Assembly (NCBI GenBank): GCA_038231135.1
Contig: JBBRLX010000033.1
Coordinates: 1-47,848, forward strand
Direction: 5' to 3'
DNA from: Candidatus Eiseniibacteriota bacterium
Lineage (GTDB): Bacteria > Eisenbacteria > RBG-16-71-46
DNA length: 47,848 nucleotides
Shown here piece by piece: positions 1 through 47,848 of this stretch; position 1 is the stretch's first letter, and each line of letters starts with the position of its first letter. A model generated the notes under the pieces. The model was not told the origin of the DNA. It saw only the letters and a list, made by a program, of their open reading frames with translations, and did not search any database. A program made the translations under genes and the position numbers.

Positions 1-137
1 ATCGAGCGCTTGTTCGCTTGGCTCCAGAACTTCCGCAGGTTGATCACTCGTCACGAGTACGACGTCCTCAACTTTCTCGGCTTCGTTCAGCTCGGTTGTA
101 TCGTCATCCTGCTGCGACAGTATTTATGAGACAGCTT
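1..137 (+). mobile_element. IS5-family insertion sequence, right end (transposase C-terminus 1..129 plus terminal sequence)
   Basis: Frame +1 reads [42 protein letters not shown] (TGA 127-129), a typical IS5-family DDE C-terminus. It is followed by GACAGCTT and a CTAG (138-141) candidate target site. Confidence 0.85.
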
Positions 138-653
138 CTAGTGTTCCGTCTCGTCTTCCGCCGGCTTGCCGCGGCGGAACAGCTCGGCCCAGTCCTCGAG
201 CTCCTTCTTGGAGATCGACACCGGCTTCTCGGGCTCACCCTCGCGCACCGGGCCGAGCGTGCTCGACAGGAACAGGTCCGACAGCGCGATGTCGGCGCCC
301 ATCGCACGCGCGTGCCGCGCCACTTCGAGATCGGCGGTCACCACGGTGACCCGGACGCCGCGGTCGATGCGCTCCTCGACCAGCCGGCGGATGACGTCGT
401 CCGCGCTGTCGGGCGGGCGCGAGAATCGCACCTCGACCCGCGCCGAGCGCTGGTCCCTGCCGCCGCCACCCGCGCCGTCGAACACCACGATGAACCGCGC
501 GTCACCGGTCCCGATCGCCCACGCCAGCAGGTTGAGCAGCTTGTCGCGCGACTGCTCGAGCGTGCGCTCGGGGCCGGGCTTGAGCTGCTCGGTGCGGTGG
601 ACGAGGTTGTAGCCGTCGACGATGATCAGGCGTTCGCTGTCGTTCTCGCTCAT
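138..653 (-). CDS. NYN-domain (YacP/Rae1-like PIN) ribonuclease
   Basis: LIIVDGYNLV, IVVFDG, DSADDVI and VVTAD motifs of YacP-like NYN proteins; start MSENDSER at 653. Confidence 0.85.
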   Translation of the reverse strand: MSENDSERLIIVDGYNLVHRTEQLKPGPERTLEQSRDKLLNLLAWAIGTGDARFIVVFDGAGGGGRDQRSARVEVRFSRPPDSADDVIRRLVEERIDRGVRVTVVTADLEVARHARAMGADIALSDLFLSSTLGPVREGEPEKPVSISKKELEDWAELFRRGKPAEDETEH

Positions 654-730
654 GCGGTCCCGCGATCGGGTGCGTTGCCGTCCACGAGCCCGGGGAGCAC
701 GCGGTGAGCGCTGAACCCCGGGCCGTACTG

Positions 731-1981
731 TCAGGGCAGGCCGCCGGTCACGGTGTGCAGGATGACGCCCTGCTCGCCCACCGCCCAGCCGCGCTGCGCA
801 TCGACGAAGCATAGCGCGTCGAGCCGGGCCAGGGTACTCACGACCTGCGGCGCCCACGTCGCGCCGCCGTCGTCGCTGCGCAGCACGACGCCGGCGCCGT
901 TGCTGCCGCTCGCGAACCCGGTGGCAGGGATCGGGAAACACACGGCGCGCAGATCGAACAGCGAGCCCGCGTTCCCGAGCTGCCACGCGGCCGTATCCGC
1001 GCTGGCGACGGTGAACGGCGCCACGCCGACCGCACCCACGGCCGCGGCCTGTGGCACCGAGTTGCGCCATACGCCGCGCAGCGACTGGGCGGTGACCGAC
1101 GGCACCACCACGTACCACGAGTCGCCGCGATCGTGCGTGCCGAGAATCGATCCGTTGTCGCCGACGACCCAGCCGTCGCGCGTGCCCGCGAACGACACCG
1201 AGCGCAGCGCCGACGTCGTCCGGTTCAGCCGCTGCCACGTGGCGCCGCGGTCGAACGTGCGCAGGATCAGCCCGTGCCCGCCGACCACCCAGCCGGTGTC
1301 GCGCGAGGCGAACCACACGCCGTGCAGGTCCTCCGCCGACGCGATGTTCGAGAGCCGCGCCCACGTGACGCCGCCGTTCGTCGTGTGCAGCACGGTGCCG
1401 CTGCCGCCCGCGATCCAGCCTTCGGCGGCGCTCGTGAACCGGACCGCCTCGAGCCCCAGCGTGGTGCCGGAGGCCTGGGGCGCCCAATGCGTGCCGCCGT
1501 CGCTGGTGGCGAGCACGAGACCGATGTCGCCCGCCGCCCAGCCGTGGGCGCCGTCGGCCGCGAACGCGACTGCGTGGAGCGGTGTGGTCGTGCCGCTGAT
1601 CTGCGCGAACCAACCGCGCTGGGCGGCCACGACGAACACCACCGCGGTGTCCGCCGCCGCGCCCGACGTCACGGTCAGCGTCGCCGCACCCTCGCCGACG
1701 CCGCGCACGTGCCCGGCGCCATCCACCGTGAACACCGACGGGTTCGAACTGTGGAACGCGAGCGCGGCGGCGATCACGACGTGGGCCGAGTCGTAAGCCG
1801 TGACCGTGAACGCGAACGTGGCGTCGATCGCGACGCGGCCTGTATCGGGTGACAGCACCAGCGAATCGGCGTTGGGCAGCACGACGCGAGGCGCGGTGGG
1901 AGTGTTGCTGCAGCCCGCGATCACGACCGCGAGTCCAACGGATGCGGCGATCGCCGCCGCGCGACGGGTGATGCGGTGCAT
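731..1981 (-). CDS. Lipoprotein with Ig-like (Big_2) domain and YCF48/BNR-repeat beta-propeller
   Basis: Lipobox VIAGC; SSNPSVFTVDGAGHVRGVGEG Ig-like motif; repeated T/S-x-DGG-x-x-W Asp-boxes and GWxVG motifs. Confidence 0.8.
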   Translation of the reverse strand: MHRITRRAAAIAASVGLAVVIAGCSNTPTAPRVVLPNADSLVLSPDTGRVAIDATFAFTVTAYDSAHVVIAAALAFHSSNPSVFTVDGAGHVRGVGEGAATLTVTSGAAADTAVVFVVAAQRGWFAQISGTTTPLHAVAFAADGAHGWAAGDIGLVLATSDGGTHWAPQASGTTLGLEAVRFTSAAEGWIAGGSGTVLHTTNGGVTWARLSNIASAEDLHGVWFASRDTGWVVGGHGLILRTFDRGATWQRLNRTTSALRSVSFAGTRDGWVVGDNGSILGTHDRGDSWYVVVPSVTAQSLRGVWRNSVPQAAAVGAVGVAPFTVASADTAAWQLGNAGSLFDLRAVCFPIPATGFASGSNGAGVVLRSDDGGATWAPQVVSTLARLDALCFVDAQRGWAVGEQGVILHTVTGGLP

Positions 1982-2103
1982 GGCATTACCTCGAGAAGAC
2001 GAAACCGGCTGCCGGCCGCGGAGGGTACCGCGAAGCCGCCCATGGGATTCCCGCCGCGAAATTGCAATTCGGAGGCCATCGGCGGTCCCCGTGTAAACGC
2101 GCA

Positions 2104-2112
2104 TGCTACAAT
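2104..2112 (+). promoter_or_regulatory. Putative extended -10 promoter (TGcTACAAT) for the ABC operon
   Basis: TGCTACAAT at 2104-2112, about 200 nt before the ATG at 2310. Confidence 0.45.
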
Positions 2113-2159
2113 GCTCCGCGCGTCGCGTCCCGTCGCCGGGCGAGATCGCAGGTCGATCC

Positions 2160-2306
2160 ACAGCCGCTGACGGTCACTTCCCGACCGGAGGCTGTTGAGG
2201 GGCGGAGCCGTTGTCCTCTAGGCTGACCGCCGAATTGTTCAGACCGTGTCCGCTCCTGGGCGCGGCGCCGTCCCCCGTCTCTCCAGTTCCGCCCCTCTGC
2301 GGGAGT
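2160..2306 (+). ncRNA. Candidate cis-regulatory leader with kink-turn hairpin and anti-SD loop
   Basis: ACAGCC-GCT-GA-CGGTC-ACTTCCC-GACCG-GA-GGCTGT; 12-bp stem 2197-2208/2286-2297; loop ACTTCC is complementary to the SD GGGAGT at 2301-2306. Confidence 0.45.
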
Positions 2307-2309
2307 CTC

Positions 2310-3257
2310 ATGCTCGAAATCCAGGACGTCACGAAGACCTACGACGGCGTCGCCGTCGTGAACCACGTTTCGTTCGAGGTGAATCCCGGCGAGATCTTCG
2401 CGCTGCTGGGCCCGAACGGCGCCGGCAAGACGACGCTGATCCGGATGATCACCGACATCCTCAAGCCCGACTCGGGCTCGATCCGGCTCGACGGGCTGCC
2501 GCCGGGACCGGAACGCCGCCGCCGCGTGGCGTATCTGCCCGAGGAGCGCGGCCTCTACAAGCGCTCCAAGGTGGCGGAGGTACTCACCTACTGGGGCACG
2601 CTCAAGAACCTGAGCGCCGCCGACGCGGCACGCGAGGCGAAGGCGCTGCTGGCGCGCGTGGAGCTCGCCGACTGGTCGGACAAGCAGGTGCAGACGCTGT
2701 CGAAGGGCATGCAGCAGAAGGTGCAGCTGTGCACGGCGCTGATCGGCAGCCCGCGGCTCCTGATCCTGGACGAGCCGTTCAGCGGGCTCGACCCCGTGAA
2801 CGTGCAACTGCTCGAGGACATCCTCAGCGAGCGCCGCGCCGCGGGCGCCACCGTGCTGCTGTCGACCCATCAAATGAACAAGGTCGAGGAGCTGTGCGAC
2901 CGGGCGCTGATGATGCACAAGGGCCGCATGGTGCTCTACGGCACCGTGCGCGACATCCGGCGCCAGTACGCGGATCACGCGATCGTGGTGCGAGCCCAGG
3001 GCGTGCTCGACGGGCTGCCCGGCGTGCGGTCGATCGAGGTGTTCAACGGCGACCGCAAGCTGGTGCTCGAGCCGTCGGCGACCACGGGTTCGGTACTGCG
3101 GGCGATGCTCGATCGCGGCATCGAAATCGAATCGCTGGCCCTCGCGGAGCTGCCGCTGGAGGACGTGTTCGTGAAGGTGGTCCGGGAGGGGCTCGGCATG
3201 ACGCCGGCGCAGGACGTGTCGCTGGCGGAACCGGTCGCCGTGGGAGGTGCGCGATGA
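2310..3257 (+). CDS. ABC-2 type transporter ATP-binding protein (NatA-like)
   Basis: Walker A GPNGAGKTT, signature LSKGMQQK, Walker B LILDEP, H-loop STH; SD GGGAG. Confidence 0.92.
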   Translation: MLEIQDVTKTYDGVAVVNHVSFEVNPGEIFALLGPNGAGKTTLIRMITDILKPDSGSIRLDGLPPGPERRRRVAYLPEERGLYKRSKVAEVLTYWGTLKNLSAADAAREAKALLARVELADWSDKQVQTLSKGMQQKVQLCTALIGSPRLLILDEPFSGLDPVNVQLLEDILSERRAAGATVLLSTHQMNKVEELCDRALMMHKGRMVLYGTVRDIRRQYADHAIVVRAQGVLDGLPGVRSIEVFNGDRKLVLEPSATTGSVLRAMLDRGIEIESLALAELPLEDVFVKVVREGLGMTPAQDVSLAEPVAVGGAR

Positions 3258-4537
3258 ACTGGCACCAGATCCTCACGATCGCCCGCCGCGAGTATCTCGC
3301 CGCCGTGCGCCGCAAGGCGTTCCTGTTCACTGCCATCGGCACCCCGCTGTACTTCGGGTTCGTCATGTTCGTCTCGATCGGACCGGCGGCGAAGGAGAAG
3401 CTGTCGGCGCTCAAGGAATTCAACGTGCTCGGCGTGGTGGATTCGTCCGGGCTCTACTCGCACGCCCCGAACGAGATCTTCACCGACCTGGCCCTCGCGG
3501 CCCCGTCGATCGGCGCGCCGATGCCGTCGCAGATGGTCCGCACCCAGGTGGTGTTCTTCCCCGACATGCCGGCCGCCGAGAAGGCGCTGCGGGCCTCGGC
3601 GGTGAACCAGGTGCTGGTGATCCCGTCCAATTACCTGGTGAAGGGTGCACTGCGCCGCTACGCGCGATCGTCGAATCTGTTCTCGAATGCCGATCGCCAA
3701 CCGATCGCCACCTGGCTCGTGCAGGGCATGATCGGTAACTCGCTCGATTCGCTGCGCACCGCGCGCGTCGCGCGGCCCACGCTCGGCATGGACCTCTACG
3801 CGCTCGACCGCAACGGGCAATTCGAGCTCAAGGACGGCAAGCGCGATCTCGTCGACTTCCTGCTGCCGTTCGCATTCGCGATGCTGCTGGGCCTGAGCAT
3901 CACGGTGGGCGGCCAGTACCTGCTCACCGGCGTCGCCGAGGAGAAGGAGTCGCGCATCCTGGAATCGCTGCTGTGCACCGTCACCCCCGAGGAGTTGCTC
4001 GGCGGGAAGCTGGTGGGATTGGGTGCCGCCGGGCTCACGCTGGTGGGGATCTGGGTCGCGATGGGAATCCCGGCGCTCGGCGCGGCGGCGCTGGCCGTGA
4101 AGCCGACGTTCCCGCCCGGCATCATCCTGATCGCGCTGGCCTATTTCGCGCTGGCGTATCTGTTCTACGGCAGCCTGATGACCGGCATCGGGTCGGTCAC
4201 GAACAACATGCGCGAGGCGCAGCAGTTCGGCGTGTGGTTCTCGTTCCTGAACTTCGCGCCGATGATCGGCATGTCGCTGTTGCTGGCCCATCCGTCGGGA
4301 CCGCTGGCGACCGGACTGTCGCTGTTCCCGCCCACCGCCGCCACGGCGATGATGCTGCGGCTCATGGCGCCATCGTCGGTGGTGCCGATGTGGCAGCTTG
4401 GCCTCTCGCTGGGGTTGCTGGCGCTGGCCGGCTGGCTCGCGCTGACGATCTCGGCCCGGATCTTCCGCGTGGGGCTCCTGATGTACGGCAAGACGCCGAA
4501 CCTGCCCGAGATCATGAGGTGGGCGCGCACACCTTAA
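3254..4537 (+). CDS. ABC-2 type transporter permease (NatB-like)
   Basis: IARREYL N-terminus, VAEEKESRILESLL motif, multiple TM helices; ATGA overlap with the ATPase gene. Confidence 0.9.
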   Translation: MNWHQILTIARREYLAAVRRKAFLFTAIGTPLYFGFVMFVSIGPAAKEKLSALKEFNVLGVVDSSGLYSHAPNEIFTDLALAAPSIGAPMPSQMVRTQVVFFPDMPAAEKALRASAVNQVLVIPSNYLVKGALRRYARSSNLFSNADRQPIATWLVQGMIGNSLDSLRTARVARPTLGMDLYALDRNGQFELKDGKRDLVDFLLPFAFAMLLGLSITVGGQYLLTGVAEEKESRILESLLCTVTPEELLGGKLVGLGAAGLTLVGIWVAMGIPALGAAALAVKPTFPPGIILIALAYFALAYLFYGSLMTGIGSVTNNMREAQQFGVWFSFLNFAPMIGMSLLLAHPSGPLATGLSLFPPTAATAMMLRLMAPSSVVPMWQLGLSLGLLALAGWLALTISARIFRVGLLMYGKTPNLPEIMRWARTP

Positions 4538-4924
4538 GGCCGAAGGCCAGGGTGTCCCGGGCCACAGCCGAGGCGGCCCGGGGCGCGCTCCGTGACGGCC
4601 TCAGGGGCCTCCTGGATGCCGCAGGAAGCCCTTCACGGGCCCGTTTGGGCGGGGGGGGGGGGGCGGGGGCCGCGGAAGGGTTGGGGACTGGGCCTGACCG
4701 GGTGGCCCAAGCGTGGAGTCCGGCCGCCCCCCACCGGGCGGGTCGCAGCATGGCGCCGATCCCCCCAAACCGGCCTCCCGGACGATTCCGGCCACGCATG
4801 TTGCAATTTGCCGACGCAATATCAGCCGTTTCGCCCGTATCCGGATGTGACAGAGTTTTCACTTGGCAATGGGGAAGCCTGAGCGCACAATTGTTTAGCG
4901 AGATTCGACGTGAATTTCGGGTCC

Positions 4925-4940
4925 CGGAACGGGACTTGCG
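4925..4940 (+). promoter_or_regulatory. Putative sigma54 -24/-12 promoter
   Basis: CGGAACGGGACTTGC: GG(4926-27)-N10-GC(4938-39) with TTGC; TGC-N11-GCA palindrome upstream at 4802-4818. Confidence 0.55.
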
Positions 4941-5132
4941 ATGGTTGCACCGGCGGCCGGCGAAGACCCGGCTCCCAAAAAAGATTCAAGAGTCTGTCGG
5001 CGGTCAGTAAAGACCTGGGTCTCAAACGGCCCCTGAGTGCCGGTGGTGTGGAAACGTGTGGATAGGCAACAAGCGCCGCATCGCCGTTTCCCTCTTGACC
5101 CGCGGACGCCCTCGTCCGCGAAATAACGGGAT

Positions 5133-5164
5133 CGCCCGGTCCATGGCCGGGCGCTTTCGTTTGT
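5133..5164 (+). terminator. Putative intrinsic terminator upstream of nadE
   Basis: CGCCCGG/CCGGGCG stem followed by TTTCGTTTGT. Confidence 0.5.
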
Positions 5165-5228
5165 GGCCGGAGGGTCTGGCGCCCAAAACTTGCGCGCCGG
5201 CCCGTAACCACAGAGAATCCAAGCGTCT

Positions 5229-7019
5229 ATGCGACAGCTCCGGCTGGGCCTCGCCCAGCTCAACCCGACCGTCGGCGATCTCGACGGTAATTTCGCCCGC
5301 GCGGTGTCGACCATTGCCCGCGCCCGGGAGCAGGGCGTCGATGTCCTCGCGTTCCCGGAGATGTTCATCACCGGATACCCGCCCGAGGACCTGCTGCTCA
5401 AGCCCTCGTTCATCGGCCAGGCGATCGAGCGGACCCGTGCACTGCTCCCCTACACCACCGGCATGACGGCCGTGGTGGGCACCGTGGAGCGGGACGTCGA
5501 CCTCTACAACGCCGCCGCCGTGCTGCACGACGGGCACTGGGTGGGCACCTACCGTAAGCGCTACCTGCCGAACTACGGCGTGTTCGACGAGAACCGTTAC
5601 TTCATGCCGGGCACCCGGAATCCGGTGTTCGTGCGTGGCGGCACCGTGATCGGCGTCAACGTGTGCGAGGACATCTGGTACCCGGGCGGACCGGTCGAGG
5701 ACCAGGTGCTGCGCGGCGGGGCCGAGATCGTGGTGAACCTGTCGGCGTCGCCGTATCACGCGGGCAAGGCGCAGCAGCGCCGCCGCATGCTGTGCACCCG
5801 CGCCGCCGACAATCTCGCAGTGGTTTGCTACGTGAATCTGGTCGGCGGCCAGGACGAGGTCGTCTACGACGGCTGCAGCCTGGTGGTGGACGAGCAGGGC
5901 CAGGTGCTGGCCGAGGGCGCGATGTTCGAGGAGGACCTGGTGGTGGCCGACATCGACCTCGACGCGGTGTTCAGCGCCCGGCTCCACGATCCGCGGCTCC
6001 GCAAGGGCCGCGCGTTCGAGACCGGAGAACCGTCGCCGCGGCTCGACCTGCCGATGGCGCCGCCACCGACCGCGCTGCCCGCCGCCGGCGGCGGCGGCAC
6101 CGCGGTTGAAGTGTGGACCAAGCCCGCGCTCGAGCGGCGGCCGGAGCTCGATACGCGCGAGCTGATCCCCGAGATCTACGACGCGCTGGTGCTCGGCACC
6201 CGCGACTACGCCACCAAGAACGGCTTCAGCAAGGCGGTGCTGGGCCTGTCGGGCGGCATCGATTCGTCGCTGTGCGCGTGCATCGCCGCCGACGCGATCG
6301 GCGCCGGCAACGTGGTGGGCGTGTTCATGCCGTCGCCCTACACCTCGGACATATCGCGCGAGGACGCCGAGGCGCTCGCACGCACGCTCGGCATGCCGTT
6401 CTACACCATCTCGATCCGCGAGGTGTTCCAGCAATACCTGACGTCGCTGGCGCCCGCGCTCGAAGGCCCGGCACCCGGCGTGACCGCGGAGAATCTCCAG
6501 GCGCGCATTCGCGGCAACTATTTGATGGCGATGTCGAACGCGTACGGCTGGCTGGTGCTCACGACCGGCAACAAGAGCGAGGTGTCGGTCGGCTACAGCA
6601 CGCTGTACGGCGACACCGCCGGCGGGTTCGCGGTGCTGAAGGACGTCTACAAGACCACGGTGTTCCAGCTCTCCGGCTGGCGGAACGAGCGCCCCGGATT
6701 GCCGCCGATCCCTGAGCGCACGCTGACGCGCCCGCCAACCGCCGAGCTGAGGGCGGACCAGACGGACCAGGACACGCTGCCCCCGTATGCCGTGCTCGAC
6801 CCCATCCTGCGCCTGTACGTGGAGGAGGACCGCTCGGTGAGCGAGATCGCCAGCCTGGGCTACGACACGGACATGGTGCGCCGCATCGTGATCCTGGTGG
6901 ATCGCGCGGAGTACAAGCGCCGCCAGAGCCCGCCCGGCATCAAGATCACGCCGCGCGCGTTCGGCAAGGACCGCCGGCTGCCGATCACGAACCGCTGGAA
7001 GGGCAGCAGCGGGACGTGA
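5229..7019 (+). CDS. nadE: Glutamine-dependent NAD+ synthetase
   Basis: N-terminal nitrilase domain (FPEM, K-x-YLPNYGVFDE, VCEDIW); synthetase motifs GLSGGIDS, ENLQARIRG, TGNKSE, RAEYKRRQ. Confidence 0.95.
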   Translation: MRQLRLGLAQLNPTVGDLDGNFARAVSTIARAREQGVDVLAFPEMFITGYPPEDLLLKPSFIGQAIERTRALLPYTTGMTAVVGTVERDVDLYNAAAVLHDGHWVGTYRKRYLPNYGVFDENRYFMPGTRNPVFVRGGTVIGVNVCEDIWYPGGPVEDQVLRGGAEIVVNLSASPYHAGKAQQRRRMLCTRAADNLAVVCYVNLVGGQDEVVYDGCSLVVDEQGQVLAEGAMFEEDLVVADIDLDAVFSARLHDPRLRKGRAFETGEPSPRLDLPMAPPPTALPAAGGGGTAVEVWTKPALERRPELDTRELIPEIYDALVLGTRDYATKNGFSKAVLGLSGGIDSSLCACIAADAIGAGNVVGVFMPSPYTSDISREDAEALARTLGMPFYTISIREVFQQYLTSLAPALEGPAPGVTAENLQARIRGNYLMAMSNAYGWLVLTTGNKSEVSVGYSTLYGDTAGGFAVLKDVYKTTVFQLSGWRNERPGLPPIPERTLTRPPTAELRADQTDQDTLPPYAVLDPILRLYVEEDRSVSEIASLGYDTDMVRRIVILVDRAEYKRRQSPPGIKITPRAFGKDRRLPITNRWKGSSGT

Positions 7020-7034
7020 GGTTCGGCGTCCCCG

Positions 7035-7319
7035 ATGCGTTCCGCCACCGATCTCGCCCGCGCGCTGAAGCTCGCGCGCCGCAAGCAGGGCGTCCGCATG
7101 AGTGAGCTTGCCGAGCACGGAATCCACCGGCAGGCCTTGAGTCGTCTCGTCACAAGCGGGAAGCTCGAACGAGTGGCCCGCGGTCTGTACAGAAGCCCCG
7201 CGACCCCGCTCACCAAACACCCCGGTCTTGCCCTCGCCAGCGCCGTAGTCCCCCGAGGCGTGGGGGTTTGGACGGGCCCCGTCCACGAAGTCCGGGGGCA
7301 TGCACATGAGTACCGGTAG
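7035..7319 (+). pseudogene. Truncated AbiEi-type (type IV TA) antitoxin, N-terminal wHTH only
   Basis: ELAEHGIHRQALSRLVTSGKLERVARGLY...VPRGV matches the AbiEi N-terminal domain. Similarity appears to end near 7265 and no AbiEii toxin follows. Confidence 0.65.
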
Positions 7320-8109
7320 CGCACGATTTGCGATCTTGTGTATTGCCGCTGGGTTGGTTGCCGGCGGTTGTTCGAAGATTCCGGTATCGGCCGTCGGGAA
7401 CAAGCCGCCCGTATTCGGAGCTTCGGACAGCGTCTTCACGGACCAGCAATTGCGCGCGGCCGCGTACTCGCTGTACGCCGGTCCCGCCGGCTTCTACTCC
7501 GAACAACACCCGGCCACGTATGCAGCGCCGCTCTACATGAGCACGCTCAGCGTGGCACCTTGCGACTCACGCCCGGGCCAATGGGTCGAGCTCTCGACCG
7601 ACGACAGCACGCAGGCCCGAGCCTGGGCCGATGCGAGCGTGGCTTGCGCCAGCGACTCCTTCATCGTAGACGCTGGTCCGCCCACCGTGAACCAACGCTA
7701 CATCGAGTTCGTGACCTACAGGCCGGGTGAAGGGCCGCGGCATCCGCTGCGCGTGCATCGCGCAAGCTATCTTGACCGCTCCGGCTTCGACCGGTTCCAT
7801 CCTGGGCGTTTCATCGGAGTTCTTGTGTTGCGGCCCGTCGACAACGCGGCGGCGCGGGGCGTGGCCGAATACCTTTGGTACGTTGACCATCCGTACGCGT
7901 GGCCGGACACGAGGGTCCTCACATCGTTCAGCCGTGCATCGGCGGGAAGTGTCCTGCACACGGTCTATTTCGTCCGCAGGACGATCGGAATTGGTTTGTT
8001 CGGCTCCTATCCAATCGTCGCGTTGCTCAGGGATGACTTCCGGGTCGACATTGCCAATGGCACGATCACATTCGGCGAGACGTACTTGCGCGAGATCGTC
8101 ACGCGCTGA
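7306..8109 (+). CDS. Hypothetical lipoprotein
   Basis: Signal peptide with lipobox LVAGGC; more A/T-ending codons than flanking genes; no family recognised. Confidence 0.7.
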   Translation: MSTGSARFAILCIAAGLVAGGCSKIPVSAVGNKPPVFGASDSVFTDQQLRAAAYSLYAGPAGFYSEQHPATYAAPLYMSTLSVAPCDSRPGQWVELSTDDSTQARAWADASVACASDSFIVDAGPPTVNQRYIEFVTYRPGEGPRHPLRVHRASYLDRSGFDRFHPGRFIGVLVLRPVDNAAARGVAEYLWYVDHPYAWPDTRVLTSFSRASAGSVLHTVYFVRRTIGIGLFGSYPIVALLRDDFRVDIANGTITFGETYLREIVTR

Positions 8110-8210
8110 TCGCGCCCCTGATTCCACGCAGCACGAGTGACCGTCTACAAATCCCCGTCGGCGGGACGAGCTGGGGATCCGTCAAGATCGTGCATCGGTG
8201 GGTTGCAGTT

Positions 8211-8262
8211 CTTCAATGACGACGCCGGGCCCGTGGTTCAGGACCCGGCGTCGTCATTGAAG
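8211..8262. terminator. 19-bp perfect inverted repeat between convergent genes (bidirectional terminator-like)
   Basis: CTTCAATGACGACGCCGGG (8211-8229) / CCCGGCGTCGTCATTGAAG (8244-8262). Confidence 0.7.
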
Positions 8263-8284
8263 CGTTGTTGAAGAAGCGTTTACG

Positions 8285-8842
8285 TCAAATGCCGGCGCCG
8301 ATCACCAGCGCGAGGCCGCCGTTCACGATGCTGAAGTCATAGGTGCCTGCGGCCGCGATCACGTACAGGCTGAACTGGCCGTCACCCTTGACCTGGGCAA
8401 GCAGCGGCGCCTTGCCGGCGCCAAACAGCGCGGACGATTGGTCCCAGCCAATCTGGATGGGGTTGGGGGTGCCGGTAGAAGCGTCCATGTGGAACGGACC
8501 CCATACACGCACGCCCTGCGCCCGCACCTGGTCCGCCGTCAGAGTCAACGAGGACCCGTCCACCATCCACACCTCCGCGTCGACCGGGATCCCGGAGTTG
8601 TTCGTGACCGTGCCGAGCAGTGCGATGTCTGTGAGATTTTTGATGTTGTCCTTGTGGTCCTTGTACGCCGAGATTTTGTTGAGATCGACGTAAATCCCGT
8701 TCACCAGCGAGGTGTTCGTGACATGGACCGGGTTCGGCAGATCGAATTTGACCAGCACCTGCCCCGACGTGACAAAACAGCCCGTCGCCGTGAGCGCGGC
8801 GAGCGCCAGACTCGGAATCAGTACACGCATCGTGTGTTTCAT
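8285..8842 (-). CDS. Hypothetical lipoprotein
   Basis: SD GGAGG; lipobox LTATGC; beta-rich mature region. Confidence 0.8.
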   Translation of the reverse strand: MKHTMRVLIPSLALAALTATGCFVTSGQVLVKFDLPNPVHVTNTSLVNGIYVDLNKISAYKDHKDNIKNLTDIALLGTVTNNSGIPVDAEVWMVDGSSLTLTADQVRAQGVRVWGPFHMDASTGTPNPIQIGWDQSSALFGAGKAPLLAQVKGDGQFSLYVIAAAGTYDFSIVNGGLALVIGAGI

Positions 8843-8857
8843 GGATGTCTCGCCTCC

Positions 8858-9406
8858 TTAAGGCGTGGGCAGTTTCAGGAAACTGTACTGGAGACCCGCG
8901 GTGACGTTGCCCCACTTGCGGGACACGTCGCCGTCCACGGCCGCCGCCAACTCGCCGCGCAGATGCAGCGCCAGCCCGGTCGCCGGCAGACCGAAGCCGA
9001 GACCGAGGCCGAAGTTGTAGCCCGTCTGGGAAATGTCGCTCTCGCCGCTGCGCTTGAGCTTGAACGAACCGATGCCGGCGAACGGATAGAACTGCACCGG
9101 TCCGCCGAACGTGAGCAGCAGGTTCGCGCCGTAGTCCGTGACGTCGAGGCCGGACCGCGTGTACGAGCTGCCGAACAGGTCCTGCTTCACGTCGCCACCC
9201 TTGGTCGAGGCGAAGTACGGCTCGATCGTCAGCAGCGGCACCAGGTTCACGGGCACCCGCACGCCGTAGATCGAGCCGCGCCCGGTGTCGTCCTGGATGA
9301 CCGGGATGCTGGCGCCGCCAAAGACGCCGATGCCGATGCCACCGGCATGAGCCACGCCGGCGAGCGACAGGCACGCGAGCGCGAGGCAGATGGACAATCT
9401 CTTCAT
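8858..9406 (-). CDS. Outer-membrane beta-barrel protein (OmpA-like 8-stranded)
   Basis: Signal peptide ending AHA, FYPFAGIG motif, amphipathic strands, late GLQYSF; SD GGAGGAG. Confidence 0.8.
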   Translation of the reverse strand: MKRLSICLALACLSLAGVAHAGGIGIGVFGGASIPVIQDDTGRGSIYGVRVPVNLVPLLTIEPYFASTKGGDVKQDLFGSSYTRSGLDVTDYGANLLLTFGGPVQFYPFAGIGSFKLKRSGESDISQTGYNFGLGLGFGLPATGLALHLRGELAAAVDGDVSRKWGNVTAGLQYSFLKLPTP

Positions 9407-9579
9407 GGCTCTCCTCCACGAGAACCGACCACTCCCGTACGGGGAGCGATCGCGGTTTGGGGAAACGTTCAACGAGGTTGGCGCCCAAGTACGGCGGGCG
9501 CGGCCGGCCGCTGTCGCTGGATGATCGGCACCTTCAACACACAGCTTTACCCCTCGGCGGGTTTGTTCCCCCCGTCGGG

Positions 9580-10266
9580 CTACTGCACCACCCGTGCCGA
9601 GACGATCGTGGCGCCGCAGAACCGGGTTAGCAGGTCAGCGACATGTTCAAGGGAGGTGGAGAGGTGCTGTCCCGCACGCTCGATCGGGCAAAACAGCACC
9701 ACCACGAGCTGCCGGGTGTCGGGACCCACCAGGGTGCGGGTCGAATCGGAGGTGGGGGCGCCGAATGGTCCGTCGTCATCGGCGAGCAGCAATCGACCCG
9801 CGAGGTGCACCCGCTGTTTGCGGATGCCGGGATAGCCTTCGCCGTCGCGCCCCACCCGAACCTGGATCGTGCCGCGAACGGTCTCCCGGTCATAGAGCCC
9901 GAGCGGGATCTGATGTTCGAGAGAGCACAGGTTGCAGACGTCGACCGCGGCGTTCACCGCGGGCAACCCCTTGCCCTGCAGCACCCGCCGTAACAGCGCC
10001 TCGCTGCTCGGGCGGTGCTTGGTGGGGTCGATGTCGAGCTGATGGAACAGCCCGCGGGTCTCGGCAACGCCGGGGATGTCGGCGGGCTGCTTGCCGGAGT
10101 ACGAGGCGACGAGGCGCTCGATCACGCGATCGCGCTCGGCGGCGAATTCCGGGGGCAGGGCGCCGAGCTTCACGTCCTCGGCCTCGAGCATGCCGATCGA
10201 CAGCACGCCGCGGAGCGACTCCTCGACCGCCAGCTTGAGCCCGTGGGTATGCGACTGCAGCGACAT
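9580..10266 (-). CDS. Stand-alone B3/B4 domain protein (PheRS-beta editing domain-like)
   Basis: DPTKHRPSSEALLRRV, VNAAVDVCNLCS, PLGLYD and GPFGAPTSDS motifs. Confidence 0.85.
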   Translation of the reverse strand: MSLQSHTHGLKLAVEESLRGVLSIGMLEAEDVKLGALPPEFAAERDRVIERLVASYSGKQPADIPGVAETRGLFHQLDIDPTKHRPSSEALLRRVLQGKGLPAVNAAVDVCNLCSLEHQIPLGLYDRETVRGTIQVRVGRDGEGYPGIRKQRVHLAGRLLLADDDGPFGAPTSDSTRTLVGPDTRQLVVVLFCPIERAGQHLSTSLEHVADLLTRFCGATIVSARVVQ

Positions 10267-10745
10267 GATCACTCTCGAATGAGCGATGCGCGCGACTGCA
10301 CGCCGCTCGCCGAACCTTCCAGGCAGCACCTGCCGGATGGGCGGCGGGAAATCCTTTTCCAGCGAACCTGGACGATCCGAAAAGCGTCCAGTGTCACAAC
10401 CATATCCTATGTCTACGCCGCCCACCCATGCAGGTGCGTCGTGGGGGGTCCGCTACGCGCGCTTGTATGCGGTTCGCGGACGACTCGCCTGCGCTGAGCA
10501 GCGCCGACGAAAACTGTTCGTGCTTGGAGAGCGTCCGCGCGCAACATAGCGTGAGCGCCGTCCGACGCCAAGAAGTTTTCGACCACCGCAGCGGGATTTT
10601 CGCGAAGGAATTCGTGCCGGCCTCGGCATGCACGCGACGTGACAAACGTTTCGTGCCACGACACGCTTTGCACGACGAATGAATGTTCGATGGGGCGCAT
10701 TCGTGCGTGCGGAGAGCACGCGGCATCGCCGGTGTTCTGCGGCGC

Positions 10746-13454
10746 TTAGGCGGGCTCGGCCTGGGAATCGTACGTGGGCAGCTTCCGATCCACGGACACC
10801 ACGCGATAGTGCTTGCGCGCGGCGCCCTCGCCGAACTCGACGTCGTCGCCGATGCGATGGCCGAGCAGCGCGCGCCCCACGGGCGTCTGGAACGAGATCA
10901 CGTTATCGCCCAGATGCTGTTCGTCCTCGCCGAGGATCCAGTACGACGTGCGCTCGTTGCCGGCCTGCAGGCCGACTTCGGTGCCGACGCCCACCGTGCC
11001 TTCGCGATACTCGAGGTCGTCCACGAACTTCGCACGCGCCAGCCGCAACTGCATGGTGGCCGCGAGCTGGCTGGCATTCGCCTGTTTGAGCTTGGCGGCG
11101 TGGTATTCGGCGTTCTCCTTGAGATCGCCGAGCTCGCGGGCCTTCTGGATCGCCGCGGGAATCGTGGTGCGCAGCTCGCGCTCCATGCGCTCGAGCTCGA
11201 CACGCATGCGCTCGTAGGTGGCGCGTGTCATCACCGACAGCTCGGCGTCCTCGGCCACCTGGCCGACGCCGTCGAACATGCGCTCGGTCCGCGCCGCGCG
11301 CGCGGCGCGCACGGTCGCCGCCTCGTCGGCGAGGCCCAGCCGGTCGGTGGCCTCGAGTGCCGGGAACATGTAGCGGTCGCTGGAGCGCCAGCCGCGGAGC
11401 AGGATGCGAACCTTGAGCCGGAACTCCTCGGGGCACGGCCGGCCGATCAGCGCCGCGTCGAACGCGCCGCCCTCCTCGATCCAGCGCAGCACCTTGTCGG
11501 CCGTCGACGGCTTCGGGCGCTCTTCGATCAGCGCCAGCGCCGAGCAGAACAGCCGCCACGGCTCGGGGCCCTCGTCGAGCCGCGGCAACTCCTCGTCGAT
11601 CAGGCGCAGCGCGGCGCCGGGATAGCGTGTCGCGTGGGCGAGCAGCGTGCGGCGCATCTCCGAGCGGCCGCGGTCGTCGAGGTGCTCGCGCAACTGCTCG
11701 GCTTCGGTGCGGACCGAGGCGAAGCGCGAGTCGAGCGCCGACAGGATGGCGTCCGCGTCCTCGCCCGCTTCGTGCGACGCCTGCAGCAACAGCAACTGCT
11801 CGTCCTCGCCCGACAGGTCCGAGATCGCGAGACCCTGGTCCCACAGCACCTTGAGCACCCGGGTCCATTCCGCCATGCGCGCGGGGAACCAGCGCGCGAA
11901 GAACAATCCGGCGCGGCCCCGGTCCACGCGGTCGCCGTCGTCATCGAGCACCGCGCGCACCACGTACTTGCCGAACCGCTGCGCGAGCGCCGCGTCCGCG
12001 TGCGGATGCTGCGACAGGAACTTCCGCAGCGTGGCCAGGTTCTGCTTCACGGTCTTGCGCGGCGCGAGCGACGGCAGCGGGCCGGCGTCGGAACCGGCGA
12101 CCGACCCTTCGGGCGTGAGCCGGTAGGTCTGCTCGAACGCGCGCGAGGAATCGATGCGCGGGTCCTTGTCGGCGGCCGCGCGGACCTTGCGCCAGAACAC
12201 GTTCCAGTCCTTGGCGGGGACGATCGCCGAGCCCACCAGGAACACCTTGAATCGCTGCGCGTCGCCCGAGCCGCCAAGCGATCCAAGCGCGCGGACCATG
12301 ATGTCGACCGGCGAGTGCGTGCGCAGCCGCGCGAGCTCCTCGGGATTCAAGACCGCGAGCAGCCGCAGGTCGTCGTCGGGCAGTCCGGTCAGCGATCTCC
12401 GCGCCGCCGCGATCGGCATCTTGTGGGCCTTCGAGCGGGCGAAGTCGATCACGACCGTCTCGGCGTCGTTCGTGATCACACGGCCCGCACCAAACGAGGT
12501 GTGGTTCACGGCACTGCCCGGGGGCAGCGCGACGATCGCGTCGAACCGCTCGAGCGCCTCCAGCAGCGGCTGCGCGGAGTCGAGCACGCCCGACCGCTCG
12601 AACACCGGATCGGGCTGTGGCAGGTCGCGGCCGGGGCCCTGCCGCAGGCTGTCGGCGAGCATTGGGCGGAACCGGTCGGCCGACTCGGGCCCGTGCTTCT
12701 CGAGCGTCTTCACCGCCACCTTGCGCACCGCGTCGAGCACTTCGCCCGCCTGACTCGTGGCCGCGAGCGGCGGGAACGCGATCCCGAGCAGCTGCCACAG
12801 CTCCTTGTCGGCGCCCTGCTCGATCAGCAGCGGCAGCGTGCCGATGAGGCGGATCAGGCCTTCGTGCTCGTCGTGCTCGACGAATTCGAGCGCCGCCTCC
12901 TCGAGCCCGGGATAGCGCCGCTCCTGGGCGAAGCGCGGCATCAGCTCCGACAGCATCGCGCGCCGTTCGGCGCCGCGTCCCGCCTCACCCAGCCGGATCG
13001 CGAGCGTGAGGCCGACGTCGAGATCGTCGGGGATGACGAGCCAGGCGCGCTGCAGCGCGTCGATCCGCTCGGGATCGCGCTTGAGCGCCTCGTGGGCGGC
13101 CACCAGCAGATGCGCGCCGGCGCCGGACTCCTCGACCAGCAGTGCGCGGTCGGCTACGACCGCCAGCGCCTCCCACTGCTTCGCGGTGGCGAGCTTGTCG
13201 CCGAGTGCCAGCAGCGTCTGGTGGGCGCGTTCGGTTTCGCCGTGCAACCGGCACACCTGCGACAGCAGGAACTCGACGCCGGAGGATGCGCCACCCTGCC
13301 GCATGCGCGCCGCGCACTCGTCGCGCACCTGGGTTAGCTGCCGTTCATCCGCCGCCTGCTGCGCCAAAGCGTCGAGGCGCACGAATGCCTCGGGCGTGAG
13401 CGTGGCGGCTTCTTCACCGCGGAGGATGGACGAAAGGGTGTCTCGAATGGCCAT
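10746..13454 (-). CDS. greA: Long GreA/GreB-family transcript cleavage factor (about 900 aa, C-terminal GreA domain)
   Basis: C-terminal IQKARELGDLKENAEYHAAK and ISFQTPVGRALLG; ~740-aa N-terminal extension. Confidence 0.8.
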   Translation of the reverse strand: MAIRDTLSSILRGEEAATLTPEAFVRLDALAQQAADERQLTQVRDECAARMRQGGASSGVEFLLSQVCRLHGETERAHQTLLALGDKLATAKQWEALAVVADRALLVEESGAGAHLLVAAHEALKRDPERIDALQRAWLVIPDDLDVGLTLAIRLGEAGRGAERRAMLSELMPRFAQERRYPGLEEAALEFVEHDEHEGLIRLIGTLPLLIEQGADKELWQLLGIAFPPLAATSQAGEVLDAVRKVAVKTLEKHGPESADRFRPMLADSLRQGPGRDLPQPDPVFERSGVLDSAQPLLEALERFDAIVALPPGSAVNHTSFGAGRVITNDAETVVIDFARSKAHKMPIAAARRSLTGLPDDDLRLLAVLNPEELARLRTHSPVDIMVRALGSLGGSGDAQRFKVFLVGSAIVPAKDWNVFWRKVRAAADKDPRIDSSRAFEQTYRLTPEGSVAGSDAGPLPSLAPRKTVKQNLATLRKFLSQHPHADAALAQRFGKYVVRAVLDDDGDRVDRGRAGLFFARWFPARMAEWTRVLKVLWDQGLAISDLSGEDEQLLLLQASHEAGEDADAILSALDSRFASVRTEAEQLREHLDDRGRSEMRRTLLAHATRYPGAALRLIDEELPRLDEGPEPWRLFCSALALIEERPKPSTADKVLRWIEEGGAFDAALIGRPCPEEFRLKVRILLRGWRSSDRYMFPALEATDRLGLADEAATVRAARAARTERMFDGVGQVAEDAELSVMTRATYERMRVELERMERELRTTIPAAIQKARELGDLKENAEYHAAKLKQANASQLAATMQLRLARAKFVDDLEYREGTVGVGTEVGLQAGNERTSYWILGEDEQHLGDNVISFQTPVGRALLGHRIGDDVEFGEGAARKHYRVVSVDRKLPTYDSQAEPA

Positions 13455-13578
13455 TCGGTCGAAGTGATTCCTGATCTGGATAGGGTCGAACATAATGGCG
13501 CACGGAATCCCGTAAGCGCAAGCGGCCCCGCCCGGCCGGTCCTTGTGCCGTTCGATCGCCCGCCCCTACACTCGCCCG

Positions 13579-14124
13579 ATGAAGATCTACACGCGCACCG
13601 GGGACGACGGCACGACCGGCCTGCTCGGCCCCGGCCGGGTGCCGAAACACGCCCCGCGCGTGGAAGCCTACGGCACCGTGGACGAGCTGAACGCGGTGCT
13701 GGGGACCGTCCGGGCGCTGGACCCGGGCGGGGCATTCACCCAGGAACTGGCCACGTTCCAGACCGCCCTGTTCTCGATCGGAGCCGTGCTGGCGACGACG
13801 GCCCCCCAGCCGCGACTGCCGCGGGCGACCCCGGAGGACGTGGCGCAGCTCGAGTCGTGGATCGACCGGTTCGAGGGTGAACTGCCCGTGCTACGGAACT
13901 TCATCCAGCCCGCCGGCACGCCGCTGGCCGCCCAGTTCCACCTCGCGCGCACCGTGTGCCGCCGGGCCGAGCGCCGTGTGGTGGCGCTCGCGCAGCTCGA
14001 GCCCGTCGACGCGGAGGTGGTGAAGTACCTGAATCGGCTCGCGGATCTGCTGTTCGTGATGGCGCGGGTGGCGAACCGGCGCGCGGGCGTGGACGACGTC
14101 GAGTGGCGTCCGAGCTCGACCTGA
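13579..14124 (+). CDS. ATP:cob(I)alamin adenosyltransferase (PduO type)
   Basis: KIYTRTGDDGTT, YGTVDELN, ARTVCRRAER, YLNRLADLLF motifs. Confidence 0.93.
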   Translation: MKIYTRTGDDGTTGLLGPGRVPKHAPRVEAYGTVDELNAVLGTVRALDPGGAFTQELATFQTALFSIGAVLATTAPQPRLPRATPEDVAQLESWIDRFEGELPVLRNFIQPAGTPLAAQFHLARTVCRRAERRVVALAQLEPVDAEVVKYLNRLADLLFVMARVANRRAGVDDVEWRPSST

Positions 14125-14160
14125 TCGCGCGGCGCGGGTGGACGGTCCGGTCCAGGGGTC

Positions 14161-14190
14161 TGGACAAATGGCGGCGGCCGCCGCCATAAT
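14161..14190 (+). promoter_or_regulatory. Putative sigma70 promoter upstream of the rho leader
   Basis: TGGACA-N18-CATAAT. Confidence 0.6.
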
Positions 14191-14196
14191 GCGTAC

Positions 14197-14816
14197 GCAC
14201 ACCTGTTGGAGGAGACCCACTGCCGCGCATGCCGGATGGCATCGCAGCTGATCGCCGGGCTCCTCGTGAGTGGTTCCCCGCTCTAGCCGTAGCCGTCGCG
14301 CCCGCCCTTGTCACACCCCACCGGGCTCCGACGTGCGGGTGAAGCAGAAAACCGTCTCCGAGGGTTCGGGTGAGTTCGGCAACTCGTCGGTGGCAGCGAC
14401 GACGCCATCTCCGCATCGTAAGAGTTCGCCGGATCCATGGCGGATGCGAGGCGCGCGGCAGGCAGAAGGATCCGCTGGCGGTCCGCTGTTCCAGAAGCGT
14501 GACCGATGTGGTGAACAACAGCAGCGAGGCGGCGCCGGCCGGTAGGTTCGAGATTCGTGCCGGCGACACCTGGAGCGCCCCGTAACGCCAGCTGGGGTTG
14601 CGTCCGGCGCCCACCGGTCCTTGCAGCATGCGTCCATTCGTCGCCTTCCGGTTCCAGGCGGCAAGCGGGTGCACCGACCAACGTTCCACGCTCCCCTCGA
14701 GCGTATGAACGAGAAACACAACACGCTCCGTGCGCCATACGAGCGCGCGCCGCGCCGCGACTGCGGCCGGAAGCGCGCACCCGCCCGGAGCGGAAACCCC
14801 GGAGTCCACCATCAAC
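14197..14816 (+). ncRNA. Candidate large structured RNA / 5' leader of rho-like gene
   Basis: About 620 nt with no credible ORF, and a chain of helices with G-U wobbles on the + strand (see findings). Confidence 0.5.
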
Positions 14817-16007
14817 ATGAGACCTCGCCGCCGCCGACCGCGCGGCCCGCGCCCCCCGCAATCGGCGGGCGGCACACCCGAACCAGGAGCCTCGGTGCAG
14901 CCATCGCAGCAGCAGCAGGGACGCCGCCGACGACGACGACCGCGGGGCGTGAACCGCCCCATCAACAACGACGCGCCGCAGCCCTATTCCGACAACCGCA
15001 CCGGCGCGGCACCGCAGCCGCCGCGATCGCAGAACGGCCCGCCCGCGCAGCAGCGCCGCCGCCGCCCAACCCGCGGACGCCCGGCCAATGACCGGCGCCG
15101 CGGCCTCGAAATCCTTAAGGACATGCAGCAGATCGGCGCGGCGCTCGATCCCACCGAACGGCTGATCCTCGAGTTGCCGCCGGGCGAGGGCGACCCGCCC
15201 TACGGCGACCGCACCACCGGCCGGGCGATCGACATGATCGCGCCGATCGGACGCGGCCAGCGCTGCCTGATCGTGTCGCCGCCCAAGGCGGGCAAGACGC
15301 GGATTCTGCAGTGCATCGCGGCGTCGATCGCGCACAACCATCCCGAAGTCGGCATCTACGCGCTGCTGGTGGACGAACGGCCCGAGGAAGTCACCGACTT
15401 CAAGCGCAACACCCCGGCCGAGGTGATCGCGGCCTCGAGCGACATGACGATTGCGGAGCACATCGAGACCTCGGAGTACGCGATGGAAGTCGTGGCGACG
15501 CAGGTGCTCGAGGGCAAGGACGTGGTGCTGCTGCTCGACTCGATCACGCGCCTTGCCCGGGCCTACAACGCGAACTCCGACGGCGGCGGCCGCACGATGT
15601 CCGGCGGCCTCGACTCGAACGCGATGCAGTCGCCGCGCATGATCTTCGGCGCCGCGCGCAAGATCGAAGGCGGCGGCTCGCTGACGATCGTCGGCACCGC
15701 GCTCGTCGACACCGGCTCGCGGATGGACCAGGTGATCTTCGAGGAGTTCAAGGGCACCGGAAACATGGAGCTGGTGCTGTCGCGCGAGCTCGCGGAGCGC
15801 CGGATCTATCCCGCGATCGACATCCCGAAGAGCGGGACGCGCAAGGAGGAGAAGCTGTATCCGCCCGAGATCGTGAACCGCATGCACCTGCTGCGCCGCG
15901 GCCTCGCGGGACTCCAGCCCCAGGACGCGATGACGAAGCTGCTCGAGCTCCTGAACAAGCGCAAGACCAACGAGGAGATCTTCCAGCTGCTGAAGGTGAA
16001 CGAGTAG
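14817..16007 (+). CDS. rho: Transcription termination factor Rho homologue lacking the canonical RNA-binding domain
   Basis: [53 protein letters not shown] and SGTRKEE are all present. The N-terminus is an Arg/Pro/Gln-rich tail. Start chosen at ATG 14817 after GGAG at 14801. Confidence 0.9.
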
Positions 16008-16016
16008 CGGGCGGAA

Positions 16017-16580
16017 CTACGCGCTGACCCGCTCCACGAATTCGCCGGTGCGGGTGTCGATCTTCACGCGGTTTCCGACTTCGATGTAGGGCGGCACCTT
16101 GATTTCGTGGCCGGTCTCGAGGATCGCGGGCTTGTTCGTGTTCTGCACCGCGGCGCCCTTGATATTGGGCGTCGTGTCCTTCACCTCGAGCTCCACGAAC
16201 ATCGGCACTTCGACGCCCACCACCCGGCCGTCGAAGTAGTCGGCCTCCATCATCATGCCCTCGGTGAGGTAGTTCACGGCGTCGCCCAGCACGTCCGATC
16301 CCAGCTCGACCATCTCGTACGACTCGGTGTTCATGAAGTGGAACTGGTCGCCGGCGCGGTAGCTGTACTGGAGCGAGTGCTGCTCCATGTTCGCCTTCTC
16401 GACCTTGTCCTCGGACGAGTACCGATGCTCGGAGTTGGCGCCGTTCTCGATGTTCACGAGCTTCACCTGGACGAAGCCGCGCAGGTTGCCGGGGGTGCGA
16501 TGGATCGCGGTGGACACGCGATGCGGCTTGCCGTTGTGCATGATGATCATGCCGACTTTGACCTGGGTGGCAGCAATCAT
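16017..16580 (-). CDS. efp: Elongation factor P (PGNLR loop variant)
   Basis: Three-domain EF-P motifs FHFMNTESYE, KPAILETG, VPPYIEVG, IDTRTGEFVER; SD GAGGAG. Confidence 0.95.
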   Translation of the reverse strand: MIAATQVKVGMIIMHNGKPHRVSTAIHRTPGNLRGFVQVKLVNIENGANSEHRYSSEDKVEKANMEQHSLQYSYRAGDQFHFMNTESYEMVELGSDVLGDAVNYLTEGMMMEADYFDGRVVGVEVPMFVELEVKDTTPNIKGAAVQNTNKPAILETGHEIKVPPYIEVGNRVKIDTRTGEFVERVSA

Positions 16581-16831
16581 GAAACGGACTCCTCGGCCTG
16601 CGGTTCGCGGGCGCCGGAGCCAAGGCTCCATCGCGCCCGAAGCTGGCGTCTCGGGTGGTCGAACGAGGGTCGCACGGCCACGCTCGGGCCTCCCTCCAGA
16701 CGAATGCGGCCGGTGAGTGTGCCCGAAGTCCCGGGAAACAAGCAAATGCCGGGGGGGCGTGATATGGGTATGGGGCGTTCAGCGGCGGCAGTGACTGCCC
16801 AACCCCGATTGGGCATACCCGGGAGGGTTCC

Positions 16832-17482
16832 ATGGCGGTTCAGAAAGTCGGAGTGATCGGTTCCGGGCAGGTGGGCGGGACCCTCGCCGACGGATTCATC
16901 AAGCACGGGTACCAGACCATGCGCGGCTCCCGCGAGCCGGCGAAGCTCGCCGACTGGGCGAGGGGGCACGGCGACAAGGGCCGGACGGGCACACTCGCGG
17001 ACACCGTGCGCGATGCCGACCTGGTGGTGCTGGCCGTCAAGGGTCTCGGCGCCGAGGACATCGTGAAGAGTCTGGGTACGGCCCTCGACGGGAGGATCGT
17101 GATCGACACCTCGAACCCGATTGCCGACGCGCCGCCGGTGAACGGCGTGCTCCAGTACTTCACGAACATCAACGAATCGCTGATGGAGCGGCTCCAGAAG
17201 CTGGCACCCAAGGCGCGGTTCGTGAAGGCGTTCTCGTGCGTGGGCCACGCGCTGATGGTGAACCCCGACCTGCCGGGCGGGCCGGCGACGATGTTCATCT
17301 GCGGCTCCGACGCCGCGGCCAAGGCGGACGTGAAGCGGATCCTCGATCAGTTCGGCTGGGCCACCGAGGACCTCGGTGCGGTCGAAGCGGCGCGGGCAAT
17401 CGAGCCGCTGTGCATCCTGTGGTGCATCCCGGGATTTCTGCAGAATCGCTGGACGCATGCGCTGAAGATGGTGAATCGGTAG
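16832..17482 (+). CDS. NADPH-dependent F420 reductase-like dinucleotide-binding protein
   Basis: GVIGSGQVG Rossmann motif, VIDTSNP, VKAF, ICGSD, ARAIEP. Confidence 0.85.
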   Translation: MAVQKVGVIGSGQVGGTLADGFIKHGYQTMRGSREPAKLADWARGHGDKGRTGTLADTVRDADLVVLAVKGLGAEDIVKSLGTALDGRIVIDTSNPIADAPPVNGVLQYFTNINESLMERLQKLAPKARFVKAFSCVGHALMVNPDLPGGPATMFICGSDAAAKADVKRILDQFGWATEDLGAVEAARAIEPLCILWCIPGFLQNRWTHALKMVNR

Positions 17483-17500
17483 GACCGCGGAGGACATGTC

Positions 17501-18349
17501 ATGCGCTGGCAGGGGGAACGCGAGAGCGACAACGTCGAGGACCGCCGCGGCATGGGGGGCGGCCGGATCGTCCTGGGTGGGGGCGCGGGGCTGGTGGTCG
17601 TCATCCTCGCGCTGCTGTTCGGCGTCGACCCGCGCGCGCTGCTGAACCAGACGCGGCTGGACACGTCGGCGCCGGTTGCGGGCAGCCAGTCCGCAAAGCC
17701 GGCGGACGACGCCGGCCGTAGGTTCGTGGCGGTGGTGCTCGCCGAGACCGAGGACGTTTGGCACCGCCAGTTCCAGGCGCTGGGCAAGGAGTACACCGAG
17801 CCCACGCTCGTGCTGTTCACGGACGGCGTCGAGTCCGCCTGCGGCCTGTCGAGCGCCGCGACCGGGCCGTTCTACTGCCCGGAGGACGACAAGGTCTATC
17901 TCGATCTCGGGTTCTTCGACCTGATGCGCGAACGGTTCCACTCGCCGGGCGAGTTCGCGGAGGCCTATGTGATCGCCCACGAGGTGGGCCATCACGTTCA
18001 GGATCTGCTCGGCATCACGGATCGCGTGTACGGGATGCGCGGCCGCGTGAGCGAAGCGGAGTACAACCAGCTGTCGGTGCGGCTCGAACTGCAGGCCGAT
18101 TTCCTCGCCGGCGTGTGGGCGCACGACACCCAGCGCATGAAGCAGGTGATCGAGGCGGGCGACATCGAAGCTGCCCTGAACGCGGCGAGCGCGATCGGCG
18201 ACGACAAGATCCAGATGGAGTCCCAAGGCTATGTGGTGCCCGACGCGTTCACGCACGGCACCTCCGCGCAGCGCGTGCGCTGGTTCCGCAAGGGCTACGA
18301 GACGGGCGACATCCGCCAGGGCGACACGTTCGCGGCGGCGACGCTGTAG
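17501..18349 (+). CDS. Neutral zinc metallopeptidase (YpfJ-like)
   Basis: SDNVEDRRG, GPFYCP, AHEVGHHVQ, ELQAD, FTHGTSAQR. Confidence 0.92.
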   Translation: MRWQGERESDNVEDRRGMGGGRIVLGGGAGLVVVILALLFGVDPRALLNQTRLDTSAPVAGSQSAKPADDAGRRFVAVVLAETEDVWHRQFQALGKEYTEPTLVLFTDGVESACGLSSAATGPFYCPEDDKVYLDLGFFDLMRERFHSPGEFAEAYVIAHEVGHHVQDLLGITDRVYGMRGRVSEAEYNQLSVRLELQADFLAGVWAHDTQRMKQVIEAGDIEAALNAASAIGDDKIQMESQGYVVPDAFTHGTSAQRVRWFRKGYETGDIRQGDTFAAATL

Positions 18350-18397
18350 CCGAATACAGCCCGAGATCCACTGGATGCACCATGCGCATCCTAACGA

Positions 18398-18431
18398 ACG
18401 GCGCCCCGGATCGAGCAATCCGGGGCGCCGT
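18398..18431. terminator. 14-bp hairpin between convergent genes
   Basis: ACGGCGCCCCGGAT / ATCCGGGGCGCCGT. Confidence 0.65.
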
Positions 18432-18458
18432 CGTGTGTTCCGTTGCGAGGTCCGCCGC

Positions 18459-21200
18459 CTAGTTCTGCCCTTCCGCTCCCACCGCCGCTCCGCCGCCCGG
18501 ACCGCCCGCGCGCGCGGGATCGGCCGAACGCTGCGCTTCCATCGCGCGCTTGATGCGGGCGCGCGATTCGAGCAGATGGGCACGCGTGTAGTCGCCAAGC
18601 GGCGCCTTGCCGGCGAGCGCCTGCGCGGCGCGGGCGTCGATGCGCGCCAGTTGCAGGCGCGCCAGCGCCCGCGCGTCATCCGGAGTGCCCGGGGCCGGCG
18701 TCACCATGATCGTGGCGAGCCGGTCCACGTACGCACGCTGCAGCTCGCGGCGGGTGCTCGGGCCTTCGAGCGCCTTCATGCCGCCCGGCGTGATGCCGCC
18801 GACCTCGCCCCACAGCGAGCGCGTGAGCTTGTCGAACAGCTCCGACATGCGGAACTGCTCGGGCCCCAGCGCCTCGGCCTGGCGCAGCCGCGCCAGCAGC
18901 GCCGGCGCCGTCAGCGCGTTCACCAGCCCGTTCTGCATGCCGAACGCCCTGTTGTTGATATCGTAGTCGAGCCGGTTGCCGCCGAACGCGTTGCCCATGC
19001 CCCAGTGCGCCCAGCGTTCCGGCGCCAGCCGGTTCAGCAGGGACGGCGGCATCTTGAACGCGTCCGCCGCGAACGCGCTGCGCGACAGGAAGTCCAGCGC
19101 CTCGCGCTGCTTCACCGCCGGCACCGGCTCGAACGGCTCGAGGTTCTGGCCCCGGTGGACGCGGTTGTTGTACTCGCCGCCCACGTACTTCACCGCGAGC
19201 CCGAGGTTGATCGCGTACTGCCCGAGCAGATCGTCGAGCGCGTTGCGCAGCGTCGTGTAGGAGCCGTCGGACCCGACGATGCGCTCCTCGAACTTGGGGC
19301 TCTTCCACAGGCTCGCGACGTACGCCGAGCGATCCTCCGCGAACTTGAGCGGATCGTTGCCCAGGTCCCAGATGTTCGTGCGCGGATCGAGCGCGTCGGC
19401 GGGATACGTGTCCTCGTCCGTCGAGTACTCGTGCCCCGGCAGCGTCGATTCGTCGGCGATCTTCCGCGCGAACACACCGTCGGCATCCACGTCCTTCGAA
19501 CCGGACGGCGTGTAGCCGTAGCGGATCATCCACAAGTCGCCGTCGCCCGGGGCGCCCGCGTAGTACTCGCCCTGCTTGCCGTGACCGGTGGCGATGTTCG
19601 GCGTGGCGTAGTCCATCACCGACGATTCGAGGCCGTGCTGCTCGGTCCATTCGCGATCCTGCAGCTTGTCGTACGGCGTCGACGTGCTGGACCGGAAGTT
19701 GTGGCGCAGGCCGAGCGTGTGACCGACCTCGTGCAGCGTCACGTGACGCAGCATCTCGCCGACGTAGGCCTCGGACAGCGGCGTGCCCGCCGGCACCGTG
19801 CCGTCGACGAGCATGCCGATCTGGGCGAGCGCCGAGCCCTCGGCGATCCCCATCGGCGCGTCGCAGCGGTACTGCTGCGGGATGAACGACGGCCACTTCT
19901 GCTGCGACGGCGTGATCAGGTCCGCGATCGGGTCCGAGCTCAGGCGGCGGAACACCTGCAGGCGGCGCTGCACGATCGAGCCCTCGATCAGGATGTCCGC
20001 GTCGAGGATCTCACCCGTGCGCGGGTCCACGCGCGACGGTCCGATCGCGCCAAACGACGGCTCGGACGACACGATCCAGCGCACCGTGCTGTAGCGCACG
20101 TCCTCCGGGTCGAAGTTGGGATCGTCCGGCGCGTCCTTGACGATCAGGGCATTCTTGAAGCCAGCGGCTTCGAACGCCTTGTTCCAGCCCTCGAGTCCCT
20201 GGCGGATGAACGGGCGGTATTTCCACGGGATCGTGTTGTCGAGGTAGTAGACGATCGGTTTCACCGGCTCGGACAGCGCGGCGGTCGGATCCTTCTTCTC
20301 GAGCCGCCAGCGATTCACGTACCGGCGCCAGTAGTTGTCCTCGGTGTCGCGATCGAAGTCCTTGACGGCGGTGAGGAAGTACCCGGTGCGTTCGTCGGCG
20401 AGCCGCGGGGTCATCGGGACCTCGGGCAGCTTCGAGAACGAATAGTGCACGGTCACCGGGACGTAGCGATCGTCGGGAACGGTGTTGAGCGTGTAGTTGG
20501 TGCGATCGGTCGGCGAGTAGGTGAGCATCGCCTCGATCTCGGTGTTGTCGGGGAAGTCCTTCAGCTTGCCGAGCGCCGAGCGGTCCTTGTCGAAGCGCAT
20601 CGTCTTGCCGGTGGCGCCGCGCAGCCCCTCGGCGAGATCGGTGAGGTCGCTCACCAGGAACGGCGCGAGGTCGACGAGCACGGCCTTGCTCGAATCCTGA
20701 ATGCTTTCGACCTTGAGCGACGCCAGCACCGAGTTGCCGTACGACAGGTCGCGCGCGCGGGTGAACGCGCTGTCGCCGCCGGCCGTGAATCGGGTGTTCT
20801 GCTCGAGGATCAGCACGTGGTCGCCGGCGCGCTGGAACGTGAGCAGGTGGTCGCCGAGCGGCAGGCCGCCGAGCACGAAGTTCGAGCCGATGCCCTTCGC
20901 CAGGCTGAAGATCCCGAGCACGGGCTTGTCGAGCTGCTCGGGCCGCAGTTCGAGGTACAGGTTCTCGCGCTTCTTATAGAGCGTGAAGTAGCCCTTCGAG
21001 ACCTCGGCGTCCTTCGTGAGCTTCTTCCAGTCGCCATACGGCTTGTCGGGGGCGCCGGCGTCACCGCCCGGAGCGCCCGACGTGGCGCCCTTTGCCGGGG
21101 CCTTCTTGTCGTCCTTCTTGTCCGCGACGGCCTGTGTCGAAACGGCAACCACCCCCAGCAGGGCGATGGCGAGCGCGCGACGCCACTCGAGACGCAACAT
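18459..21200 (-). CDS. Secreted metzincin metalloprotease (EcxA-like, DUF5117/DUF4953 type)
   Basis: Signal peptide; RWRLEKKDP, DPRTGEILDAD, HEVGHTLGLRHNF zinc motif, SVMDY Met-turn. Confidence 0.9.
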   Translation of the reverse strand: MLRLEWRRALAIALLGVVAVSTQAVADKKDDKKAPAKGATSGAPGGDAGAPDKPYGDWKKLTKDAEVSKGYFTLYKKRENLYLELRPEQLDKPVLGIFSLAKGIGSNFVLGGLPLGDHLLTFQRAGDHVLILEQNTRFTAGGDSAFTRARDLSYGNSVLASLKVESIQDSSKAVLVDLAPFLVSDLTDLAEGLRGATGKTMRFDKDRSALGKLKDFPDNTEIEAMLTYSPTDRTNYTLNTVPDDRYVPVTVHYSFSKLPEVPMTPRLADERTGYFLTAVKDFDRDTEDNYWRRYVNRWRLEKKDPTAALSEPVKPIVYYLDNTIPWKYRPFIRQGLEGWNKAFEAAGFKNALIVKDAPDDPNFDPEDVRYSTVRWIVSSEPSFGAIGPSRVDPRTGEILDADILIEGSIVQRRLQVFRRLSSDPIADLITPSQQKWPSFIPQQYRCDAPMGIAEGSALAQIGMLVDGTVPAGTPLSEAYVGEMLRHVTLHEVGHTLGLRHNFRSSTSTPYDKLQDREWTEQHGLESSVMDYATPNIATGHGKQGEYYAGAPGDGDLWMIRYGYTPSGSKDVDADGVFARKIADESTLPGHEYSTDEDTYPADALDPRTNIWDLGNDPLKFAEDRSAYVASLWKSPKFEERIVGSDGSYTTLRNALDDLLGQYAINLGLAVKYVGGEYNNRVHRGQNLEPFEPVPAVKQREALDFLSRSAFAADAFKMPPSLLNRLAPERWAHWGMGNAFGGNRLDYDINNRAFGMQNGLVNALTAPALLARLRQAEALGPEQFRMSELFDKLTRSLWGEVGGITPGGMKALEGPSTRRELQRAYVDRLATIMVTPAPGTPDDARALARLQLARIDARAAQALAGKAPLGDYTRAHLLESRARIKRAMEAQRSADPARAGGPGGGAAVGAEGQN

Positions 21201-21493
21201 ATTCACTCTCCTTGCTACGGGACCTCGGCATGCTCCGTCGTCCGGCAACGGTCGGGACGGTGGCACCTCGAAACACGACAGGACGGCGGCAGAGGCTGTA
21301 AAGCTAGGGACCGGAGCGGTCCGTGGGCGAGGGGCCTGTGACCGGCGCGGTATTTCTCCGGACGGAAGGGTCAAATCCGCTTCGTTACAACCTTTATCGT
21401 CCTGCCGCTGTCTGACCGGGTGGATCGCTGAGGCTACAGTACCGCAGCCTCTGCGGCGCCCGAAAGAGTGAACGTTCCCGGCCGGAGGGTTTC

Positions 21494-22243
21494 ATGAACC
21501 GAGTTCAACGCAACCCGTTCGCCGGCGCGGCGCTGCTTGCCGCCGCCGCACTGCTCGCCCCCCTGGCCGCCCGCGCCGGCGAGCATGTTCATCAACACGA
21601 CAGCTACACCGGCTACGTCTCCGACGACGATCGCGACGGGTTCAGCTACGGCATCGTCGAACCGGGCGGCCATTCGTTCTCGGTGATGACCAACTTCGAC
21701 GACTGGCAGCAGCTGAAGGAGTCGTTGCAGGGGTCGGCCACCCCGGTGTTCTGGTTCCGCCTGGACGGCGACGCCTACGTCGTGCGCGATCACGACTACG
21801 TCGCGCGCGCGCGCGACATCACGCGTCCCATGCGCGAGCTGGGGCAGAAGCAGGGCGAGTTGGGCCGCATTCAGGGCGAGCTGGGCCGCAATCAGGGCCG
21901 GATCGGCGCGCAGCAGGGCCGGCTGGGAGCGGAGCAGGGCGCGCTGGGTGCGCGGCTCGCGGCGATCAGCGTGCGGCTCGCGATGCGCTCGCGCAACGGC
22001 GACGATTCCGAGGACCTCGAGCGAGAGAAGGAACGCATCGAGCGCCGCATGGAGGCGCTGTCCGCGCGCCAGGAGGAACTCGCGAATCACCAGAACCCAT
22101 ACTCGGGCCGGCAGTCGGAACTGGGCGAGAAGCAGGCGGCGCTCGGCGAACAGCAGCGCAAGGTGTCCCGGAAGGCCGCCGCCGAGCTCCGCAGGCTCGC
22201 CGAGGACGCGATCCGTGACCGCGTGGCGGAGCGGCTGGAGTAA
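21494..22243 (+). CDS. Secreted coiled-coil protein with QGxLG heptad repeats
   Basis: Signal peptide (ARA); WFRLDGDAYV domain followed by QGELGRI-QGELGRN-QGRIGAQ-QGRLGAE-QGALGAR. Confidence 0.75.
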   Translation: MNRVQRNPFAGAALLAAAALLAPLAARAGEHVHQHDSYTGYVSDDDRDGFSYGIVEPGGHSFSVMTNFDDWQQLKESLQGSATPVFWFRLDGDAYVVRDHDYVARARDITRPMRELGQKQGELGRIQGELGRNQGRIGAQQGRLGAEQGALGARLAAISVRLAMRSRNGDDSEDLEREKERIERRMEALSARQEELANHQNPYSGRQSELGEKQAALGEQQRKVSRKAAAELRRLAEDAIRDRVAERLE

Positions 22244-22256
22244 CGGCAAATCAACA

Positions 22257-22288
22257 GGACGGGTGGCAGCTTGCGCCGCCACCCGTCC
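22257..22288. terminator. Hairpin terminator downstream of groEL / convergent gene
   Basis: GGACGGGTGGC / GCCACCCGTCC. Confidence 0.6.
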
Positions 22289-22338
22289 GTAATTTTCCGC
22301 CCCGGAGGATCCGTCCCCCGAAGCGTTACAGCAACGGC

Positions 22339-24334
<1,996 letters not shown>

Positions 24335-24540
24335 GACTACCTCCTGAGTGGTTGGCTCCCGTGGAGCCGTGATGATGGTGATGGGGTCTGTCGATCGCAT
24401 TCGCATCGGGCGGGGGCGGACCCATGTTTCCCGCGGTCTCGGAGGCTGATCCGCACGCGACCGCGGCGGCGCCTCACCTTCGAGAATTCCTCGCCGAGCG
24501 GCGAGGGTCACGGCCGTTTTGCCCAAATGGCACTGCTTGA

Positions 24541-24567
24541 TTGGCAATCTAATGCACATCGCGCCAG
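24541..24567. promoter_or_regulatory. Degenerate CIRCE-like (HrcA) operator upstream of groESL
   Basis: TTGGCAATC-N9-TCGCGCCAG versus TTAGCACTC-N9-GAGTGCTAA; left arm good, right arm weak. Confidence 0.35.
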
Positions 24568-24858
24568 CCCGCAACGGTGGGCGGCTCGAAATGCCACAAG
24601 AGTTTGCAAAGATGTACGGCGAGGTAAGCGGTGCTCCGATGAGCACGCGTAACCTATTGAAAACACATACGTTCGTTCCTTGGGGCGGAGTTCGCTAGTT
24701 TTGCCGGAAGCCCTCCGGTGAGGACTGTGTCCCGTCCGAGAGCCGTTGGGAAGGGGGCCTGCCAGCAGCCGGGGACCGACCTGAGGGGCGGTATTCCGCC
24801 GGGGAGGCGGCGTTCTGGAACCACGACTGGCCCGCGGCGAGTCGGTGGTGACCGGAGG

Positions 24859-25938
24859 CTAGTTGGTAGCCGGAGGCTGGTCTTTGTTTTCGAACACTGC
24901 CGCGCGGGGCTCGCCGTCGAGATAGCCGGTGCTGACGGTGCCGAACAGCTTGATGTGGCTGCGTTCGACCGGCGTGCGGGTCAGGGTATAGACAGCGAGA
25001 CTGTCGCGGCCGTCATGCAGGTAGAACAGGTACCCGCCTCCGAGCATGAACGTCTGTCCCACCACGCCGCGCACGTGCACGACCCGCCCGTCCAGCGTGC
25101 GCGCGTTGGCGCACACCGTGCGCACGGCATCGAAATGCTCCCGCGGCGAGAATGCGATGATCGCGCCGATCGCGGCGACGACCAGGCCGCCGGCCACGAA
25201 CCACGCGAACCGCGGGACGATCGCCACGAAGCGGCCGAGTTGCGCCAGCGCCTTCTCGATCGCCTCGGACATCGGGCTCTGCACCGGCCGCGCGACCGGT
25301 CGCGGGCTGCGCGGCGCGAGGCCGCCGCCCGACAGGCGTCCCGAATGCAGCGGCTCTTCCTCGTCCGGGTCGACGAACTCCTGCGCGGACGCGGCGATCT
25401 CCGCATCTCCGGCGGCGCGCGTGCGGGCCATACGGAGCTGCGGGATGCTGCTGGCCGCAGCGCTCCAGGCCACCAGCGGCTTGTCCTGCGGAACGGCCGC
25501 CGCCGGCTGATCCGCGGCGGCAGGCAACGGCACTTGAACATCGATCTGCGTGACGCGCTCGACCGGGGGGGCGAATGGTTTCGCGGCCTGGATGGTTTCC
25601 CGCTTCGGTTCCGGTGCGTCCGCGCGAACGGGATCGACGGTCCGGACCTCGGAGCCCACCAATCCTTCGATCTTCCCGTCGGACGGTGGTGGTGACGGCT
25701 GGCGCAGCACGAATTTGTTTGCCGCGGGCGGCCGGCTCGCCGGCAGGCCCGCTACGTCATCCTCCATCCCCAGCAACCAGTCCGGTCGTTCCCCGGTGCC
25801 GGCAGCGTCGGCCGCGGAGTCGGTGGATTCGTGCGAGGATTCGTCGGGTGCGGGAAGCGTCATGGTCGGGCCGCCGATGGAGGAAGCGAATGGCGTATCC
25901 CCGAAGTTATCGACCCCGCCGGGACGCCCCTTGAGCAT
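24859..25938 (-). CDS. Hypothetical membrane protein: low-complexity N-terminus, one TM helix, small OB-fold-like C-terminal domain
   Basis: Pro/Ala-rich region, hydrophobic [20 protein letters not shown], then [10 protein letters not shown]...FYLHDG. Start uncertain (25938 or 25863). Confidence 0.65.
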
Positions 25939-26047
25939 CGGAACTTCCCGCCGATTTCGGCCACCAGGAGACCCGGGCATTCGAGGGCAGCCTCCGCTCG
26001 AACTCCCTGCGGAACCGGGGTTCGCAGCCCCCCCTCGCGCTGCGGCC

Positions 26048-27403
26048 CTATTCGTCGCCCGGCAGCCCGTACTCCTTGATCTTCCGGTACAGCGTCCGGA
26101 GCCCGATCCCCAGCATCGCCGCCGCGCGGCGTTTGTCGTGGCCCGTGTGCAGCAGCGTCGCCGAGATCAATGCGCGCTCGGCCGCCGCCACGGTCATGCC
26201 GACCGTGATCTGCGGTGCGTCCGCGGCGCCGGCGGCCTCGCGCAGCCCGGGCGGCAGGTCCGATACATCCAGCGCCCGTGCGCCATCGGCAGCCGCCACC
26301 ATGCGCTCGACGACGTTCTTGAGCTCCCGCACGTTGCCCGGCCAGTCATGCCCGGTGAGCCGCTCGAGCGCGCCGCGCGTGACGCCGGTCACGCGGCGGC
26401 GGTGCGCCCGATTGAATTCGGCGACGAACGAGTCGACCAGCGCGGGAATGTCCTCGCGGCGATCGCGCAACGCCGGCATGCGAATGCGCGCGACGCCGAG
26501 CCGCTGCAGGAGATCGGCGCGGAACTCACCCGTCGCGGCCGCGAGGTCGCGCTGGGTGGCGGCCAGCAGCCGCACGTCGACCTTCAGCGTCTCGCCGCCG
26601 CCGCCGCGCTCGAACGCCCGCTCCTGGATGACCCGCAGCAGCTTCACCTGCGCTGTGGGCGGCAGCTCGCCCACGTCGTCGAGGAACAGCGTGCCCCCCT
26701 CGGCGGCCTCGAACGCCCCCTGCCCTCCCGCCTGCGGCGTGCCGTGTTCGTGACCGAACAGCTCGTGCTCGATCACATCGGGCGCGAGCGCGCCGCAGCT
26801 CACCGCCACGAATCGCCGGTCGCGTCGCGGGCTGTGCCGGTGGATCGCCTGGGCGAGCAGGCCCTTGCCGGTCCCGGCTTCGCCTTCGATCAGGATCGTC
26901 GCGCGCGTGCTCGCGAGGATCCGCACCTGTTCCATCGCCCGCTGGATCGCGCGCGAGCGGCCGGTGAGCCGGTCGAGCGCGAGCCGCTCGTCGAGCTGGC
27001 CCTCCAGCTCGGCAGCGCGCGCCACCAGCGTCTGCTGCGCGAGGCCGCGGCGGAGCACGACGAGGAGCTTGTCCAGGTTCACCGGCCGCACCTGGAAGTC
27101 CGCGGCGCCCTGGCGCATGGCGTCGACCGCCATCTCGGCGCCGGCGGCATCGGTGATCAGCACCGCGCACAGCTCGGGACGGCGCTCGAGCGCGCGGCGC
27201 AACAGCCCCAGGCCGTCGATGCGTGGCGCCCGCAATCCGGCGACGAGGGCGTCGACGGAGCGTGCGGCGATCACGTTGTGGGCGGCGTCGTCGTCGTGCG
27301 CGGCGATCGCCTCGAACTCGTGTGCGCGCAGGAACGCGACCATGGCGCGGACGTCGTCGCCTTCGCGGTCCGCCACCAGCACCACCGGCTTCGATCGCAG
27401 CAC
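26048..27403 (-). CDS. NtrC-family (receiver-AAA+-Fis HTH) regulator, degenerate
   Basis: [40 protein letters not shown] and the phospho-acceptor Asp are missing. Confidence 0.9.
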
Positions 27404-27440
27404 GAACAGAACGCCCGCTCCGGCGCCGCGGAGCGCCGGG

Positions 27441-27926
27441 CTACGGCAGCGCGCGCACCGAACGCAGCGCGTCGAGCGCGCCTTCGGTGCTCGGGACGAG
27501 CGCGATGTCGCCGGGATTCGCGCTCACGTCCTTGTGGATCACGATGCCCGACTTGTCGATCACGAACAGCGCGCGGCCGCTGGTGGCGCGCGCGGCATCG
27601 AGCACCCCGTACGCGGTGCTGACCTCGCGCCGCCAGTCCGACAGCAGCGGGAACGACAATCCCAGCTTGCGCGCGAACGCCTCGTTCGCGTGGTGGCTGT
27701 CGACGCTGACGCCGAGGATCACGGCGTCGAGCTGGTCGAATCCCGGACGCTCCGCCTGCACGGTGGGCAGCTGATGCGTGCACACCGGCGAGAACGCGAG
27801 CGGGAAGAACACCAGCACGACGTTGTTGTGCCCGCGATAGTCGGACAGGCTGACCGGCTGGCCGCCGGGGCCTTTGAGCGTGAAGTCCGGCGCGAGCTGG
27901 CCGACTTCGACCGATGGTGTGGACAC
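27441..27926 (-). CDS. Peroxiredoxin, AhpC/TSA family (AhpE-like)
   Basis: APDFTL, FFPLAFSPVC, GVSVDS, FPLLSD, RALFVID; GTG start after GGAGG. Confidence 0.88.
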   Translation of the reverse strand: MSTPSVEVGQLAPDFTLKGPGGQPVSLSDYRGHNNVVLVFFPLAFSPVCTHQLPTVQAERPGFDQLDAVILGVSVDSHHANEAFARKLGLSFPLLSDWRREVSTAYGVLDAARATSGRALFVIDKSGIVIHKDVSANPGDIALVPSTEGALDALRSVRALP

Positions 27927-27952
27927 GGCGTCGCCTCCCATGGTTGCGCGGT

Positions 27953-28510
27953 TCAGTGGACCAGGGGGCGGGTGGCCGGCGTGGCGCCGTCCGGCGCGGC
28001 GGCGCCGGCCTTCGCCACGAAGTCGTCGAACGACACGCCGCGCTCGAGGTGCCCGTCGCCGACATACTGCAGCAGCAACAGGAACCGGTCGGCGGGAACG
28101 TACCCGGGAACGTTCACCATGTGCTCCCCGTTGGCCTTCAGGAAAATCGTGGTCGGGTATCCCGTCACCCGAAATCGCGCCGCGATCGTGCTCTCGGTAT
28201 AGGGCCGGTCCTCGTAGGTGACTGGGGTCGACGCCTCGGCGTCGAGCCTCACCGTGACGAAGCGCCGCGACAGGTAGGCGCGCACGTCGTCCCGCGCGTA
28301 CACGTCCTTGTCCATGCGGCGGCACCATCCGCACCAGTCGGTGTAGACGTCGACGAGCACCGGCCGGTGGGTCGCCGCGGCCGCTTTCAGCCCCGCGTCC
28401 CAGCCGACCCATTGCAACTCGCGGGAATCCCGGGCGCGCGACCGGGGTCCGGCTGCGGCCACCTGGGTCAGGAGCAGCAGTGCGGCGCACAATAGGATGG
28501 GCAGTTTCAC
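27953..28510 (-). CDS. Exported thioredoxin-fold protein (SoxW/DUF255-like)
   Basis: Signal peptide, YTDWCGWC active site, GYPT cis-Pro, VPGY. Confidence 0.88.
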   Translation of the reverse strand: MKLPILLCAALLLLTQVAAAGPRSRARDSRELQWVGWDAGLKAAAATHRPVLVDVYTDWCGWCRRMDKDVYARDDVRAYLSRRFVTVRLDAEASTPVTYEDRPYTESTIAARFRVTGYPTTIFLKANGEHMVNVPGYVPADRFLLLLQYVGDGHLERGVSFDDFVAKAGAAAPDGATPATRPLVH

Positions 28511-28670
28511 GGGAACCTCAGGGCGGGACCGGGCGGGAACTTGGCGTTCAGCTTATCACGCCCCGAAATCGGGGCTCAACGGAGTCCCTGCAAGCTTCGC
28601 GCCGCTCGGCGCGGGCCCCGGAACGTGTTCTCCGGGCCGCGGCCGGCCCCGGCCCACCGGGCCCCCATGT

Positions 28671-29501
28671 TCACGAATACACGGTGTGCCGCAACGTTTC
28701 CGCCGGGCGGGCGGGATCGAACCACACCCCGCAAAGGCGTGACGTTCCGAACTGGCCGGGGTTGACGACCGGGGTGGAACCGATGCGGTCGTGGTATGAC
28801 GACGACACCCGAGGCGACTCGTGAATATGGCCGCTCAGGACCACCGCCGGCTGCTGGCGTTCCACGAACGCCCGCAGTGCCCGCGAGCCCACGTGCAGGC
28901 CCGTGGAGGTCACATCGCAATGAGTGTCCCGCGGCGGCGAGTGGGACACCAGGACCGCGCCCCGCAGCGGCGTGGCCACCGCCAGCGCCTCGAGTGCGGC
29001 GGCGATCGTCGGTGTGCGGTGGCCGGGATCGAACGCGTGCGGCACCGGCGCGCCGTCCCGGCTGATCCAGCCGTCCAGCCGTCCCGGCGACTCGGCCTCG
29101 CCGTCCTCCCAGCGCTCCCAGTCCTTGAGCGCGAACGGGGTGATCGGCACCCAGGAGGATCCGGCGACGGTCACCCCCTCGTGCTCGACCACGCGTCCGT
29201 GCAGCGCCAGCCACAACGCGCCGTGCTGTTCCTCGAGGCAATCGCCGTTCGTCGCCCAGTCATCGTTACCCATCAGCAGCAGCAGCCGGGTGGCCGCGTT
29301 CGCCTCGGCCAGCCGTCGGGCGAATTCGACGAGGAATCCACGCAGGAACACCCGCTGGCGCTCGATCCCTTCGGGACCGGTGGCGTGCGGACCGAGGTCC
29401 CCGCCGATTACGATGGCACGCGGCCGGTGCGCGGCGCCGATCGCGAGCAATTGCTCGTAGAGCCAGCCCTGTCCATGCAGATCGGAAGTGAAGAACCACA
29501 T
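28671..29501 (-). CDS. Metallophosphoesterase (calcineurin-like)
   Basis: SDLHG, GGDL, GNDD, SHSPP, GHIHE. Confidence 0.88.
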   Translation of the reverse strand: MWFFTSDLHGQGWLYEQLLAIGAAHRPRAIVIGGDLGPHATGPEGIERQRVFLRGFLVEFARRLAEANAATRLLLLMGNDDWATNGDCLEEQHGALWLALHGRVVEHEGVTVAGSSWVPITPFALKDWERWEDGEAESPGRLDGWISRDGAPVPHAFDPGHRTPTIAAALEALAVATPLRGAVLVSHSPPRDTHCDVTSTGLHVGSRALRAFVERQQPAVVLSGHIHESPRVSSSYHDRIGSTPVVNPGQFGTSRLCGVWFDPARPAETLRHTVYS

Positions 29502-29670
29502 GTCGAAGGAGCGCCCCGGCCGTCAAGGTGATGTGAAAAGGCACTGTAGGGAGCGGCGCGGGCCGCCGCAACCGCGCGAAAGCACTTGCTCCAGCCGGCA
29601 ACGCTCCCGATACTTCAGTGTTCCGCACCCCCGCAGCCGCCGCCGAGATCGAATACCATCGAGGAACCTC

Positions 29671-30930
29671 ATGCCGAATACGCAGCCCATGCTCCGAGTG
29701 CTCCGGTTGTTCGTGATGCTCTTGGGCATCGCCGGCGCCACCGCCGCCGCGTTCGCCGGGCCGAACCTGCTGCGCAATCCCGGCTTCGAGGAGGGCATCC
29801 CCGGCCACGCCTGGATGCCCACGTTCTGGGACACATCCCGCACCGGACTGCCGTCGGTGTTCTTCGGCCGCGACACGTTGTCGCCGCACTCCGGCCAGTT
29901 CTCGGTCAACGTCGCGAACGTCAGCACGCGCGTGCCGATGGCGTACAACTGGAGTCAGGCGGTGATCGTGAGCCCCGACGCCTGGAACAAGGACGCGGTC
30001 TTCACGATCTGGACCCGCAGCAACGGCCTCGAGGGCCGCGCCTACATCCTGCTCCAGGCCTACCGCGACACGGTCTCCAAGATGGCCATGACGTGGGGCG
30101 TCGAGCGCGATGAGGGGCTGCGGCGCCTGCACATCACCCAGATCGACGATCCGCTGGTCGATCTGGGGTGGAACCGGCTGCAGTTCACCGACACGGAAAC
30201 GGGCTGGGTGAAGCGCGAAGTGCGGGTGTTCGTGCCGCCGAGCGTGAACATGCTGTTCGTGCGCGGCGGAGTGCTGGGCACCGGTCAGGTGATGTTCGAC
30301 GACGCGAGCCTCACGCTCGAGACCGCGCTACCAGCGCCCGAGTTGCCGCTCCACACCAATCTGTTGAAGGATCCCGGATTCGAAGGTGACGGCACCGATT
30401 GGGAGCTGTCGCTGCCACCCTACCCGGACACGCAGGTCGAGAAGGACGAGACGGTGAAGCACGGTGGCAACGCCTCCGTGCGCATCGAAGGCCACACCGG
30501 CATGGTCGACGGGCGAGCCGGCGTATGCCAGGTGATCTGCAATCACAACATCGCCGGCAAGCGCGTGCGGATCTCGGCGTGGGTGAAGACCGACAGCCTG
30601 CACAACGCCGCGTTCCTCAAAGTCTACGCCCACGGCATGGGCGAGCCCTACTCCTATCCCGGCTGGGAACAATTCTCGGGAACGCACCCATGGACACGCA
30701 CGCAGTTCGAGGTGGACATCCCGAACGACGCGTACGTGATGTGGGTGTGGTTCCTCGACACGATTCCGGCGGAGGGCCGCGCGTGGTTCGACGACATGTC
30801 GGCCGAAGTGCTGGGGCCGGCCACCGGCGTGATCGGCCCGGGGCCCAATGCGCCGGCTACTCCACCCGTCAACCTCCCGCCCGCCGGGCGGCCGGCCGCC
30901 CGAAAGTCCGGGAGCAAAGCAAAGACCTGA
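29671..30930 (+). CDS. Secreted protein with two tandem galactose-binding/CBM4-9-like domains
   Basis: Signal peptide; duplicated NLLRNPGFE/NLLKDPGFE starts and FDD ends. Confidence 0.75.
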   Translation: MPNTQPMLRVLRLFVMLLGIAGATAAAFAGPNLLRNPGFEEGIPGHAWMPTFWDTSRTGLPSVFFGRDTLSPHSGQFSVNVANVSTRVPMAYNWSQAVIVSPDAWNKDAVFTIWTRSNGLEGRAYILLQAYRDTVSKMAMTWGVERDEGLRRLHITQIDDPLVDLGWNRLQFTDTETGWVKREVRVFVPPSVNMLFVRGGVLGTGQVMFDDASLTLETALPAPELPLHTNLLKDPGFEGDGTDWELSLPPYPDTQVEKDETVKHGGNASVRIEGHTGMVDGRAGVCQVICNHNIAGKRVRISAWVKTDSLHNAAFLKVYAHGMGEPYSYPGWEQFSGTHPWTRTQFEVDIPNDAYVMWVWFLDTIPAEGRAWFDDMSAEVLGPATGVIGPGPNAPATPPVNLPPAGRPAARKSGSKAKT

Positions 30931-31013
30931 GGCTCGGGCGTGGCGCTGGAGCGCATCCCAACGGGTTCGCTTCCGCGCCGCGCCGCGTTCAAGGTCGAAT
31001 ACGTGATCGGGTC

Positions 31014-31042
31014 TTGACAGGCACGGGGACCGCGCCCATCCT
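31014..31042 (+). promoter_or_regulatory. Putative sigma70 promoter with no downstream same-strand CDS
   Basis: TTGACA-N17-CATCCT. Confidence 0.6.
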
Positions 31043-31046
31043 GTTT

Positions 31047-31340
31047 TTGCAGCTGGGCAGAAAGTACTCCTTGGCAGGGAGCTTTCCGACCGGAACCGAG
31101 AACGCGCTCGCTGCGCGCGTTCTGTCACATTCGGGCCTTATGGCGAACTCGAGCGAGGGTTGCCGGAATCCCGACTGGGCCACGCGGGAATGGAGCTGCA
31201 ATGCGCGCGATTCATCCGCCCAGGATGATGCCCTCTCGACGCGTGAGTGGGACGGATCCCCTCCCTCCTAACCACTCGAAGCGGACCGCTGCACCGGGCA
31301 GCGGTGTGTTTGGGTCGTCGATTGCATCGTGCGCAAGCTG
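31047..31340 (+). ncRNA. Candidate orphan structured ncRNA (two multibranch domains)
   Basis: Begins at the predicted TSS; closing helices TTGCAGCT/AGCTGCAA and TGCGCGCGAT/ATCGTGCGCA with several nested hairpins; lies between convergent genes. Confidence 0.6.
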
Positions 31341-31395
31341 GGCGCCGGACCTCCCCCGCGTCCGCCGATCCCCCCCTGCCGTCACCGCCCCCTGA

Positions 31396-32352
31396 TCACA
31401 GCCAGTTGTTGCGCTTGAGGTACCACCAGGTGGCGCCCGCGGTCGCCGCGCACAGTCCCACGATGTAGATCAGCGGGTGCTTGAACTGATATTCGTGGAA
31501 TTGGAAGTTCATGCCGTACCAGCTCGTGATCAGCGTGAGCGGCAGGCCGATGGTGGCGATGATCGTGAGCCGCTTGATGATCTCGTTGAGCCGGTTCGAG
31601 GTCATCGAGACGTGCAGGTCGAGCAGCGAGCTGGTCTCGTCACGGAACGAATCCAGCAGGTCGCTCACCCGCGCCATGCGATCGAACACGTCCCGCAGAT
31701 AGGGCCGCATGGCGGGCGGGATCGGCACGAATTCGTCGCGGGTCAGCGCCAGCACGGTGTCGCGCTGCGGGCCGACGATGCGCCGCAGCGCCGACATGCC
31801 GCGCTTGAGCTGCAGGATCTGGCGGTTCGGCGGCAGTTGATCGACCTCGAACAGCTTCTCCTCGAGCTCGTCCAGCTCCTCCGACACGCGGTCGACGATC
31901 GGCATGTACTGGTCGACCAGCGCGTCGAGGATGAAATGCAGCACGTGCACCGGCCCGTCGCGCAGCAGCTCGGACCGGCGCGGCAGCACCTCGTGCGCGG
32001 CCTCGATCGAGCGCGGCTGGCCCTCGTGATACGTGATCAGGAAACGTTCCCCGAGCACGATGTCGATCTCCCGGAGGAACGGCTTGTCCTCGTCCCAGCG
32101 CGCCGAATGCATCACCAGGTAGATGTAGCTCCCATAGTTGTCCACCTTGGGCCGGTTGATCTGCACCATCATGTCCTCGCGGACGAGCGGGTGGATCTGG
32201 AGGATCTCGAGGACTTCGTCCGCGCAGCGGTCGGGCTCGTCGGCGAAGTCCATCCACGCGAGACCGGTGCCCGCGGCCGCCGCGCGCGCCGCTTCGACCG
32301 GGGAGCTCGCGGCGACGGTGCCGCCGTTCGTCACGAGATACGCGCGGATCAC
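31396..32352 (-). CDS. corA: CorA-family magnesium transporter
   Basis: IHPL, RPKVD, YLRDVFD, NEIIKRLT, YGMNF signature. Confidence 0.92.
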   Translation of the reverse strand: MIRAYLVTNGGTVAASSPVEAARAAAAGTGLAWMDFADEPDRCADEVLEILQIHPLVREDMMVQINRPKVDNYGSYIYLVMHSARWDEDKPFLREIDIVLGERFLITYHEGQPRSIEAAHEVLPRRSELLRDGPVHVLHFILDALVDQYMPIVDRVSEELDELEEKLFEVDQLPPNRQILQLKRGMSALRRIVGPQRDTVLALTRDEFVPIPPAMRPYLRDVFDRMARVSDLLDSFRDETSSLLDLHVSMTSNRLNEIIKRLTIIATIGLPLTLITSWYGMNFQFHEYQFKHPLIYIVGLCAATAGATWWYLKRNNWL

Positions 32353-33272
32353 GACGCCCGCCCCGCGCCACGCGCAGCCGCGAGCCGCAGCGCCATGCGG
32401 CAGGTGGCGGCCTGGATGCGCACCGTATCGGCGCGGTCGCGCGCGTAGCCGCCGCCCAGCGTGACCACCACCGGGATGCCGCGCGCATCGCAGCCCTCGA
32501 GCACGCGCGCGTCGCGGGCCGCGAGGCCGTCGACGGTGAGCGACAGTCCGCCGAGCAGATCCTCGCGATAGGGATCGGCGCCCGCCTGATACAGCACGAT
32601 GTCCGGCGCGAACTCCCACACCCGTTCCAGCGCCGGATCGAGGGCGGCGAGATACTCCGCGTCCTCGCTGCGGTCCGGCAGGCCGACGTCGAGCGTGCTG
32701 CGCTGCTTGGGCACCGGATAGTTGTTCTCCTGGTGGAGCGACAGCGTGAACACGTGATCGTCGTGGGCGAAGATGCCGGCGGTGCCGTTGCCCTGGTGGA
32801 CGTCGAGGTCCACGACCGCCGCGCGCGCCACCTGCCGGTCGCGCAGCAGCACGCGGATCGCGACCGCGAGGTCGTTGATGTAGCAGAAGCCCTCGGCACG
32901 CTCCGCGAACGCGTGATGGAAGCCGCCGCCGATGTTGATCCCGAATCCGTGCTCGAGCGCCGAGCGCGCGGCCAGCGTGGTGCCGCCGGCGGCGTACCGA
33001 TACGCCCGCACGATGTCGCGCGACAGCGGCAGCTCGGACGGCTGCGTGCGCGGCGTCCAGCGGAGCTGGTCGAGATCGTCGAGATACTCGGCGCCGTGCA
33101 CCAGCAGCAGATCCTCGCGCGGCGGCAGCGGCGGCGGCACGATCGTGGCGGCGCCGACGTCGCCAGCCGCGACCAGCGCGTCACGGATCAGCCGGTACTT
33201 CTCGACCGGGAACACGTGCGGTCCGATGTCGCACAGGTACTCGCTGCCGTACACCACCGCCGCCGGGCTCAT
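32349..33272 (-). CDS. Histone deacetylase-family (HDAC11/AcuC-like) protein
   Basis: GGGFHHA, GFCYIND, DLDVHQGNGT, YQAGAD, LGGGY. Confidence 0.93.
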   Translation of the reverse strand: MSPAAVVYGSEYLCDIGPHVFPVEKYRLIRDALVAAGDVGAATIVPPPLPPREDLLLVHGAEYLDDLDQLRWTPRTQPSELPLSRDIVRAYRYAAGGTTLAARSALEHGFGINIGGGFHHAFAERAEGFCYINDLAVAIRVLLRDRQVARAAVVDLDVHQGNGTAGIFAHDDHVFTLSLHQENNYPVPKQRSTLDVGLPDRSEDAEYLAALDPALERVWEFAPDIVLYQAGADPYREDLLGGLSLTVDGLAARDARVLEGCDARGIPVVVTLGGGYARDRADTVRIQAATCRMALRLAAARGAGRAS

Positions 33273-33300
33273 GGCGTGAGGGTGCCACCGCGGCGCACCC

Positions 33301-33332
33301 GCTCGCAATGCGGGCTCGCAATGCGGGCTCGC
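33301..33332. repeat. 13-bp tandem repeat (about 2.5 copies) in a divergent promoter region
   Basis: GCTCGCAATGCGG GCTCGCAATGCGG GCTCGC. Confidence 0.8.
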
Positions 33333-33367
33333 GGCGTGGCGCGATTCCCGGTAGTGTCGGGCCATCC

Positions 33368-34591
33368 ATGACCGACGATCGCGCGCTGGATCCCGCCTTC
33401 CGACGGCTGCGACGCGCGCTGCTGCAGCGGCGGCTCTACCGGCTCGATCTGCGGCTGCGCGCCGAGATCGCACTGCTCGCGATCGTGGTCGCGGGCTTCG
33501 TATTCTGGCAGGAGCGCATCCCGTTCGATGCGGCGCGGCGTGCTCGCGGCCCGTGGGCGGTGGCCGGCGCGCTCGGCACACTGCTCGGGATCCTGGCGGT
33601 GGGATCGGCCGCGGTCGTCGCCGCCAGTCACCGCAGCCGCCTCCGGGCCGAGTTGCCGGGACCGGCGTGGCTCGCACTGCCGGTGCCCGCCGCGAGGCTG
33701 CTCGACCATATGGCGTGGGAGTCGCGGTTCGGCGCGCTGTGGGGCGTCGCCCTGGCGCCGGGGCTCGTGGCCGCGGCGTACGGTTTCCTGCCGCTGTGGG
33801 CGCTGCTCGCGATGTCCATGGCGTTCCTCGCGATGACCTGGCTGCTGGCCCGCGCCGCCACCGCAGTCGCGGCCTCGAGCGCGGTCCGCGCGCGTCGCGC
33901 CGGGCGTAGCGGGGACCCGGCGCTCGACCTGCTGCTCGAGGCCCGGCCGCTCGCCGCCCGCCGCCGCCTCAAGCCCGCCGGCTGGCGGCGCCTGCCGCGG
34001 TGGCTCGCGCTGTGGGCCAAGGACGCGCGGCTCACGGTGCGCCCCACGCCGGCGCGGGTGCGGCTGTTCGGCCCGCTCGTGGCCATGATCGCGTCGTGCG
34101 TGGTGTGGCTGCTGCCGCTGGAGCCACCGTTCGCGCGGCTGATCGCGTTCGGGGCAGCGCTCGTGGCCGCCGCGCTGCTGGCGGAGTTCCTGATCGCGCT
34201 CGGCGGCGCCGATCCGCCCGGACTGCTGCGCGTGCTGCCGGTCGGCGTCGGCGCGGTGTGGCTCGGGCGGGTGATGTGGGCGCTGCTCGGCGCCGCGGTG
34301 CTGGTGGCGGGACAGGCGGTGTTCGCCCGCGCGATCTCGGGCCCCGCGCAGCAGGTGCTGATGGTGTGGCTCGGCGCCGCGGCGCTCGCGATCGGCCTGC
34401 TCGGCGTCCACTACGGCATCACGCTGGGCGCGAACGCCCCCGCCGCGCAGCGGTTGCTCACGCTCACGCTGGCGATCTCGATGGCGGCGAGCCTGATGAT
34501 CCCGCTCGTGGGCTGGATCGTGCTCCTCACCGCGGTGGTGCACTCCGCGCGCCGCGTGCCGCGCTGGGCGCGGATCGAGGACGAGCGATGA
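33368..34591 (+). CDS. Multi-pass membrane protein, probable ABC permease
   Basis: About 10 hydrophobic segments, ALWAKD motif, ATGA overlap with the downstream ATPase. Confidence 0.75.
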   Translation: MTDDRALDPAFRRLRRALLQRRLYRLDLRLRAEIALLAIVVAGFVFWQERIPFDAARRARGPWAVAGALGTLLGILAVGSAAVVAASHRSRLRAELPGPAWLALPVPAARLLDHMAWESRFGALWGVALAPGLVAAAYGFLPLWALLAMSMAFLAMTWLLARAATAVAASSAVRARRAGRSGDPALDLLLEARPLAARRRLKPAGWRRLPRWLALWAKDARLTVRPTPARVRLFGPLVAMIASCVVWLLPLEPPFARLIAFGAALVAAALLAEFLIALGGADPPGLLRVLPVGVGAVWLGRVMWALLGAAVLVAGQAVFARAISGPAQQVLMVWLGAAALAIGLLGVHYGITLGANAPAAQRLLTLTLAISMAASLMIPLVGWIVLLTAVVHSARRVPRWARIEDER

Positions 34592-35340
34592 TCGACGTGG
34601 TGGAGCTCGGCCGCCGCTACGGCGAACTCGTGGCGCTCGACGGAGTATCGTTCACCGTGCAGGGCGGCGAGGTGGTCGGGCTGCTCGGCGCCAACGGCGC
34701 CGGCAAGAGCACGCTGCTGCGGACCGCGGCGGGGCTGCAGGCCCCGGATCACGGCGGGGTGCGGATCGCGGGCGTGGACCTGTGGACCGATCCCGTGCCG
34801 GCGAAGCAACGGCTCGGCTACGCGTCCGAGGAGCCGGTGTTCTACGAGGAGCTGTCGGCCGACGAATACCTGGCGTTCGTGAGCACGCTGCGCGGCCTCG
34901 ACCCCGCGGTGGCGCGCGCACGCACGCAGGACCTGGCGGAGCGGTTCGGACTCGCGCCGCGTATGCACGAGCCGGTGCGCCAGTACTCCCACGGCATGCG
35001 CAAGAAACTGTCGTTCCTCGCCGCGATCGTGCACCGTCCGGCGGCGCTGCTGTGCGACGAGGCGCTCGAGGGCTTCGACGCCGAGGCGGCGCTCGCGGCC
35101 AAGGACGAGTTGCGCACGCTGGCCGCGACCGGCTGCGCGGTGCTGTTCTCGAGCCACGTCACGGAAACCATCGAACGACTGTGCGACCGCGTGATCCTGC
35201 TGCACAAGGGCCGCGTGGCGCGGACGCTGGCGCGCGCGGACTGGGGCAGCACGAGCTCGGAGTTGTCGGCGCTGGAGAAGGCGTTTTTGGAAGTGGTGCG
35301 GGCCCCGAAAGCTGCGGACGGATCCCGGGACAAAGCGTAG
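34588..35340 (+). CDS. ABC transporter ATP-binding protein
   Basis: GANGAGKST, YSHGMRKK, LLCDE, FSSH. Confidence 0.9.
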   Translation: MIDVVELGRRYGELVALDGVSFTVQGGEVVGLLGANGAGKSTLLRTAAGLQAPDHGGVRIAGVDLWTDPVPAKQRLGYASEEPVFYEELSADEYLAFVSTLRGLDPAVARARTQDLAERFGLAPRMHEPVRQYSHGMRKKLSFLAAIVHRPAALLCDEALEGFDAEAALAAKDELRTLAATGCAVLFSSHVTETIERLCDRVILLHKGRVARTLARADWGSTSSELSALEKAFLEVVRAPKAADGSRDKA

Positions 35341-35615
35341 ACTTCGTGAGTCGAATCCCCCACGGAGCCGCGACGTTCGCGTGTGCGGGACTGAGCCCGG
35401 CGCCGGCTCGGTGTTCTGCCCTTCCCGGTCGGTCGTCGCCAACGTCACGAATGCTGGCGGAACGACGACCCTGCGTGATCGAGTAGAGTGAACACGTGTT
35501 CGGCCCGTCCCTGACTTCGTGACATTCGGCACATCGAGACGATTGACGGGCCAAGTTCCCCTGCGCGAAGGTGACGACCTCGACTCCTTCGGCTGAGGCG
35601 GAGGCATAACCCGTC

Positions 35616-36383
35616 ATGCTGCGCAGAATCATGAGATGGGCCCGGCGTATCCCCGCTTCGACCCCGCATGACCTCGAGAACTTCGACCGCCTCGCCCCCG
35701 CGGGTGGCGAGCTCTACCGCATGTTCCAGGAACACTTGGCGGGCGACCTGCATAAGTGGCATCACTACTTCCCCATCTATGAACGGTATTTCGCGCGGTT
35801 TCGCGGCCAGTCCGTGTCGATCCTCGAGATCGGCGTGTCGCTCGGCGGCAGCGCCCGCCTGTGGCGCCGCTATTTCGGCCCGCAGGCGCGCGTCACCGGT
35901 ATCGACGTGGATCCCGCGTGCGCGCGCCACGCCGGGGACGGCATCGCGATCTTCATCGGCGATCAGGCCGACCCGGAGTTCCTGGCCCGCGTGGCCCGGG
36001 AGCGCGGGCCGTTCGACATCGTGATCGACGACGGCGGCCATACCACCCGGCAGCAACTGGTGAGCTTCGAGACGCTGCTGCCCGAGGTGAAGAACGGCGG
36101 CGTCTACCTGGTGGAGGATCTCCATTCCAACCTGTGGCCAGCGTTCTTCGACAATGCGCTGGGCGTGTCTTTTCTGGATGTGGCGTCTCGGATGGCGGAG
36201 AAGCTCACCTGGTGGCACAAGGACGAGGCGTCCTACGAGCGCTACGGCAAGCCGGTCGGCGACCGAGCGGGGTCGGTGGCGGTCCCGGCGATCACGCGCT
36301 CGATCGCGTCAGTCGCGTTTTACGACAGCGTCGTGGTGTTCGAGAAGCAGGAGATCGGCGAGCCGCGCCACGAGGTTCGGTAG
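35616..36383 (+). CDS. Class I SAM-dependent methyltransferase
   Basis: HKWHHYF, ILEIGV..GGS, GIDVD, GDQAD, FDIVIDDGGH, YLVEDLH. Confidence 0.9.
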   Translation: MLRRIMRWARRIPASTPHDLENFDRLAPAGGELYRMFQEHLAGDLHKWHHYFPIYERYFARFRGQSVSILEIGVSLGGSARLWRRYFGPQARVTGIDVDPACARHAGDGIAIFIGDQADPEFLARVARERGPFDIVIDDGGHTTRQQLVSFETLLPEVKNGGVYLVEDLHSNLWPAFFDNALGVSFLDVASRMAEKLTWWHKDEASYERYGKPVGDRAGSVAVPAITRSIASVAFYDSVVVFEKQEIGEPRHEVR

Positions 36384-36442
36384 GTGGCTGAAACAGCCGC
36401 TATCCGAGCTTGGACGCGCCACGAATCGCGGCGAGGCGCCCG

Positions 36443-37348
36443 TCACCTGCGGCCGGCGCCAACCCGCGCATCGTTCAGCGCACGCCACTCGACGACGGTC
36501 ACGCCGGCCAGGATCAGCGCGGCGCCCGCCCACCATGAGCCGCCGTAGCGCTCCCCCGCCGCGATTGCGAACATGATGGCGAACACCGGCTCGAGCGCGA
36601 ACAACAGCCCGATCCGGCCCGCAGTCAGCGAACGCTGCGCCACGATCTGCAGAAACGGCGCGAGCGTCGCGCCCGCCACCACGAGATAGGCGAGCCGCCA
36701 CGCGGTCGCCGGCGGCAAGTGGCGGAGCGCTTGGAACGGATGCGGCGCGAATGGCAGCACCGTCACCGCGACCACCAGCGCCTCGACCAGCGACAGTGCC
36801 AGCGGGTCCGCGAACCGCGCCTGCCGCGCCAGCGCCACGATCTGGAGCGCGTAGCTCAGCGCGCCCAGCAGTGTCCACAGCTCGCCGGGGCCCATGCGGA
36901 ACATCCCGTGCTCGGTCAGCAGCGCCGAGCCCGCGAGCGCGAGCACGATGCCGAGCGCGAGCACCGCCGTCGGCCGCTGCCGCAGCAGCGGCCACGCGAA
37001 CAGCGCCGCAAACAGCGTTCCCGTGCAGGTGAGGAACGCCGAGGTGCCGGCGCCGGTGCGCGAGAGGCCGTAGGCCTGGAACAAAAATCCGCCGGCCGCG
37101 CATAGACCGCCGGTGACGCCGCCGATCCACACGGCGCGCGTGAATCGCGGCCGCCGCCACGCGGCGATCAGCGCGAACAGCGTGGTCGCGAACGCGAAAC
37201 GCAGGAACACCAGGTCCGCGGGATCGAGCGCGTGCAGGCTGTCGCGGATCACGACGAACGTCGCGCCCCACAGCACGGTCGCCGCCAGCATGGCGGCCAG
37301 GCCGGTCCATTCGCGCGCCGCGGGCGATGCGGGGCGCGGCTCCGTCAT
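36443..37348 (-). CDS. DMT/EamA family transporter
   Basis: LWGATF, Q-x-YGL, LEPVFA; ten TM helices. Confidence 0.9.
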   Translation of the reverse strand: MTEPRPASPAAREWTGLAAMLAATVLWGATFVVIRDSLHALDPADLVFLRFAFATTLFALIAAWRRPRFTRAVWIGGVTGGLCAAGGFLFQAYGLSRTGAGTSAFLTCTGTLFAALFAWPLLRQRPTAVLALGIVLALAGSALLTEHGMFRMGPGELWTLLGALSYALQIVALARQARFADPLALSLVEALVVAVTVLPFAPHPFQALRHLPPATAWRLAYLVVAGATLAPFLQIVAQRSLTAGRIGLLFALEPVFAIMFAIAAGERYGGSWWAGAALILAGVTVVEWRALNDARVGAGRR

Positions 37349-37355
37349 GGCGTGA

Positions 37356-38006
37356 TTAGCCGCGCGCCCGGCGGCGCCGCCCGCCGGTCTTCTGCGCGAG
37401 CGCGAACGACAGGCTCTCGAATTCGAGCGTCATGTCGACGTTGCGCACGGTGACGTCCTTCGGCACGAACAGCTTGCGCGGCGCGAAATTGAGGATGCCG
37501 CGAATGCCGGCCTTCACGAACGCGTCCGCCACCTCCTGCGCCGCGGGCGCCGGCGTCGCGATCACGCCGATCTCGAACGCGCCGCGCGCCGCGGCGTCGG
37601 GGAGGCCGGCGATGTCGAGCACCGTGCGCGCTCCGATGCGCTTGCCGATCTGCGCGGGAGCGCGATCGAACACGGCGACGACGTCGAACCCCTGCTCCTC
37701 GAAGCCGCGATACGCGAGCAGCGCGAGCCCGATGTGCCCGGCGCCCACCACCGCCACGTTCCAGCGGCGCTCGAGCCCCAGGATCGCGCGGATCTCGGCG
37801 CGCAGGTGGGCGACGTTGTAGCCCAGCCCGCGCCGGCCGAACGAGCCGAAGTACGACAGATCCTTGCGCACCTGCGCCGAGGTCACGCCCTCGCGCTCCG
37901 CGAGCCGTTGGGACGAGATCATGCGCTTGCCCTCGGCGTCGACTTCCTCGAGCACGCGGTAGTAGTGCGAGAGGCGGCGCACGGTGGATTCGGAGATGTG
38001 GGTCAT
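37356..38006 (-). CDS. rex: Redox-sensing transcriptional repressor Rex
   Basis: TVRRLS, QVRKDLSYFGSFGRRGLGY, VVGAGHIG, ILNFAP. Confidence 0.96.
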   Translation of the reverse strand: MTHISESTVRRLSHYYRVLEEVDAEGKRMISSQRLAEREGVTSAQVRKDLSYFGSFGRRGLGYNVAHLRAEIRAILGLERRWNVAVVGAGHIGLALLAYRGFEEQGFDVVAVFDRAPAQIGKRIGARTVLDIAGLPDAAARGAFEIGVIATPAPAAQEVADAFVKAGIRGILNFAPRKLFVPKDVTVRNVDMTLEFESLSFALAQKTGGRRRRARG

Positions 38007-38033
38007 GCGTTGCGGATCCGGCGGCGGCGCCCC

Positions 38034-38051
38034 ATGTGAATCGATTCACAA
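38034..38051. promoter_or_regulatory. Rex operator (autoregulation)
   Basis: Perfect palindrome TGTGAA-TCGA-TTCACA matching the Rex consensus TTGTGAA-N4-TTCACAA, 28 nt upstream of the rex start. Confidence 0.85.
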
Positions 38052-38109
38052 CCAGGTCCGGCGCAACGGGGCGTCCCTGCCAGGGAACGCCCCGGGGCTG
38101 GCGGCTGCT

Positions 38110-40596
38110 TTATCCGGCCCCGTTCTCCTCGGGGATCGCTTCGCTGTCCTCGCCCACCACGCGCGTCACGCCGGCGACCGTGTCGGGCAGCAACTGGCCC
38201 TCCTCGGGCTTGAGATCGACGAGGCGCACGCCCTGCGTGTTGCGCCCGATCACCGAGATCCCCGCGACCGGCATGCGGATCATCTGGCCGGACTTGGTAA
38301 TGATCATCAACTCGTCGCCGTCGACGACCTCCTTCACCGCCACGATCTGCCCGTTGCGGTCGGTCGTCTTGATCGTGATGATGCCCTTGCCGCCGCGGTG
38401 CGACACGCGGTACTCGGAGATCTCGCTGCGCTTGCCGTAACCGTGCTCGGTCACCGCGAGCAGCGTGGCCTGGCGCTTCACGCCCACCATGCTCACGACT
38501 TCGTCCTCGGCGTCGTCGAGCGTCACGGCCTTGACGCCGTACGAGGTGCGGCCCATCGCGCGCACTTCGTTCTCGTGGAACCGGATCGCGAGCCCCTTCT
38601 TCTTGGCGAGAATGATGTCCTGCGTGCCGTCGGTGATCGACGCCTCGATCAGCGCGTCACCGTCCTCGAGCAGGATCGCGTTGATGCCGGCGCGGCGCAC
38701 GTTGCCGTAGGCCGACAGCAGCGTCTTCTTGATCAGCCCCTTGCGCGTGGCGCACACCAGGAAGTGCTGGTCGTCGAACGACTTCACGGCCACCACCGCC
38801 TGCATGCGTTCGTCGCGGCTCATGCCTTCGAGGTGATTGACCAGCGGCCGGCCCTTCGCCATGCGCCCGGCCTGCTCGATCTCGTGCACCTTGAGCCAGT
38901 AGCAGCGGCCCTTGTCGGTCAGGAACAGCAGATAGGCGTGCGTGTTCGCGACGAACAGGTGCTCGATGAAGTCCTCGTCCTTCGTGCGCGCCCCGATCAC
39001 GCCCTTGCCGCCGCGGCGCTGCGAGCGGTACGCCGACACCTCCTGGCGCTTGATGTAGCCGGCGTGCGACACGGTGATCACCATGTCCTTCTGCTCGATG
39101 GTGTCCTCGTAGTCGATGTCGCCTTCCTCGGCCACGATCTGCGTGCGGCGCTCGTCGCCGTAGCGGTCCCGCAGGCGGCGCACCTCGGTCTGGATGATCT
39201 CGAGCATCTTCTTCGGGCTGGCGAGAATGCTGCGCAGTTGCTCGATCAGCTTGATGACCTCGAGGTACTCCTGCTCGATCTTCGTGCGCTCGAGCCCGGT
39301 GAGGCGCTGCAGGCGCATCTCGAGGATGGCGTTGGCCTGGATCTCGCTGAGCTTGAACGTCGCGATGAGTCCGGTGCGGGCCGTCTCGACGTCCTTCGCG
39401 GCCCGGATCAGCGCGATCACCTGGTCGAGGTGGTCGAGCGCGATCTTGAGGCCCTCGAGGATGTGCGCGCGGCGCTCGGCCTCGGCCAGCTCGAACTCGG
39501 TGCGGCGGCGCACCACGATCTGGCGATGCTCCACGTACTGATCGATCACGGCCCGCAGATTCAGCACCTGCGGCCGGTTCTTGACCAGGCCCAGCATGAT
39601 CGCGCCGAACGTGGTCTGGAGCGGGGTGTGCACGAACAACGCGTTCAGCACGACCTTGGGATTCGCGTCCTTGCGCAGCTCGATCACCACGCGCATGCCG
39701 TCGCGGTCGGACTCGTCGCGCAGGTCGCTGATGCCGACCACGCGGCCCTCGCGCACCAGGTCCGCGATCTTCTCGAGCAGGTTCGACTTGTTGACCTGGA
39801 ACGGGATCTCGGTGGCGACGAGGCTCATGCGGCCGCCGCGGCCCTCCTCGACCTGCACCTTCGCGCGCATCTTGATGAGCCCGCGGCCGGTGTTGTAGCA
39901 GTCGGTGATGCCCTGCGTGCCGTAGATGATGCCGCCGGTCGGGAAGTCCGGGCCCTTCACGATTTTCGCCAGCTCGGCGATCGTCGTCTCAGGAGCGTCG
40001 ATTACCTTCACGATCGCGTCGCACACCTCGGTGAGGTTGTGCGGCGGCACCTCGGTGGCCATGCCGACCGCGATGCCCGAACTGCCGTTGATGAGCAGGT
40101 TCGGCACCACGCCGGGCAGTACGGTCGGCTCCTCGCGCGTCTCGTCGTAGTTGGCGCGGAAGTCGACGGTGTCCTTCTCCAGGTCCGCGAGCATCTCCAT
40201 CGCGATCGGCGTGAGGCGCGCCTCGGTGTACCGCATGGCCGCCGGCGAGTCGCCGTCGATCGAGCCGAAATTACCCTGCCCGTCGACGAGCGGATACCGC
40301 ATCACCCACGGCTGCGCCATGCGCACCAGCGTGGGATACACCACCTGCTCGCCGTGCGGGTGATAGTTGCCGGAGGTGTCGCCGGCGATCTTCGCGCACT
40401 TGCGATACGGCCGGCCGGGCGCGAGGTTCAGGTCGTTCATCGCCACCAGGATCCGGCGCTGCGACGGCTTCAAGCCGTCGCGCACGTCGGGAAGCGCGCG
40501 CGAGACGATGACCGACATCGAGTAGTCGATGTAGCTGGTCTTCATCTCGGCTTCGATGTTCGTGATGACGACGCGCGTACGATCGTTCAGTGACAT
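38110..40596 (-). CDS. gyrA: DNA gyrase subunit A
   Basis: [24 protein letters not shown], GyrA-box QRRGGKG. Confidence 0.98.
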
Positions 40597-40614
40597 GGGC
40601 TCGATTCTCGCGGT

Positions 40615-41222
40615 CTAGTGAGTGGCGGGGCGGGGCGTCCGCGGACCCAGCGGCGCCTTGGGCGCCCAGCTCAGGTCGACGGTCGCGCTGACGAAGTGTT
40701 TCTGTCGCGAATCCAGCAGCTCGTGATACCGCACCGCAGCGCCGAACCCGGTGGACGGGAACAACCGGTGGCTCAGGCCCGCGCCCACGCTGAGGCCGAG
40801 CGCGCTGACCGACCGCTCGATGCTGCCTTCGTGATCGTCCTGCACCCGGTAGTACCCCCAGGTGGTGCCCACCCGGCTGTGCCAGGCGTGCCACTCGCCG
40901 AGCGGCAGGTCGAGGCGCCACGCGCCGCCGAACACGTACCGGTGGGTGAGTGCCGTGGTGCCGAGATCGGTGCCGTTGTTGGGGTCGCGTAGCCGGCCGA
41001 CCGTGGTGCCGAGGTCGTAGGCGAACGCCATCGGCCCGAACTCGATCGGCCCCTTGTTCCACAGGGCGGACAGTTCGGCGGCGGCGCCCGACTGCTTGGG
41101 CCCGTCCGACGACCCGCCGGTCACGCCGAACCCGAGCACGACGCGCGGATCGGCATGGACGCACGCGGCCGCCGGGCCGAGTGCCAGGGCGATGACCAGG
41201 CTGGCGAGCGGCCGGGCTCGCA

Positions 41223-41223
<1 letters not shown>
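40615..41223 (-). CDS. Putative exported beta-barrel protein between gyrB and gyrA
   Basis: Signal peptide, alternating amphipathic strands; start overlaps the gyrB stop (TGATG). Confidence 0.7.
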
Positions 41224-43467
<2,244 letters not shown>

Positions 43468-43471
<4 letters not shown>

Positions 43472-44616
43472 CCGGCCGCGTCGGCGAGCCGGAGCGGCAT
43501 GATCAGGCACAGGATTTCCTCGTCCTGCTGCGGGAGCGCACCGGTCGGCTCGATCACGCCCGCGGACAGCGGGGTGTTGAGCCGGAACGTCACCTGCTCG
43601 GTGGGAATGCTTTTGAGGATCTCGAGCAAATAACCGGCGTTGTAGCCGATTTCCATCGGCTCGTCGGTGTACTCGGCGTCGATGTTATGCTCGCCGGCGC
43701 CGAGTTCGGTGGCCGACGACACGCCGAGCTTGCCAGCGCTCACGGAGAACCGAACCTGGCGGGTGACGTTATCCGCGTGCGAGGCGACGATGTCGACGGC
43801 TTCCAAGAGATCCGTCCGCGGCACCGTAAGCTGCCGGGGATTGTTCTTGGGAATCACCTGCTCGTAGTTCGGATACGGCCCCTCGAGCAGCCGGGTGATG
43901 ATCTGCACCTGGTACTCCCCGACCTGCATGCTGAATCCGGCCTGATTGCGGCCGGCGGCGATGCGGATCTCGACCGGGCTCGTGGCGTCCTGCGCGGTAC
44001 GGCTGACGGCGTGGATCGCGCGGGACGGCACGATCACGCCGTCCTTGTTCAGTCCTTCGAACCTACCCTTGCGCGACGCCTTGGCGAGGCGATGGCCATC
44101 GGTGGCGACGAACACCACGACTGAATCGCCGCCCTGCAGCAGCACGCCGTTGAGCTGCGGGCGGGTTTCTTCGTTGGACGTCGCGTAACTGCTGCGCTCG
44201 ACCAGTCGCGCCAGCGCATCGGCCTCGAGGGTCAGCGTCGCCTCGGCCTGGAGATCGGGAATCCGTGGGAAGTCGGCCGGATCCTGGGTCGGGAACTTGG
44301 ACCAGCCCTTGCCGTCGCCGTACCGGACTTCGCACTGATTCTTCTTCACCGCGAGCGTGAGCCGGCCGCGCGACATCTTGCGGACCACATCGTTGAAGTG
44401 CCGGGCCGAAACCGCCGCGCGTCCGGGGGTGGTCACCGTGCACGGCACCCGGACCGACGTGGTGACGTCGAGATCGGTGCCGGTGATGGCGAGGGTGCCG
44501 TCGGCCGCCTCGAGCAGCACGCAGCTAAGCAACGGCAGGGGACTGCGGTTGGACACCGAGCCCAGGGCGCGACCCACGGCGAACGCCAGGTCGCCCTGCT
44601 GGATGGTCAATTCCAT
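43468..44616 (-). CDS. dnaN: DNA polymerase III beta sliding clamp
   Basis: TGTDLD, ATDGHRLA, RLLEGPYPNYEQVIP, IGYNAGYL, LIMPLRL. Confidence 0.97.
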
Positions 44617-44749
44617 TCGGTCACTCCCAAGCACGCTGGAAGCCGATGACTGGCCTGTAGTTCCGGGGGTCGTGGCATCGGTAGCGGGAGTCATGAGTGT
44701 TCTGTGCCGCATCATAGGGGTCACCCCCCATGGCTGCAAGCACTTTCCT

Positions 44750-44966
44750 CCCTTCTAAGTCATTGAATTATAATAAGAAAGAGACTAGTAACCGTAGGGG
44801 ACCATGAAGATGTGGATCGGGGTCCAATCGTACTTAGAAGACATTGTGCCCCAAACGGTTACCTCCGTGCAACCGGCTGGGGACAAGCCGGGGGGTTATC
44901 CACGCCCCTCCCGACCCGGGGATGAGCGGGGATTCTGTCCCCACCCATCCACCTGTTATTCACATC
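44750..44966. other. oriC core: DnaA-box cluster, AT-rich unwinding element, trio-like tract
   Basis: TTATTCACA 44956, TTATCCACG 44896, TGGGGACAA 44878, TGTGGATCG 44811; AT-rich 44753-44790; located between dnaA and dnaN. Confidence 0.8.
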
Positions 44967-46364
44967 TCATCCCGATGCCAGCGTTGAAATCAGACCGTTC
45001 ACCTTGTCGGCAAACGTGATGTCCGTGGTCATCATGCCACCGATCTTTTCACACGCGTACATCACGGTGGTGTGATCGCGGCCACCGAAGACGCGGCCGA
45101 TTTCGACGAGCGACAGGTCCGTGATCTGGCGCATGAGGTACATCGCGACCTGGCGCGGCAGCGCCACGTTGCGCGTCCGGCGCTGCCCGCACAAGGCATC
45201 CGTCTTCACGCCGAACCGTTCCGCCACCACCGTCACCACCCGCTCCGGCGTGAGCGTGTCGGGTTCGGGGTTGACGTAGTGCAGCAGCACTTCCTCGGCC
45301 AGCTCGGGGGTGACCTCGTGATGCGATAACGAGGCCACGGCGAGCAGGCGCACGAGACAGCCCTCGAGATCGCGGATGTTGTTGCGGATGCGGTCCGCGA
45401 TCAGCAGCAGCACGTCGTCGGGAATCTTGAGCGAATCACCTTCGACCGCACACCGATTGCGCAGGATCGCGATCCGGGTCTCCAGATCGGGCTGCTTGAT
45501 GTCGGTGACCAATCCCTGGTTGAACCTCGACGTGAGCCGCTCCTCGAGCATCGGGATGTCCTTGGGCGGCTTGTCGGCGGTCACGACGACCTGCCGGTGG
45601 GCGTCCCTGAGGGCGTTGAACGTGTAGAAGAACTCCTCCTGCGTACTCTCCTTGCCGGCCAGGAACTGGATGTCGTCGATCAGCAGCAGGTCCACGTTGC
45701 GGTACTTGTTCCGGAACGCCAGCGTCTGGGCGTGCTGGATGGCATAGATCATCTCGTTCGTGAAGCGCTCGGCCGACACGTAGCACACCCGCGCGTCGGG
45801 CCGGGCGTTGCGAACGGAGTGACCGATGGCGTGCAGCAGGTGCGTCTTGCCGAGGCCCGAACCGCCGAACACGAACAGCGGGTTGTAGACGATGCCCGGA
45901 TTCTGGGCGACGGCGAGACACGCTGCATGGGTGAAGCGGTTGCTGCTGCCCACGACGAACGTCTCGAACGTGAGGCGGGGATTGAGCTGGCTCTCGACGG
46001 CAGTGGTCGATGGCGGCGCGGGGGCCGCGGAAGAGGTGGGGGTCGGCCCCGGGCCCGGCCGGGGTCGGTCGCGAGGCAGCTCGACCGGCATCGTCCGTTC
46101 GCGCGCCGACAATCGGACCTCGGGCTCAAAGCCGAGCACGTCGGTCAGGGTCTGGCGCAGCATGGACAGGTGATGTTCGTGGATCCAGTCCACGAAAAAC
46201 GCGTTGGGAACCTGCAACTCGACGGTTTGGGAGCTGATCTCGAGCGGTTCGATCGGCTTGAACCAGGTGTCGAACGCCTGTGGATTGTCGAGGCGATCGC
46301 GCACGTTCTCGAGGACCTGCTGCCAGAGACGGCTCGTCTGTTCTGGGTGCGTAGGGACGGCCAT
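44967..46364 (-). CDS. dnaA: Chromosomal replication initiator DnaA
   Basis: YNPLFVFGGSGLGKTHL, LLIDDIQF, QEEFFYTFN, RQVAMYL, GGRDHTTV. Confidence 0.98.
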   Translation of the reverse strand: MAVPTHPEQTSRLWQQVLENVRDRLDNPQAFDTWFKPIEPLEISSQTVELQVPNAFFVDWIHEHHLSMLRQTLTDVLGFEPEVRLSARERTMPVELPRDRPRPGPGPTPTSSAAPAPPSTTAVESQLNPRLTFETFVVGSSNRFTHAACLAVAQNPGIVYNPLFVFGGSGLGKTHLLHAIGHSVRNARPDARVCYVSAERFTNEMIYAIQHAQTLAFRNKYRNVDLLLIDDIQFLAGKESTQEEFFYTFNALRDAHRQVVVTADKPPKDIPMLEERLTSRFNQGLVTDIKQPDLETRIAILRNRCAVEGDSLKIPDDVLLLIADRIRNNIRDLEGCLVRLLAVASLSHHEVTPELAEEVLLHYVNPEPDTLTPERVVTVVAERFGVKTDALCGQRRTRNVALPRQVAMYLMRQITDLSLVEIGRVFGGRDHTTVMYACEKIGGMMTTDITFADKVNGLISTLASG

Positions 46365-46395
46365 TTCAACGGTCCTTGCTGAATGGGTCCTGAAA

Positions 46396-46574
46396 GTTTC
46401 CACACGTGCCGGCGTGAAGGGATCGCCGCGCCAGATGCGGGCTTGAACTTCGTGGCAGGGGGCATGTGGACGATCAAACCCGGTGTTATCCACAACCGGG
46501 GCAGAACCCTCAAGCGCTTGTGGCGACTGCGCTTGAAGTGCTTGTCGGAGGCCTCCTTCCACAGTGAATCCACA
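46396..46574. promoter_or_regulatory. DnaA-box cluster upstream of dnaA
   Basis: TTATCCACA 46486-46494 (perfect), GTTTCCACA 46396, TGTGGACGA 46465, CCTTCCACA 46555, GAATCCACA 46566. Confidence 0.8.
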
Positions 46575-46851
46575 TTGGCAGGATACAAGTCCGGGACCCG
46601 GCGAAATCTCCTGGTGAACGCAGCGTTCCCAGGCGATTCCCGGTCCGAAAGTCCTTGAAATGTTTAGGGTTTGCCGTTTGGGCCCGGAAGACCTGAAACA
46701 CGGGCCGGCCGGGGGGTTCGTAGGCTAGCACCGGGTGGGGGGGAGGACAAGGTGCGAGTATGGAGTGGTGAGATTGCCCATAACAGATTGAACGACCATC
46801 GCTTGTACGGATCGACTGGAGCCCCGAATGGGCGTTCTGTGAGGGCCGAAG

Positions 46852-47505
46852 TCAGAACGGAAAATTGGCCCCGGCGGCGACCTTGAAATGATCCGTAAAA
46901 GCGTTGCCCGGAAGCAATTGAACTTCGAACAGGAAACGGACCGCCGGGCGGACCTCGAGTTCGGTGCCCAGGCGGATCGGAACGGACAGGTCGGTATTCG
47001 ATTCGCCGAGCACGCTGCTTTTGGCGATCGAGATCAGGGCGCCCAGGTAGGGTCTGAGCACTGCGGAATCGCTCAACCGGTAGCTGCGGCTCACCACGCC
47101 CTCGGGCGCGATCGTGAGGACGCTGTACTGGTCGCTGGTCTCGACGCCGATCGCGCCGCCGACCGCCACGGTATAGGGCCGCTCCGGTGTGGCCTCCACG
47201 ATCGCGGTGCGGACGTCCGTGCCCAGCCGCACGGTGGTCCGGTCGCCGGTCGACGGCGACAGCCGCGTCAGACCGAGCTGGAAGCCGAAATCGATCCCCG
47301 GGAAGAAGCTCAGCCGCAACTGGCTCGTCGCCCCGAGCAGGTGGTCGCTGGTCTCGACGTACGCGCCGAAGCTGCGACCGTTGACGGGCAGCGTCTCGGC
47401 GCCGCCGTACTGGCCGAAGATCTGAGCGGCCGCGGGATGCGCGACGACGATGAGCGCCGCGGCAAGCATGCAGGCGAGGGGGCGAATCCGGATCCGGTGC
47501 GTCAC
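46852..47505 (-). CDS. Putative outer-membrane beta-barrel protein
   Basis: SD GGAGG, GTG start, signal peptide AAA-Q, LRPYLG, C-terminal Phe (GANFPF). Confidence 0.75.
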   Translation of the reverse strand: MTHRIRIRPLACMLAAALIVVAHPAAAQIFGQYGGAETLPVNGRSFGAYVETSDHLLGATSQLRLSFFPGIDFGFQLGLTRLSPSTGDRTTVRLGTDVRTAIVEATPERPYTVAVGGAIGVETSDQYSVLTIAPEGVVSRSYRLSDSAVLRPYLGALISIAKSSVLGESNTDLSVPIRLGTELEVRPAVRFLFEVQLLPGNAFTDHFKVAAGANFPF

Positions 47506-47593
47506 GACCTACCTCCTGGGAGTTGTCGACCGCGGGGAGTTGCGAGCCACCGTCGCAAATCGCGCCGGTCGCGGCAAGGGCAGTTGGGGCGAC

Positions 47594-47848
47594 TGTGCCC
47601 CCGCAGTGATTCTGTCACCCCCTAACTCCGCAGTGAGAGTGTCACCCCCATGGACGACACACTCATGGGACTACGGGATGCCCGGCGGCTGGGTCTGGTC
47701 GAAGCCACACGACGAGGAGACACGACGAACCGCAAGGCGGCGCAGGCGCTGGGGCTGAGCATCCGGCAGTTCCAGCGGCTGAAGCTCCGGGTCGATGCCC
47801 GGGGCGCTGTGGGCCTGCGACACGGCAACCTGGGACGCACGTCGACGC
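47594..47848 (+). mobile_element. IS1202/ISNCY-like insertion sequence, left end and transposase N-terminus (ATG 47650, truncated by window)
   Basis: Begins TGT; repeated CGCAGTGA-N3-TGTCACCCC at 47602 and 47629; ORF MDDTLMGLRDARRLGLV...AAQALGLSIRQFQRL...GLRHGNLGR (HTH plus HGNxGR). Confidence 0.8.

Follow-up and report, generated by a model that had tools for sequence, protein, structure and literature searches.

Bacterial Rho proteins have been classified by Moreira et al. 2024 (Moreira, Chyou, Wade and Brown; PMC11347177), for whom a functional Rho combines RNA-binding and ATPase domains, a definition reused in PMC13613805; PMC7819879 was also drawn on. The supplement of that survey (Table S3) lists 28 "Rho-like ATPase domain" sequences that are called "not functional" yet carry the essential residues, a label given by definition and without experiment, and it also describes a D/G/R-rich initial domain in Myxococcales. 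Second Rho copies known as Group B, Type 2d or Type 4 (D'Heygere 2013, as cited in PMC11347177; NF041509, paralog_Rho2) stand beside a canonical Rho and lack Rho_N but keep the OB fold. In the Type 2 Rhos of Mycobacterium tuberculosis (NID; PMC13650167) and Bacteroides, a basic disordered region on the N-terminal face has been added to an intact OB fold. The M. tuberculosis insertion is needed for >97% of selected Rut sites and has been proposed to act as a six-tail corona (PMC13650167).

The gene described here, rho2, lies in a stretch of 47,848 nucleotides (the window) and encodes a Rho paralogue in which a basic, predicted disordered region of this kind, also in a G+C-rich organism, stands alone, without an OB fold (Table 1). 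Like the "Rho-like ATPase domain" group, it matches the Rho ATPase domain only, with no Rho_N or RNA-binding match; the marine gammaproteobacterial members of that list have ~33 residues before the ATPase domain, whereas rho2 has a 95-residue tail with ~25 arginines. Like Group B, it is a second copy without Rho_N that falls outside the canonical clade, and it shares with Group B the xDP-ERL connector motif, the absence of W381 and the same side of the tree.

Table 1. Coordinates of rho2, its parts and its neighbours in the window
Feature	Position	Strand	Basis
pduO, cob(I)alamin adenosyltransferase, upstream neighbour	13579..14124	+	PF01923
Sigma70-type promoter-like site TGGACA-N18-CATAAT, just past pduO stop	14161..14190	+	10/12 consensus matches
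Inferred 626-nt 5' leader of rho2	14191..14816	+	promoter-like site to ATG
rho2, OB-less Rho paralogue, 396 aa	14817..16007	+	ORF translation, Pfam, NCBIfam, AlphaFold2 model
Arg-rich tail, residues 1-95, predicted disordered	14817..15101	+	26 Arg, 0 Lys, net +22; AlphaFold2
Family-specific motif N-R-P-x-x-N-x-A-P-Q-P-Y in tail, residues 46-57	14952..14987	+	family alignment
Predicted amphipathic helix into connector, residues 96-106	15102..15134	+	AlphaFold2 helix; alignment position
Family-specific connector-loop insert PPGEGDPPY	15177..15203	+	8-residue insert vs other OB-less families
Walker A PPKAGKT	15279..15299	+	motif in translation, alignment
DERPEE	15372..15389	+	motif in translation, alignment
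Q-loop GGRTMSGG, secondary RNA site	15585..15608	+	aligned to E. coli 281-287
R-loop DTGSRMD, secondary RNA site	15708..15728	+	aligned to E. coli 322-328
Arginine finger SGTRKEE (E. coli R366)	15831..15851	+	alignment
His357 in place of E. coli W381	15885..15887	+	alignment
Elongation factor P, convergent downstream neighbour	16017..16580	-	Pfam

A sequence-only reading of the locus had claimed an intact Rho motor without OB-fold motifs in the protein or upstream of it, and both parts hold: every motor motif that it quoted is present in the 396-residue frame, and neither Rho_N nor an OB fold occurs in any frame. When the frame was taken from an upstream GTG (14730), Pfam matches at E<=1 were confined to ATP-synt_ab and weak P-loop or other hits, so that the HMM scan proposed in that reading returned neither PF07497 (Rho_RNA_bind) nor PF07498 (Rho_N) at this threshold. 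A sensitive OB profile built here, which picks up the degenerate OB folds of other Rhos at 24-44 bits, gave zero signal in the rho2 N-terminus, and in the ESM Atlas residues 1-125 matched Rho_RNA_bind clusters at 0.77-0.82, which is chance level. An OB fold concealed by an upstream start was ruled out, as the 432-codon open frame holds none, and so was a split gene with the OB fold elsewhere, as a six-frame search of the genome placed its sole PF07497 and PF07498 matches in the canonical rho. Among NCBIfam models, rho2 passes NF006886 (375.4 against a cut-off of 315) and falls below TIGR00767 (370.7 against 509.45) and NF041509 (331.5 against 628). It lacks both the OB domain that the definition of a functional Rho (Types 1-4) by Moreira et al. 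2024 requires and the Rho_N helical bundle that marks Type 1.

Compared with canonical Rho (E. coli; structures 8Q3N, 5JJI and 3ICE), rho2 has the same RecA-type motor with Walker A and B, Q- and R-loops and arginine finger at 48-50% identity, but it has no primary RNA-binding site and no Rho_N, and a His replaces W381. The AlphaFold2 model, built on a 34-row alignment, places the Rho motor downstream of the helix at residues 96-106 and superposes on 8Q3N over 289 residues (Z 38.3, rmsd 1.9). Judged by alignment, the catalytic and pore residues of the Rho ATPase domain are all kept, including DERPEE, which holds the catalytic Glu and the Arg valve. Across 49 OB-less sequences, G183, K184, T185, D210, E211, R212, D265, R269, T323-S325, E334, K336, R353 and R366 (E. 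coli numbers) are invariant, Q-loop position 283 is always Arg and R-loop position 326 always Arg or Lys. These frames were selected via DERPEE, a filter that dropped none of the 30 and 16 Eisenbacteria loci fetched; residues were mapped onto E. coli Rho from its named record, with roles drawn in part from PMC5449661 and PMC11829017. W381, on the other hand, is present in 0/49 OB-less and 0/15 degenerate-OB sequences but in 75/84 canonical ones. The R353-W381 contact has been suggested to keep the Rho ring open, and closure requires that it be broken (PMC11829017). Because Group B Rhos whose OB fold is intact lack W381 as well, the loss of this residue is not a compensation specific to OB loss; rather, it would have come first and may have permitted the OB deletion.

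The gene is neither an assembly product nor confined to one genome. A sediment contig from run X1, which may be the source sample, crosses the junction between tail and motor (13605-15297) with 0 differences, and a contig from run X2 of the same study covers 13500-15661, differing at 6 letters and by 2 gaps. With the junction bridged and relatives likewise devoid of an OB domain, neither of the outcomes that had been set beforehand as counting against the sequence-only reading was encountered. A query of 83 residues across the junction gave matches at E<1e-30 in 80/89 family genomes (counted by hand) and in 41 of the 44 good ones; the canonical OB domain was found in 79/89 and 43/44, respectively. 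Four further families of the phylum gave intermediate matches extending over the helix, in 9/10 (a count that includes the unpublished G038), 12/13, 5/6 and 8/8 genomes, against 0/80 genomes from 13 other families. From the four families, 16 of 34 loci were fetched; all 16 lack the OB fold by profile, and the 10 that were scanned all lack PF07497. Both the domain loss and the Arg tail are conserved among orthologues. PF00006 is the only domain in the best 120 database homologues of rho2, and one database homologue (P0015) is named Candidatus Eisenbacteria, a name that we adopt for the phylum. Further afield, the OB-less form was found in 1/61 Elusimicrobia genomes, a representative search with the junction profile gave 576 matches, mostly fragments, with 12 at E<=1e-10, and a phage collection gave 15 matches at 44-51% identity. 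A protein of 4336 aa (P0121) matches the junction profile in 16 stretches, probably as a repeat artefact.

Comparison of the rho2 core with 24 orthologues gave dN of 0.05-0.15 and dS of 0.34-0.66 (ratio 0.09-0.36), and by this measure rho2 is under purifying selection. A misassembly, a frameshift or a decaying pseudogene is hardly credible against such values: no support for it was found beyond an additional copy, broken by a TGA inside the frame, in one genome (G032:C5:4617-5609, minus strand), which has an intact copy alongside, and it is refuted by the bridging contigs in two runs, the family distribution and a dN far below dS, with the start, ribosome site and promoter-like site also conserved. 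On the comparative evidence, rho2 is a real, conserved and selected gene.

The phylogeny was inferred from the ATPase part only (LG+G4, unrooted) with 72 hand-picked rows out of ~190 loci, 5 of the 30 family loci among them. All 20 OB-less rows form one clade (99/98), made up of 17 Eisenbacteria rows (100/98) and a sister group (100/99) that comprises the Elusimicrobia protein, a bacterial protein (L083) and a plasmid protein of Spartinivicinus ruber. Canonical Rhos, including the canonical copy of this genome on contig C15, form a separate clade (100/99) with the Group B forms in between, and a quick tree of 108 rows gave the same picture. The S. ruber protein (WP_163836858.1; L193), the one of the 28 members of the published list that was fetched by name, is OB-less with an in-frame stop just upstream, and its place in the OB-less clade (99/98) points to common descent with rho2. 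Its gene (L193:3959-4918, NZ_CP048880.1) lies on a 102-kb plasmid, oriented opposite to the holin and terminase genes that it adjoins, as a gene carried as phage cargo might be. One Rho in an Eisenbacteria bin (L052, G053:C21) groups with E. coli Rho, by contamination or transfer.

Arg runs together with a decayed OB fold occur in second Rhos of Acidobacteriota (L055, L057) and in 11 from the phylum of a Myxococcales genome (L144-L154), and five such Rhos scanned on PF07497 scored 21-29 bits. The nearest neighbours of the OB-less clade, however, are Group B forms of the PVC/Rhodothermota type (95/85) and not these Arg-run intermediates. The latter suggest a path to OB loss but are not the sister group. 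Such a history would start with a disordered head bearing Arg runs on a Group B Rho, whose OB fold decayed and was then lost. In L144-L154 the decayed OB fold lies around the Pfam cut-off, at 21-28 bits in the three that were scanned. The published "ATPase-only" group is probably heterogeneous in part, and some of its entries may be profile misses. The novelty implied by the sequence-only reading was overstated in that such a class already stands in the supplement of Moreira et al. 2024 with an OB-less member of the same clade. As far as literature searches reach, the long-tailed Eisenbacteria subfamily, its tail and the evidence for its function are new: the searches, which covered few subscription journals, turned up neither experiments on an OB-less Rho nor any publication on Rho in Eisenbacteria, and the main text of PMC11347177 holds no mention of Eisenbacteria.

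In line with the four Arg clusters first noticed from the letters, the tail holds four runs of at least three arginines, and AlphaFold2 gives a pLDDT mostly below 50 for residues 1-93. Across 25 family tails the length varies from 89 to 136 residues, yet the composition stays at 22-28 Arg and 0-1 Lys, with a net charge of +19 to +23 in 22/25. Two of the Arg runs hold their position within the family alignment, and a motif of N-x-x-P-x-P-Y type recurs in 22/25 tails. A derivation of the longer version of this motif in rho2, NRPxxNxAPQPY, from the OB loop RSPDYNYLPGP was considered and rejected, as 0/25 tails reached p<0.05 in a profile test (median p 0.43). In the four other families the head is longer, with many Arg, Gly and Asp/Glu residues, and in these families and the sister clade alike it is Arg-rich and hydrophobe-poor. 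Arg-rich motifs of the lambda N type are short conserved peptides that fold on a cognate RNA hairpin. Because it is the number of arginines that is conserved whereas tail sequences differ between families, a hairpin reader of this type is less likely than capture by charge. At the end of the tail, GLEILKD, which had been read as a possible deletion scar, scores +6.0 bits on an OB beta-1 profile (8/10,000 background 7-mers reach a score of 5) and -4.7 on a Group B connector profile, and it sits where a deletion would fuse tail and connector; on the other hand, it is predicted as a helix and aligns at the connector position, and in the four other families the equivalent segment lies at -1 to -16 on beta-1 and does poorly on the connector too.

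The start of rho2 is conserved as MR[PSQ]RRR in 25/30 family loci, the remaining five being cut by contig ends (four) or provided with a different start (one), and AGGA or GGAG lies within 18 nt upstream of the start in 22/24 family loci compared. The promoter-like site was found once, against 0.2 in shuffles, its pattern has two occurrences in the whole genome, and the same site is present in 20/21 orthologous intergenic regions (those of the 25 loci with pduO and the start both within the fetched flank), the 21st having a 15-nt spacer. From this site to the ATG the 20 relatives have 213-626 nt. The leader is otherwise poorly conserved and has no match in Rfam, but it shows a stretch with more C than G ~50-110 nt past the -10 box (at offset 80, C exceeds G by 4.3 per 30 nt on average), with a surplus in 18/21 leaders and matched by 3/2000 shuffles, with the caveat that these kin are not independent. 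The C bias of the rho2 leader (C220/G206) is weaker than that of the canonical rho leader (C119/G83), and attenuation of rho2 by Rho is a guess. A conserved leader fold was rejected (folding z +1.7 to -2.8, with nothing shared among leaders), as was a leader peptide, since small frames after a ribosome-site-like word occur in 7/21 leaders with unrelated sequences. A purine-rich GAGGAG-like word at 14205-14220 (plus strand), 15-25 nt past the -10 box, recurs in most leaders, with no reading frame behind it that is conserved across them. One RNA run (X20) gave only divergent pieces on rho2, and the contigs attest to presence only; small word shares in a sequencing run are not taken as a sign of habitat.

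The surroundings of rho2 are also partly conserved, the adenosyltransferase gene lying upstream in 23/30 family loci (1.5-kb flanks) and efp within the flank in 15/30. Further upstream in the window, a gene at 10746-13493 (minus strand) encodes a 915-residue protein whose GreA/GreB domains are confined to the last 150 residues, with ~750 residues that have no Pfam match above the cut-off. This giant Gre factor lies within 1.5 kb upstream of rho2 in 16/30 family loci and clusters with rho2 and efp.

A canonical rho, the existence of which the sequence-only reading had left to be looked for, is present on contig C15 (G000), where it holds the single PF07497 and the single PF07498 match of the genome and is 55% identical to rho2 in the motor; together with the separate clades in the tree, this bears out the description of rho2 as a paralogue. 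The two genes are unlinked and have separate promoter-like sites. A TTGACA box followed by an inferred C-rich leader of 314 nt (C119, G83), such as autoregulation would predict, precedes the canonical gene (G000:C15, upstream of 53577, minus strand). A lineage with rho2 as its sole Rho was rejected, as 28/29 short-form carriers in the phylum of G207 also have an OB domain. Where family genomes show rho2 without an OB match, the assemblies are fragmented MAGs, and no good assembly checked has rho2 as its only Rho except G004, in which a canonical fragment is present without an OB match. Both nusG and rplK are missing from the G000 assembly; nusG is present in 47/89 family genomes, often near contig ends. 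Loss of NusG was rejected, and the gap is read as one unassembled stretch because rplK is missing too and nusG is present in the family.

Purifying selection, retention across the family and the promoter-like site argue for some function of rho2. Our preferred reading, to which we assign a probability of about 0.5, is that rho2 may be an auxiliary RNA translocase or terminator that forms a ring of its own and is loaded by its six Arg-rich tails. The homo-ring, presumably a hexamer, would catch RNA by charge through the tails, as proposed for the M. tuberculosis insertion, and hand it to the pore loops, where binding would close the ring, a step that the absence of the R353-W381 latch may ease. 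ATPase and translocase activity as well as RNA binding by the tail are expected on this reading, and NusG, found in the family, could assist as it does with E. coli primary-site mutants. The task of such a ring would be to terminate structured, G+C-rich or rut-poor transcripts on which canonical Rho loads poorly. Beside recruitment by RNA structure, a partner, condensates or mixed hexamers, as put forward in the sequence-only reading, RNA capture by the tail has the best precedent, by analogy with M. tuberculosis, where the tail acts together with an intact OB fold, unlike in rho2. In E. coli, primary-site mutants that are assisted by NusG retain termination at most sites (PMC4150792), and U12 RNA in the pore is sufficient for ring closure (PMC5449661), although the E. 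coli data concern point mutants whereas rho2 is a deletion of the whole domain. The N-terminal domains of Rho also contact RNA polymerase (PMC11018626, PMC11718236), so that termination by rho2 could be impaired, and we count against a self-sufficient terminator that rho2 accompanies canonical Rho wherever assemblies allow a check. Rho2 is nevertheless likely to have remained able to capture RNA and travel along it, and the published "not functional" listing would then be contradicted.

Other roles have to be weighed against this one. Rho2 could mainly be a subunit of mixed hexamers, in which canonical Rho gives the OB folds and the rho2 tails tune specificity or ring dynamics, as hetero-hexamers have been proposed for Group A/B pairs (PMC11347177); the near-constant co-occurrence of the two proteins and the 55% identity of their motors fit this, but co-occurrence is expected anyway where canonical rho is near-universal, and the deep split of the two lineages in the tree, the family-specific connector insert, the changed 381-389 surface and the unlinked genes with their separate promoter-like sites speak against it, so that we consider it unlikely. 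Much the same low probability attaches to an active translocase that does not terminate and would rather clear R-loops or remodel structured RNA or RNPs, possibly from tail condensates. The motor and tail evidence would serve such an activity equally well, the lost domains are among those that contact RNA polymerase, and disordered regions of Rho drive phase separation in other bacteria (PMC11347177); however, neither a partner gene nor the context of the family loci indicates another substrate, and catch-up termination uses the C-terminal face (PMC12360218), which rho2 retains. A decoy that poisons or sequesters canonical Rho, or titrates RNA or NusG, and so damps termination under stress is more improbable still, since it would not need the catalytic and pore residues that are invariant in 49/49 sequences, even though both proteins and oligomerisation inhibit Rho under stress (PMC11829017, PMC11718236, PMC11018626) and a member of the sister clade lies on a phage-like plasmid by holin and terminase genes, where antitermination would pay.

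The auxiliary translocase or terminator can also be cast in a bolder form, which we regard as possible but doubtful: the OB-less Rhos might represent an old, multi-phylum second termination system, a rut-independent ring unlatched by the loss of W381 and surrounded by a corona of ~150 arginines, which would terminate or clear structured, G+C-rich transcripts alone, escape inhibitors that bind the N-terminal domain and be tuned through a long leader with its C>G stretch. ATPase-only Rhos have been set aside by surveys. Across a bacterial family, however, the present subfamily is retained with the same fidelity as canonical rho. As a natural deletion, rho2 offers a way to test if Rho can load and terminate at all when it has no primary RNA-binding site, and if a basic disordered stretch can by itself choose substrates; among cultured organisms, Spartinivicinus ruber has a protein of this clade with a short tail.
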